Shown here: in pieces, positions 1 through 64,000 of the stretch
How the letters are laid out: each line of letters opens with the position of its first letter
Position numbering within the stretch: the stretch's first letter is position 1
Source of the DNA: Raja brachyura
Lineage: Eukaryota
Direction: 5' to 3'
Length of the DNA stretch: 64,000 bases
Assembly: GCA_963514005.1 (NCBI GenBank)
Contig: OY740791.1
Location: 60,326,001 to 60,390,000, forward strand
Made by a program: the position numbers and the translations under genes
The notes under the pieces: model-generated
What the model saw: the letters and a program-made list of their open reading frames with translations, nothing else
Told to the model about the DNA's origin: nothing
Database searches by the model: none

Positions 1-696
1 TACACCTGCAATGTTGTTAGGGAGGAGGTTCCAGGGTTTGGATCTAGAGACAGTGAAGAATGTCAGGTCAGGACAGGACAGTGTGTTCGATTAGAGCACC
101 AGGTAGTGGTGCAGTCACACCTTTTGTTTTCACTATCAATGTTCTCAATATATAGTCTTAGATCGCTGATAAGAACTGGTGGGAGTGGTTTCTTTAGTTA
201 CATTCTGTTCCACAATTCCCTGTGCCTCAAGTTGAGGGAAAAATTTGCAATTTCACCACCTGTGGTGTGCTAAATCCTTGCAGCTACACCAGGAAATCGC
301 AATGCAGATAATCTTCGGCTCTTTAAGACATAGATTATCTACTGTGCATCTGGGGCAGTTTATCTGGGTTGAAAGGTTGACTGAGCCATTTTTTTTTAAT
401 GCTACCATCCACACCGATCTTATTTTGGCCAGGGATGTCTTGATAACAATTGGACCATAGCAACCTTGACCAAACCTCCTGCCTATTTGAGCAGCCTTGA
501 TGTTAATTGCCTGTCTTCATTCGTGACTCTGGCTAGGATCAAGGCAAACAGAAACCAGACTTAAGGTCTTGTGTGCAACGTCGACGCAGCTGGGAAAATA
601 TCTGTCGCTGGCTCACTTAATTGTTCAAGCTTACTTCCAACATGAAAGTGGCTCAACTTATTCTATGTTGCCAAATATTTCTTAAATTAATTTCAG

Positions 697-892
697 GGCA
701 TTTGCAGGGGCCACCGTCCACGATTGCTTCAATTGGCTCTCTGTGCTGGTACTGCTGCCAATTGAGGTTGCTAGCGGCTTCCTGTACCGGCTGACCAAGG
801 TGGTGGTGGGGAGCTTCAAAATCCAAACAGGGAAGGATGCACCCAACCTTCTCGGTATCATTACCGACCCATTCACCGACCACATTATACAG
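697..892 (+). CDS. slc34a1: Na+/phosphate cotransporter type II, internal coding exon (196 bp; first in window)
   Basis: tttcag|G acceptor and CAG|gtttgg donor. Encodes [65 protein letters not shown], the SLC34 segment with the IIa-type HDCFNW. Confidence 0.95.
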
Positions 893-984
893 GTTTGGAC
901 ATCAGTTGTTAACAATGGCTGCTTGTGTTACATGTTCTTCAGATGATAATCGTGATCTATTTGGATTAATGGTACCCAGTGATG

Positions 985-1330
985 GTGGCACAATGGCACA
1001 GCAGGTGGTACTGTTGCCTCACACCTACAGGAACCGGGGGTTCAATCCTGACCTTGGGTGCTCTCTGTGTGGTGTTTGCGCCTGAGGTCAGAACATGGTA
1101 CTGTGTGGGTGATCTGGTATCCTCCAACACCCTGAAAGATGTACTGATGGGTTAATTGCCTGCTTTACCTTGCCCAGCAGTGCAGGGTGATTGCAACAAT
1201 AATCATATGTATGCAAGAATACATTCTGAGGTGCAGGAAAACTAAGACAGGTGGAATGGGCCTAATGGTCCTGCTCCCTCAAGAGCCAGCATTAGCCCAA
1301 TGGACTAAATGGTCGCTTTTCATGTTATTA
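985..1330 (+). mobile_element. old tRNA-derived SINE (HE1-like), degenerate
   Basis: ggtggcacaatggcacagcaggt ... ggttcaatcctgacc (A/B-box-like head) followed by the typical body. Confidence 0.6.
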
Positions 1331-1369
1331 TAATCTAAGGCAGGTATAAGATAGAATAACAAGGTGTCA

Positions 1370-1466
1370 AACAAGGTCTGAAGAAGGGTCTCGACCCAAA
1401 ACGTCGCCTTTTCATTCGCTCCATAGATGCTGCCTCACCTGCTGAATTTCTCCAGCTTTTTAGTCT
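1370..1466 (+). mobile_element. short PLE-derived insertion with hammerhead-like core and 14-bp TSD
   Basis: ataacaaggtgtca is duplicated at 1356-1369 and 1467-1480. Contains ctgaagaagggtctcgacccaaaacgtc. Confidence 0.75.
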
Positions 1467-2259
1467 ATAACAAGGTGTCAGGTAAGTTTGCAGCATAACT
1501 ATTAGTGTGGCCTGAATCGAATGCTATTAAGGATGAAAAAAATGATAGATTTCAGATTTTTGTTTCTACCTCATCACCCAAAGAAGAACCTTTGTTTATT
1601 AGAGGCTGGAATGATAAACAATTCATGTAGTTAAGCAAAGTTACACGACTGATTTACTTTTTGCACATCCTTCAAAGCCTTTTTAAATATCAGTGGTTGT
1701 GCAATAACACTGTAGATAATTACACTTTCCTTAATGTAACATTAGTCAGTCAACTCAAAGCAAAGATCAAACCAATTAAAGGTTGCTTTGACTATGAATG
1801 AGCCACACATTGACCAGAGCTGCGGATGTAACAGGTCTTTATTTAGCACATGTAGACATGCGGAGAAGAGTGATGCATCATGCAAACTAGAAGAACATAA
1901 TCTCACTTTTCTTTCTCTACCCCCATTCACATTTTCCTTTCTCCTCCTCCTGCTACTCATCTCCCACCACTCCCTTCTCTGAGTCCCCATTTTAATTTTA
2001 TTCCACTTTCCCCCTTTCCCCTCTCCCCTGTCCCCTTCCACCTATATCCCTCCCTCCAGCATTACATTCCACTCGTCCCCTTGCTTCCTTACCTGCTACC
2101 CCTTTGTCTCCATTTCATCTCTCGCATTTGTTACAATCTCCACCCATCTGCCAGTTGCTCCTCATCACTTGTATCCACCTATCACTTGCCAATGTTTGCA
2201 CCATTCAATGCTACCATTTCTTCCCATCTATGCCATCTGTCAGAAGTATGAACAAGGAG

Positions 2260-3015
2260 GCAGATTATTAACTCAATGATTTCAGATTAGGAAAAGGGGA
2301 TGTGCAACGAGACCTGGGTGTCATTGTACACCAGTCACTGAAAGTAGACATGCTGGTACAGCAGGCAGTGAAGAAAGCTTCTGGCATGTTGGCCTTCATA
2401 GCAAAGGATTTCAGTATAGAGTAAGGAGGTCCTTCTGCAGTTGCACAGGGCCCTGGTGAGACCACATCTGTGCAGCTTTGGTCTCCTAATTTGAGGAAGT
2501 GCATCCTTGCTATTGAGGCAGTGCAGCGTAGGTTCATGAGGTTAACCCCCAGGATGGCGGGACTGTCATATGAGGAGTGATTGGAAAGACTGGGCTTGTA
2601 TTCACTGGAATTTAAAAGGATGAAAGGGGATCTTATAGAAACGTATAAAATTATAAAAGGACTGGTCAAGCTAGATGCAAGAAAAATGTTTACTATGTTG
2701 GGGGAGTCCAGAACCAGGGACCACAGTCTAAGAATAAAGGGAAGGCCATTTAAAACTTAGATGAGAAAAAACTTTTTCACCGAGAGTTGTGAATTTGTGG
2801 AATTCTCTGCCACAAAAAGCAGTAGAGGCCAATTCACTGGATGAATTTAAAAGAGAGTTAGATAGGGCTCTAGGGGATAGCGGAATCAAGGGATATGGGG
2901 AAAAGGCAGGCAAGGGTTACTGATTGTGGATGATCAGCTATGATCACAATGAATGATTGTGCAGGCTCCAAGGGCCAAATGGCCTCCTCCTGCACCTATT
3001 TTCTATGTTTCTACT
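2260..3015 (+). mobile_element. CR1 (HER1-like) LINE 3' fragment
   Basis: Degenerate RT C-terminus (QQAVKKA.GML.FI, VQFWSP, TRGHSL) followed by the CR1 3' UTR and a ttctatgt tail. Confidence 0.9.
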
Positions 3016-3317
3016 TTTTTTGTATTAGGGTCCCAACCTAAAAGGCTGTTGTTCCATTTCTCACCACAGATGCTGACTGGCCCGCTCCTCCGGCACTTTC
3101 ACTTTGTTTTTTTTTGCAGAAGGGATATGGTGGGAGAATCTCTTGCAGGATTCTCGTTGGAAATGCTCTCAGGACAGAGTATGCACCAGATGTGAGGTTA
3201 TCCTCTTTTGTGGCAAAAACAGGAGGGTAGACTATTATCTGAATGGTGGCAAATTAGGAAAAGGGGAGATGCAACGAGACCTGGGTGTCATGGTACACCA
3301 ATCATTGAAAGTAGGCA

Positions 3318-3547
3318 GGGTTACACAAAAAGCTGGAGAAACTCAGCGGGTGCAGCAGCATCTAAGGAGTGAAGGAGATAGGCGACGTTTCGGGTCGAGA
3401 CCCTTCTTCAGACTGTGTCTGAAGAAGGGTCTCGACCCGAAACGTCGCCTATCTCCTTCACTCCTTAGATGCTGCTGCACCCGCTGAGTTTCTCCAGCTT
3501 TTTGTGTAACCCTCGATTCTCCAGCATCTGCAGTTCCTTCTTTAACA
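3318..3547. mobile_element. palindromic PLE-derived insertion with 15-bp TSD
   Basis: TSD cattgaaagtaggca at 3303-3317 and 3548-3562. Perfect 97-bp inverted arms at 3317-3413 and 3417-3513. Confidence 0.85.
3419..3446 (+). ncRNA. minimal hammerhead ribozyme-like core in PLE terminal repeat
   Basis: CTGAAGA-A-GGGTC tc GACCC-GAAAC-GTC matches CUGANGA / stem II / GAAA / NUH with a palindromic ACGT stem III. A mirror copy lies on the - strand at 3384-3411. Confidence 0.65.
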
Positions 3548-4472
3548 CATTGAAAGTAGGCATGCAGGTGCAGCAAGCAGTGAAGAAAGCAAATGGCATG
3601 TTAGCATTCATAGCTAAAGGATTTGAGTACAGGAGCAGGGAGGTTCTACTGCAGTTGTACAGGGTTTTGGTGAGACCACACCTGGAGAATTGTGTACAGT
3701 TTTGGTCTCCAAATCTGAGAAAATACATTCTTGCCATAGAGGGGGTACAGAGAAGGTTCACCAGACTGATTCCTGGGATGTCAGGACTTTCATATGAGAA
3801 AGACTGGATAGACTTGGCTTGTACTCACTAGAATTTAGAAGACTGAGGGGGGACCTTATAGAAACACACAAAATTCTTAAAGGGTTGGATAGGCTAGATG
3901 CAGGAAGATTGTTCCCGATGTTGGGGAGGTCCGGAACAAGGGGTCACAGTCTAAGGATAAGGAGGAATTCCTTTAGGACCGAGATGAGGAAAACATTTTT
4001 CACACAGAGAGTCGTGAGTCTCTGGAATTCTCTGCCACAGAAGGTAGTTGAGGCCGGTTCATTGGCTATATTTAAGAGGGAGTTATATGTGGCCCTTGTG
4101 GCTAAAGGGATCAGGGGGTATGGAGAGAAGGCAGGTACAGGATACTGAGTTGGATGATCAGCCATAATCATATTGAATGGTGGTGCAGGCTCGAAGGGCA
4201 GAATGGCCTACTCCTGCACCTATTTTCTATGTTTCTATGTTTCTATCTTCTCCTGGATGTCTGCTTGTTCCAAATAAAGACCTTCTACATCTGCAGCCTT
4301 GGTCTCCGCATGGCTCATTCAAGGTCAACACATAAATCATTCCAAACATTCAAGAAACAGTTTTAATTAATTAGTTAGTTCATTGCAGTTACAAAGCAAT
4401 CAACAAAATTAATCTTACTACATTGTTTCAAATTTATTCAGAATAGAATCTGCATAATAGGTTTCTCTTTGC

Positions 4473-4640
4473 CAGTCAGTCAGTCAATTTTATTTCTATA
4501 GCACATTTAAAACACAACTCTTGTTGACCAAAGTGCTTTACTTTGGTGGAGGTACTAACATTATACAACAGTGGTTCATCGATTAAATACAAACATCACT
4601 ACATACATATAGCCCTCGCTCCGAGGACGTCAAGGAAGGC
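4473..4640 (-). mobile_element. L2-like LINE 3' end fragment
   Basis: (cagt)n tail followed by tttatttctatagcacatttaa...ccaaagtgcttta, typical of fish L2-type 3' ends. Confidence 0.5.
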
Positions 4641-4935
4641 TTTTTTTTTTCCTTTACAAAATGCTTTTAATCAGAACAAACATAGTAACACGATCAGAGA
4701 ATGCCTATATTGGCATTTTACAAATAAAGTTATCAAATTAAAATATTAACATTATTATCAATAATGCATTCGACCTCCTGCGGTGACCAGCGTTTACGGA
4801 AAGCCTCCACAGTTCCTGTGGACACCGCGTGTTCCCTCTCCAGGGACACGCGGGCACGGGCGTAATCCCGGAAAAGGGGCAGACATTCGACTGCTGTGCG
4901 GCCGTCGACTGCCCGCTGCCTGGACCCGTCAAGGA
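4641..4935 (-). mobile_element. Tx1/L1-like LINE 3' fragment
   Basis: Poly-T start on the + strand, then an AT-rich UTR and a GC-rich ORF2-like C-terminus (FRKRWSPQ on the - strand). Confidence 0.5.
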
Positions 4936-5184
4936 AGGCTTGGGAGTAGAGATGAGTTTTAAGTCTCGTTTCTCTTTACCTTGTGACTTGTGAGATGAAG
5001 GATACCCCAATGAAATATATAAATATGTTATATTACTGCCAATTATATGCCTGGCTCTTCTCCTGGTTGTTAGTTTTTAACTTTAATTGAAGTCAAGAAT
5101 GTTGTTCAACTATATTTGAATTAAATAAGATCATGTACGATAAGCCAATGATTGAAAACAATGGCTAGAAAGGTTTTGTTAAAA

Positions 5185-5595
5185 CCATATAAACCATATA
5201 ACAATTACAGCACGGAAACAGGCCCTCTCGGCCCTTCCAGTCCGTGCTGACCATTTATTTTCCCCTAGTCCCATCTACCTGCACTCAGACAATACCCCTC
5301 CATTCCCTTCCCGCCCATATACCTATCCACTTTACTTTTAAATGTTAAAATCGATCCTGCCTCCACCATTTCTGCTGGAAGATCATTCCACACAGCCACC
5401 ACTCTCTGAGTAAAGAAGTTCCCCCTCATGTTACCCCTAAACTTCTGTCCCTTAATTCTCATGTCATGCCCTCTTGTTTGAATCTTCCCTACCCTCAATG
5501 GGAAAGGTTTATCCACATCAACTCTGTCTATCCCTTTCATAATTTTAAAGACCTCAATCAAGTCCCCCCTTAACCTTCTGTGCTCCAAAGAATAA
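5185..5595 (-). mobile_element. CR1 LINE 3' fragment
   Basis: ORF 5265-5753(-) contains YSLEHRRLRGDLIEVFKIMKG...TRGH...FFTQRVV. Confidence 0.9.
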
Positions 5596-5823
5596 AGAAT
5601 AATTTCCAAAGAATTCCAAAGAATATTTTCCCGAATATATTTTGATGAAAAAATGGCGTAAGAGCTCCACTGGAAAAGATGTCTGTGCACTTTATCCTGC
5701 AACTGATCATGAGTACATTTTGCATCCTTTAATTCACAATGCATAATGCACAATGCTTGAGAGATTTCAAAGTAATAAACAATATTTAGAAGATATTATC
5801 TAAAATTAGTTCATATTTTCCAG

Positions 5824-5919
5824 CTGGATAAATCTGTAATCACTGCCATAGCAATTGGAGATGAAAGTTTTCGGAATAAGAGTCTTGTGAAGATATGGTG
5901 CATAACAAGAACTGTACAG
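5824..5919 (+). CDS. slc34a1: SLC34 coding exon (96 bp)
   Basis: ttttccag|CTG ... CAG|gtaagg. Encodes LDKSVITAIAIGDESFRNKSLVKIWCITRTVQ, the start of the large extracellular loop. Phase 0-0 fits its neighbours. Confidence 0.95.
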
Positions 5920-6118
5920 GTAAGGAAGTATCTTGGCCATTGGGAAAGTAAAACCAAAAATTGTCTCCTCCTAGGGCTTCTCTATTGTTGCTTTGGAGTG
6001 CAGTGGTCTTGAATTGGTTCAGAATTCATGCACGAGGGATATTAATATTGTTGGACTAGAATAGCGGATTGCATTAATATAGTGACTGGAACACAGGATG
6101 GTATGCAATGAAGTGTAA

Positions 6119-6350
6119 TGCCCCTGTCCCACTTAGGAAACCTGAACGGAAACCTCTGGAGACTTTGTGCCCCACCCAAGGTTTCCGTGCGGTTCCCGGA
6201 GGTTTTTTCAATTTTTTGATATAATCGCTGGAACATAGAAGAAGCGGTAACCACTTTCGACCATTAGGGAGAGTGACAAAAACCTCCGGGAACCGCACGG
6301 AAACCTTGGGTGGGGCGCAAAGTCTACAGAGGTTTACGTTCAGGTTTCCG
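6119..6350. mobile_element. Harbinger-like MITE, one end truncated
   Basis: taa|tgcccctgtcccact terminus and an internally palindromic body shared with 51818-52232. Confidence 0.7.
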
Positions 6351-6784
6351 AAATAGATCCAGTCAAAGCTGGGGAAGTGAGCTTGGATGACTTAACGCTG
6401 GAACTAGGAAGTGGGTTTTAAGGAAGATGCTTTTGGAGTGAGAAAGAGAGGAAGAGAGCTGGACAGAGACAGCAGGAATAGTGATGAGGGCAGAAATGTA
6501 TACAAAAAAACCGGAGTCAGACTACTTGGGCACTGAGGGTATTGAAGCCACAATGATCTTAGAGGCCAGAAGGTCTGCTATGTATTGACAGATGAAGGTT
6601 AGGAGGTTGGTACAACTGCTGCTACATATTCTTATTTGATATTAAACTCACAGATGAGCTTGAATTTCAGCACAGATTCACCTCGATTGGCCACTGACAA
6701 TATTGTCCCTTTAGCTATCTATTTAACCCAATAGAGTAAAATAAGGATAATCTGATATGTAATTGTACAGGCTCTGATTTGTTC

Positions 6785-6950
6785 TGTACCTTTTCATACC
6801 TCTTGTCTCGTTCTCCCCTGACCATCAGTCTCAAGAATGGTCTCAACCTGAAACGTCACCTATTCCTTTTCTCCAGAGATGCTGTCTGACCCGCTGAGTT
6901 ACTCCAGCATTTTGTGTCTATCTTCGGTGTAAACCAAGTTCCTTCCTGTG
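6785..6950 (+). mobile_element. PLE-derived terminal repeat, degenerate
   Basis: cagtctcaagaatggtctcaacctgaaacgtcacc...gatgctg...ctgagttactccagc. Confidence 0.7.
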
Positions 6951-7632
6951 CAGAAATCCAAGGTGATTCCACATATGGTTTACTGGATTTGGGTTCAAGA
7001 GCTCACCTTAAAATTACAATTAGTTCTGCTAGAACATGATAGATGTTTTCCCAAGAAACCTTGTTTTATAGACAATCATGTTAGAGAAACAATTTTGTTA
7101 AATGATGAAAATTGGTTTAGAGGCTAAATAGTTTCAGACTTGCAATATTTGTCCTTTATAACAGCTTTAAATGTAATTTTGTTAGTGCAAGCAAAAAGTA
7201 TGAAAGGCTGCATGTTATATTGTCTAACAGAGTACCACAAGTATCAATAGAAGCAATGGTTTATCAACTTCAATGGCCATCTGGTGTAAAACAGGCAGAC
7301 TGTTTTCTGAAGGGAAATGGCACCTTATAACTGTGGGAGGCTATATAGTTTTTTTTTCTCTCCGAGACTGTTATTTGCAAGACAATATTTTTTCTGCTTG
7401 TTAATTTCCAAAGTAACTTTTAAGTAGTTCTCTGGTACCTCTTGGCTTGTATATTACAAACAGTGTTCCCTAATTCATTAATTGCATTATATTAAATGTT
7501 GTGGTATAGAAACAGAACTCTCTGTACTTGTTCACTGGAAACTTATTTATATTACTTTGTCACATGTTAAAATAAGTAATGACTTAAAGCTGTATTGGAT
7601 TATGAATAGGAGTGGTATCCAAGAGACTGGAA

Positions 7633-7890
7633 AATGTAGAAAGGAACTGCAGATGCTGGCTTAAACCGAACATAGACAAAAAAAGCTGGAGTAACTCATT
7701 GAGTCAGACAGCATCTCTGGAGAATAGGAATAGGAGATCTTTTGGATCGAGATCCTTCCTCAGAGTGTGAGGCAAAAGCGAAACAAAAGATATGGATGGT
7801 GATATAGAGAGATATACAACAAATGAATGAAAGATATGCAGAAAAGCAACAATGATAAAGGAAACAGGCCATTGTTAGCTGTGGGTGAGG
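7633..7890 (-). mobile_element. PLE-derived terminal repeat
   Basis: ggaactgcagatgctgg...gctggagtaactca, matching 37355-37570. Confidence 0.7.
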
Positions 7891-8359
7891 TGATAAAGAC
7901 ACTGTCAAAGACATAAGCATGTCAGATTATCAGAGTTTTACTGCAGTGAAAAGATCTTTTAGCTGTTCGCTTGGTTATGCCAGTGACATGGGATTGCATT
8001 ACCTTCCCTTGCATTTACCATCCTTCCTGTAGCTATGCATTCGCTGTTTGGCTGCAATTGGTGGATTTTTTTTTTCTAAGCAAGTAATCCAGCCAACAAG
8101 CTGGCCAATGGGTCAAATGATGCTGAGAGAGAAACAAAATGAACAAAAGGAAATGAGAGAGGAAATAAAATAGAAAGAGAGGAAGAGAAACTGAAAAATA
8201 AATACAGAAATATTTAAAAAAAACTTGTTTAAATTAAACAAAAACCAATGGCTTTGAGGAAAATAATTACTAAAACAAGGGCAGTGGAGGGAATGGGACA
8301 ATAATTGAGTGAAACTTTGTCTTACTTGAATGCATTTTTAATTAATGTTACTTTAATAG

Positions 8360-9268
8360 AATGGGAGGAGACATAGCTTTAAGATAAGTGGGACAAGTTT
8401 AAAGATGTGCTGGGCACAATCCTTACACTGAGCATGGTGGGTGCCAGGGATATTATGCCAGAGGCATCGTGGAGGTGGAGGTGGAGGTAGGTATGATAGT
8501 GGCATTTCAGAGGCTTTTACATTGGCACACGGACATGTAGGGAATTGAATGATATGGATCATGTGCAGATGGATGATATTATTTTTAGTTTATCCTGGCA
8601 CCACGTTTGGCACATACATGTTGTTCTGTAGAACCTGTTCCTGTGCTGTACGTTTCCAGGTCCTAATGACTATTCTGGGAATATCAGTGGTCTTTATTGC
8701 AATCCTTTGATGATACTATTGTGTGCAATTTTGGTCACCTGATTTGAGGAAGGACATTCTTGCTATTGAGGGAATGCAGCGTAGGTTCACCAGGGTCATT
8801 CCCGGGATGGCAGGCTGACATTTGATGAAATAATGGGTCAACTGGGCTTGTATTCACTGGAATTTAGGATGAGAGGGAATCGAATAGAAACATGTAAAAT
8901 TCTAAAAGGATTGGACAGGCTAGATGCAGGAAAAATGTGCCCAATGTTGGGGGAGTGCAGAACCAGGGGTCACAGTTTATGAATAAAGGGTAGGCCATTT
9001 TGGACTGAGATGAGGAAAACCTTTTGATCCAGAGAGTTGTGAATCTGTGGAGTTCTCTGCCACAGAAGGCAGTGGAAGGCAATTCACTGGATGTTTTCAA
9101 GAGAGAGTTAGATTTAGCTCTGGGCTAAAGGAATCAAGGGATATGGGGGAAAAGTAGGAACGGAGTACTGATTTTGGATGATCAGCCATGATCATATTGA
9201 ATGGCGGTGCTGGCTCCAAGGGCCGAATGGCCTACTCCTGCACCTATTTTATATGTTTCTTTGTTTCT
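8360..9268 (+). mobile_element. two adjacent CR1 3' fragments (old ~8360-8665; younger ~8718-9268)
   Basis: CR1 RT C-terminal motifs and the 3' UTR gatcagccatgatc...ggcctactcctgcacc. Confidence 0.8.
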
Positions 9269-9399
9269 AAACGTTTGAAAAAAAAAATTTCAGCTCGATC
9301 AGACATTTATCCCTGCTTCTTCGGCCACTTTGATCTTGTAATAGCCTCACGCTTTCCGCAGTCTCTTTGTTAGAGCGGCTAACTGGTCCTTTCTTACAG

Positions 9400-9520
9400 G
9401 TGCAGGACAACATCACAGTAGACGGTCTGGATAAATGTACAACACCGGAAATGTGCTGGCAGGATAGGAACTACACATGGACCCTGGTCAACAGAACATA
9501 CAAAGAAAACATCGAGAAAT
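9400..9520 (+). CDS. slc34a1: SLC34 coding exon (121 bp), glycosylated extracellular loop
   Basis: ttcttacag|GTG ... AAAT|gtaggt. Encodes VQDNITVDGLDKCTTPEMCWQDRNYTWTLVNRTYKENIEK(C). Phase 0-1. Confidence 0.93.
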
Positions 9521-9804
9521 GTAGGTGGAAGAATAGTTATCCAGATTTGACTCTGATTTATATATTTGTGCAAATTCGAACCTGGATTTAGCAGACAGCA
9601 TTCTGCAAATGCCTCTGTTAAGTGACAGTAAAGAATTGTTACATTTGTCTTATCTCTTACCAATATGCTTTTACATACTTCATCTTAGTGCATTAATTTC
9701 CCAGACTTATCACTAAAAAATACTAGTCATAATTGTGCCACTGAAAATTTGTCTATGCTGTCTCTGAAAGGATCTGGGGGTATTTAGAGACAGATAACAG
9801 CTTC

Positions 9805-10552
9805 TACTATCTAAATGGCGTCGTAGGGAAAAGGGAAAGTACAGCGGGATCTGGGGGTCCTTGTACATCAGTCTATGAAAGTAAGCATGCAGGTACAGCA
9901 GGCAGTGAAGAAAGCGAATGGCATGTTGGCCTTTATAACAAGAGGAATCAAATATAGGAGCAAAGAGGTCCTTCTGCAGTTGTACAGAGCCCTAGTGAGA
10001 CCACACCTGGAGTATTGTGTGCAGTTTTGGTCCCCTACTTTGAGGAAGGACATTATTGCTATTGAGGACGTGCAGCGTAGTTCCCGCGATGGCTGGACTG
10101 TCATATGCTGAGAGAATGGAGCAGCTGGGCTTGTATACTCTGGAGTTTAGAAGGATGGGAGGGAATCTCATTGAAACAAATAAGATTGTTAAGGTTTTGG
10201 ACACACTAGAGGCAGGAAACATGTTCCCGATGTTGGGGGAGTCGAGAATCAGAGGCCACAGTTCAAGAATAAGGAGTAAGCCATTTAGAACGGAGATGAG
10301 GAAACACTTTTTCTCACAGAGAGTTGTGAGTCTGTGGAATTCTCTGCCTCAGAGGGCGGTGAAGGCAGGTTCTTTGGATGCTTTCAAGAGAGAGCTAGAT
10401 AGAGCTCTTAAAAATAGGGGTCAGGGGATATGGGGAGAAGGCAGGAACTAGGTACTGATTGGGGATGATCAGCCATGATTACATTGAATGGCTGTGCTGG
10501 CTCGAAGGGCCGAATGGCCTCCTCCTGCACCTATTGTTTATTGTCTATTGTC
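9805..10552 (+). mobile_element. CR1 LINE 3' fragment
   Basis: ORFs 9875-10111 and 10056-10451 (LVRPHLEYCVQFWSP), ending in a (tattgtc)n tail. Confidence 0.92.
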
Positions 10553-10624
10553 ATGCATTGTTAAGTGAGTATAACGGCATATTACTGCAGCTGCTGCCAT
10601 GTATTCTGGAAATCAACCTACAAC

Positions 10625-10822
10625 AGCAGGTCAGATAGCATCTCTGGAGAAAAGGAATAAATTACATTTTGGGACAAGACCCTCCTGCAGACTGAAGAAG
10701 GGTCTCGACCAAAACATCACATATTCCTTTTCTCCAGCGATGCTGTCTTACTGGCTGAGATACTACAGCCTTTTGTGTCTCTCTACGGTGTAAACCAGCA
10801 TCTGCAGTTCCTTCCCACACAT
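10625..10822 (+). mobile_element. palindromic PLE-derived element, degenerate
   Basis: Inverted half-copies around ctgaagaagggtctcgacc at 10692. Confidence 0.65.
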
Positions 10823-11824
10823 TAACCTACAACAGGTGAGTTTGAATTTGAGCACAGGTGTAGCCCTGCTGCCACTAAAATTTTGGACCATTTGTATTGT
10901 AACTATTCACAAGTTCGAATGCCTACGTATATATGTAGGCATGCCAATGTCTACACATTCAAACTATACACTTTACATGAATATGTTAGCTGTTCCCATT
11001 TTTCGCACCAAAGAATACTGATTCACTGCCATGTGCCCAACCATTGCACCAGGCTATCTGGCATTTTCCCAACATGATGCCTCTGTCACATACTTCCCCT
11101 TTCCTTCCCTTCAGCATTTTGATGTAACCATTCTCCCAGTACAATCAGGTTCATCCTTCCATCTCCACTGGTGCCCATTATACATCCCACAACATCTTTC
11201 CAAGCAGAACCTCTACTCTGGAGTTGACAACCTGTACTATGCAGAGGATCTTTGAAAAATTTCAAGCTTGAGGAATCTCCCACATGCTCTGTGGAAATGC
11301 ATCTTTTCAGTGCTCTCCTCTGCATACAGAAAGCGAGAATGTCCCATGTGGTACGTTACTCATCTCGACAGACCAAGAAAGGATCTGAGCTGAATAAACT
11401 GACTTTAACCAGTAAACTGTGAAGGTGCTAAAATCACTGACAACTGATATGCCAAGAACTCTGCTCCAAATTGATGCTGATGAGAATGGGATGCTGACAT
11501 GAACAGTAGGTGTTTCAGCTAAATCCACTTCTCCTTGAATACTTTGCACACCTGCCACCCTTCCTCACACTGAAAACTCAGTGTCCACATGATAAAAATG
11601 GCTAGTTGAGTAAGTTGTGATGACATGGCCAATTGAATCATCTCACATTGCCTTCAGAACATAAATGTCACTGCTCGGACAATTTAGTTGGTGAAAGACT
11701 CAAATTAGGATGTACTATTTCATCTGAATGGCTTTTTCTGTACCTAAATGTTCCAAATAACTTGATGCATTTTGGACTTGAGGTACAGAATGGTCATTCC
11801 TTGCTCTTCTGGGTAGATCAGAAG

Positions 11825-11975
11825 CTCATAAGGTCATCAGTGATCAGATTAGAATGGAATTAGGCCATTCGGCCCATCAAGTCTCCTCTGCCATTTAATC
11901 ATGGCTGATCTATGTGTCCATCCTAACCCCATTCTCCTGCCTTCTCCCCATAACCCATGACACCCGTACTAATCA
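11825..11975 (-). mobile_element. CR1 3' UTR fragment
   Basis: Reverse complement of ggagaaggcaggagaatgggg...gatcagccatgatt. Confidence 0.75.
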
Positions 11976-12698
11976 AAGTACTGTAATGTAATCTAGGTTG
12001 AATGCTGTCGACTGCCAATGACCCAGACCCTTGTATGTCCAAGTATGGCCAATCCTATCTCCAGCCCAGCAACAGAAGAGGAAATTCCCTACCTTGAGTG
12101 TCCAGCCTATCTGTGACTGGGGCAATGATCTATAAATAACGACAGTCACATCAGTGCAGAAACAAAGTCTGAGCCAGTTTGCAGAAGCAGCTTCAGACTC
12201 AAGAACACTGAGCACCGGGATGGTTCAGCCTTGAGCAAGTGGGCCTGCCTATTACAATGTTCCGCAAGACTCCCCCCACCCACTCGTGAACCAGTCCCGT
12301 GAACATGTGTGTGTGTGTAGGCATTATGCATGGACAGGAATGTCTTCACTTCAATCACTGAGATGTGCTTGCACCTTTTGGCCGCTACAATTGCAGATAT
12401 TGCAATATTGCAGGGAAGATATTTTGATTAACAGCTGTCTGGGAAAGATATTTCACAAAAGCTTCAATATCAATATCATTCAATATCAGTTTTATTCGTC
12501 AATATCAGTTTTATTCACATAAAATGCAAGTGAAATTAATTTGCCAACAATGAAGAGAAACACACAAAAACACAATAAAAAAATTTAACACAAACTTCAT
12601 TTAACAATTCCTAGCTTCCACCCTTTGCCATTTCGGGAGCCTCTTGCTTGGCTTGGAAACGATTGCTTGATCTTTCAATGTTTTTGTCCTTCGCCCAG

Positions 12699-12866
12699 GT
12701 AACCATTTGTTTGTGAATTCCACCATGCCTGATCTTGTAGTGGGGCTGATCCTACTGGCTGGCTCGCTGGTTGTCCTGTGCACTTGCCTGGTTCTGATAG
12801 TCAAGCTACTTAATGCCATGCTGAGGGGGCAGGTCGCCAATGCCATCAAAAACGTCATTAACACTG
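12699..12866 (+). CDS. slc34a1: SLC34 coding exon (168 bp)
   Basis: gcccag|GT ... ACTG|gtgagt. Encodes (C)[55 protein letters not shown]. Phase 1-1. Confidence 0.95.
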
Positions 12867-13051
12867 GTGAGTCTCCATCCACAGCAAATGGCCTGAGACT
12901 TCAGGTGTAACAAAGGGAGTTTGTGGTTGACCACAGCGGGTCAAGCACTTGCAATTCTTTTGGATAAAAGTCTGGCGGGCTGGATTGAAACTAAGTTCAA
13001 GAAGGGAAGTGGGCAATCAGGCAGCTGATGTGAAGAAAGGAAAATAGAATT

Positions 13052-13360
13052 CATAGAACATAGAACATAGAACAGTACAGCACAGATCAGGCCCTTCGGC
13101 CCACAATGTTTGTGCCAAACATGATACCAAGTTAAACTGATCTCATCTGCCTGCCCATGATCCATATCTCTCTATTCCCGGCAGGTGTATATGCCTATCC
13201 AAAAGTCTCTTAAACACCACTATTGTATCTGTCACCACTACCACTCCAGGCAGTGCATTCCAGGCCTCCACCACTCTCTGTGTAAAAATAACTTGCCCTG
13301 CACATCGCCATTAAACTTTCCCCCTCTCACCTTATAGCTCTGCCCTCTAGTGTTGGGAAA
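13052..13360 (-). mobile_element. CR1 3' fragment
   Basis: (catagaa)n tail, caggcccttcggcccac, and caccactctctgtgtaaaa. Confidence 0.8.
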
Positions 13361-13851
13361 ACAAGTTTCACCCTGGGAAACAAAATTCAGAGTGTTGACC
13401 TTCCAGAATTAATCAATTTAACTCTGCCATCCTCCACCAACAGACACTAATGGACTTAAACATATCCCTGCACTTCAGCTTTTGGGTCAGATTTCCGGCA
13501 GAAAAAGCAAAGATCAGTGAGAACAGGTCCTACAGTAAATTGAGAATGTGATGCTGCCATGAGCACTTTAACAGAGCTTAAGGCTCGTCATCGGAACAGC
13601 AGCAAGCTTTACATCCAAAAAACAATAATGACATTATATTCAAAAAGCAATGTAGTTCTGCCCAGTCAGTTTATAATGTAGCAAACTGCTTCGATTACAA
13701 GGATGCTTCCAATGTTGCTAATAGACACCGTTAATTTTTGACTCGTTACTTTCTGAGTTTTTGACTGTTCGATAATTAAATTGTGACGACTCGGGAGACT
13801 GTTACGGTATCCCAGATGGAGAATTTATCACAGAATTTCCCCTGCTTTCAG

Positions 13852-13968
13852 ATTTCCCATACCCATTTGGCTGGCTGGCAGGCTACCTTGCCATGGTGGT
13901 GGGAGCTGGCATTACCTTTGTTGTACAAAGCAGCTCTGTGTTTACTTCAGCCATCACTCCGCTTATTG
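13852..13968 (+). CDS. slc34a1: SLC34 coding exon (117 bp) with second QSSS motif
   Basis: ctttcag|AT ... ATTG|gtaagt. Encodes (D)[38 protein letters not shown]. Confidence 0.96.
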
Positions 13969-14348
13969 GTAAGTTTGCATGCAATCAGTACTAGTTGCTT
14001 TCTGGTAGTCATGTCATGGATGCTAGTTAGAAACATGAAATGCTTTCAAATGGACGAAGATACTCCCACGTACTGCCTGTTCTGGCTCCATACAGATGTT
14101 ATCTGATTATTCACATCAACAAAACCGGGCAATGTTTTCCAATTGACGTATTTCTCCCATTCTCCTTTGAAAGTTTACCAATCACCTTTTCAGGTTGAGC
14201 CTTCCAATTGAAAGATCATTAACATGAAATGGTAACTCTGCTTCTCACTCTAGGGGCGCTGCCTGACCTGCTGGGTATCTCCAGAATGTTCTGCTTTTAT
14301 TTTGTACTAATGCCCTTCAGAGCTTTCCATGCATTCTTTAGCCAGTCA

Positions 14349-14565
14349 NNNNNNNNNNNNNNNNNNNNNNNNNNNNNNNNNNNNNNNNNNNNNNNNNNNN
14401 NNNNNNNNNNNNNNNNNNNNNNNNNNNNNNNNNNNNNNNNNNNNNNNNNNNNNNNNNNNNNNNNNNNNNNNNNNNNNNNNNNNNNNNNNNNNNNNNNNNN
14501 NNNNNNNNNNNNNNNNNNNNNNNNNNNNNNNNNNNNNNNNNNNNNNNNNNNNNNNNNNNNNNNNN
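14349..14565. other. assembly gap
   Basis: Run of N. Confidence 0.99.
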
Positions 14566-15064
14566 TTTCCTGTTTATCTTTTTCTCTCTGTATTTCTCTT
14601 TCTTGTTTTCAATTGTTCTGCCAGTTTTTTCTCTCTTTCGCTTTCTCGTTTTTTTCTCCCTCCCATTTTCTCCTCTATCTTCCTAATGGTCTCTCTTACT
14701 TGCCTTTTCTTTCGCTCTCCAATTTACTTTCTCCTTCTTTTCTATCTTTATTACTTTTTCTTTCCTTCCTTAATCTCCAGCTTTCTTCCTTCCTCCCGAA
14801 TATGTCCACCTTGGAATCCATGTCACACCTGTTTGGGAATACTAACGGCATATCCATCTCTATCTTGGCACTGCCAAACTTTCTACCATTATGTTGTGGA
14901 TTCCTTACTTTAGATTGTGAATGCTGTCCTCCAAATCTGAGGTTTAAACTCATGCATACATTTACACGGCCTCTCCTTCTCAATGTTCAACAACAAAATA
15001 CTTTTTCTCCCATTCTGATTATTCTCTCATAATCCAAACCTCTGCTTTTACATGTACATCTTCA

Positions 15065-16016
15065 AGGGCCTGTCCCACTGTACGAGGTAATTCAAGAGTT
15101 CTCACGAGTTTTCCCCGATTCAAACTCGTAGCGGGTCCATAATAGTTTGTGGATGTCTCGTAGCGGCTCATACGAGTAACGGTCGGTAATCGGGAAATCC
15201 GGTAAAATCGTGACTGTTTTTCAACACTGTGAAAAATGTCCATAAGTAAAAAAATACTTGTGATGAAAAAAATGGTTAGTTTTTGAGTATAGGAGCAGGG
15301 AGGTTCTACTTCAGTGGTGTAGGGTCTTGGTGAGGCCACACCTGGAGTATTGCATACAGTTCTGGTCTCCAAATCTGAGGAAGGACATTATTGCCATAGA
15401 TGGAGTGCAGAGAAGGTTCACCAGACTGATTCCTGGGATGTCAGGACTGTCTTATGAGGATAGACTGGATAGACTCGGTTTATACTCTCTAGAATTTAGG
15501 AGATTGAAAGGGGATCTTATAGAAACTTACAAAATTCTTAAGGGGTTGGACAAGATTGTTCCCGATGTTGGGGAGGTCCAGGACAATGGGTCACAGCTTA
15601 AGGATAAGGGGGAAATCCTTTAGGACCGAGATGAGAAGGACTTTTTTCACACAGAGAGTGGTGGGTCTCTGGAACTCTCTGCCACAGAGGGTAGTTGAGG
15701 CCAGTTCATTGGCTATATTTAAGAGGGAGTTAGATGTGGCCCTTGTGGCTAAGGGGATCAGAGGGTATGGAGAGAAGGCAGGTACGGGATACTGAGTTGG
15801 ATGATCAGCCATGATCATATTGAATGGCCGTGCAGGCTCAAAGGGCCGAATGGCCTACTCCTGCACCTAATTGCTATGTTTCTATGTTTTTACTTGTACG
15901 AGCCGCTACGAGACATCCACAAACTCCTACGGACCCGCTACGGACATTCGCCGAGTTCCAATCAGGGGAAAACTCAGAAGAACTCTTGAATTATCTCGCA
16001 CAGTGGGACAGACCCT
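15065..16016. mobile_element. Harbinger-like MITE with nested CR1
   Basis: TIRs agggcctgtcccact / agtgggacagaccct with TCA duplicated on both sides. Confidence 0.8.
15283..15890 (+). mobile_element. young CR1 3' fragment nested in MITE
   Basis: ORFs 15327-15623 and 15556-15795. Near-identical to 49490-50110. Confidence 0.92.
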
Positions 16017-16334
16017 TCATGCTAACTTCACATTCTCTCTTTCATCTGAATTACAGCTCCCAGAATGTATAACATTTGCTGAGGGGAAAAATTCTTGGCA
16101 AGATGACTAAGAATCAAAGTAGTTAATTTAACAACTGCAGTAAATGGTTTAGGGAGAATTAGGACTGTGTTGGTTGTTCAGCCATCTTCACTGGATCATT
16201 GTTTGCTAATCTGATGCCTAAGGAGTTCAGAATTGGTTTCCCAAAAGACCGCCATCATGTGGTCAGCAGGAAATGACGAATAAAATGATAATGTACGCAT
16301 TCATTTAAGGCTAATGAACTGTAACAAATAGTGT

Positions 16335-16555
16335 TTAAGAAAGAACTGCAGACATTGGAAAAATCAAAGGTTGACAAAAATGCTGGAGAAACTCTGCGGG
16401 TGAGGCAGTATCTATGGAGCGAAGGAATAGGTGACGTTTCGGGTCGAGACCCTTCTTGAGACACACACAGGGCCTCGACCTGAAACATCACCTATTCCTT
16501 CGCTCCATAGATACTGCCTCACCTGCTGAGTTTCTCCAGCATTTTTGTCTGCCTT
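16335..16555. mobile_element. palindromic PLE-derived insertion with TSD
   Basis: taacaaatag(t/c)gt at 16322-16334 and 16556-16568. Inverted arms surround an (ac)n spacer. Confidence 0.75.
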
Positions 16556-16654
16556 TAACAAATAGCGTATCATTCTATTGGGTTGGCATTTCAAGATTGA
16601 TTATTTTTCTTGAAAGGTTTAGCCCAATTTAAATCTTCTTCCATTAAAACTGCA

Positions 16655-17105
16655 GGTGATCTTATCGTGATGTATAAAATCATAGGGGCACAGCTAGAAA
16701 TAAAACACATAGCATGTTTTCCCCTATGGTTGGGGAATCAAGATCAGAGCGTTGGTTGAAAATGAGAGAGGAAAACTTTAAAAGGAAACCGANNNNNNNN
16801 NNNNNNNNNNNNNNNNNNNNNNNNNNNNNNNNNNNNNNNNNNNNNNNNNNNNNNNNNNNNNNNNNNNNNNNNNNNNNNNNNNNNNNNNNNNNNNNNNNNN
16901 NNNNNNNNNNNNNNNNNNNNNNNNNNNNNNNNNNGGATGAACCTTGTACAGAGACAACATTTAAAAGACATTTGGACAGGTATATGAATAGCAAAGGTTT
17001 AGAGGGATATGGCTCAAACAAGAGCAAATGGGACCAGCTACAGTGGGTATTTTGGTCGACATGGGCCAATGGGCCTGTTCTCATGCTGCCTGGCTCTTTG
17101 GCCCC
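16655..17105 (+). mobile_element. old CR1 3' fragment spanning an assembly gap (16793-16934)
   Basis: GDLI..YKI...FP, then TFKRHLDRYMN..GLEGYG after the gap. Confidence 0.75.
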
Positions 17106-17161
17106 ATGACAAAACAATGTTGGATTCATGTACATTTTCTGTTTAAAGTTAGTACACAATG

Positions 17162-18352
17162 TCACATTTAAACCTTCAATGATGGATAAAGGTTTTTCAC
17201 AATGGAAAAACTATGGAATTAATAGGACGGGTGATCTTTACAGGGAAAACTCTTTTCTTTCATTTCAAGAACTACAACAAATTTATGGATTACATTCAAA
17301 AGATTATTTTAGATATTTACAAATCAGAGACTATGTAAAATCAAACACACAGGAGATTAGAAATAGAAAGGCAGAAATTTTAGATGAATGTCTCAATAAA
17401 CATCCAAATACAGAAAAATTGATATCATATATTTATAATATTTTATTAGAAAATGATGTACCAATGACAGAAACATATAGGCAATCATGGGAAAACGAAT
17501 TAGGTCAAACAATTAGACCAGAAATATGGGATGAAAGTTTACAACATATACACCACTGTTCGTTAAATGCTAGACACATCTTGATACAATTTAAAGTACT
17601 ACATAGATTACATTATTCCAAATCAAAATTACATAGAATTTTTTTCAAATATACCAGCCATATGTGATAAATGTCAATATTTAGAAGCTAATCTAACGCA
17701 CTCATTCACAAACTGTATCAAAATTATGACCTTTTGGGCAGAAATTTTTAAGATAATCTCGAATGTTGTTAATACAAATTTGCTACCTGACTCAAAATTA
17801 ATAATATTAGGAACATTAGAAACAGATCAATTAATAACAATAAATCAAAGAATTTTTATTGATTACAGTTTAATAATTGGGAAAAAACTTATATTGAAAT
17901 TTTGGAAGGGTCCTACATCCCCCACAATTAAAATGTGGATCACTGAAATGTCGGAGACACTTAATCTTGAAAGATTAAGACTTGTCCTTCTGGGCAAGTT
18001 GGATCAATTCAGAGGGATATGGTCTCCATTTATTGAATATTTAAAGGGTCAAAATGGTTCGGTGCGTGAACCTGACTGATGCCTGAACGAAGAAATAGAT
18101 GAAGATTTACATATAATAACCCATGATATATCTCCAATGATGTACAAACTGCTTAATACTTCATTCATCTTTCTGAATCTCTATCTTTACTTTATTTTTC
18201 TCATATTTTCTATCTATTTAAAAAATGAAAAATTCATAGAAGTACAAATTAGAAATACTGTTAATATTAATAACATTAAGAATGTATACGACATGTATAT
18301 TTTTATTTTGATATGTACTTACTTCTAATAAAAATATTTAACAAAAAAAAAA
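17162..18352 (+). mobile_element. 5'-truncated L1 (ORF2 C-terminus, 3' UTR, poly-A) with 18-bp TSD
   Basis: TSD taaagttagtacacaatg at 17144-17161 and 18353-18370. IQFKVLHRLHYS, a C-x2-C remnant and a WSPF motif are present, followed by AATAAA and an A tail. Confidence 0.92.
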
Positions 18353-18574
18353 TAAAGTTAGTACACAATGCTGTGAAATATTCTACACTCCCCCATCACT
18401 GGGGACAGTGGTTGGGAAGAACTCTGTCCAAAGACAAATAAGCATTTATGAACCTGTTAAGGTGATAATGATTACATGAACTATTTGATCATTATCATTT
18501 CAATACTGTCTCATTGTCGTTAAGTACATAATATTGAGGTGGTGTCCACCTGTGCTGCTCTTTCTACTTTCCAG

Positions 18575-18699
18575 GTATTGGGGTGATCAATATTGAACGT
18601 GCCTACCCATTAACCTTGGGATCCAATATTGGCACCACCACCACGGCAGTTCTGGCAGCTCTGGCCAGTCCAGGTGACATGTTACCAAGTGCTTTCCAG
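18575..18699 (+). CDS. slc34a1: SLC34 coding exon (125 bp)
   Basis: tttccag|GT ... CAG|gtaaat. Encodes (G)[41 protein letters not shown], containing the GSNIGT signature. Confidence 0.96.
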
Positions 18700-19384
18700 G
18701 TAAATATACAGCTTTTCCAGCATTGTTTTGAAACCCAGTCTTCAGTGACGAATGCAAATGTTGCATTTCATACAGAAGCATATGGTTCATTCATTCTTCC
18801 GCCCCTCTTCCCTTCATACCCTGGGTCTGCTTACCTGGGCAGAGCCTGGTTGCACACATTCTCAAATTGCATTCATTCTCAAATCTCATTCAATGGGCAG
18901 CTTTCAGTTGCGATCTTGATTTACCACGAGTGTGGGGTTCGGCGAGAGGAACTGTTGCAATTGTCACACCTTGTCCAATGTATTAGTCAACAGAGGTGAT
19001 GGGAAGCAGAGCTCACAGCATATTCTTATCCTCCTCGACCCTGACTTATGTGGATTATTGCGAATCACTTTTGTTTTAAATAGGCTGAGGATTATGAAAA
19101 CATCACAATGGAATGTGTGTGAAATTACAAGTGTTCATTAATTTTGCTCACAATTTCTTAGACCTTTAAAATGATAAATTATAAAGGCCCAGCAAAATAA
19201 AACATTACAGGTTGAATGATTAAAGCAAACCAGTCTACACAGTGAAAAAACACAGTGAGGCTGCTTCATAGCTCTAGTGACCCGAGTTCAATCCTGATGT
19301 CTGGTGCTGTCTGAGAGATTTATAGACTCTCCCTGTAACCATGTGAGTTTCCCTCAGATCGTCTGTTTTCCTCCCATGTACAGA

Positions 19385-20530
19385 TGCATCAGATAAAGCA
19401 TTTTATCAGGATGCATCACAGCTTGGTTTGGGAACTGCTCCATTTAGGACCACAAGAAATTACACAGAGTTGTGGATGCAGCCCGGACCATCACACAAAC
19501 CAACCTTCCTTCTATTGACAACATGCACACCACCAGATTCTGGAACAGTTTCTTTCCAGCTGTTATCAGGCAACTGACTCATCCTACCATAGCCAGAGAG
19601 CAGCGTAGAACTACTATCTACCTCCTTGTCAAAGTCAAGTCAAAAGTCAAACAAACTTTATTGTCATTTAGAAATACATCGATATATGCAATTCCAAACG
19701 AAATTCTGTTGCATTTGGCTCCCTGTGCAACACGATAATTAACAGAAGGATAAAATGGGAAAAAATGGATAAAAGGATAAATAGACAATGGTTTCAGCCC
19801 ATTACATCGCATTCAGGAGTCTGATGGCTCGTGGGAAGAAGCTGTTGCAGAACCCTGATGTTCTGCTCCTTATGCTACGATATCTTTTGCCCGAGGGCAG
19901 CAGAGTGAACAGTCCGTGATGGAGATGTGTGGGGTCTTTTATAATACTGCTGGCCTTAGACACGCAACGTTTGATCGCAATATCCCCGATTGAGGGGAGA
20001 GAGGTCCCGATGATCTTTTCTGCTGTCCTCACCACTCTCTGCACGGACTTCCAGTCAGAGGCTTTACAGTCCCCAAACCAGACAGAGATACAGCTGGTCA
20101 AAATACTCTCTATGGTGCCCCTGTAGAAAGTGGTGAGGATGGGATGGGGGAGGTGAGCTCTTCTCATCCGGCGCAGAAAGTGCAACCGCTGCTGCGCTCT
20201 CTTAACTGTTGATGAGATATTATTTGACCAGGTCAGACTGTTAGTGATCTGCACCCCCAGGAACTTAGTGCTACTGACCACCTCCACATCGCTGTCATTG
20301 ATGTGAAGTGGTGTGGGACTGTGCCGGTTTTTCCTGAAGTCGCCGATGACCCTCGGACTATCCTTGATTGGACTTTGCTGGCTTTACCTTGCACTAAACG
20401 TTATTCCCTTTCATTTACACTGTAAACGGCTTTATTGTAATCATGTATTGTCTTTCCGCTGGCTGGTTAACACACAACAAAAGCCTTTCACAGTACCTCA
20501 GTACACGTGACAATAAACTAAACTGAACTG
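19385..20530 (+). mobile_element. Rex1/Babar-like LINE 3' fragment (host) split by a second LINE
   Basis: 19385-19628 encodes GCITAWFG...RVVDAARTIT...NSFFPAVIRQL. Its 3' UTR resumes at ~20343 and ends gacaataaactaaactgaactga. Confidence 0.7.
19629..20342 (-). mobile_element. Rex1/Babar-like LINE 3' fragment
   Basis: ORF 19802-20287(-) contains KFLGVQI...KRAQQRLHFLR...IESILTSCISVWFG...LLPSGKRYRS...NSFFPRAIRLLN, followed by gacaataaa and a microsatellite tail. Confidence 0.85.
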
Positions 20531-20639
20531 ATATTCCAAAAATGGGATTGTAGGTTAGTTGGCCACTATAATTGGCAATTATTGGCAACAGGAAATTGGC
20601 AACCAGAATCAAAGGGTAATTGAAGGATACTATAGAGAG

Positions 20640-21490
20640 AATAATTTCTCATGGATCGGTGCTAGGACTTCTGTTGTTTGTGATACATATAAATGACTTG
20701 AATGAAAATGTAAATACTTTGGTTAGTGAGTTTGCAGATCACTCAAACATTAATAGCATTGTGGACAGCGAAGAAGGCTTTCAAAGGATACAGCAGGATA
20801 GAGATCAGTTATGGATACGAGCAGAGAAATACCAGTTGGAGTTTAATCTGGGCTAGTGTGAGGTGTTTCATCTCAGGAAATCAAATGTAAGGGAAATGAA
20901 ACAATTAATGGCAGGACGTTTAATAACACTGATATATAGATGGATATTAGGGTCCATGATCATAGCACCCTGGAAGTTGACAACACAAGTAAATAAAGTG
21001 GTAAAGAAAACATATACATTATGTTTCCCTTCATTGGTTAGACATTGGTTAGACATATAGTATATGTTCCAGCTTTATGGAACTTTGGTTAGGCTGCATT
21101 TGGAATATTATGTGCATTTCTCGTTACCACGTTACAGGGGGGAAGGTTTGGAGAAGGTGCATATGAGGTTTACTAGGATACTGCCAGGATATGAGGATGT
21201 AAATTTTAAAGTGAAGTTGGACAAATATGGATTGTTTTCTCCACAGCAGTGGAGGCTGAGGGGAGACAAAATAGAAGTGTATAAAATGATGAGGGGCATA
21301 GATAGGCTAGACAGTCAGAACCATTTTTCCAGGGTGGAAATGTTAAGCATTAGTGGGCATAACATTGAGGTGGGAGAGGGGAATTTAAAGCCGATTGTGG
21401 GGAAATTTTCATTGAATAAGGTAAAGAGAGGGGGAACGGGACTAATCCGAGACTTCATAGACTGATGGGTCAAATAGCCACCTCCTGTCT
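20640..21490 (+). mobile_element. old CR1 RT fragment
   Basis: Frameshifted GSVLGLLLFVIHINDL...FAD...LVRLHLEYYVHF...LRGDKIEVYK. Confidence 0.85.
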
Positions 21491-21969
21491 TGCGTAAGTA
21501 ACTCGATTTAAAATTTCATCAAATTTGAAGAAATAATTATAAATGCTGAAATAAACCCGAATTAACAAAAATATAAAACACCACCTTGCTTTTTCTCCTC
21601 ATAACCTCCAGGCATTGATTCCTCATGTAATTTTGTCATATTCGCTTACAACTTAAAAGAGGCCATTTGGCCCATCGAGTCAATGCTGGCTCTCAACGCT
21701 AGCCCGTCAATCCCATTCCTCATATTTTACCCTATAACCCATTCTCTCTCAAATACCCATTGACGACACCCTAGTATACTAACCACCTGCTCACAATAGG
21801 GATCATTTTTACACCAGCCAATTACCATTCTTACTTGTCTTACCATACCCCAGTTTTTTTCTTCATGACGGATAGAATAATTGACAGTACTGACTTTAAC
21901 TGAATTCATTGTGGCTTTGCCTAAGTAATAGTGAAGACCGATTATTATTTGTTTTATTTTGCTTTGCAG

Positions 21970-22542
21970 ATTGCGCTGTCCCATTTCTTTTTCAATATCG
22001 CTGGGATAATACTTTGGTACCCCATTCCGATCACCCGCTTCCCTATCCGCATGGCAAAAACCTTGGGTGAACGGACTGCCAAGTACCGCTGGTTTGCTGT
22101 TTTATATCTGATCATCTGCTTCCTTCTCCTCCCCTCGCTCATCTTCGGCCTCTCCATGGCGGGTTGGCAGGTTCTGATTGGAGTGGGCGCCCCATTTGTT
22201 GGCATACTCATCTTCATTGGCATCACCAACGTCTTGCAGACACGTAGTCCCAAATACCTGCCAAAGAAACTCCACTCGTGGGATTTCCTCCCCATCTGGA
22301 TGCACTCTTTGAAGCCTATGGACCGCATCATCACCAATGCTGCCGTCTGCTGTACGGACCACTGCATTTGTGCCGACAAGAGTGATATGCGAGAGGGCAC
22401 CAGCCAAACTGAGTTATCTTCACAGATGAAGGTGAAGGCAGCTTGTGACAACCCAGCCATCGCCTACCTGGAGGAAATTTCAGTTGGAGCCTCATCGCCC
22501 AAACTAAATAGATTGCCTATGCAAGATATCACACAGCTGTAA
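21970..22542 (+). CDS. slc34a1: SLC34 terminal coding exon (190 aa + stop)
   Basis: ctttgcag|ATT. Encodes [18 protein letters not shown]...TAKYRWFAV...[25 protein letters not shown]. The tail resembles mammalian NaPi-IIa (FLEE...SPRL...TRL) more than IIb. Confidence 0.95.
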
Positions 22543-22634
22543 CACTGCACTGAATTTCCCATGTTCCTTTGACATTTCCATGTCTTGCAGAGCCCTTCCT
22601 TCCTTCTTGACTTTTTTCCTCCTTTCCTTCCTTC

Positions 22635-23005
22635 TTGAAGATCGACACAAAATGCCGGAGTAACTCAGTGGGGCAGGCAGCATCTCTGGATGGAAGGCAT
22701 GGGCGAATATTCGGGTCGAGATCCTTCTTCAGATTGAGAGTCGGGGGAAAGGGAGACACAGAGGTAAGGAAGGGTAATGTGTGAAAACGAGACATCCTTG
22801 ACCTTCCGTGATCTACATCTCTTTTGATGTCTCCTTTTCGCACATTACCCTTCCTAATCTTTGTGTCTCCCCCTCCCCCGACTCACAGTCTGAAGAAGGA
22901 CCTCGACCCAAAAAGTCACCCATTCCTTCTTTCCAGAGATGCTGCATGTCCCGCTGAGTTACTGCAGCATTTTGTTTCCATCTAGCATCTGCAGTTGGTT
23001 CCTAC
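22635..23005. mobile_element. palindromic PLE-derived element in the presumptive slc34a1 3' UTR
   Basis: Imperfect inverted arms at ~22647-22796 and ~22826-22975, with degenerate hammerhead cores. Confidence 0.75.
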
Positions 23006-23373
23006 ACCTTATTTCCTTCCACCCTTCCATCCTTCCTTTGCTCCTCCTTCTCCCTTTCAACATCCATTCCTCATTTCTCCACCTCTTTGCTTACCATGTC
23101 CTGCTCTGGACAATGCTACTATGACCATAATCTTGAGATTCTATTTGCTCTTGATATGCACGGATGAATGTACCTGGACAAGACTGCCAGGCCCAGTGGA
23201 AATTTGCTTACTGCAATCCATCTACAATTTATCACACTCAATGTGAATAGCTTTCTCCTGAAATAAGAGGTAGCGATCCATTGTAAGATCCAGTGAAATT
23301 GCCAGCTAGCTCATGGGTTAATGTTTCCACCCAGTCTAAAAGACTTCCCTATTACCAATATTTTGTTTCAATT

Positions 23374-23397
23374 AATAAATTCAAAGCAATTAATAAA
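23374..23397 (+). promoter_or_regulatory. candidate polyadenylation signals for slc34a1
   Basis: Two AATAAA hexamers (23374-23379 and 23392-23397), about 0.85 kb after the stop codon. Actual use is unknown. Confidence 0.3.
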
Positions 23398-23544
23398 CCA
23401 ACATAATATATTTAAATTCCCCCAATAGCTTTTGGGTAGGGCTAGTATCTACAGTTCGTAAGAGATTACTGAATGATCTTAGTAACCAACTATTATAGCA
23501 GCTGCTATTTTTTTGTAAGTACACCAAAAAGACCCCACAAATGT

Positions 23545-24140
23545 TCATGTGCACCTCCTCTCACCTCATCTACTGCATCTGGTGTTCCAGATGTGACCTC
23601 TTCTACATTGTTTTGTCTTACACTTATGCTTGGTCCGCCGGAACGTTTAGCTCCTAACCATTATAAGTCCTCTTCCCATTCCCTTACTGACTTTTCTGTC
23701 CTGGACCTCTTCTATTGCCAGAGTGAGGCCATGTGAAAACTGGAGGAACATCTCCTCATATTTTGTTTGAGTAGCTTACAACCCAAGCCAATGAATGCTC
23801 CAATTTTAGACAACTACATAACCCCCCCCCTCTCCCTTCTTCCCCCTCCCTGCCTTTCTTTGGCCCCACTCTTTCCCTTGTGCCCCACCTAAACTCGCAC
23901 TTGTTTCCATCCCCCACGCTTCCAGCTTCAAAATCCCTGCAACTCTTGAATCCTTTTTTATCATACCACTGGTATTTTCATCTCTGGCCCTTGCCCAACC
24001 ATCCCCTGCCCCTCCTCTCATCCAGCTTTCTTCTTTCCCTCCACAGTCAGTCTAAAGAAGGGTCCCAAACCAAAACCTGTCCATGTTCTCCGGATATGCT
24101 GCCTGACCTGTTTAGTTCCTCCAACACTTTGTGTCACACT
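23545..24140 (+). mobile_element. degenerate Penelope-like element (GIY-YIG remnant plus terminal repeat)
   Basis: aaactggaggaacatctcctcatattttgtttgagtagcttacaaccc (KLEE.HLIF.L.SL.P), homologous to 37587-38240, then cagtctaaagaagggtccc. Confidence 0.7.
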
Positions 24141-24679
24141 TGGATAATCTTCTTTCCAGTACAATTCCAGTGTCATATCGTGCCCATCAGAAATCATTCA
24201 GCTTGTAGCAAGTTGTCCAATTTGTGATGTTTCCACTGTTTCCATTCATCATAATATACGGATGGTAGACTGGGGACACAAGGATCAGAAATTCCAATCC
24301 ATTCAACCGAGTGTGTCTAATCCCTTCGAACAAGAATCCTTTTCAAGGACTTGGAATTATTCCAAGTTTAACATACACTGCATCCAGTGATTTTTCTTTT
24401 TTCTTGAAGTACTCTGCATAATATTGAAAATGTTGAGAGCATTATGTGTTTCCTGAATATTCGCCTTTCCTGAGCAACTTTGCATGAATCAGTCCGGTTC
24501 TATTTTTTGTTTGAATATTGTTTTGTAGTCAACATGTTTTGTACTTTAAACAGATTTAAGATATTTTCTTTGGTCTTTTTCTCTCCTTCATGGTGCAACT
24601 ATGGTATATGGAATGGTTTACAAGAATGATTCCGTGAATGAGGGGGTTAGCATCTGATGAGCGCTAGACAGCACAGGGC

Positions 24680-25090
24680 CCCTACTCGCTGGAGTTTAGA
24701 AGGTTGAGGGGGGACCTCATTGAAACATGCAGAATAATGAAAGGCATAATAGAGTGGATGTGGAAAGGATGTTTCCACTGGTGGGAGAGTCTAGGACCAG
24801 AGGTCATAGCCTCAGAATTAAAGGGCACTCTTTTAGAAAGGAGGTGAGGAAGAACTTCTTTAGTCAGAGGGTAGTTCATCTGTGGAACTCATTGCCACAG
24901 AGGTAGGCCAAGTCAGTGGATATTTTTAAGGCAGAGATAGACAAATTCTTGATTAGAACAGGTGTCAGGGGTTATGAGAAGGTAAGAAAATTGGATTGGG
25001 AGGCAGAGATCAGCCATGATTGAATGGTAGAGTAGACTCGATGGGTCGAAGACCTAATTCTACTCCTATAACTTGTAAACCTGTGAACTT
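24680..25090 (+). mobile_element. CR1 3' fragment
   Basis: YSLEFRRLRGDLIET...TRGHSL followed by the 3' UTR. Confidence 0.85.
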
Positions 25091-26579
25091 GGTTCATTGT
25101 TTATGAGGATGGAGATTCTGCTAACTTCCACAAATGTAGTGCAGTCATCTGTGGTCTGTTGATCCAAATACCTTCCCACTGAAGTGATGTTGGTTTAATT
25201 TGTCATAGGCAAACGTGGTCTCAGTATATCCAAATTCAATTCTTGATTAACTTCCTTCTGGGTAGTCTAACTTTTTGAGGTAATCTTTAATTATCATAAT
25301 GAAGAAAGCTAACATCTAAATTACTTCCTTATAGCTTCCAGGTTGATGCTCGATTATATATTTCATATCAAAGTTTATATTTAAAACAAGTTGAACTAAT
25401 GTCTGCGAAAAAAATTGTTGAAGCAACACAGATATTAATAACACTTTTATGTTGAAACCCTCTGCACAACAGCTCTGTGAGGGTTCCTTCACCAGAGCTT
25501 CACATTGTTGATCAGGCCAGCCAGCTGTTTTGTCCCAGTTGGACCTCAGCTTCGGGTGTCTGTGAATTCTGATGAGCTTTGCTGAAAGACTAATTTTGGA
25601 TCTGTCCATGTGAGAACTTTCTGCCCTTAAGTTGCAAAAGTATAGAACACTGTGGACCAATAGCTGGTAAATGGTATTAGCATGGAAGAGCACTGGATGG
25701 CAGGAATGGCTGTGGTGGACCTATTTCTGCGCTCTATGACTCTATGGTTCTTCAAGTAGTGACGTGAGTTCTTTATCAAAGCTACTGAACCTGACTATGG
25801 TTTAATGTTGTGTCTCTGACAACACTATACCAGAACATTAACCTGTGTTGAGCTCAAACCTAGATGAGAGGCAGACCCCACTACCCTTCAGGTCAGCAAC
25901 TTAGTTAAACTGAGAGGTCCTGTAAAACTGCCTAACAGTTTATACCTTCAGAAGCATTAACTGGTCCCACTATATATATTAATAACACTTTTATATATTA
26001 TATATATATATAATTCATCAATAGCAACCCCATTTTCCTAACTTAAAAAATAACCTAAATTCTGCTGCAGGAAAGAGCAACATAACAGTGGAACTAATGT
26101 TGAGGCATTACCAATTATTGGCAGTATTTTATAACCCTTTCAATCAACTAGGTTGGGAGAGATCTGTTAATGGACATGGGGGATGGATGTCAAATTAACC
26201 AACTGGCATTGATTGGAATAAAGGCAAGAGACTAGCTGGTTCCAGCTGAATTGTTCATCCTTCCTTGTATCAGTGCAGATCTTCATTGTGGCTTCTTCGC
26301 ATCACACAGCTAGCCAGCACCTCCTAGAGGGCTGATGGAGATTGCACACGAGTCTCCACAACATACCAGAATGCCAAGATATCGCGGTTAACACAAATCT
26401 CATTACTGATTGAAATAGTCGGTGGAAGTTTAAGCAAATATCCTCTGTAGTTTAGGAAGTTTGTTATAGAATTTTGATAGGTCTAGAAAATGTCATATTT
26501 CTGCTTTCTGATGCAAGGTTCACTTTGTATTGTGCTTCTACTCCCTTGAAATAACTTTATTCTTTGCCAGACTACACTA

Positions 26580-26745
26580 ACAGCCCTTCCACATCCTGAA
26601 ACCCTCTGCCCAACAGCTCTGTGAGGGTTCCTTCGCCAGAATTTCTGCAGTGGTTCATGAACGTGTCCCAAGAGCAATTAAGGACGGGCAATAAAACTTG
26701 ACTTTGCCAATGACACCCAGACCATAAAACCAATTAAATAAAGTA
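26580..26745 (+). mobile_element. ancient CR1-type/SINE 3' tail
   Basis: caacagctctgtg...gcaattaaggacgggcaataaa...gccaatgacacccagac resembles an old chondrichthyan CR1/SINE tail. Confidence 0.45.
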
Positions 26746-28719
26746 AACAGACACTGAGATGGTTAACTGCAGTAAAACAATGCTCAGAGCTGTTAATATC
26801 TTATCTTAAAACATGAACATGTCAACTGCTTCCCATCCTCTCCAAGTGTACATTGAATTTGCCAATGGAAAATCTGGAGCAGTCCTCTCAACTGCAGCAG
26901 TTCCATCAGTCACTCACCCATTGCACTTGCTTGCTTAGTGTGACATAATAGAAAGAAAAAATCCCTATATGATTAATTGGTGTTTTTCTAATCCTCGCTG
27001 CAGTATTGATTAAATTCCTTCATTGGCTCTGATAGGAAAACATTTCCAATGTGGGCCTGACATATGAATTACTATAATATCCAGTCACTTCACTCTGGGA
27101 TCTCTGACTGTCAAGGCACTGGGTACTCACCACCTCACCAAATAGGTCCTACTTCCATTGCAAGCTCAGGCGAGATTAGTCAGCGACCATTCCAGTGTAG
27201 AGGATGTTATGGGTGGCAAATACCTAGCGCTGTTTGTGGAGACCAGGCCTCCAGCCCAAGAGACCGAAGGATTAGGGAACCGAAGATCTATCTTCCCCTT
27301 GCCTGCAGTGTACGTCAGGTACATCCTGGGAAGAACTTGCACCTTCTACTTCAATTAAAATAATTGTTTTCATTAAATATTTTGCTGAAGCAGCCTACCT
27401 TTAAATTCCCGAGGCAGCCAAGAGTCAGATGTGACTTTTAAATGGATCTTTCACAACCTTCAATTATATTCTCAAGATTATGTATCTGCTATCAACACTC
27501 CCTCTGACTGATATCTTAACAAGGGTCAGAATCTTTTGTAATAAAGTAGAAGGAACAAAAATGTCTTGAAACAATGGCTCAGCATTATACTTACAGTACA
27601 AGGGGGCATGAACTGTGGCGTGGGGTGCAGCATCAGTAAGGCTTTTCTTTAATCACATTAAGGAAACCTACAAACAGGGTTATCTGTGTAATATGTTCGA
27701 CGTTATGTGTTTCCCCAACATCGCTGCTGTGCACGCACCTGGTTACAACAGAGTCGTACAGCAGGACACAGGGATAACCATCTTGCTCTTTAGAGCTGGC
27801 AAGCTCTCCCCAAGCCTAACCAACACTTATCCCTTCACCAACATCAATGGAATGGATTAGTTGCAGATGGAAACTTGCAACAAGAAATACTGGCTGTTGG
27901 TTTCCTGCAATGTAACAGTGACATCTCTTTAAAAATATTTGATATTGGTTGATATGAAAATCTTGTTCTGAAGACATGAAAGGCACTTTATAAATACAAA
28001 AAATGTTCTCCTCCTTATAGTGTCAATATAACATTGGGATATGAACACATGTTAGCCCATTTATTTAAAATGGACTAACGACTGATTTAACATAACAGCT
28101 TACAACTGTGTGATTTGGTGTGGGAGGCAAATTAGAAATAGTATATTCAGATTTATTCGATCAGAGTTATTGAATACTTTTGTGTTTTGCTTTCAAGGGT
28201 ACAATAGGTGCTAACCATCAATAGGGTGCTGAACAAACCAATGAAAGCAATATGTAAGATTTTGGAGGTAAAATCGGCTGAATATTTTTAAAGGGAATTG
28301 TGTTTTTTTTCTGTATTTGATGTTTATTACAAGATTGAATTGAACCATGTGGTAAAGGAAAAATATTGAAATAAAGCTGGTCTAAGATTTTTAATGACTA
28401 TGTACATTTATTTGGCAGTGGGTTCTCTTTGTAAAATGACATTTGTTTACCCTTTATGAAGGGAGCTTAGATATGGATCATGGGATCCTATGGCCATGGA
28501 TAGAACAGGAGATGCCTCAGAGCTCCAGATAACTGTGTTCGATCCTGACCACAGGTGCTGTTTGTCTGGAATTTGCATGGTCAACCTGTGACCAAATTAG
28601 TTTTAGAGATACAGCATGGAAACAGGGCCTTCGGCCCACCAAGTCCATGCCGACCATCCCTACACTAGTTCTATGCTATCCCACTTTTGAATTTTACACA
28701 CCAGGGGCATTGGTGGCCA

Positions 28720-29015
28720 TGTGGCACAGCTGTAGTGTTGCTGACTTACAGTGTCAGGGACCCGGGTTTGATCATGACTATGGGTGCTCTCTGTATGGAG
28801 TTTGTACATTCTCCTGTGACCTGAGTGGGTTTTCTCTGGGAGCTCAGGTTTCCTCCAACACTCCAAAGACGTACGGGTTTGTACTGTAGGTTAATTGGTT
28901 TCAGTAAAATTGCAAATTGTCCCTAGTGTGTGTAGGATAGTACTAGTGTGCAGGTAATGCTGGTTGGCATGGACCCGGTGGGCCGAAGGGCCTATTTATG
29001 CACTGTACCTCTAAA
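28720..29015 (+). mobile_element. HE1-like tRNA-derived SINE (a - strand SINE tail fragment lies at ~28597-28705)
   Basis: gtggcacagc...gacccgggtttgatcatgac...ggtgggccgaagggcct. Confidence 0.8.
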
Positions 29016-29056
29016 CTCTCAACCCGAAACGTCACATATTCCTTTTCTCCAGTTAA

Positions 29057-29361
29057 AGCCCTGTCCCACTGTATGAGTTCATTCATGCTCTCCCGAGTTT
29101 GCCCTCATTCGAACTCGGAAATTTACGTTAATGGCCGCTCGCAGGTACTCGGGACATTTTTCAACATGTTGAAATATCTTCACGAGTCTTCCCGAGCTTA
29201 CCGCATTTCCCGAGTACCTGCCGTTAGCATTAGAAGCCGCTAAGAGACGTCCCCAAGCTCTGACGTACCCGCTACGTTCATTCTACGTGCTTACCACGAG
29301 TTTGATTTCTTTTTTAAACTCGGGTGAGCTTTTGAATGAACTCGTACAGTCGGACATGGCT
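29057..29361. mobile_element. Harbinger-like MITE nested in a PLE terminal repeat (~29018-29448)
   Basis: agccctgtcccactgta ... tacagtcggacatggct, flanked by TTAA on both sides. Host sequence cccgaaacgtc...ctccag | tgctgcctgaccc lies on either side. Confidence 0.75.
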
Positions 29362-30723
29362 TTAATGCTGCCTGACCCGCTGAGTTGTTCCACGTTTTTT
29401 GAGTTTATCATTGGTTTAAACCAGCATCTGCAGTTCTTTCGTACACAACTTGAGGCCAAATGATTTTATTGAACATATACCTAATCCAACACACATGGTC
29501 AGGTCCAGTAGGATTAGAGTTGAGTAACTATGTTTAACAGCTGCACACCATTGGGCTTCTCAACATAGGCCTCTCTCCCACATCTCATCCATCCTTAGAA
29601 ATGTGCACATTCATTAAATGAGCTGATGCACGGAACATGGAATCAAGTGACATTGCTTCTTCAACACCACTCTCTTCTCCATGCACTAAGTAGCCAGCTT
29701 ACATTTCTCGATATCTTAAAGAAGAAAGAAACAAGGGAGGGGTAGGTAAGGAGAGCGGGGCTGATGGATGGAGGAAAATAAGAGAACAGACAATAATAAA
29801 CCTAAAGTTAAATCTAAACCTAAATTTAAAAAAAATCATCATCATCGTTGAAAACCTTTAGCGACGCAGTGGTGCTGGTTTCCAACGGGAACGGTGATGG
29901 ACGCACCACACATCTCTGTCCTCCAGTTCCTGTGGACTTCCGCCGCTGGAAGTGTAGGAATTTGACGTGTGTGCTTTATCATCATTCTTTACAATGCCAT
30001 GTACGATAGTGATCGCAACTTCTACTGAAGTGTGGGTGGCCGTTGGCTCACTAGAAGCTCATCTGCCCTTTGACAGGTCTTGTTTTTGGTCCTGCTGGGG
30101 GTCCACAGTCCCCTCTTCACCTGGCAAACCAAGTGGGGGAGATGGTTTAGTCGCCGACTATCCGAGCATGGAGCAGGTAGCACCTGACCTGAAATTAATT
30201 TTTTTAAAAACCTAAACCACACCGATACCATCTACAGTTGAGAAATGAGGAGAGATTGTCATACACAGTAATGAAGAAATTAAATTGTAGGCTAGCAAAA
30301 CTGGACAATTATCTAATTTGCTACTAAGGTGGAATTGTGCAATTTCAATGTAGTAGTTTAGAGCAACTTACAGTATTTATCATTCGGATCTGTGGAATAG
30401 ACCTACTGTGAGTTAACCCCTGCTCATCATCCAATTTGATCTAATAATCTAATATGAATCATTAATTCATTTCAGCTTTTTCCTTAGCAACTGAAAATAT
30501 TCCTAATGACCACAGGCTCACTTTCAACCCATCTTAATTGAACTGGAGGTGCTACCAACATTGAAATATTTAGCTAGCAGCCCCACCACTGAACATGGTC
30601 TTATGAATTATACGGCCTTAGTATTTTTCAATTCTAACAAAAATCCAAATGGACCCCTGCCTCTACCAGTTGTTCAATATAAAATCTGGGCATAAACTAC
30701 TCTACTCAGCACGGTGATGTAGA

Positions 30724-31005
30724 GGGGCGGGCACGGTGGCGTAGCATAGAGTTGCTGCTTTACAGCGCTTGCAGCGTCCGGGACCCGGGTTCAATCCTGA
30801 TTACGGATGCTGTCTGTATGGAGTTTGTACGTTCTCCCCGTGACCGTGTGGGTTTTCTCCAGACCTTCGGCTTCCTCCCACACTTGGAATAAGTGTAAAT
30901 TGTTGTGTTAATGTGCGGCGATTGCTAGCCAGTGTGGACTCGGTGGGCCGAGCGGCTTGTTTCCACGCTATATCTCTTAAACAAAACTAAACTAAACTAA
31001 ACTAG
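30724..31005 (+). mobile_element. HE1-like SINE
   Basis: ggcacggtggcgtagc (A box), ggttcaatcc (B box) and an (actaa)n tail. Confidence 0.85.
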
Positions 31006-31222
31006 GAGTTAATGTTTGCAGGGATAGATTTGGATAGGTGCAATATAAATTATATGAAATGTATAACCTTTGGAGACAAAACAAGACAAAAATGCATTGA
31101 GAAATGGAAGCAGAGGACCCAGCGCGGCCTGTGGACATTGGGAGCCGTGGACTCCAGTGGAAGGTGGCCGACGAGAGGTTCCTGGCGAGAGAACCTGAAC
31201 ATCGGGCCGCCCGTAGCGGCCT

Positions 31223-31390
31223 CTAAGTCTGAAGTACGGTCTCAACCCGAATTACTAAGTCTGAAGTACGGTCTCAACCCGAAATGCGCCTATTTCCTTC
31301 GCTCCATAGATGCTGCCTCGCCAGCTGAGTTTCTCCAGCATTTTTGTCTACCTTTGATTTTCCAGCATATCCAGTTCCTTCTTAAACATT
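31223..31390 (+). mobile_element. PLE terminal repeat with a duplicated degenerate hammerhead core
   Basis: ctaagtctgaagtacggtctcaacccgaa occurs twice, followed by gatgctgcc...ctgagtttctccagc. Confidence 0.7.
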
Positions 31391-31760
31391 TACATCACTA
31401 TGGTCGCTTTCAAACCAACCTATTTTAATGTCATACTATTATAACACATTTTAGTTCCATGATGACTTATAAACAAGATCACAAATCACATTTTGAATTC
31501 TCAAACACAATGTGATTGTGAATGATTGCAGAGCTGCCACGTTTCACCAAACATTTCCGTATTTTGATGGCTGAAAATCAGTATTTTGTTTGGGAAATCG
31601 GTATTTCTCACATAAATGCAATAGAACGTACTACACTGAAACAGTATTTTGCATGCAACCTCATGTATTCTCAAATATGGAATTATGAAAATCAGTGCTA
31701 CCGAATTGTGAAATCATTTTGAAATGTGAATTTATAATTCTTGATTTTGAATCAATCATA

Positions 31761-32963
31761 TCCTTATAACTATAAAACTCTGATCTTGGATGTGTGTGTG
31801 TGCTTGCGCCTTGACTCAGGTTTTCCTAGAACTCCTGAGAGGTTTGGTCGATGCGCGCTCGCACCTCGGCTTTCATCTCTTCCCCATGCTCGCGCCTTGG
31901 CTTGGCTTTTGCCTCTCCCCCCTCTCCCCCCTCTCCCCCCTCTCCCCCCTCTCCCGCCTCTCCCCCCTCTCTCCCCCCTCTCCCCCCCCTCTATCTCCTC
32001 TCCCTCTGTCTCCCCCATTTCTCTCTCTCTCTCCCCCTCTCTCTCCCACCCCCTCTCTCTTCCCTCCCACCCTCTCCCTCCCCCTTAGCATGTGTGTGAC
32101 GCCGCAGGCTACCCCCCCCCCCCCCCCCCCCCCCCCCGCCGCAACCACACATTACGGGTCCAACTTGGTCTAGAAACAATTAAAAGTCTGATCTTGGATG
32201 TGTGTGTGTGTTTGTTCATGTGTGTCTGTTTATTTCACTTCTAAAAAAAAAAACAATGTGCAAATGGTAACATTTTTACATATTCCGGTAGAGATTTTTC
32301 CCCTGGAGTCCAAAACCGCTTTATCTGAAAATGTCATGTTTTATTTCTCGAGTTATTAATGAAAATCTTCTAAAATCTGACAAACTTTCAAGTCTGCGCA
32401 GCCTTGCTCGTGCTGCGAGTGTCGTCACCCCCCCCCCCACCCCTCCCTCCTCCTTTGGTTGATGCTCAGTCCCCACTGCTCCTCTCCCCACCCGTCCTCT
32501 CTCCCCCCCTTCCTCTCAAACCCCCCTCCACTCCCCTCCCCCAGCCTCCCTCCTCTCTCCCCTCCTCCTCTACCCCCCCCCCCCAGTCGCCACGCCAGCA
32601 TCACACCGAGAAGCAGCAGCAGAACGCCCCAAAGAGCCACTCAAGCGGGGGCTTGGTTAAGGCGCATTGCGGCGCTTGCGCTCCGACCTCAGCTGCCGCT
32701 TTTCCCGAGCCTGCTCTGGCTTGGACAGTTTATTCGAGCACTGCGGACTCGAGCCCGAGGTGATCGAGAACCTGGCCAGGGAGAAGTTTGCCGCCAATGC
32801 CGCCTTCGAAAGCCTTTCCCTCAAGTTTCGCAGCGTGAAGCTGCGCAGACTCCGTGAGTGCGCTGTCCCGGCACAGCAGCAGCGATAGCGACGACGAGCC
32901 ACTCTGGGGGAAGATCAAGCCTCTGCTTTCTCGGTCATCGAGCGTAACGCCTGGGTCAACTAG
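31761..32963 (+). mobile_element. two tandem non-autonomous Helitron-like units
   Basis: A|TC start at 31761. The shared head aaa(c/g)tctgatcttggatgtgtgtgtgtg occurs at ~31775 and ~32183. 3' ends are acgggtccaacttggtCTAG (32173) and gcgtaacgcctgggtcaaCTAG|T (32963). No TSD. Confidence 0.6.
31912..32085. repeat. (CCTCTCCCC)n polypyrimidine tandem repeat
   Basis: 9-mer tandem array grading into CT-rich low-complexity sequence. Confidence 0.9.
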
Positions 32964-33534
32964 TGGCTGTACGGCTTAAATGGGGTCAAGGAGCGCAAAG
33001 GGAGGGCTTCCTCTGTCCTGGTGTAGAATAAAAAAATATTGTGCCCCAATTTTTTTATTTACTCTATTTTTTTTAAAATGCGGGTGCAACTACACCCATC
33101 GCAAAAAAAACAATCAAATGCCGATCGTGAATTCCGAGCAAAATGGCACGGCTTTTAGGTTGCCCGGCAGGACCTTAGGTGGCCATTGGCAACTGGTCAA
33201 CCATTAATTTCGAGCGCTGTACATTCTCCTGCTTAATCCAAATCATGACGCCCTTGAGGTCACAAATGACGGGTACCCATCTAGAAGATCAGCTGAAACT
33301 GCGTACCTCCACTCCATGATGCAACCAAATATTCAAATGTTTTCCCACAAAAAGCTGTCACAACAAAGAGAAACGGGCACTCCTTATTTTTTCCAAATGA
33401 TTCAGCGAGCCGGATTGGACCCCTCACGGGTAGTTTGCACCCAGGATAAAAAGCTGACTCCCCTCCCGCAACTCAATATTCCACTACTTACCCACAGTAG
33501 ACACGAGGCGTCGAGGCAGTGTCAAATTATGTGG

Positions 33535-34605
33535 TGCAAATGATGGATTTAGGACTTTCCCAACCCATCTGCCATTGGATCAAGGACTTTCTGTCTAACC
33601 GCCCCCAGACCGTCAGATTGGGCCATCACCTCTCCACCCCCATCACACTCAGCACTGGCTCCCCACAGGGCTGTGTGTTGAGCCCCCTCCTCTACACACT
33701 CTACACCCACGATTGTGCCCCCGCCCACGCCACCAACACCATCGTCAAGTTCGTGGACCACACAACTGTGGTTGGACGTATCTCAGGAGGAGACGAGACA
33801 GCCTACAGGGAGGAAGTCCAAAGACTGGCAGCGTGGTGTTCAGACAACAAGCTCATCCTAAACACCACAAAAACAAAGGAAATTATCATAGACTTCCGTA
33901 AGTACAGTGCAGCCCTCCAACCCCTATTCATCAATGGGGACTGTGTGGAAAGGGTCTCAGACTTCAGATTCCTGGGCACACAAATTGCGGAGGATCTCTC
34001 CTGGACCACAAACACCACCACAGTAGTCAAGAAGGCCCAGCAGCGACTCTACTTTCTGAGGATCCTCAGGAAAAACAACCTGGAAGAGAAGCTGCTGGTG
34101 TCCTTCTACCGCTGCTCTATCGAGAGTGTGCTGGCGTACTGTATAACCACATGGTATGCCAGCTGCTCTGCAGCGGACAGGAGAGCCCCTCAAAGGGTCA
34201 TCAACACCGCCCAAAAAATCACTGGCTGCCCACTGCCCTCCCTGAAGGAAATCTTCAGCTGTTGCTGCCTTAGCAGGGCAGCCAACATCCTGAAGGACCC
34301 TTCCCACCCTTGTCATAACCTGTTCCACCTGCTGCCCTCTGGCAGACGGTACAGGTCTTTCAACAGACTCAGAGACAACTTCTACCCCACAGCCATACGT
34401 GAGCTTAACAATGCAAAATAAGGACTAACACTCACATTCAAACTGAATTGTGTTTTTTTTATTGTTTTTTTAAATATGTATTTATTTTACCCTTCCTTAT
34501 ATTTTAAGATTGTTCTTGTGAATCGCACCGTTGGATTGTCTTTTAAATTCCGTTGCACCATGTGCAATGACAATAAAGAGATTCTGATTCTGATTCTGAT
34601 TCTGA
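33535..34605 (+). mobile_element. Rex1/Babar-like LINE, 5'-truncated RT
   Basis: 300-aa ORF 33519-34421 contains [18 protein letters not shown], catalytic FADD mutated to FVDH, and [11 protein letters not shown]. The 3' end is gacaataaa plus (attctg)n. Confidence 0.9.
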
Positions 34606-35364
34606 TGTGATCCTGCCCGTGCCCACTGCGCACGCGTCATTTTTCGTCGCTACTGCATTCCCCAGCTGCGCAGGCGCAGATGATCACAATTTCTTTTTCC
34701 CCAAATCATCCAGAATTTCGAGTAATTTCCGTCAAAGTGCAAATGCTGATTGCCCTCCTTTTTTTTATTTCCTCAGGATTTTTTTTTACTCGTGGAATAA
34801 AAATGCACTCAATGCACCCCCCCCCCCCCACCTGCCCTTCGGACAGCCATGTACAAAGTCTGACACCCATAATACAATCTTGCAGGAACTTATAACACCA
34901 CACCAACCTCCACACCCACCTTCCCCTCCTCCCACCCCCCACCTCCCACCAATTCCCTGAATTTTTCACCCCGAAATCTGACTGTTTCTTGAAATACAGC
35001 TGATATCTCCATCCTCTCCTTCAGACACCATGCCTTGCTGTGCTTAATTTTGTAATTGAGTACATGTCCTGGCTCTCTCTATGTTTTAATGCCAAGGTCT
35101 GTTGTGACCGTCACAATCCTTTTTACGTCCAGCACAAGTGTCTGTACAGGAACAGCACTCTCAGTTATGAATTAAAAGATTGTGGGATTAGAGTAGCATG
35201 CCAGGGTGAGAACTTTATAATGTAACATTAAACTAAATCTCCAAAGATTTCCATAGACAATATCGTATCCCCTTCGTAAAGTTCACTTCTATCAAATGAT
35301 TGTCATAAAATCCCAAGGCAATATTTTGAGCACTAGATTTCTCAACAATTATTCCTCAACCCAC

Positions 35365-35915
35365 ACAGTCTGTCTCATCCTTTTCTCCTTGTTTGTTATT
35401 ACTATTTGTTCAATGTACGTTTTAGTGTTCGTCAACTTTGTAATATGTGCGGGGGTGGGGTTGGGGGAAACTTTTATAAATCTCCATAAATTTTATAAAT
35501 TTTTCCGTATTGTATCTCAGTTCACACTGCGGCCTAACATCAAGGAGCTGGCGGACTCTTGCTGGGGATCGACTTTGGGAGCTCCAACCGAGGGAGCCTG
35601 CAGACATAACATCGTGGAGCTCACGATACCTGGTAAGGGACCGACGTCGGGAGCTCCAAGTCGCGGGAGCTTCGACCGCACTGACGCGGGGGCTTTGATC
35701 GCCGGCTGCTGGAGCTTCGATCGCCCCGACTGTGAATGGGTCGATAAGATTAGACGTTATTTCCTTCCATCACAGTGAGGAATGTGGGGAATCCCCTGTG
35801 TTGGATGTTTATGTTAACTTTTATGTAGTTTTGTGTCGTGTTGCTTTTTTTTAGTATGACTGTATGGTAAATCGAGTTTCACTGGACCTTAATTGGTACA
35901 CATGACAATAAAATA
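35365..35915 (+). mobile_element. modular non-autonomous retroposon
   Basis: T-rich block, G-tract, gcctaacatcaaggag, then a tail ccttccatcaca..gaggaatgtg...catgacaataaa shared with 63285-63972. Confidence 0.6.
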
Positions 35916-36181
35916 CCCTTTAAACATACAGTCTCGTCATTATATGCACCTCACAACATATTTCATGGTCATAAAATGCTTTGGTGGCATCACTTCCGGT
36001 GATGCCCTGTTATCTTAACAAACGCTGCATAGCTCCACTCCCTAAAATGCGCGAATTTGCACGTTAAAACCAGGTCTACAGGTCGGAACTGATTTAAAAA
36101 ACATACCGGAGCCTGTGGACGTCGTGCTGATGACATCATCAGTAAGCTCTGTGAATTTAATGGAATCTTAAAGCACTTTAA

Positions 36182-37261
36182 ATGAAAAATTCTTCCCCTG
36201 GTAAGAGCATTCAGAGAACAGTTACAAAACATTCCTGGGGAAGTCAGACAAAGCCTGAAGAACTTATTTCTGAAGCGGCTTCTGAAGAAAAGGTGCTTTA
36301 CAACATGGCTACAAGATCTAAGACAGATTTGGCCAAGGACAAAGAATTTGAAGAATTAAAGCTTTCGGTAAATTAACTGAAAGATGTAAAGGTGGATGGA
36401 AAAAAGATGGAACAGATGATGGGAGTGATGTTGGAAAAGATAGAAAAGCTAACGCTAAATATGACTTCTTGTAATCAGAATGTTATTGAGTCTGTGAAGG
36501 ATTTGATTGGCACTATTAATAAATGAATTGATGATGTGAGAGATGGACTATCGGAGAGAATTGATAAGGGTGAACAAGACACCACGAAGAGGTTCAATGC
36601 TGTGCTGGGCACTGTCTCAACCTGTATGTTAACAATGCACGAGATTCAGGACGAGATGGCAAGAATGGTGGAGGAGATGAAGAATGTGAGGTCAGAACAA
36701 GACCTTGCTACACGACGGATGGCGACCCAGCTGGCTAAAGTTTCAGACAAATGTCTGGATCTCGAGGCTCGTTCAAGACGTCGTAACCTAAGATTAGTTG
36801 GTGTACCAGAGGGAGCCGAGAGAGATAACATTCGCGAGTTTGCTGCGGGATTAATTAAAGAAGCTCTTAAGCTCCTTAACCTACCAAAAATTGAAGTAGC
36901 ACACCGAGTTCCTAGATTCAAACAAAAATCTCAGGATGGCTCAGAACGTACACGACAGATTATTGTGAAATTCCGGTACATTGCTGACATGGAAGAGGTT
37001 ATAAGGAATATCAAATATGGCGTGCCTCTGATGCATGGTGTAACCACTTTTAAAATCTTCAGGGACTACCATTATGAAATCATGCAAAAGCAAAATCAGT
37101 TCTCTAAGGCAAAGCAGGCTCTCCAAGGACATAAGGAGGGCAGATATGGTGTTTACTACCCAGCTAGAATGCGCATTTCCTACAAGGAACAGCAAAAATT
37201 GTTCACAAATCCCGAGGAGGCGTACAAATATACTCTAACCATCGTGGAACAGAAGGACTAG
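36182..37261 (+). pseudogene. L1 ORF1 (coiled coil plus RRM/CTD), with in-frame stops
   Basis: LDLEARSRRRNLRLVGVPEGAE, IEVAHRV, RQIIVKF and YPARMRI. The same frame runs from 36182 and is broken by stops. Confidence 0.88.
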
Positions 37262-37354
37262 CTGGAAAGGTTGGACATTTTTGGATACTCTCTCTCTTTA
37301 CTATTGCACCCAGAATGGTGGCACACTGCCCAAAGAAGGAGCTTTGTCTAGACG

Positions 37355-38246
37355 GTTACACAAAAAGCTGGAGAAACTCAGCGGGTGCAGCAGCATCTAA
37401 GGAGCGAAGGAGATAGGCGACGTTTCGGGTCGAGACCCTTCTTCAGACTGGTCAGGGATCAGGGAAACGAGAGATATAAACGGTGATGTGGAGAGATAAG
37501 GAACAATGAGTGAAAGATATGCAAAAAAGTATTGGTGATAAAGGAAGCAGGCCATTGTAAGCTGTTTGTGGTGTGAAAATGAGAAGCTAGTGCGACTGGG
37601 GGGGAGGGGGGGGGAGATGGAGAAGGAATGTCAGGGCCAGAGGGCTGAGGGAGAGGTGGGGGGGAGGCAGTCTGGGTGAACAGAATTGAGAAAATTCAAT
37701 GTTTAAGCCCAGAGGATGCAGACTCCCCAAGCGGAATATGAGGTGCTGTTCCTCCAACTTGCGGTGTTGCTCACTCTGGCCGTGGAGGAGGCCCAGGACC
37801 GAGAGGTCGGATACGGAGTGGGAGGGGGAGTTGAAGTGCTGAGCCACCGGGAGGTCGGGTTGGTTATTGCGGACCGAGCGGAGGTGTTCGGCGAAACGAT
37901 CGCCCAGCCTCCGCTTGGTCTCACCGATGTAGATCAGCTGGCATCTGGAGCAACGGATGCAGTAGATGAGGTTGGAGGAGGTGCAGGTGAACCTCTGTCG
38001 GACTTGGAATGACTGCTTGGGTCCCTGAAAGGATTGGATGGGGGAGGTGAAGGGACAAGTGTGGCATCTCTTGCCCGGGAAAGTGCCCGGGGAAGGAGTG
38101 GAGCGGGAGGGAAGGGAAGAATTGACGAGGGAGTTGCGGAAGGAGCGGTCTTTGCGGAAGGCAGACAGGGGGGGAGATGGGAAGATGTGGCGAGTGGAGG
38201 GGTCACGTTGGAGGTGACGAAACTGGCGGAGGACTATCTGTTGTAA
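37355..38246 (-). mobile_element. Penelope-like element (GIY-YIG endonuclease C-terminus plus terminal repeat) inserted in the L1 inter-ORF region
   Basis: The - strand encodes GETKRRLGDRFAEH...VAQHFNSPSH...KLEEQHLIFRLGSL. TSD ctttgtctagacg at 37342-37354 and 38247-38259. Confidence 0.88.
37419..37446 (-). ncRNA. intact minimal hammerhead-like core in the Penelope terminal repeat
   Basis: Reverse complement reads CTGAAGAAGGGTCTCGACCCGAAACGTC, in the same sense as the GIY-YIG ORF. Confidence 0.65.
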
Positions 38247-39116
38247 CTTTGTCTAGACGTCTTATCGGCAGAATGCTAACTCAAGGACATACTCTGTTTC
38301 AAGAGAAGCTGGAAAAAGATAACTACCGAAAAGAAGAGCTCATCAACAGACTGGGCTTAGCTATCACTGTTGTATATGAGATCTAATGAATAACCTAATG
38401 GTACAGCATTATAACTATAGCATTAACATCCTTAACAGCATTAACACCCTTAACAATATTAACATAGAATATTAACATATAAAACAGTAATGAATGCTAA
38501 TCAGAAATGCTGAAATGGGGATTTTCAAATTAACATTTTAATTTAACCTAATAATTCGCAAGTAGATTTATAACCGGGCCTTGAGGGGCGTGAGGGGCAG
38601 AGGCGAGCTCCTGGCTCAGTTCCAGGAGCCAGAAATAGATTAACCCCTTCAACCAACAGTTGATGATTTCTGAGGTTAAAATATACGCTTAACACTTAGT
38701 AGATAAAAATGATAGTTATATTCGGAAATACCGAGGAAAAGGATATATATATATACACTGTAAATGGGTAATATACGTCTGAATTTTAAACCGATCCCGC
38801 TCCAATATGTTATAATTAATTGAGGGAGCGGAGCTATTTGTTTGTTTTATATCGACACGGAAGGCAATAAAATGCTTTTTCCCACCTACAGGTGGGTCAC
38901 TTATTACAGTGCCGACAAGCTCGGACACTGTATTCTCACTTATATTAGTTTTCTTTAAATCATTTTCACATTTAATCACATGTGTGTTTTTTTAATTCAA
39001 GGACTATTGCAAAGGGAATCTACTAACTGAACATTGTAGGGTAAATGATCCCCCTATACCTAAAGACCTGAGGTATGAATGCACCGCAAGACACACAGGT
39101 ATTAAATCTATTCAAA

Positions 39117-42100
39117 ATGCAAGACGATAACCAAAATAAACTGGGAGGAATCTCATTTTGTAGTTGGAACGTTAGGGGTGCTAACGAACGTATTAAAAGG
39201 GGTTTGATTCTAGCTCAGCCGAAAGCATACAACACAGACATTGCTTTTTTTTCTAGAGACCCATCTTAAACTTCAAGACCAAGCTAGATTGAGGGCGAAC
39301 TGGATAGGACAAACTTTTCACTCGTCATACTCGTCGAAATCTAGAGGAACGTCTATTGTTATCCGCAAAGGTATTCCATTTAAACCCAAAACTACCTTAA
39401 CAGATAAGGACGGGGATATTTGATAGTTACCAGGGAGATCCATGCTGCCCCAATTACCTTGTTAAACATATATGCGCCCAACTTTGACAACCCGCACTTT
39501 TTCAATAAAATCTTGAATATAATTGCAGAATATAACTACCAAAATGTCATAATCGGCGGAGACTTTAACTGTGTGTTTCCCTGTGTCTGTGTCCCTGTGT
39601 GTNNNNNNNNNNNNNNNNNNNNNNNNNNNNNNNNNNNNNNNNNNNNNNNNNNNNNNNNNNNNNNNNNNNNNNNNNNNNNNNNNNNNNNNNNNNNNNNNNN
39701 NNNNNNNNNNNNNNNNNNNNNNNNNNNNNNNNNNNNNNNNNNNNNNNNNNNNNNNNNNNNNNNNNNNNNNNNNNNNNNNNNNNNNNNNNNNNNNNNNNNN
39801 NNNNNNNNNNNNNNNNNNNNNNNNNNNNNNNNNNNNNNNNNNCTGTATGTGTGTCCCTGTGTGTGTGACCCTGTGTGTAATTGTGTGTGTGTGTGTTTCT
39901 GATTGTGTGTGTATTTCTGTGTGTGTGTGTGTCTGTGTGTGTGTGTGTCTTAGACACTTACTTAACCCAATCAAACACAAAGAGGTTTTACGAAATTCAA
40001 AACTAGCGTACTTCTAAAAACATATATAAAAAACACAAACATAACAGATGTCTGGAGGATTGCAAATCCGACCGGCAGGGATTACTCATTCTACTCTATG
40101 GTACACAAGACATATTCACGAATAGATTATTTCCTGGTGGTAACAAAACTAATACCCCATACTTCCAAGCCAATATACCACATAAGTACGATCTCAGATC
40201 ACTCCCCAATAACTTTTTTTCTAAAAATGGAAGGAATTACTAGGAATAAACCGTTTTGGAGGTACAATCCTCAAATTTTAAAAGACCTGGAAGGGTGTAC
40301 ATATTTAAAAGATCAAATGGACTTTTTTTTCGAAATATACGACATGCCAGACATATCACCTACACTATTATGGGAATCTTTTAAAGCATTTATTCGAGGT
40401 GTGATAATTTCATATCAAGCTTCTCAAAATAAGAAAAATAAGAATGAACAAAGACAGTTAGAAGACGGTCTACGGATAAAAATAATAGAATAATAATACT
40501 GAAAATTCAAAATAAATAAATTATTATCAGAGAAAGTCATAAGATTATTACAAATTACAAGACAGGAACACTTTGAATTTGGGAATAAGCCCCACAAACG
40601 TCTGACACGTCAGTTTAAAAAACGAGAAAAAGATCACACAATTTTTAAAGATTAAATCAGACAAAGGGGAAATATTGACCTTGCCGAGTGATATTAATAA
40701 AAGATTTGCACAATTTTACAAGAATCTGTATACATCTAAAACGATAATGGACACCAACAAAGTTACTTGGATAATTGTAACCTTCCCAAACTAGAGTTGC
40801 AGGAACAAGAGGAATTGGGAGCACAAATCTCAAATAAGGAAATAGAAAAACAATAATCTCATTAAAAAATGGAAAAACACCTAGTCCCGATGGATTTAGT
40901 AATGAATTCTATAAAAGTTTTTATGACATATTTACTCCTCGTCTACAGAAAATGTATACTTATGCCTTCAAAGAACAAATACTACCTGAAACACTAGTAG
41001 AATCCATGATCACACTAATACTTAAGAAAGATAAAGATGTGGAAGAACCTGGATCATATAGAGCTATAAAAAAATATTAGCGAAAATACTAGCTAGAAGA
41101 CTAAGTAAATATGCTAGTAAATTAATACATCCGGATCAAATGGGGTTTATCCCTAAGAGACAATCATTTAATAATTTGAGACGTCTGCTCAATATAATGC
41201 ATTCACACCAAACGGAAGATCAAAACCTATCAATCATATCATTGGATGCAGCGAAAGCATTCGATCAGGTCGAATATATGGTCAGGGTATTGGAAGAATT
41301 TCAACTGGGAGAGAATTTTATTCTATTGATTAAATTACTATATAATAAGCCAAAGGGCAGAATATTAACTAACATTAATTTATCTACAAAATTTCATTTG
41401 TCAAGGGGTAATAGACAAGGATGTTCATTATCACCGTTGTTATTTGCCCTCATAATTGAACCCCTAGCGGAAAGAAGTAGAACTCATCCGAATATCCATG
41501 GATATAAAACAAAATATTCCAACAATAAAATATCACTATGCGCTGACGATGTACAATTGTACATCACAAAACCTCATATTACTATACCAAATACTTTAAA
41601 ATTAATACTTTTATCATTCTCAGGATATAGAATAAATTGGAATAAAAGTAAAATCATGTCAATAAAACCAACTTACTGGAAGAAGTAATGAATACAAAGG
41701 CAGAATCATCAAACCTAATATCATATATATATAATATTATTCTAAATGCAGAAATACCAACAACAGAAGGTATCAGGAGAGATATCAGGTATCAGGAATA
41801 TTTATTAAATGTGCATAAATGTTCAATTAATGTAAGACACGCCTGAATACAGTTTAAAATCTTACACAGATTATACTATTCAAAAACTAAAATAAGTAAA
41901 CTTTTTCCCAACGTCTCACCTATATGTGATAAATGTCAATGTCAAGAAGCTAATATAGCACACTCATTTGTCTTTTGTACAAAAATCCAAACATTTTGGA
42001 CTGACATTTTTGAAATTTTCACAAAAATATTTAAAATAAAACTGATTCCAAAAGCAGACTGGATTATCTTTGGGATATCAGAAGATAGCCCTGAATTAAA

Positions 42101-42314
42101 TGTGTTTCAAAATATTCTATTTGAATATGGCTTAATAACGGGAAAGAAGCTAATCTTAAAATTCTGGAACAATTCTCCAATACCAACAGTTAAAAAGTGG
42201 ATTTCAACTATATTTGAAACACTACATTTGGAAGATATGAGACTCCGACTAGCAGGAAAATCAGACTGTTTCTATAAGACGTGGTCTGCATTTATAAATC
42301 TATTACAAGGATAA
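39117..42314 (+). pseudogene. L1 ORF2 (APE endonuclease, RT, C-terminal Cys region), frameshifted and internally deleted
   Basis: SWNVRG, FLETHL, NIYAPN, GGDFNC, YSRIDYFL, ISDHSP, SLDAAKAFD, RQGCSLSPLLF and LCADD. Confidence 0.9.
39569..39948. repeat. (TG)n-type microsatellite flanking assembly gap 39603-39842
   Basis: GT-rich repeats on both sides of the N run. Confidence 0.9.
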
Positions 42315-42765
42315 GGTGCAAGAATACCTCAAAAAAGTACCGGTGTCGGGGCTTTGTAAAGGGGGAAGAAAAACTGTCGAGTTGGTAGATTCCTTTTGCG
42401 AGATGTTTATAATAAAGTTACTGGCTTTTCTTCTTTCTTTCTCTATCTTTCCCTTTTTCTTTTTTTTCCTCTCCAGGGTCTATCTCTTAATCTCCGGTCT
42501 CTAACTCTTCAAGCGTTTCCTTTCCCTCTGTCACGCTTTTACACTTTCACATCTCTTTTTCACTTTTCTACTGTCTTTGCTGTTATTTCTCTCTCTTTTC
42601 TCTCTTTTCTAAAGCCTTAAAAAAATTAAGGGGTACAATGACTGTAATACAATATAAGGGATGTACACTGATGTAACTTACGGTACCTCTAATAAATAAA
42701 GATATTTAAAAATAAAATAAAATAAAATAAAATAAAAAAATAAATAAATAAATAAAATGTTTTGG

Positions 42766-43180
42766 AATGTTGGAGTTTAGAAGAATGAGGGGGAACCTCA
42801 CTGATAGATACAGAAAAGTGAAAAGCGTGGATAGAGTGGATGTGGAGATGATGTTTCCACTGGTGGGAGAGTCTAGGACTAGAGGTCACAGCCTCAGAAT
42901 TAAGGGGTGTTCTTTGAGGAAGGAGATGAAGAAACATTTCTTCAGTCAGAGGGTGGTGAATCTGTGGAACTATTTGCCACAGAAGGCTGTGGAGGGAGTC
43001 AATGGATATTTTTAGGGCATGGATAGATAGATTCTTGATTAGGACAGGTGTCAGAGGTTATGGGGAGAAGGTTGGAGATTGGGGTTAGGAGGGAGAGATA
43101 GATCAGCCATGGTTGAATGGCGGAGTAGACTTGATGGGCCAAATGCACTAATTCTACTCCTATCCCTTATGACCTTTTGA
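42766..43180 (+). mobile_element. CR1 3' fragment
   Basis: ORF 42767-43015 contains LEFRRMRG...TRGHSLRIKG...FFSQRVVNLWN. Confidence 0.88.
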
Positions 43181-44127
43181 ATGTACTGAGATTGGTAACC
43201 AGATAATAATCTTTGCATCTTCTGTTCTCAAGAAATCAAACACTTCCCTCACTGAAGTCCCTTCTTCCTGTCTAGTCCCAGTGTCCTCGTTAAATTATTT
43301 GTATTTTCTGTGATTGGAAATCTCACAAGCATCCTCCACAATCTTCAAACTTTTTCCTAGCTCACTTATCTTATTAAATCGGGCCTTCTTTGTTGCTGGG
43401 GTGCTGGCAGGTTTGATTTACTGTAAGTATACAAGAACACAGTAAGTGGTTTATCCCGTCTCAAACAACACCAAGGAATGTAAAATACACAGAGAGCTAA
43501 TGTATAAGGTTATGATACCTAGAGCCACAAAACCATAAGTCTATGCAAACACACATCTGATAAAGGGTCTTATGATAAAATGATCTGAAACCATAGTCCT
43601 GTTTCTCTCTCCTCAGTTGCTGCCTGACCCGTCAAGTGTTTTCTGTTATTATTTCAGGACCTGCAATTATTTGATTTTTGAATACACCTTACTGCTCCTC
43701 CATCCTTGAATAAAACACGTGTAAACATTTCCGTGTAGACAGATTCAGTCCAGAACTGGCTTAACCTCCTCCGCACCGTACATTTCTCTGACATTGTCTT
43801 TGTTCCTAATACTGTGGAGCTTCCAGTTGCTTACAGTGACTCACTGTTATTCAGCATTGCTTGACTGGCAATGGAGCCTGCACCGATGTCGGGTCCCAAT
43901 ACATTGCCGTTATTACTCTGAGTGTGCATTTTCTATGTGACTTCCAAAATGAACCAAGGCTCATTTGTGGCCATTGCTCTGTGGACCTGCAAGTCTAATT
44001 CATTCACGGAATAATATTGCCCTTTGCTTCCTCAAAACATTGCCCTTTGCTTCTGTTGCTGCTCCTCTATTCTCCACTCTGTTTTGGGCTCTAGCAATGT
44101 CGATGGTATGTGATACTGATCGTACAT

Positions 44128-44912
44128 TAGAATAGAATAGAATAGAATGCCTTTTATTGTCATTCAAACAGCTTGGTTTGAACGAAATTTCATTCCTACA
44201 TTGCAAAAAAAGACCCACACTTAACACAGTTAACACAAACATCCATCACAGTGAATCTCCAACACCTCCTCACTGTGATGGAAGGCAAAAGTCTTATCTC
44301 TTCTCTTTGTTCTTCTCCCGCGGTCCAGCAGTTCAACTGCAACATCGAGGCGACTGGGGCTCACAATGTTACAGCCCCCAGCGGGTGATGGTAAGTCCCA
44401 CGGCCGTTTAAGCCGCGCTGGGCGATGTTAGGCCCCGCTCCGAGTCATTTGAACCCCGTGATTCCGGCAGGAGAAGTTGTCATTGCTGGAGCTCCAAAAA
44501 GTGGTCTCACACCAGGGACCTGTGAGCTCCCGATGTTCCCGTCCACCGGGCCTGCGGCCGGAGCCTCCGAAGCTCCGAAGTTGGGTCGCAGCCGCGCGCC
44601 ACCACAGCTCTCCCCGCTCCGGTCGGCCAGCTCCGTGATGGCGAGTTCGCAGGCTCCGCGACTGGAGCCCTCAGGTTGGTTCCGGTTGGAGGCCGCCACC
44701 GACTCCACGATGTTAGGCCCAACGACACCGGAGACCCGACAGGGAAAAAGTAGAGTCCCCGTACAGGGAAGTGATTAAATGGTTCCCCCCTCCCACCCCC
44801 CCCCCCCCCCCCCCCCACACATATACACAGCTAAATATAATATTAAAATTAGAACAAAAAACATACATCTAACGGACTGCAGTCGAGCTGCTGCCGTTAG
44901 GTGCCACCACAC
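44128..44912 (-). mobile_element. modular non-autonomous retroposon
   Basis: On the - strand: ggtggcacc..ggcagc head, T-rich block, G-tract, gcctaacatcgtggag, GC-rich middle, then a gacaataaa and (attct)n tail. Confidence 0.6.
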
Positions 44913-45234
44913 TTGATAGGTTTATTGGAATATAACCAGTGAATCATCGGGTATTTTTAAGAATAAATTGGCCAATTGATGATTCATTGCAAAATGTAAG
45001 TATGTGTGGACCACTGACTTCCTCCAGCCTTTTTATTAACATCAACACACCAATCTCTTTGTTGCACCTTTGTAGAATGAAGAAATGGAAAAGTTAATTA
45101 TTGCTGGTTGATTTTGCATCACATAAACCTTCAAATACCAGCAAAACAGAACTGGTCTACTGGTGGACAGTCATTTTGCTGATATTCCCAGCATAACAAA
45201 GATTTATTTAAGCTCCTTGATATTATGTCTAAAA

Positions 45235-45845
45235 ATCATAGTCATAGAGACTTACAGAGTGGAAACAAGCCCTTCGACCCAGCCTATCCTCATCGGCCAA
45301 TATGTCCCATCTATATTAGTCCCACCTGCCTGCGTTTGGCCTATATCTCTCTAAACCTGTCCTATCCATGTACTGTCTAAATGTTTCGTAAACGTTCCTC
45401 AACCACCTCCTCCAGCAGCTTGTTCCATACACCCACCACCCTTTGTGTGAAAAGGTTATTCCTCTGGTTCCTATTAAATCTTTCCACCGTCACCTAAAAA
45501 CCTATGTCCTCTGGTTCTCGATTCCACCCACTCTGGGCAAGAGGCTCTGTGTGTCTACATGACCTATTCCTTTCATGATTTTGTACACCTCTCAGAAGCT
45601 ACAAGGAATAGAATCCTACCCTGCTCAACCCCTCCCTATAGCTCAGGCCCTCGAGTCCTGGCAACATCCTCATGAATGTTCTCTGCACCCGTTCCAGTTT
45701 GACAACGTCTTTCCTATAACATGGTGCCCAAAAACTGAGACTCTAACACAAGACTCTAAATGTGGCCTCACCAACATGTCATACAATTGCAACGTGATTT
45801 CCCAAATTTGATACATATACAACTGTAACATGACCTCCCAATGTC
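45235..45845 (-). mobile_element. CR1 3' fragment
   Basis: catagtcatag tail, tagtcccacctgcc, caccaccctttgtgtgaaaa and tgtggcctcacca. Confidence 0.8.
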
Positions 45846-46410
45846 TAATGGTTGTGCCTGTATCTCTGGCTTCAATCCTTGTTATGTATTAATTAATAAT
45901 CACGAGGTGCTGATCACTCCCTTTTTAGTGAAAATTCCCACAAACCTTTTAGAAAGAAAGAATTGGTCATTTCAATGGTGTAATGTGTCATAGTTAATAT
46001 TGTGCTATATTACTACTGAAGTGTGCATTTGGAGGCAACATACTCACTGTTCAGTCAACACACAAATCCTCTGACAACATTTCCCATTCTCATTTCCTGT
46101 ATCTTTAGTATGTACTTTCTACATTCTTGAGAACACTTGGAATTACTAAGCACTGGTATCATTTTGAAACAAGTACAGGAGTAGCTCAGCAGGTTTATTT
46201 TATTTTATTTTAGTTTACAGACACAGCTCGCGTGGAAACAGATCCGTCGCCCACCAAGTCCGCACAGACCAGCGATCTCTGCACATGAACACTACCCGCA
46301 TGCACATTCGGGCCAATTTTACATTTATACCAAGACTGTATCTCAGTACATGTGATGAAAATAAAAAAAATACTTACATCTCAATCTGCCAACAGTTGCT
46401 AAACCGGATC

Positions 46411-46429
46411 ATCCACCAGAGGGCAGCAC
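46411..46429 (+). promoter_or_regulatory. candidate CTCF site
   Basis: CCACCAGAGGGCAGCA closely fits the CTCF core consensus and lies outside recognisable repeats. Confidence 0.5.
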
Positions 46430-46644
46430 TGTGCAGGAGTTGAATAGCAGCAAATAATCACTTGTTGTAATCACTTGTCTTTTCCACCTCTCCAATCATT
46501 TAAACTCAATTGAATTTTCAGCTTGTTTATCTATTGATTACTGTGGCATAGACTGTAGATTTACCAAATCTGTTGATTTGCCACTATCTATGTCACGGCA
46601 ATCAACAGATATTCCACTATATCACCAATGTTGGTACATTCTTC

Positions 46645-47142
46645 ATTAGTCATGGAGTGATGCTGTGTGGAAACAGACCCTTTGGCACAACTTGCCCGCA
46701 CTAGCCAACATATCCCAGCTACACTAGTCCCACCTGCCAGAATTTGGTCAATATCCCACCAAACCTATCCAATCCATGTACCTGTCTAACTGCTTCTTAA
46801 ATGTTGGATTGGTCCCAGCCTCAACTACCTCCTCTGGCAGCTTGTTCCATACACCCACCACCCTTTGTGTCAAAACGTTCCCCCTCAGATTCCTATAAAA
46901 TCTCTTCCCCATCTTAAAGCTATGTCCACTGGTCCTCGATTTACATACTGTGGGCAAGACACTCTTTGCATCTACCCGATCTATTCCTCTCATGATTTTA
47001 TACACCTCAAAAAAGATCACCCCTCATCCTACTGCGCTCCAAGGAATAGAGTCCCAGCCTACTCAACCTCTGCCTATAGCTCAGACCATCTGGGCCTGGC
47101 AACTTCCTCGTAAACGTTCCAGCCTGACAACATCTTTCCTAT
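46645..47142 (-). mobile_element. CR1 3' fragment
   Basis: ORF 46748-47020(-) contains EVYKIMRGIDRVD...TQRVVGVWNKLPEEVVEAG. Confidence 0.85.
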
Positions 47143-47208
47143 ACATTTTATATATATATTTCATGATTTTAGTTCATTTTAATTATTTTAATTTTAACAG
47201 TGTTAGAG

Positions 47209-47510
47209 AGGCACAGTGCCGCAGCGGTAGAGATGATGCCTCACAGCGTCAGAGACCCAGGTTTGATCATGACTATGGCTGTTGTCTGTATGGAGTTTGT
47301 ACGTTCTCCCTATGACCACGTGAGTTTCCTCCGGGTGCTCCGGTTTCCTCCCACATAACAAAGACGTGCAGGTCTGTCGGTGAATTGGATTGTGTACATT
47401 GTTCCTGGTGTGTCGAATGGAACTAGTGTTTTGATGATTGCTGGTCAGTGCGGACTCGGTGGGCTGAAGGGCCTGTTTCCATGCTGGATCTCTAATTTAA
47501 ACTGAACTAC
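47209..47510 (+). mobile_element. HE1-like SINE
   Basis: ggcacagtgccgcagcggtagag...gacccaggtttgatc...gggctgaagggcctgtttcc. Confidence 0.85.
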
Positions 47511-48065
47511 ACTTATAATTAATAATAAATATTTCTTGCTTAGCATTTTTTAATTTTCTGACATCGACAAACAGTTGAAAAGCTTTGACAATGTTGATGG
47601 GTGGCAGACATAGAGGTGAGGCTTTTCCTGCTCTCACAGCGTGTCACAAATGGGTGGGCATTTTGTGGCTCATTCGATCAATCATTCTCTGACCACAACA
47701 CGGTCCCTCACTGTTTGCCTCCTAGACGGTCTGGACCAGGGAACTTGACCTTCCCAATATGGAGGAGGAAGGTCAGGGTGAAAGGTCAACAGCTAGGCTC
47801 AATTCAAGTAACCCTGACAATTGAAACGCTGACTGCACGGCCGTTCCAGGGAATTATTTACTTACACATTTATTTTTGTTAATTATCTGTGTTTCCAATG
47901 TTCTCTCTACACAGATGCTGCCTGACCTTTTGAGCATTTCAAGCATTCTCTGTTTTGTTCCTGATATCCAGCAGCCATAATTTTGTTTCATTATCAGTCT
48001 CGGTTTAGTTTATTGTCACGCGTACAGAGATTCAGTGAATAGTTTTTGTTGCGAGCTATCCAGTA

Positions 48066-48852
48066 ACGGCAACGGAGGGACCTGTAGCGCCTCCCGGATG
48101 GGAGGAGGGTAAACAGTCTGTGGCTGGGGTGAGAGCAGTCCTTGACGATGCTGCGTGCCCTTCGCAGACATCGCTTGCTCTGGACGTACTCAATGGAGGG
48201 GAGTGAGGAACCGGTGATGCGTTGGGCAGTTTTCACCTGCCTCTGCAGTGCTTTCCTGTCGGAGACAGAGCAGTTGCCATACCATACTGTGATACAGTTG
48301 GTAAGGATGCTCTCGATGGTGCAGCGGTAGAAGTTCACCAGAATCTGAGGACCTTCTTTAGTCTCCTCAGGAAGAAGGGACACTGGTGGGCCTTCTTGAC
48401 CAGTGTTGAGGTATTGTGGATCCAAGAGAGGTCATCAGAGATGTTGACCCCCAGAAACCTGAAGCTGGAAACACGTTCCACCTCCATCCCGTTAATATGG
48501 GTGGGGGTGCGCGTGCAGCCCCTAGACCTTCTGTAGTCCACAATGAGCTCCTTGGTCTTCTTGGAGTTAAGGGCCAGGTTGCTGTCAGTGCACCATGCTG
48601 CTAGGAGCTGCACCTCCTCCCTAGAGGCCGACTCATGGTTGTCGCTGATGAGGCCAATCACAGTTGTATCATCTGCATACTTGATGATGGTGTTAGTACC
48701 ATGTTCAGGTGTGCAGTCGTAGGTGAAGAGGGAGTAGAGGAGGGGGCTCAGTACACAGCCCTATGGAATGCCGGTGTTCAGGGTGAGGGTTGAAGAGGTG
48801 TGGTTGTCCAACCTAACAGACTGGGTGGGGTCTGTCAGTTAGGAAGTCCAAG
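48066..48852 (-). mobile_element. Rex1/Babar-like LINE RT fragment
   Basis: The - strand encodes [32 protein letters not shown] and IESILTNCITVWYG. It sits between pieces of another Rex-like 3' end (47995-48065, 48865-48945, 50111-50300). Confidence 0.85.
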
Positions 48853-48947
48853 GTAAAGTGCAAGTTAGTGCAAGGTAAAGCTGGCAAAGTCTGAGTCGGA
48901 GAGTCATTAAAGGGGTAGACGGTAGTTCAGCACTGCTCTCTGGTTAC

Positions 48948-50110
48948 ATAAGAGATTAGTATATAAACTTAAAGCATACGGCATTGGGGGTTCAGTATTG
49001 ATGTGGATAGAGAACTGGCTGGCAAACTGGAAGCAAAGAGTAGGAGTAAACGGGTCGTTTTCACAATGGCAGGCAGTGACTAGTGGGGTACCGCAAGGCT
49101 CAGTGCTGGGACCCCAGCTATTTACAATATACATAAATGATCTGGATGAGGGAATTGAAGGCAATATCTCCAAGTTTGCGGATGACACTAAGCTGGGAGG
49201 CAGTGTTAGCTGTAAGGGGGATGCTAGGAGACTGCAAGGTGACTTGGATAGGCTGGGTGAGTGGGCAAATGTTTGGCAGATGCAGTTTAATGTGGATAAA
49301 TGTGAGGTTATCCACTTTGGTGGCAAAAATAGGAAAACAGACTATTATCTAAATGGAGGCCGATTAGGAAAAGGGGAGATGCAGCGCGACCTGGGTGTTA
49401 TGGTACACCAGTCATTGAAAGTAGGCATGCAGGTACAGCAGGCAGTGAAGAAAGCGAATGGTATGTTAGCTTTCATAGCAAAAGGATTTGAGTATATGAG
49501 CAGGGAGGTTCTACTTCAGTTGTATAGGGTCTTGGTGAGGCCACACCTGGAGTATTGCGTACAGTTCTGGTCTCCAAATCTGAGGAAGGACATTATTGCC
49601 ATAGAGGGAGTGCAGCGAAGGTTCACCAGACTGATTCCTGGGATGTCAGGACTGTCTTATGAACAAAGACTGCATAGACTCGGTTTATACTCTCTAGAAT
49701 TTAGGAGATTGAGAGGGGATCTTATAGAAACTTACAAGGTTCTTAAGGGGTTGGACAGGCTAGATGCAGGAAGATTGTTCCCGATGTTGGGGAGGTCCAG
49801 GACAAGGGGTCACAGCTTAAGGATAAGGGGGAAATCCTTTAGGACCGAGATGAGAAGAAATTTTTTCACACAGAGAGTGGTGGGTCTCTGGAACTCTCTG
49901 CCACAGAGGGTAGTTGAGGCCAGTTCATTGGCTATATTTAAGAGGGAGTTAGATGTGGCCCTTGTGGCTAAAGGGATCAGGGGGTATGGAGAGAAGGCAG
50001 GTACGGGATACTGAGTTGGATGATCAGCCATGATCATATTGAATGGCGGTGCAGGCTCGAAGGGCCGAATGGCCTACTCCTGCACCTAATTTCTATGTTT
50101 AATTTCTATG
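48948..50110 (+). mobile_element. young CR1 LINE, 5'-truncated, with uninterrupted RT C-terminal ORF
   Basis: 338-aa ORF 48998-50014 contains SGVPQGSVLGPQLF, SKFADDTKL and LVRPHLEYCVQFWSP, followed by the 3' UTR and tail. Confidence 0.95.
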
Positions 50111-51150
50111 TGGAAGGATGATTCAGTTGCCATATAGCAGCTGGGAAGAAACTCTCCCTGAATCTGGAGGTGTGCGTTTCAACACGTCTACACCTTTTGC
50201 CTAATGAAAGAGAGGGGTGAAGAGGAAGGGCCAGGGTGTGACTTGCCCTTGATTATGCTGCTGGCCTTGCTGAGGCAGCGCGAGGTATAAATGGAGTCGA
50301 TAGTTTACTTTTTATTTTTACTTCTAACCGTTTAGTTTTGAGACTCAGCGCCGTCTCACAGGCATCATGAATGCATGGAGACACATTGCCACACGATGTC
50401 ACTCATTTATAAAGAAGCTTGGCTGGAGTATCCATAACTTGTTCGGACCACATCCCTACGTGAATGCAGTAAAAGCAACATGTAAAAGCTGATGCGGTAA
50501 ATCCAAATTATGCAAATACTCTGCTAAATTGTGTTCTGCAAAATGCAAATAAAAGGCTAGCTTATCTTACATTTCTCCATTAAATATTAATACAAAATTA
50601 AATCTGGCGATGACATTATCTGGATAATGTGCATTTTAGTAACTAATTAAATGTTGGCTTTTGTAGTTACAATGTGATATGTTGAATGGTTAAACTTTGT
50701 AGTCCATTCCCTTTATTTTCCATGATGCTGGCAGTTGTGCGATTCGAGGGCAGTGGAATGGCAGACTGATGATAGAATTCAGACGCTTCCATTAACCTGG
50801 TGGAGCTGCTGCTTCACAGTGCCAGAGACCCGGGTTCAATACTGACCTCGGGTGCTACCTGACTGGAGATTGCACCTATTCTCTGTGACCGTGTGGGTTT
50901 TCTCCAGGTTCATCCCACATCCCAACAACATGCGGCTTTGTAGCTTCATTGGCCTCTGTAACTTGGTTTTAATGTACAGGGATTGAGATACCATAGAAGG
51001 CAGAGTGAGATTGATAGATTCTTGATTACTACAGGTGTCAGACATGATGGGGAGAAGGCAAGAGAATGGGATTAGGAAGGAGAGACAGATCAGCCATGAT
51101 TGAATGGTGGAGTGGACTCGATGGGCTGAATGGCCTAATCCTACTCCTAT

Positions 51151-51490
51151 AGGGCCTGTCCCACTTACACAACCTTTACAGGGGACTGCCGGCACCCGTG
51201 ATTGGCCTCAGAAATTTTCAACATGTTGAAAATTCAGCGGCGATCAGAAATACGCTACGACTATTTGGAGACCTCTCACGACCATACAGGCGACCCCTGG
51301 TGACATGTCGCGGGTGACCTCTCACGACCATAGGAGACCTCTCATGACCATACAGCCTGACGTGAGAGGTCTCTAAAGAGTCGTAGCGTCTTTCTGGTCG
51401 CCACTGAATTTTCAACATGTTGAAAATTCCAGCAACTTCTCACAGGTGCCGGCAGTCACCTATAAAGGTTGTGTAAGTGGGACAGGCCCT
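51151..51490. mobile_element. Harbinger-like MITE nested in a CR1 tail inside a SINE
   Basis: TIRs agggcctgtcccacttacacaacc / ggttgtgtaagtgggacaggccct with a TAT duplication. A CR1 UTR lies at ~51005-51150 and SINE halves at ~50800-50965 and ~51510-51580. Confidence 0.85.
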
Positions 51491-51817
51491 TATCACCTGA
51501 CCTTATGAGCTAGTATGTATGGGATCTCGATGGACAGCATGCTCTTAGTGGGCTGAATGGCCCATTTCCATTTTGTATTTTTCAAGCAATCAATTTGCAA
51601 CAGGCCCAGATATGGGGTAGAGAAAGCACCAAAGGTGAAAAGATTTGGAAATAATATGTCCAAAGTCAGCTGTTCCTTTTCCAGCTCACTATAGTTACCA
51701 TAGAACTTTGATTTTGTTTCCTCAAATGTTTTTCACTGTAAGTAATTGTTCCAAATATTAGGTGTATGAATCAGTACAGTTTCTCTACTCCATCTTCCTG
51801 AGGCATTATTTCAATTA

Positions 51818-52232
51818 AGGGCCTGTCCCACTTAGGAGACCTCCACAGCAACCTCTGGTAACCTTGCCCGCCACCCATGGTCGCTGCAAGGTCGCCACGA
51901 GGTCAGAGGAGGTTTTGGTCATTCTCCCTAATGGTCGAAAGTGGTTTCCGCGTGGTCGAGGCTTCATGTAGGTTGCTGCTTCTTTTCCATCATGATTTCC
52001 ATGCGGTTCCCGGAGGTATTTTTCAGTCTCCCTAATGGTCGAAAGTGGTTTCCGTTTTAGAAATTGGTAATTTCTTAGTCAAAGCCGGTTGTGATACTAG
52101 TTGAAGGTGGTTGCCGGAGGACAAAAACCTCCAGGAACCTCCGGGAACCACAAGGAAACCGCACGGAAACCTTGGGTGGGGTGCAAAGTCTCCAGAGGGT
52201 TCCGTTCAGGTTACCTAAGTGGGACAGGGGCA
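51818..52232. mobile_element. Harbinger-like MITE
   Basis: tta|agggcctgtcccacttagg ... cctaagtgggacaggggca|tta. Confidence 0.85.
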
Positions 52233-52235
52233 TTA

Positions 52236-52477
52236 CACTATCCTCCACACACTAGGGTCAATGTTTATATTTAAACCAGGCCAATTACCTACAAACCTGT
52301 ACGTCTTTGGAGTGTGGGAGGAAAGCAAAGATCTCGGAGAAAATCCACGCAGGTCAAAATGGGGAACGTACAAACTCTGTACAGACAGCACACGTAGTCA
52401 GGATCAAACCCGGGTCTCTGGCCTGTGCTGCAAGCATTGTAAGGCAGCAACTCTACTGCTGCACCACCGTGCCGCCC
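52236..52477 (-). mobile_element. HE1-like SINE
   Basis: Reverse complement of gggcggcacggtggtgcagcagtagagttgctgccttac. Confidence 0.85.
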
Positions 52478-53029
52478 AATGCTCACTGCTTTGTGCAGGT
52501 GAGATCGAAACATGCGCGTCAGCCTCGGTCCTACATACCTACCCCCAGCCCCACCGACCCCTCTTTCACTCACCTGATGATGGAGACCTGTAATGGGAGA
52601 CAGGTATTAGCTAAATACCCCCCCTGATTCAGCACTCCATCTGTGCGATGGCCATTGGGTATCGTTGCATGAAAACATTTTGCTGGTATTTTCATAATTT
52701 AGAGAAATTGGGACTGTTTTTTTTAAATGTGTGATTTTTATTATCGTTTCTCATTGGAATGTGGGTCATAAAAAGATAAAATAGAGAGCTGACATTGACA
52801 GAGAAGGAATGAATGGTCCCAAGCTGTTCTGGAATGCCCACTGGTCTATTGACTTGGTTTAAGGAGTTAAGAATATTAAGGAGTTAGCAGGTGGTGTCGG
52901 GGATAAGCACTTGTGATATTCTGAGGGACATTGTGACCCATAGTCCATGGGATTATTGTCAGGATACCACTCCTGTCTGTATGGTCAGTAGGTAGGTTCT
53001 AAAACCCAGCTGGTTGCATACAGATGGCA

Positions 53030-53250
53030 TGTGTAGGAAGGAACTGCAGATGCTGGTGTACACTGAAGATAGACACAAAGTGCTGGAGTAACAGTGAGAC
53101 AAGCAGCATCTCTGGATAGAAGGAATGGGTGACGATTCGGGTCGAGACCCTTCTTCAGACTGAACGTGCGTCTCGACCTGAAACGTCACCCACTCCTTCG
53201 ATCCAGAATTGTTGCTTGTCCCGCTGAGTTACTCCAGCATTTTGGCTGTC
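53030..53250. mobile_element. palindromic PLE-derived element
   Basis: ggaactgcagatgctgg...cgggtcgagacccttcttcagac followed by the inverted half tctcgacctgaaacgtcacc. Confidence 0.75.
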
Positions 53251-53454
53251 TCCATTTAGAGGGCAGTTAGCCTGATTTTTCTTGAGCAGTGCTAAGCCAG
53301 TCAGGCCTCTAGGTGGAACCACTTATCCACAATCTTGCAGAGTAAAGTTTTATTGCAACTCCTGCAACAGGTTTAGTTGTGACAATGTACTTATTCCAAC
53401 ACTAAAAAGGAGGTTTAGGGAGCCACAAAATTAACCGCTAAACCACCAAAACAC

Positions 53455-54105
53455 TCGTGGCGCAGTGGAGCAGCAGGTAGTGCCACTATCTTACAGCTCC
53501 AGCGATCTCAGTTTGATCCAGATTATTGCTGCTTTCTTTGCGGAGTTTGCACGTTCTTGCAATAGACATGTGGGGTTCCCCTTGGGTGCTCACGTTTCCT
53601 CCCACGACCCAAAGACATGTGGGTCGATAAATTAATTGGCTGCTATAAATTGCGCCTAGTGTGTGGGTGAGTGAAAAATCTGCAGGGAGTTGGTTGGAAG
53701 GTTGTGTGAGTAAAATGGGATTAAGGAGTGCTTGATACCCAGTACAGACTAAATGGGCTGAAGGGCCTGTTACTTCAATTTTTCTGGTTATTATTAGGGT
53801 GGCACGGTGGCGTAGTGGTAGAGTTGCTGCCTTACGGCCAGAGACCCAGGTTCAATCCTGACTACGGGTGCTGTCATTGTGGAACTGGTGCGTTCTCCCC
53901 GTGACCACGTGGGTTTTCTCCGAGATCTTTGGTTTCCTCCCACACTCCAAAGCCGTGCAGATTTGTAGGTTAATTAACTTGGTATAATTGTCAATTGTTC
54001 CTTGTGTGTGTTGGAAAGTGTTAACGTGTGGAGATTGCTGGTCGGTACAGACTCGGTGGGCCAAAGGGCCTGTTTCCGCGCTGTATCGCTAAACTAAACA
54101 AAACT
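53455..54105 (+). mobile_element. two tandem SINEs (older ~53455-53772; HE1-like ~53798-54105)
   Basis: Each has a tRNA-like head and a gggc(t/c)(g/a)aagggcctgtt tail. Confidence 0.8.
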
Positions 54106-54144
54106 ATTACGCCTGTGATGACTGCAGATGTAACAGAATGCTGT

Positions 54145-54270
54145 TTAAGAAGGAACTGCAGATGCTGGAAAATCAAAGGTAGACAAATATGCTGGAGAAA
54201 CTCAGCGGGTGAGGCAGCATCTTTGGTGTGAAGGAAATAGGCAATGTTTCGGGTCGAGACCCTTCTTCAG
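54145..54270 (-). mobile_element. PLE terminal-repeat insertion with TSD
   Basis: acagaat(g/a)ctgt at 54133-54144 and 54271-54282. The core CTGAAGA...GAAAC is retained on the - strand. Confidence 0.75.
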
Positions 54271-54294
54271 ACAGAATACTGTAGTGGGGTGGAG

Positions 54295-54313
54295 AGGCCA
54301 CTAGAGGGCAGTG
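54295..54313 (+). promoter_or_regulatory. candidate CTCF site
   Basis: GGCCACTAGAGGGCAGTG is a near-consensus CTCF core. Confidence 0.55.
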
Positions 54314-54371
54314 TATTACATAGGATCAAATGGGAGAAGGGATTTTGAGAGCCAATCTTTCCAAAGCTAGT

Positions 54372-54792
54372 GGGTACACAAAAGGCTGGAGAAACTCAGC
54401 GGGTGCAGCAGCATCTAAGGAGTGAAGGAGACAGACTGATGGGAGGTGGGGGGGGGGGGGGGGGGGGCGGGAAGAAGAAAGGAAAAAGGAGGAGGAGGAG
54501 CCCGAGTGCTGAGGGAGAGGTGGGAAGGGGAGGAGACAGCAAGGGTTAACAGAATTGAGAAAATTCAATGTTCAAGCCCAGAGGATGCAGACTCCCCAAG
54601 CGGAATATGAGGTGCTGTTCCTCCAATTTGCGGTGTTGCTCACTCTGGCCATGGAGGAGGCCCAGGACAGAGAGGTCGGATACGGAATGGGAGGGGGAGT
54701 TGAATGCTGAGCCACCGGGAGGTCAGGTTGGTTATTGCGGACCGAGCGGAGGTGTTCGGCAAAACTATCGCCAAGCCTCCGCTTGGTCTCTT
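54372..54792 (-). mobile_element. Penelope-like fragment (GIY-YIG C-terminus)
   Basis: ETKRRLGDSFAEHLRSVRNNQPDLPVAQH, near-identical to 37355-37920. Confidence 0.85.
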
Positions 54793-54962
54793 GCTTTGAG
54801 ACAGTACTTTCCATTGTGCCTTGTTGGTGAGGGTCCTAGGTGAGAGGGTAGGAGGACAGTCAATGGAAGGCCTCATCATCCAGAGTTCTGGCTGACCGCT
54901 CTTTAAGGTCACAATTAATCAACTAGGAGTGACATCTTGATAACCAGAGGGCAACTGGCAAC

Positions 54963-55277
54963 TTAGTTTAGCTTAGTTTAGAAATACGGTGTAGAAACAG
55001 GCCCTTCGGCCCACCGAGTCCACACTGACCAGTGATTCCCGCACATTAACACTATCCTACACACACTAGGGACAGTTTTACATTTATACCAAGCCAATTA
55101 ACCTACATACCTGTACGTCTTTGGAGTGTTGGAGGAAACCTACGATCTCAAAGAAAACCCACACAGGTCACGGGGAGAAGGTACAAACTAGATACAGACA
55201 GCGCCCTTAGTCAGGATCGAACCCGGGTCTCTGGTGCTATAAGGCAGTAGCTCTACCACTACGCCACCGTGCCGCCT
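54963..55277 (-). mobile_element. HE1-like SINE
   Basis: (ttag)-type tail through to ...ctctaccactacgccaccgtgccgcc. Confidence 0.87.
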
Positions 55278-55494
55278 TAAATGTGAGCTCTAGATTTTTC
55301 TGAAGTGAAGATGGAAGCAAACTTGTAGCAACCATCAAGGTGTGGCGATTATGGCGTGGAATGGCCAGGAATGGAGATAGTGGACACAGAAGGAAAACAT
55401 TTACGAAGCATGTGGGCAAACACTGGAATCACCAAAGCAAGCAAGCTACGGTGCAAGTGGTGGTTTAATGGGATTAGTATAGATAGATACTTGT

Positions 55495-55777
55495 GTACGG
55501 AGAAGGTGCAGATCCTGGTTAAAACCAAAGATAGACACAGAAAGATGGAGTAACTCAGTGGGTCAGGCAGCATCTCTGGAGAAAGGGAATAGGTGACATT
55601 GCAGGTCGAGACCCTTCTTCAGACTGAGTGGAGAAGGGAGGAGTACATCTTCAGGGTAGGCATACCTTGAGGAGATTTCGCAGTGGGGCAGATGAAATGT
55701 GTGGAAAGGAACTGCAGATGCTGGTCTAAACCGAAGATAGACACAGAAAGATGGAGTAACTCAGTGTGTTAGACAGT
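55495..55777 (-). mobile_element. PLE terminal repeat, partially tandem-duplicated
   Basis: aagatagacacagaaagatggagtaactcagtg occurs twice. tagatacttg flanks both sides. Confidence 0.7.
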
Positions 55778-56471
55778 AGATACTTGGTGGTCAGCACAGA
55801 CCTTGTGGGCTGAAGGGCCTGTCTTTATATACTTGACAGCATCTCTAAATGTTGGAATAAGACACAGTTGTAGGGCAGGAGAGGAGCAGCTCTCAAAAGA
55901 CCACCAAATGGCATGAAGGTCTATAATATGTGCTATGGGGTTTTATGATTAGCACAGGCAGACCAGCTCTTGCTCATCCAGCTGATTGCTCACTCCACAA
56001 AATATACCTCAAAGGCAGTGCTGAAACATGTCGGGGTTTTTTGGACTAGAATCTTGCAAGACTAAAGTCTTCTTGAAATAGAGTGGCAAAAAAACACTGG
56101 GAACTTTCGACGGCCTGATCACAGTTTTCTTCGGCCCAACAAAAGCCCAAGCCTTCAATTAAAGCCACAACAGTTACTGTTTATCTGCAAGAGGAAGGAG
56201 TTGATTGTTAGTACTGATCAGAACAAGGCTGAGCTTGTCGTTTACCCGACATCCACACTGGTGACCATCCAGGCATCTTCTTTGAGTCTCCTTTCCTTTC
56301 CCCAAGACAAGTGGCCAACTACAAAACCTCTGTCATTACCTTGATAAGATCAGCTACTGTGTAGAGGCTGGAGATGAATCTATGATCTCTGTGACAAGCA
56401 AAGGCAGTGACTGCAAGGAACAGCAGCCACATTCGCTGAGCTTATTAATTGTTATAGGATGAGTTCCTGAT

Positions 56472-56776
56472 TTAGTTTAGAGATAGAGGGTGGAAATACA
56501 CCGTCCGGCCACCGAGTCCGTGCCGATCAGCGATTCCCGCCCATTATCATTATCCTACACACACTAGGGACTATAAATTTATATTTATATCAAGCCAATT
56601 AAGCTACAAACCTGTACATCTTTGGAGTGTGGGCGGAAAGCGAAGATCTTGGAGAAATCCCACGCGGTCATGGGGAGAACGTCCATACTCCATACGGCCA
56701 GCACCCGTAGTCAGGATCGAACCCCGGTCTCTGGTGCTGTAATGCTGCAACTCTACCTCTGCGCCACTGTGCCGCC
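56472..56776 (-). mobile_element. HE1-like SINE
   Basis: caggatcgaaccc (B box, reverse complement) and ctgcgccactgtgccgcc (A box, reverse complement). Confidence 0.85.
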
Positions 56777-56869
56777 AACTAATCTCCAAAATCTATTGCC
56801 TTTGTTATTGGTTTTATTGTCATGTGTACTGAGAGATAGAGAAAAACATTATATTGCATGCTCTCACGG

Positions 56870-57110
56870 TGCATACAGTGTGGAAACAGGCATTTCAGCC
56901 CAACTTAGGCCCACACCGATCAACTTGTCCGATCTACACTAGTCCCACCTGCCTGCATTTGGTTAATATCCCTCGAAACCTATCCTATCCATGCACCTGT
57001 CTAATACGTTCATGTGATCGGAGCAGAGTTAGGCCATTCTGCTCCGCCATTTAATCATGGCCGATCTATCACTTCCTCCTAACCCCATTCTCCTGCCTTC
57101 TTCCCAATCA
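56870..57110 (-). mobile_element. two CR1 3' UTR fragments
   Basis: ctagtcccacctgcctgc and ccccattctcctgccttc. Confidence 0.7.
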
Positions 57111-58039
57111 ATAATCAATACTAATCAATAATCAAACTCCTACTACAATAAATGTTTCTTAAACGTTGCACTAGGTAAAAAAAAAATGCATACATGATTG
57201 CAATGAACAAATTAATACAATATTTGGTGCAAAGAGAGAGGAACAAGACACTCTCTAATGCTGGATGGTGATGAGAAGGTAAAGCATTTTTCAACTACAT
57301 TTCAGACTTTGGGTACAAGAATGGCACATATTACCCAGCTTAGTTTGGCATTGAGAAAGTGGTACAACTGGAAATAAGAACTTTACCAGCTTGGCAATTT
57401 CATGGGCTGTCGGCCTTGATGTCAGAGAAGAACGCAACAAATTGGTATCTCCAGGACGCCTTATCCAAATTGCTCCATGATGTTCAGCGAGGAATATTCC
57501 CAGGGAAAAGGACATTATGTAGGCTGGCAATGCTAAAGTCATGCTGGAACCACAGGGTAAAATCACGTTAGCAAATGCCTCGTCAAATTTTCTGAATGAT
57601 GGAAATTGACCCAGAAATTGTTCTGTGTCTGAAAATTGTGTCTCGTGGAAAGCCAGGCTTCCATTGGAAAGAAACCAAATAAGGTGAACAATTTTCCAGA
57701 CACAATTTCATAATAATATTTATTGTTCATCCGTTGAACATTAAGCTTATTAAACTTAATCAGAATATGAGCTTAATTGTGGCTTAATGATACCAATCGC
57801 CCCCTGTAGTGGTTTAAACATATCAATCCTCTTTAGGGAGATGGAAAGCTTTCATCATTAAAAATAACAATGAATCTGTTAGATGATTGTAAACATTGAA
57901 ACAGATCCTTAATACTACCGCAGAGAAAGGAAGCTAATTGGTCATGTCAGTTCATCCCTGCACATCCATGGGAGCAGTTGTCAGTAGACTCTCCTTAGAC
58001 TCCCATCACACCAATACTTGTGGTACTTTCCTGTAGTTT

Positions 58040-58347
58040 ACACAACTTTAGAGATACAGCGTTGAAACAGGCCCTTCAGTCCACCGAGTCCTCGCCGACC
58101 AGCGATCCCCGTACGCTAGCACTATCCCACACACTAGGGACAATTTACAATTTTATACCAAGCCAATTAACCTACCAACTCGCACGTCTTTGGAGTGTGG
58201 GAGGGAACCCGGAGCACCCAGAGGAAACCCACGCGGTCACGGGGAGAATGTCCAAACCCTGTACAGACAGCACCCGTAGTCAGGATCGAACCCGGGTCTC
58301 TGGAGCTGTGAGGCAGCAACTCTACCCACTGGGCCACTGTGCCGCCC
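58040..58347 (-). mobile_element. HE1-like SINE
   Basis: Same head, body and tail as the other copies. Confidence 0.87.
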
Positions 58348-59267
58348 ATTGCTATAATGCTGACTGAGTCTTGCCTTCCCACTATAATTTCCCCTCCGCA
58401 CCCATGCAAGCTAGTGGACCTGTTGCCTTACTGCTCCAGCAACCCATGCTCGCTCCTGGCCTCCAGTGCTGTGGTGCTTCCCTTGTGATCATGTGGGACG
58501 CCTCCAGTTGCAATGGTTTCCTTCAACAGCCCAAAAACACTTTGGTTGTTTGGTTAACTGACCACTGACAATAATGTGTGCAGTAGGTGAGTGGTAGAAT
58601 TGGGGGTGGGAACGTTGATGTGACTGCAGGGAGAATAAAATAATCTTACTATAGGAATAGTGTCAGTGGGTGCCTGATGGTCACTGTGAATACAGTAAAC
58701 CACAGGGCCTGGTTCCATTCTGTTACAATTCTGGAGTTGGATACTTGAGATAATGAATACTTGAATATCTCTGATGTTTCGTCCCCTTCATGATCTCAGC
58801 CACTCCAACTCTACAATCTCCCCACCCCAAATGATCCCTTTCTTCCAATCACGTTCCCTCCTCCCTTACCATCGCTCAAATAGTATCTCAATCCCTCCCT
58901 CCGCATCTTCCCTTCACAAGGAATGTTACAGGTAGCCTCCCATATCATGTCTCGTGCTGTCTGGTCACAGGTGTGCCAAGCCCACCCCCGGGACAACAGA
59001 TGTAAGTGGCACTTCTTGAACATGGCCGGATGGTCACATCTTGAGTCATTCTAGCGGGGCGGGTGGGAGGGGGGCACCGTGCGATGGGGTGGGGGGCGCT
59101 GAGAACATTGGTGGGGGGAGGGGGTTGGCGATTGGAGCGAAGGGGCAACAAGCAGGGCGGGGGGGGGGGGGTGGGGGGGGCTGCTGCCACTCGCGGTGGC
59201 ATGCATGCAGTAGATAGACCTGGTTGGTACTTTTGAAACTTTGTGGCTGCAGTCTAGCCTGTCCAAC

Positions 59268-59632
59268 CTTAAGGGCTTGGACAGGCTAGATGCAGGAAGA
59301 TTGTTCCCGATGTTGGGGAGGTCCAGGACAAGGGGTCACAGCTTAAGGATAAGGGGGAAATCCTTTAGGACCGAGATGAGAAGGACTTTTTTCACACAGA
59401 AAGTGGTGGGTCTCTGGAACTCTCTGCCACCAGAGGGTAGTTGAGGCCAGCTCATTGGCTATATTTAAGAGGGAGTTAGATGTGGCCCTTGGGGCTAAGG
59501 GGATCAGAGGGTATGGAGAGAAGGCAGGTACGGGAAACTGAGTTGGATGATCAGCCATGATCATATTGAATGGCGGTGCAGGCTCGAAGGGCCGAATGGC
59601 CTACTCCTGCACCTGATTTCTATGTTTCTATG
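59268..59632 (+). mobile_element. young CR1 3' fragment
   Basis: Near-identical to 49742-50100. Confidence 0.92.
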
Positions 59633-60350
59633 TAACGCGTGGCAACACTTGTGTACTGCCTCGGTTGTTTGCAGAACTGAGCTTTTCACTTTCCTTAGGT
59701 ACCCTACGTACACATGACAATAAAGTACCATTCATTCATAAAGTATCATTTAGAATCAATTCACAATGATGTCTTAACATGTCTGAATTACCAAGCAAGC
59801 AATTCCAAACACTTGAGCATATTCAAGGCTTTGGTTCAATTCTTGCAAGACTCAAAGACTGCATCATTTTCACTCGTGTTGGTGTGATCCTTATACCATC
59901 ACTCACATGCTATTCTGGGGTCATTGCACTTTAAACATTGTGACTCAGACGTGCCAGTCTTTGAGACATCAAGTTCAGGACTTTCTGACTGGTCATGGTC
60001 ATCTGAACATTGTTTTCAATACTTACTGTTCCAAGGACAAGTTTGTGTTTCTTCGAACAACATGATCAACATTGGTCCACCGTGGAGGAGCAGTGATAAA
60101 GGGCCCCTCACCAAAATGGATGATCTGTGGGATCTTGCTAGGTAGGCATTACAATGAGTCGATGATACTCGATTGGCACATGTACCCAGGCACACTGAAA
60201 TGCTTTGATTTTGCATACAATACACAAAGTATGCCACGAGTCGCAACATATCTGGTGCCGACAAAGCGACAAGGTACTCGCTATAGTTCTGATCATCACC
60301 CTTCTTTCTCGGTTGCCCCCCCCCCCCCCCCCCCCTTCTGCCGGGTCCTT

Positions 60351-60954
60351 TTTTAAATGTAATCAATTATTTTAACAATAATATATACAATACAAAAGAA
60401 TACCAAGCAAACCAACACCATAATACAAAATCACCCAATTATTAAAACAAATACTCCTGGAGTTTACACTCTCTAACAACTGTGTTACAATCCTTGTCAA
60501 GGATGCGTTCAACATGGCGAGCGCGTGGTCCCTTTGTATAACCACCCGGGCACGGACGTAAGCACGGACGTAAAAGGAACAGGCAGCCGGTTCGGGCAGA
60601 GCCCTCTTCCGACTGGCACCGTAACTCTGCCGGGTCCTTCTTTATTCTTTTTTTTCATCAGAAATATTTATTAAAATATTAAAACATTATATACGATGCA
60701 ATAAAACCAAAACAGAACCCACCACCATAATGCAAGACAAACAAATATGCTAAATAAACTACTGTACAACTATGTTACAATCCTTGTCAAGGATGCATTC
60801 AACGCCCCCGCGCCACCCAGCGGTCCCGGAAATCCCCATGGTGCCCGTGGGCAGCTCATAGTCCCTCTCTAACACCACCCAGGGCCGGACGTAACCCCGT
60901 AAAAGGGGCAGACAACCGACTCGGGCAGAGCCCTCTTCCGCCTGGCGCTGTGAC
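60351..60954 (-). mobile_element. two tandem Tx1-like 3' units separated by a repeated 14-bp sequence
   Basis: Each unit has T-rich/poly-T, an AT-rich UTR, ttacaatccttgtcaaggatgc and gggcagagccctcttccg (- strand peptide RQAEEGSAR..CLP..GYVR). Confidence 0.65.
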
Positions 60955-61902
60955 TCTGCCGGGTCCTTCGTGGTGGCGTTGCCCCACCAAGTTGCTCTTT
61001 GTTCTCAGTATCCCGATTGCCTCTCTGCGGCTGGCGCTCGGCCTGCCGTATCTCCATGGCCCATCCTCGCCTGACCTCCTCTCCCTCTCTTACGGTTCGC
61101 CAGCGAGCCGTCCCTCTCCTCTCCGGGCCTTCAGCCCTCGTGCCCCAGGTGACGCCACCCACAGCCAACCTTGAAGGAGCAGTAGGTCAGACCCCCACCC
61201 CCCCCCCCCCCCCCCCCCCCCAGACCACCTCCTACCGGCCCTTTGTCCATCGTCTGCTAGAGCAACCCTCTCCCGGTCGATGGGAGCGGGCAGAAGATGA
61301 ACCTCTGCCCCACTCCAGGTGGGTTCCACTGCCGGCTGCTGGTCAGGGTATTTTTTGCTGTTAAATTATTGATTCTATTTCAAACTTTATGTCGAAGGTG
61401 GGTCCAGTCGCCAGTTTTTCGGTGACCTGCTACGACTATGACTGTCGCCGGCAGTCGCCTAGAAATAGCCTGTGGGATGGGCTCATACGTTTTTTTATCC
61501 ATTTTGCTGTCAGGAGCAGAGTTAACGAGAGCGAACATTGCAGTTTTTAACAGTTGCAGTTCCTGGACTCTGATCAAGGCAGGCGGCCCATGGACGGCCA
61601 AAGCAAGGTAGTAAATTAAAATCAATGATTTCTATTCTCATGTTAGTAAAATCCAATAACCATACGATCACATTGCACCCACTGGCTCAACATTATAACT
61701 CATGTACACATGCGTATATGTGGGTTTTTGAGTACACATAAACATATTGTCTCTGTAGGTAGTGTTTGAGACAAGTTCTTATTCTCATCATTTTTTTTGC
61801 CTTTTCATTTAAAACATAGTTTCAGCAGCAAGTGTAAAGTATTGCTTTAGCTAACTTTATATAGTTGGCAGAGGATGCAAGCAGAAAGGATTGGATTAAC
61901 AT

Positions 61903-62630
61903 ACTGTATTGTATTGTATTCAATGTATTGTCATTGTCTCATTTTAGAGAAAACAAAATGGATTTTCCTTACAGTTGGTAACATAAAAGTAAATAATAAA
62001 TAAATAAACTTTTTTTTTTAAAAGCACAAACACAGAAGTCCACACACAACATAACCCCACAGCGGCACCAGAGTTAAGGAAGGTACCATAGTCCAGCCAG
62101 CCTCCCTGCCGATCCTCCCAGATGTTCACCTGTGGTCGGGGTCTCCCGAGCACCCGCAGGCCCTCTCGCCGGGAACGGTGCTCAGGCCCTCTCGCTGGGA
62201 ACGATGGAACCCCGACGGAGAACATCCTCAGCGGCCCGGACCTCAAGATCAGCCACCTGCCACCGGAGTCCGCGGCTCCCAAAGGCCCAGCACTACGGAG
62301 CTGTAATGGAGATCCCCGGTGAGGCATCGCCCACCCCGCGATGTTTCCAACGCTGCGCCGCTGCTGCAGAAGCTCTGGTCCCGGCAGGAAAGGCTGCGCC
62401 AATCCAGTAGGTAGGCCGCGGGGGGGGGGGGGGGAGGACACGGCTCCAATAATAGTCGCATCCTCTCCATGAAGCCACTGAAGGACGGTATCCCCCTTAC
62501 CGTACCCTCTTCCCCCACATAAAGACATTAAAAAAAACACAAAAAACCTCTTTAAGCAGAACAAAACATAACAAAAAAACGAAAAGATACCGGACTGAAG
62601 GCGGAGGCAGCTAGCAACAGCGCCACCGGA
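61903..62630 (-). mobile_element. modular non-autonomous retroposon
   Basis: On the - strand: ggtggcgctg...gctgcctccgcc head, T-rich block, G-tract, GC-rich middle, then a tgacaata and (caata)n tail. Confidence 0.6.
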
Positions 62631-62654
62631 CCATATAATGTGTGTTTGAGGGCG

Positions 62655-62998
62655 CTGGAGATTAGAAGGATGAGGGGAGACCTCATTGAAACTTACTGAA
62701 AAGTAAAGGTTCTGGACCAGAAACCTTAGCCTCAGAATAAAAGGATGCACTTTAAGAAAGGAGACGAGGAGGAATTTCTTTCGTCAGAGGGTGGAATTTG
62801 TTGCACAGACGGCTTGTGGAGGCCAATACATATTTTTGAGTGGAGATTGACAAATTCTTGATTAGTAAGAGTGTCAGGAGTTATGGGGAGAAGGCAGGAG
62901 AATGGTATTGAGAGGGAAAGATAGATCAGCCATGATTGAATGGTGTGGTCAACTTGATGGGGCGAATGGCCTATTTCTTCTCCTATAACTTATGAAAC
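62655..62998 (+). mobile_element. CR1 3' fragment, degenerate
   Basis: gaaggatgaggggagacctcattgaaac...gatcagccatgattgaatgg. Confidence 0.8.
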
Positions 62999-63285
62999 AT
63001 GCTTAGTGTTTAGTCTAAGGTTTATCTGTGCTTCTGAGGTCCTGTTTAAAACCCTTGCGACATTATAGTCCAAATCAATGTTAATATATTCTGAATCGTT
63101 AGCTCATCCATTAATTCAAAATGTTGAACACTGTTTCGAGATCCCAACTGTGTAGTCTCAATCAGCTCCCCCCTCCATCCATGGGCAAATAAGTTTGCAG
63201 CGACCATCCCCTGGATCGCACGTGCACCTAGTTATTTGCATCGGTGATAGATGGTACATTAGCAGCAGGCAGCATTGGGGTGGCA

Positions 63286-63972
63286 GGTGGCAACACCGGA
63301 CTGGCTGCCTTGCCAACAGCCTGTCTGTCCCCTCTCTTTTTTTATTATTTTAAGCATGTTTTAAAAGTATGTTTTAATGTTTCTTGGTCAGTTCTATGTG
63401 GGGGATTGAGGGAAACTTTTTTCAGCCACTTACCTCGAAGGAGATGCGGTTTCTCTCCGTCTCGCATCTCCTTTCCTCCCCCCCCCCCCCCAACAACGTG
63501 GAGTGGTGCGGCCTTTCCTGAAGACCGTCCCGATGCTTCAATATGCGGGCGCTGTGCGGACTTTAACAATGGGAGCTGCGATCCTTTGCTGAGGATTGTG
63601 GAGATTTCCAACCGCGGGGCCTGTGGACTTTAACAACGTGAAGCCCGCGGTCTCCGGTAAGAAGAGGCCGACTCGGGAGCTCCACGCCGCGGAGTGAGGG
63701 CTCGGACATCGGAGCGTCAGCAGCGGCGAATGCGGAGGGTTCAACAGCCGGACTACGGGTGAACAAAGGAGGAAGATTATTTTTCACCTTCCATCACAAT
63801 GAGGAATGTGGATTCCGCTGTGGTGGATGTTTATGTTAAATTTTATTTTATGTGGCTCTGTGTGTTGTTGCCTTTCACTTAGTATAACTGTATGGTAACT
63901 CAAATTTCACTGTACCTCAATTGGTACATGTGACAATAAAATTGAATCTGAAATCTTGAACCTTGAATCTTG
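63286..63972 (+). mobile_element. modular non-autonomous retroposon
   Basis: ggtggc...ggctgccttgccaacagc head, T-rich block, ggagatgcg/cgcatctcc hairpin, and a tail tgacaataaa plus (cttgaa)n. Confidence 0.6.
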
Positions 63973-64000
63973 GGATGGCATCCCTGGGAAAATAATGAAG

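Follow-up and report, generated by a model that had tools for sequence, protein, structure and literature searches.

A mirror-shaped Neptune-type stub in an SLC34-family intron of Raja brachyura, probably built by priming from both cut target strands

The palindromic insertion at positions 3318–3547 of the window (the whole 64,000-nt stretch of Raja brachyura DNA analysed here) is best explained as a non-coding stub of a Neptune-type Penelope-like retrotransposon, the mirror shape of which was likely made in one insertion event by priming from both cut target strands; we put the probability of this reading at roughly 0.7. Two-strand priming taken by itself is held with much the same confidence, and the further step, that both strands were primed on one RNA, falls slightly short of an even chance. 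The locus is ordinary, one dead stub among thousands, and carries no sign of a host function.

The insertion comprises 230 bp and is flanked by an exact 15-bp direct repeat (3303–3317 and 3548–3562), which bears out an earlier note on this DNA that had described an insertion of this size with an exact 15-bp target-site duplication. It is asymmetric: an inverted arm of 96 nt and a 3-nt centre are followed by an arm of 131 nt, the last 34 nt of which have no mirror. The 97-bp arms claimed earlier are found at 3317–3413 and 3417–3513, 100% complementary around the 3-nt centre, but the arms inside the insertion measure 96 nt, because one partner of the 97th pair is the final base of the left target duplication; the symmetric description also omitted the unpaired 34-nt piece at 3514–3547, which is the diagnostic Penelope tail. 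Two bases of the junction equal element positions -1 and -2 on the minus arm, perhaps by chance, and one base is extra. The features of the locus, with +1 denoting the first base of the element monomer, are as follows.

893–5823, plus strand: 4.9-kb SLC34-family intron containing the insertion, delimited by the flanking exons
3190–4247, plus strand: older LINE 3' fragment hit by the insertion (right end approximate)
3303–3317, no strand: target-site duplication, left copy (15 bp; direct-repeat search)
3318–3413, minus strand: inverted tail-less arm, element +1 to +96, ending at the upstream one of the two family 3' ends
3382–3413, minus strand: identical hammerhead motif, minus-strand copy (descriptor match)
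3414–3416, no strand: head-to-head junction (focal sequence compared with long copies)
3417–3547, plus strand: full arm, the first 131 nt of the Neptune-type element monomer (pseudo-LTR/5' leader)
3417–3448, plus strand: minimal type I hammerhead motif, sense copy (descriptor match; features from PMC4209133)
3514–3547, plus strand: 34-nt tail, absent from the other arm; the fold of single-arm RNA is predicted to pair its end with the hammerhead core
3548–3562, no strand: target-site duplication, right copy
37351–37900, minus strand: longer copy of the same family, with GIY-YIG C-terminal coding end, 3' UTR and tail-less unit

The insertion is intronic because SLC34-family exons on the plus strand bracket it (697–892 and from about 5824); another host exon gives a weak Pfam Na_Pi_cotrans match (E 0.0035, below cut-off). 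The earlier assignment to an slc34a1 intron is retained as an intron of an SLC34-family gene, and the paralogue, A1 or A2, is left at family level. Both flanks of the interrupted LINE fragment, which we take to be CR1/HER1-like, match one other copy in the window (49300–49427 and 49413–49615), and the overlap of the two matches is the 15 duplicated bases.

Judged by its sequence, the focal arm corresponds to the 131 nt with which a young Neptune-type element begins, and lies ahead of its reading frame; the stub itself holds no ORF. In long copies, the arm unit is preceded by a 3' UTR and by an ORF that encodes a reverse transcriptase (RT), a C-x4-C-x2-C linker and, at the C-terminus, a GIY-YIG domain. 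The Pfam scores are E 8.5e-5 for RVT_1 and E 5.5e-4 for GIY-YIG, both under the cut-off, and the Cys-rich, zinc-finger-like linker between RT and endonuclease was read in the long-copy translations. Full monomers of ~4 kb occur in head-to-tail tandems (pseudo-LTRs), each starting with the arm unit (L246, L247 and L253; period 3.9–4.05 kb), and the element ORF begins about 170 nt past +1. The Neptune-type assignment is made from domain order, linker motif and tandem layout, with the linker defined as in the accessible text of PMC8557442.

The family is large. Exact genome matches number 23,719 for the first 43 nt of the arm and 44,618 for a 20-mer near +95, and 3,385 head-to-head palindromes carry exact stem II motifs on both sides; each of these searches returned 0 in the reversed control. 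Copies have two fixed 3' ends, at about +95 and about +131, and very often start at -2 to +3. Within the window the 131-nt arm has 22 matches, several of them forming older head-to-head pairs; four such pairs, from related families, lie at 16332–16548, 53037–53244, 10637–10814 and 22645–22975, the last with a 155-bp centre that contains an inverted stretch of the element's 3' UTR. Elsewhere, a 3.8-kb tandem repeat at C4:117237483–117286353 has a unit carrying an element mini-copy and is not a full-element array, and two internally deleted mini-copies (L244:1458–1798 and L249:1076–1638) run from +99 round to +98, circularly permuted at the upstream RT start site.

The hammerhead motif itself is real, any cleavage by it being putative. 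In the sense arm, the core occupies 3419–3425, followed by an extra A at 3426, stem II at 3427–3430/3435–3438, GAAA at 3439–3442, a palindromic 4-mer at 3442–3445, a predicted cut after 3446 and a stem I of 2 bp. Core, stem II, GAAA, 4-mer and cut site all lie where they had been placed before, and the motif is rightly read as a minimal type I hammerhead from the terminal repeat of a Penelope-like element: the descriptor, which gives 226 matches in 943 kb and 0 in the reversed control, matches both focal arms, and the core boxes, the extra base between 9 and 10.1, the G10.1-C11.1 pair and the palindromic 15.2/16.2 are all present. The suspicion that stem I is weak was justified, since helix I has 2 bp (G-C and U-G; U-A in older families) instead of 4–5 bp; a 2-bp helix I is reported for Drosophila virilis Penelope (PMC4209133). 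Scoring against hammerhead models, as suggested in the earlier note, was done with an Rfam scan of the insertion, which returned 13 matches at E ≤ 10. These are generic hairpin matches; no hammerhead family is among them, and no match reaches a gathering score.

Comparison of the young family (102 tailed copies) with older families (>12% diverged, 83 copies) shows a different majority base at 0 of 30 ribozyme positions and at 21 of 101 positions downstream (p 0.004). The ribozyme stretch is unchanged between families and has therefore been conserved by active lineages, although overlapping promoter or protein-binding signals could also be the cause. Among young inserted copies there is no excess conservation of the core (0.986, against 0.983–0.995 downstream) and decay is even, so that the excess proposed as a check exists between older and younger families and is absent among young inserted copies. 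Stem II is nearly invariant between families; one one-sided change, U-A to U-G, occurs in 3 of 86 older copies, and the remaining changes are of the decay type.

In the predicted fold of a single 131-nt arm the native stem II has a probability of 0.00, because positions 4–12 are predicted to pair with the end of the tail (young-family probabilities 0.91–0.99; z -2.15). In older families only pairs 8–13 persist and no compensatory change was seen. The core–tail pairing is a lead only; if it forms, the ribozyme of the young family would be switched off in cis by pairing of the tail with the core, not by the palindrome. At 31226–31388 (plus strand) of the window, a full arm is preceded by a tandem repeat of the unit's first 33 nt, which span the hammerhead core.

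The 5' ends of the copies point to the end of a template. Among 66 solo copies anchored at the 3' end and not selected on the 5' end, 30 start in -6 to +5, 7 in +6 to +76, 5 in -100 to -7 and 24 further upstream. Such a wall on the upstream side of the ribozyme would be more in keeping with the end of a template than with stalling at a structure. The base before +1 is G in 11 of 17 copies (p 0.007), and G is also the last base in 7 of 8 added stretches, with no G excess before -1 (5/12, p 0.32); many copies begin at -1 or -2, and the start site is thus not one base. An extra G at the cDNA end is the signature of cap copying, and the excess observed is what copying of a cap would give. We take the surroundings of +1 to have the initiator-like look of an RNA start site. 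No pile-up of 5' ends was seen at the ribozyme cut site, where 2 of 49 internal starts fall in +30 to +33 against 3.0 expected, in a sample mostly selected on intact 5' ends; this fits a template that had not been cut. In Drosophila Penelope, transcription also starts in the pseudo-LTR, 46 bp ahead of the intron (PMC2377424), and de novo Penelope-like insertions in an alga are likewise very short, with a median of 128 bp (PMC9977147).

Two other interpretations of the 5' region were discarded. A splice origin, with the triplet before the core as 3' splice site and the focal centre as first exon, fails because no upstream sequence is common to the short copies, and the focal centre is found again only among matches selected by the query; a shared 5' boundary that seemed to lie at -631 resulted from a truncated reference copy. 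Separately, several short tandems (window 55535–55764, minus strand; L035/L037; L027; L231; L232) consist of a unit, the following 100–150 nt of element 5' sequence, a few added bases and a second unit, and look like template jumps after run-off.

For the mirror shape we propose the following series of events. The element RNA would start at the hammerhead; the RT-endonuclease would nick the two target strands 15 bp apart, and of these strands one would serve as primer at +95 and its partner at +131, probably with one and the same uncut RNA as template. The two cDNAs would extend to, or towards, the 5' end of the RNA and would then be joined head to head via short homology or a few added bases. 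In vitro, a related protein, that of Anolis Poseidon, cuts and extends both strands and has two internal start sites flanking the tail, on mostly uncut RNA (PMC11167929). The fullest version, in which an RT-endonuclease dimer primes both strands on one capped, uncut RNA at the tail-bounding sites with run-off at the first base of the hammerhead, is put forward tentatively, at a little under even odds. All of these steps are derived from end-mapping of dead copies, in samples that come mostly from the first 29 Mb of one contig and of which two of three were selected on an intact 5' part.

The composition of the palindromes carries the argument. The first 50 contain 35 different junctions, and 38 of them have a target duplication, mostly of 13–18 bp with a peak at 14–16 bp; with so many junctions and their own target duplications, each palindrome was therefore made afresh at insertion. 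This tells against an independent miniature element, MITE-like or retrozyme-like, copied whole from a master palindrome, since 35 junction forms in 50 palindromes leave no fixed internal structure. Several top genome matches do carry the focal junction, but these were selected by the query; the junction is found with both alleles at +44 and in none of the first 50 palindromes, and the 14–16-bp duplications and the one-sided tail match the parent retroelement. Three loci (C1:3814903, 15587529 and 21207952) share a longer junction together with a private allele at +46, and maybe were copied as a unit or inside a larger repeat. Taken together, copying from a master palindrome is very improbable. 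A second regularity is the single tail: 57 deduplicated young pairs comprise 51 tail/tail-less, 1 tail/tail and 0 tail-less/tail-less pairs, with 5 left out for a short arm, so that exactly one tail is present in 51 of 52 full pairs where the proportion of tailed solos (20/66) predicts 42% mixed pairs.

One tail per pair, and the alleles shared between arms, are also accounted for by self-priming as proposed in PMC3846280 and PMC8557442, in which the strand folds back on an antisense template or on one cDNA and endonuclease resolution strips the tail from one side. The commonest junction, a 7-nt near-palindrome, could fold back, and the lengths of the symmetric junctions (15/49) fit fold-back and two-strand models alike. 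Against this stands the extent of the arms: in 12 of 49 pairs the tail-less arm extends at least 3 nt (up to 54) further 5' and only its partner has the tail, so that neither arm contains the other; in 5 of 49 it is the tailed arm that extends at least 3 nt further. Pairs whose arms each hold unique sequence need two cDNAs, because a fold-back copy is a subset of its template. Furthermore, the central base of the symmetric junctions comes from either arm, 6 to 8, as fits two cDNA ends annealing with one mismatch, whereas fold-back of the tailed strand gives only one; overall, the 49 junctions divide into 20 with a homology of at least 2 bases, 22 with added bases and 7 blunt ones. Self-priming is accordingly regarded as improbable. 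A second alternative keeps the priming of both strands and assigns it to two separate RNAs, held by an asymmetric protein dimer and perhaps paired via the palindromic stem III. Two templates are the simplest source of two cDNAs that both span +1 to +95, the related protein is predicted to be dimeric (PMC11167929), and the tail-only inverted pieces predicted by collision with the first cDNA are rare (2 of 117 tail-anchored arms start at +91 to +104, one of them with an inverted partner). Short and long arms almost never mix, though: 30 of 31 short arms have a short partner and 10 of 11 long arms a long one, i.e., 1 mixed pair in 42 arm views (one row looks mis-assigned and one is maybe a local duplication), where a hand calculation with 35 long arms in 108 gives an expectation of about 44%. 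At the 5' end it is more frequently the tailed arm that falls short (12 versus 5), as expected if it has to displace a first cDNA, and for the best co-fold a stability of -23.2 kcal/mol is predicted, against only -6.3 to -12.7 kcal/mol for the hammerhead-like dimer. Two RNAs are thus considered unlikely, if a good deal more plausible than fold-back.

For priming of both strands on one RNA, the remaining evidence is allelic. Minor alleles common to both arms number 19 in 51 pairs, where 5,000 permutations gave a mean of 2.3 and a maximum of 8, and shared alleles and matched arm lengths together favour both primers on one region of one RNA. Allele sharing leaves a single RNA molecule unproven, because the same pattern could come from conversion between the arms once inserted, or from each cell having a single active source locus. 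Two unusual arrangements were seen among the paired copies: L043/L044 (C1:1207538–1207773) has a tail-less and a tailed arm head to head with 150 bp of captured unrelated sequence between them, and L050/L051 (C1:1532451–1532697) has a pair of long copies, one with and one without the tail, that lie tail to tail with about 20 bp between them.

The earlier note had read the palindrome as a self-silenced ribozyme, and had suggested this as a possible reason for the tolerance of an intact core in a host pre-mRNA; on this reading it is kept because its antisense arm shields the pre-mRNA from cleavage. The hairpin is real as a prediction, and the notion of a read-through transcript locked in it is supported: the insertion strand folds at -205.9 kcal/mol (shuffle mean -67.2, z -30.6; matched by none of 200 shuffles), and whichever strand is transcribed, the antisense arm comes first. 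The ribozyme region is also conserved between element families. The claim that an intact core is tolerated because it is self-silenced finds no such backing. In 572 kb between same-strand sushi-domain exons (eight regions, each assumed to lie within one gene), unpaired copies number 85 sense and 87 antisense, those holding the ribozyme region 60 and 48, young ones 8 and 11, and descriptor-intact cores 12 and 10, a small set with a 95% interval of 32–76% sense. Palindromes make up 90 of 262 arms (45 palindromes) in the gene regions and 34 of 100 in a gene-blind sample of the first 100 anchored arms of contig C1, an equal share between two counts that differ in methods and ages. The 572-kb intragenic sample thus holds no sign of purging of unprotected sense copies or of palindromes being favoured in genes. 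In the same sample, 3' ends of the host LINE family are 33 sense and 44 antisense, a possible weak bias.

The lone arm, with its predicted loss of native stem II, speaks further against a need for shielding, as does the report that lone minimal hammerheads showed no detectable cleavage in vitro (PMC4209133); and the palindrome is the usual insertion geometry of endonuclease-positive Penelope-like elements (PMC3846280, PMC8557442). Retention for self-silencing is therefore given hardly any credence. Selection for it is not supported, and the block of the ribozyme fold by the hairpin in the host transcript would be incidental; inactivity is predicted for single arms too, and these appear to be tolerated in both orientations.

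Insertion structure and hammerhead motif are already known in the literature, and the present analysis adds the intron-orientation test, the pair-composition counts and the predicted core–tail pairing. Two-strand priming can be compared with LINE-1 twin priming, in which a cDNA is primed from each of two target strands and the pair is joined through short homology, giving an inverted junction. There, two non-overlapping parts of the RNA are copied, whereas here both cDNAs span the same 95 nt and a palindrome results. The following comparisons refer to the accessible text of the sources named. Endonuclease-positive Penelope-like insertions (Pen2a_Av, PMC3846280; PMC8557442 Fig. 2) likewise show an inverted, 5'-truncated copy head to head, a target duplication and a junction palindrome, with a 30–40-bp tail on one side (PMC8557442), in agreement with the 34-nt focal tail. 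They differ in that here there are only two leader copies of 96–131 nt, no ORF and thousands of examples, and in that the target duplication is 15 bp instead of 8–10; the junction data presented here argue against the self-priming explanation given for them. The family resembles the Neptune clade (PMC8557442) in RT, Cys-rich linker, C-terminal GIY-YIG and tandem ~4-kb monomers, and differs in inserting into other repeats and mixed sequence with clear target duplications. With metazoan Penelope-like minimal hammerheads (PMC4209133) the motif shares the core, the extra base before stem II, the G-C closing pair and the loopless palindromic stem III; here stem II has 4 bp and stem I 2 bp, and the motif seems to be the first 32 nt of the RNA, with almost no stem I strand left. 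As in Anolis Poseidon in vitro (PMC11167929), two internal RT start sites bound the tail, both target strands are extended and uncut RNA is used, but the ORF starts inside the hammerhead in Poseidon and about 170 nt after +1 here; the main text of PMC11167929 does not derive head-to-head palindromes from its two start sites. The literature searched, mostly openly accessible papers, yielded no two-strand priming model, RNA-start reading or paper on this family.

Intact minimal hammerhead motifs thus lie in intron sense strands of this genome with no visible sign of purifying selection; this suggests that any cleavage of host pre-mRNA by them stays below a harmful rate. The family forms a large natural record of Penelope-like integration, a step that the in vitro study describes as not yet validated (PMC11167929), and its junctions distinguish between fold-back and two-strand priming and yield sharp predictions for the existing in vitro assay. 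If both strands are indeed primed by a dimer on one capped, uncut RNA, with run-off at the first base of the hammerhead, a single step would account for the inverted head-to-head repeats, for the tail being one-sided and for tens of thousands of 95- and 131-nt stubs, and would replace the antisense self-priming model.
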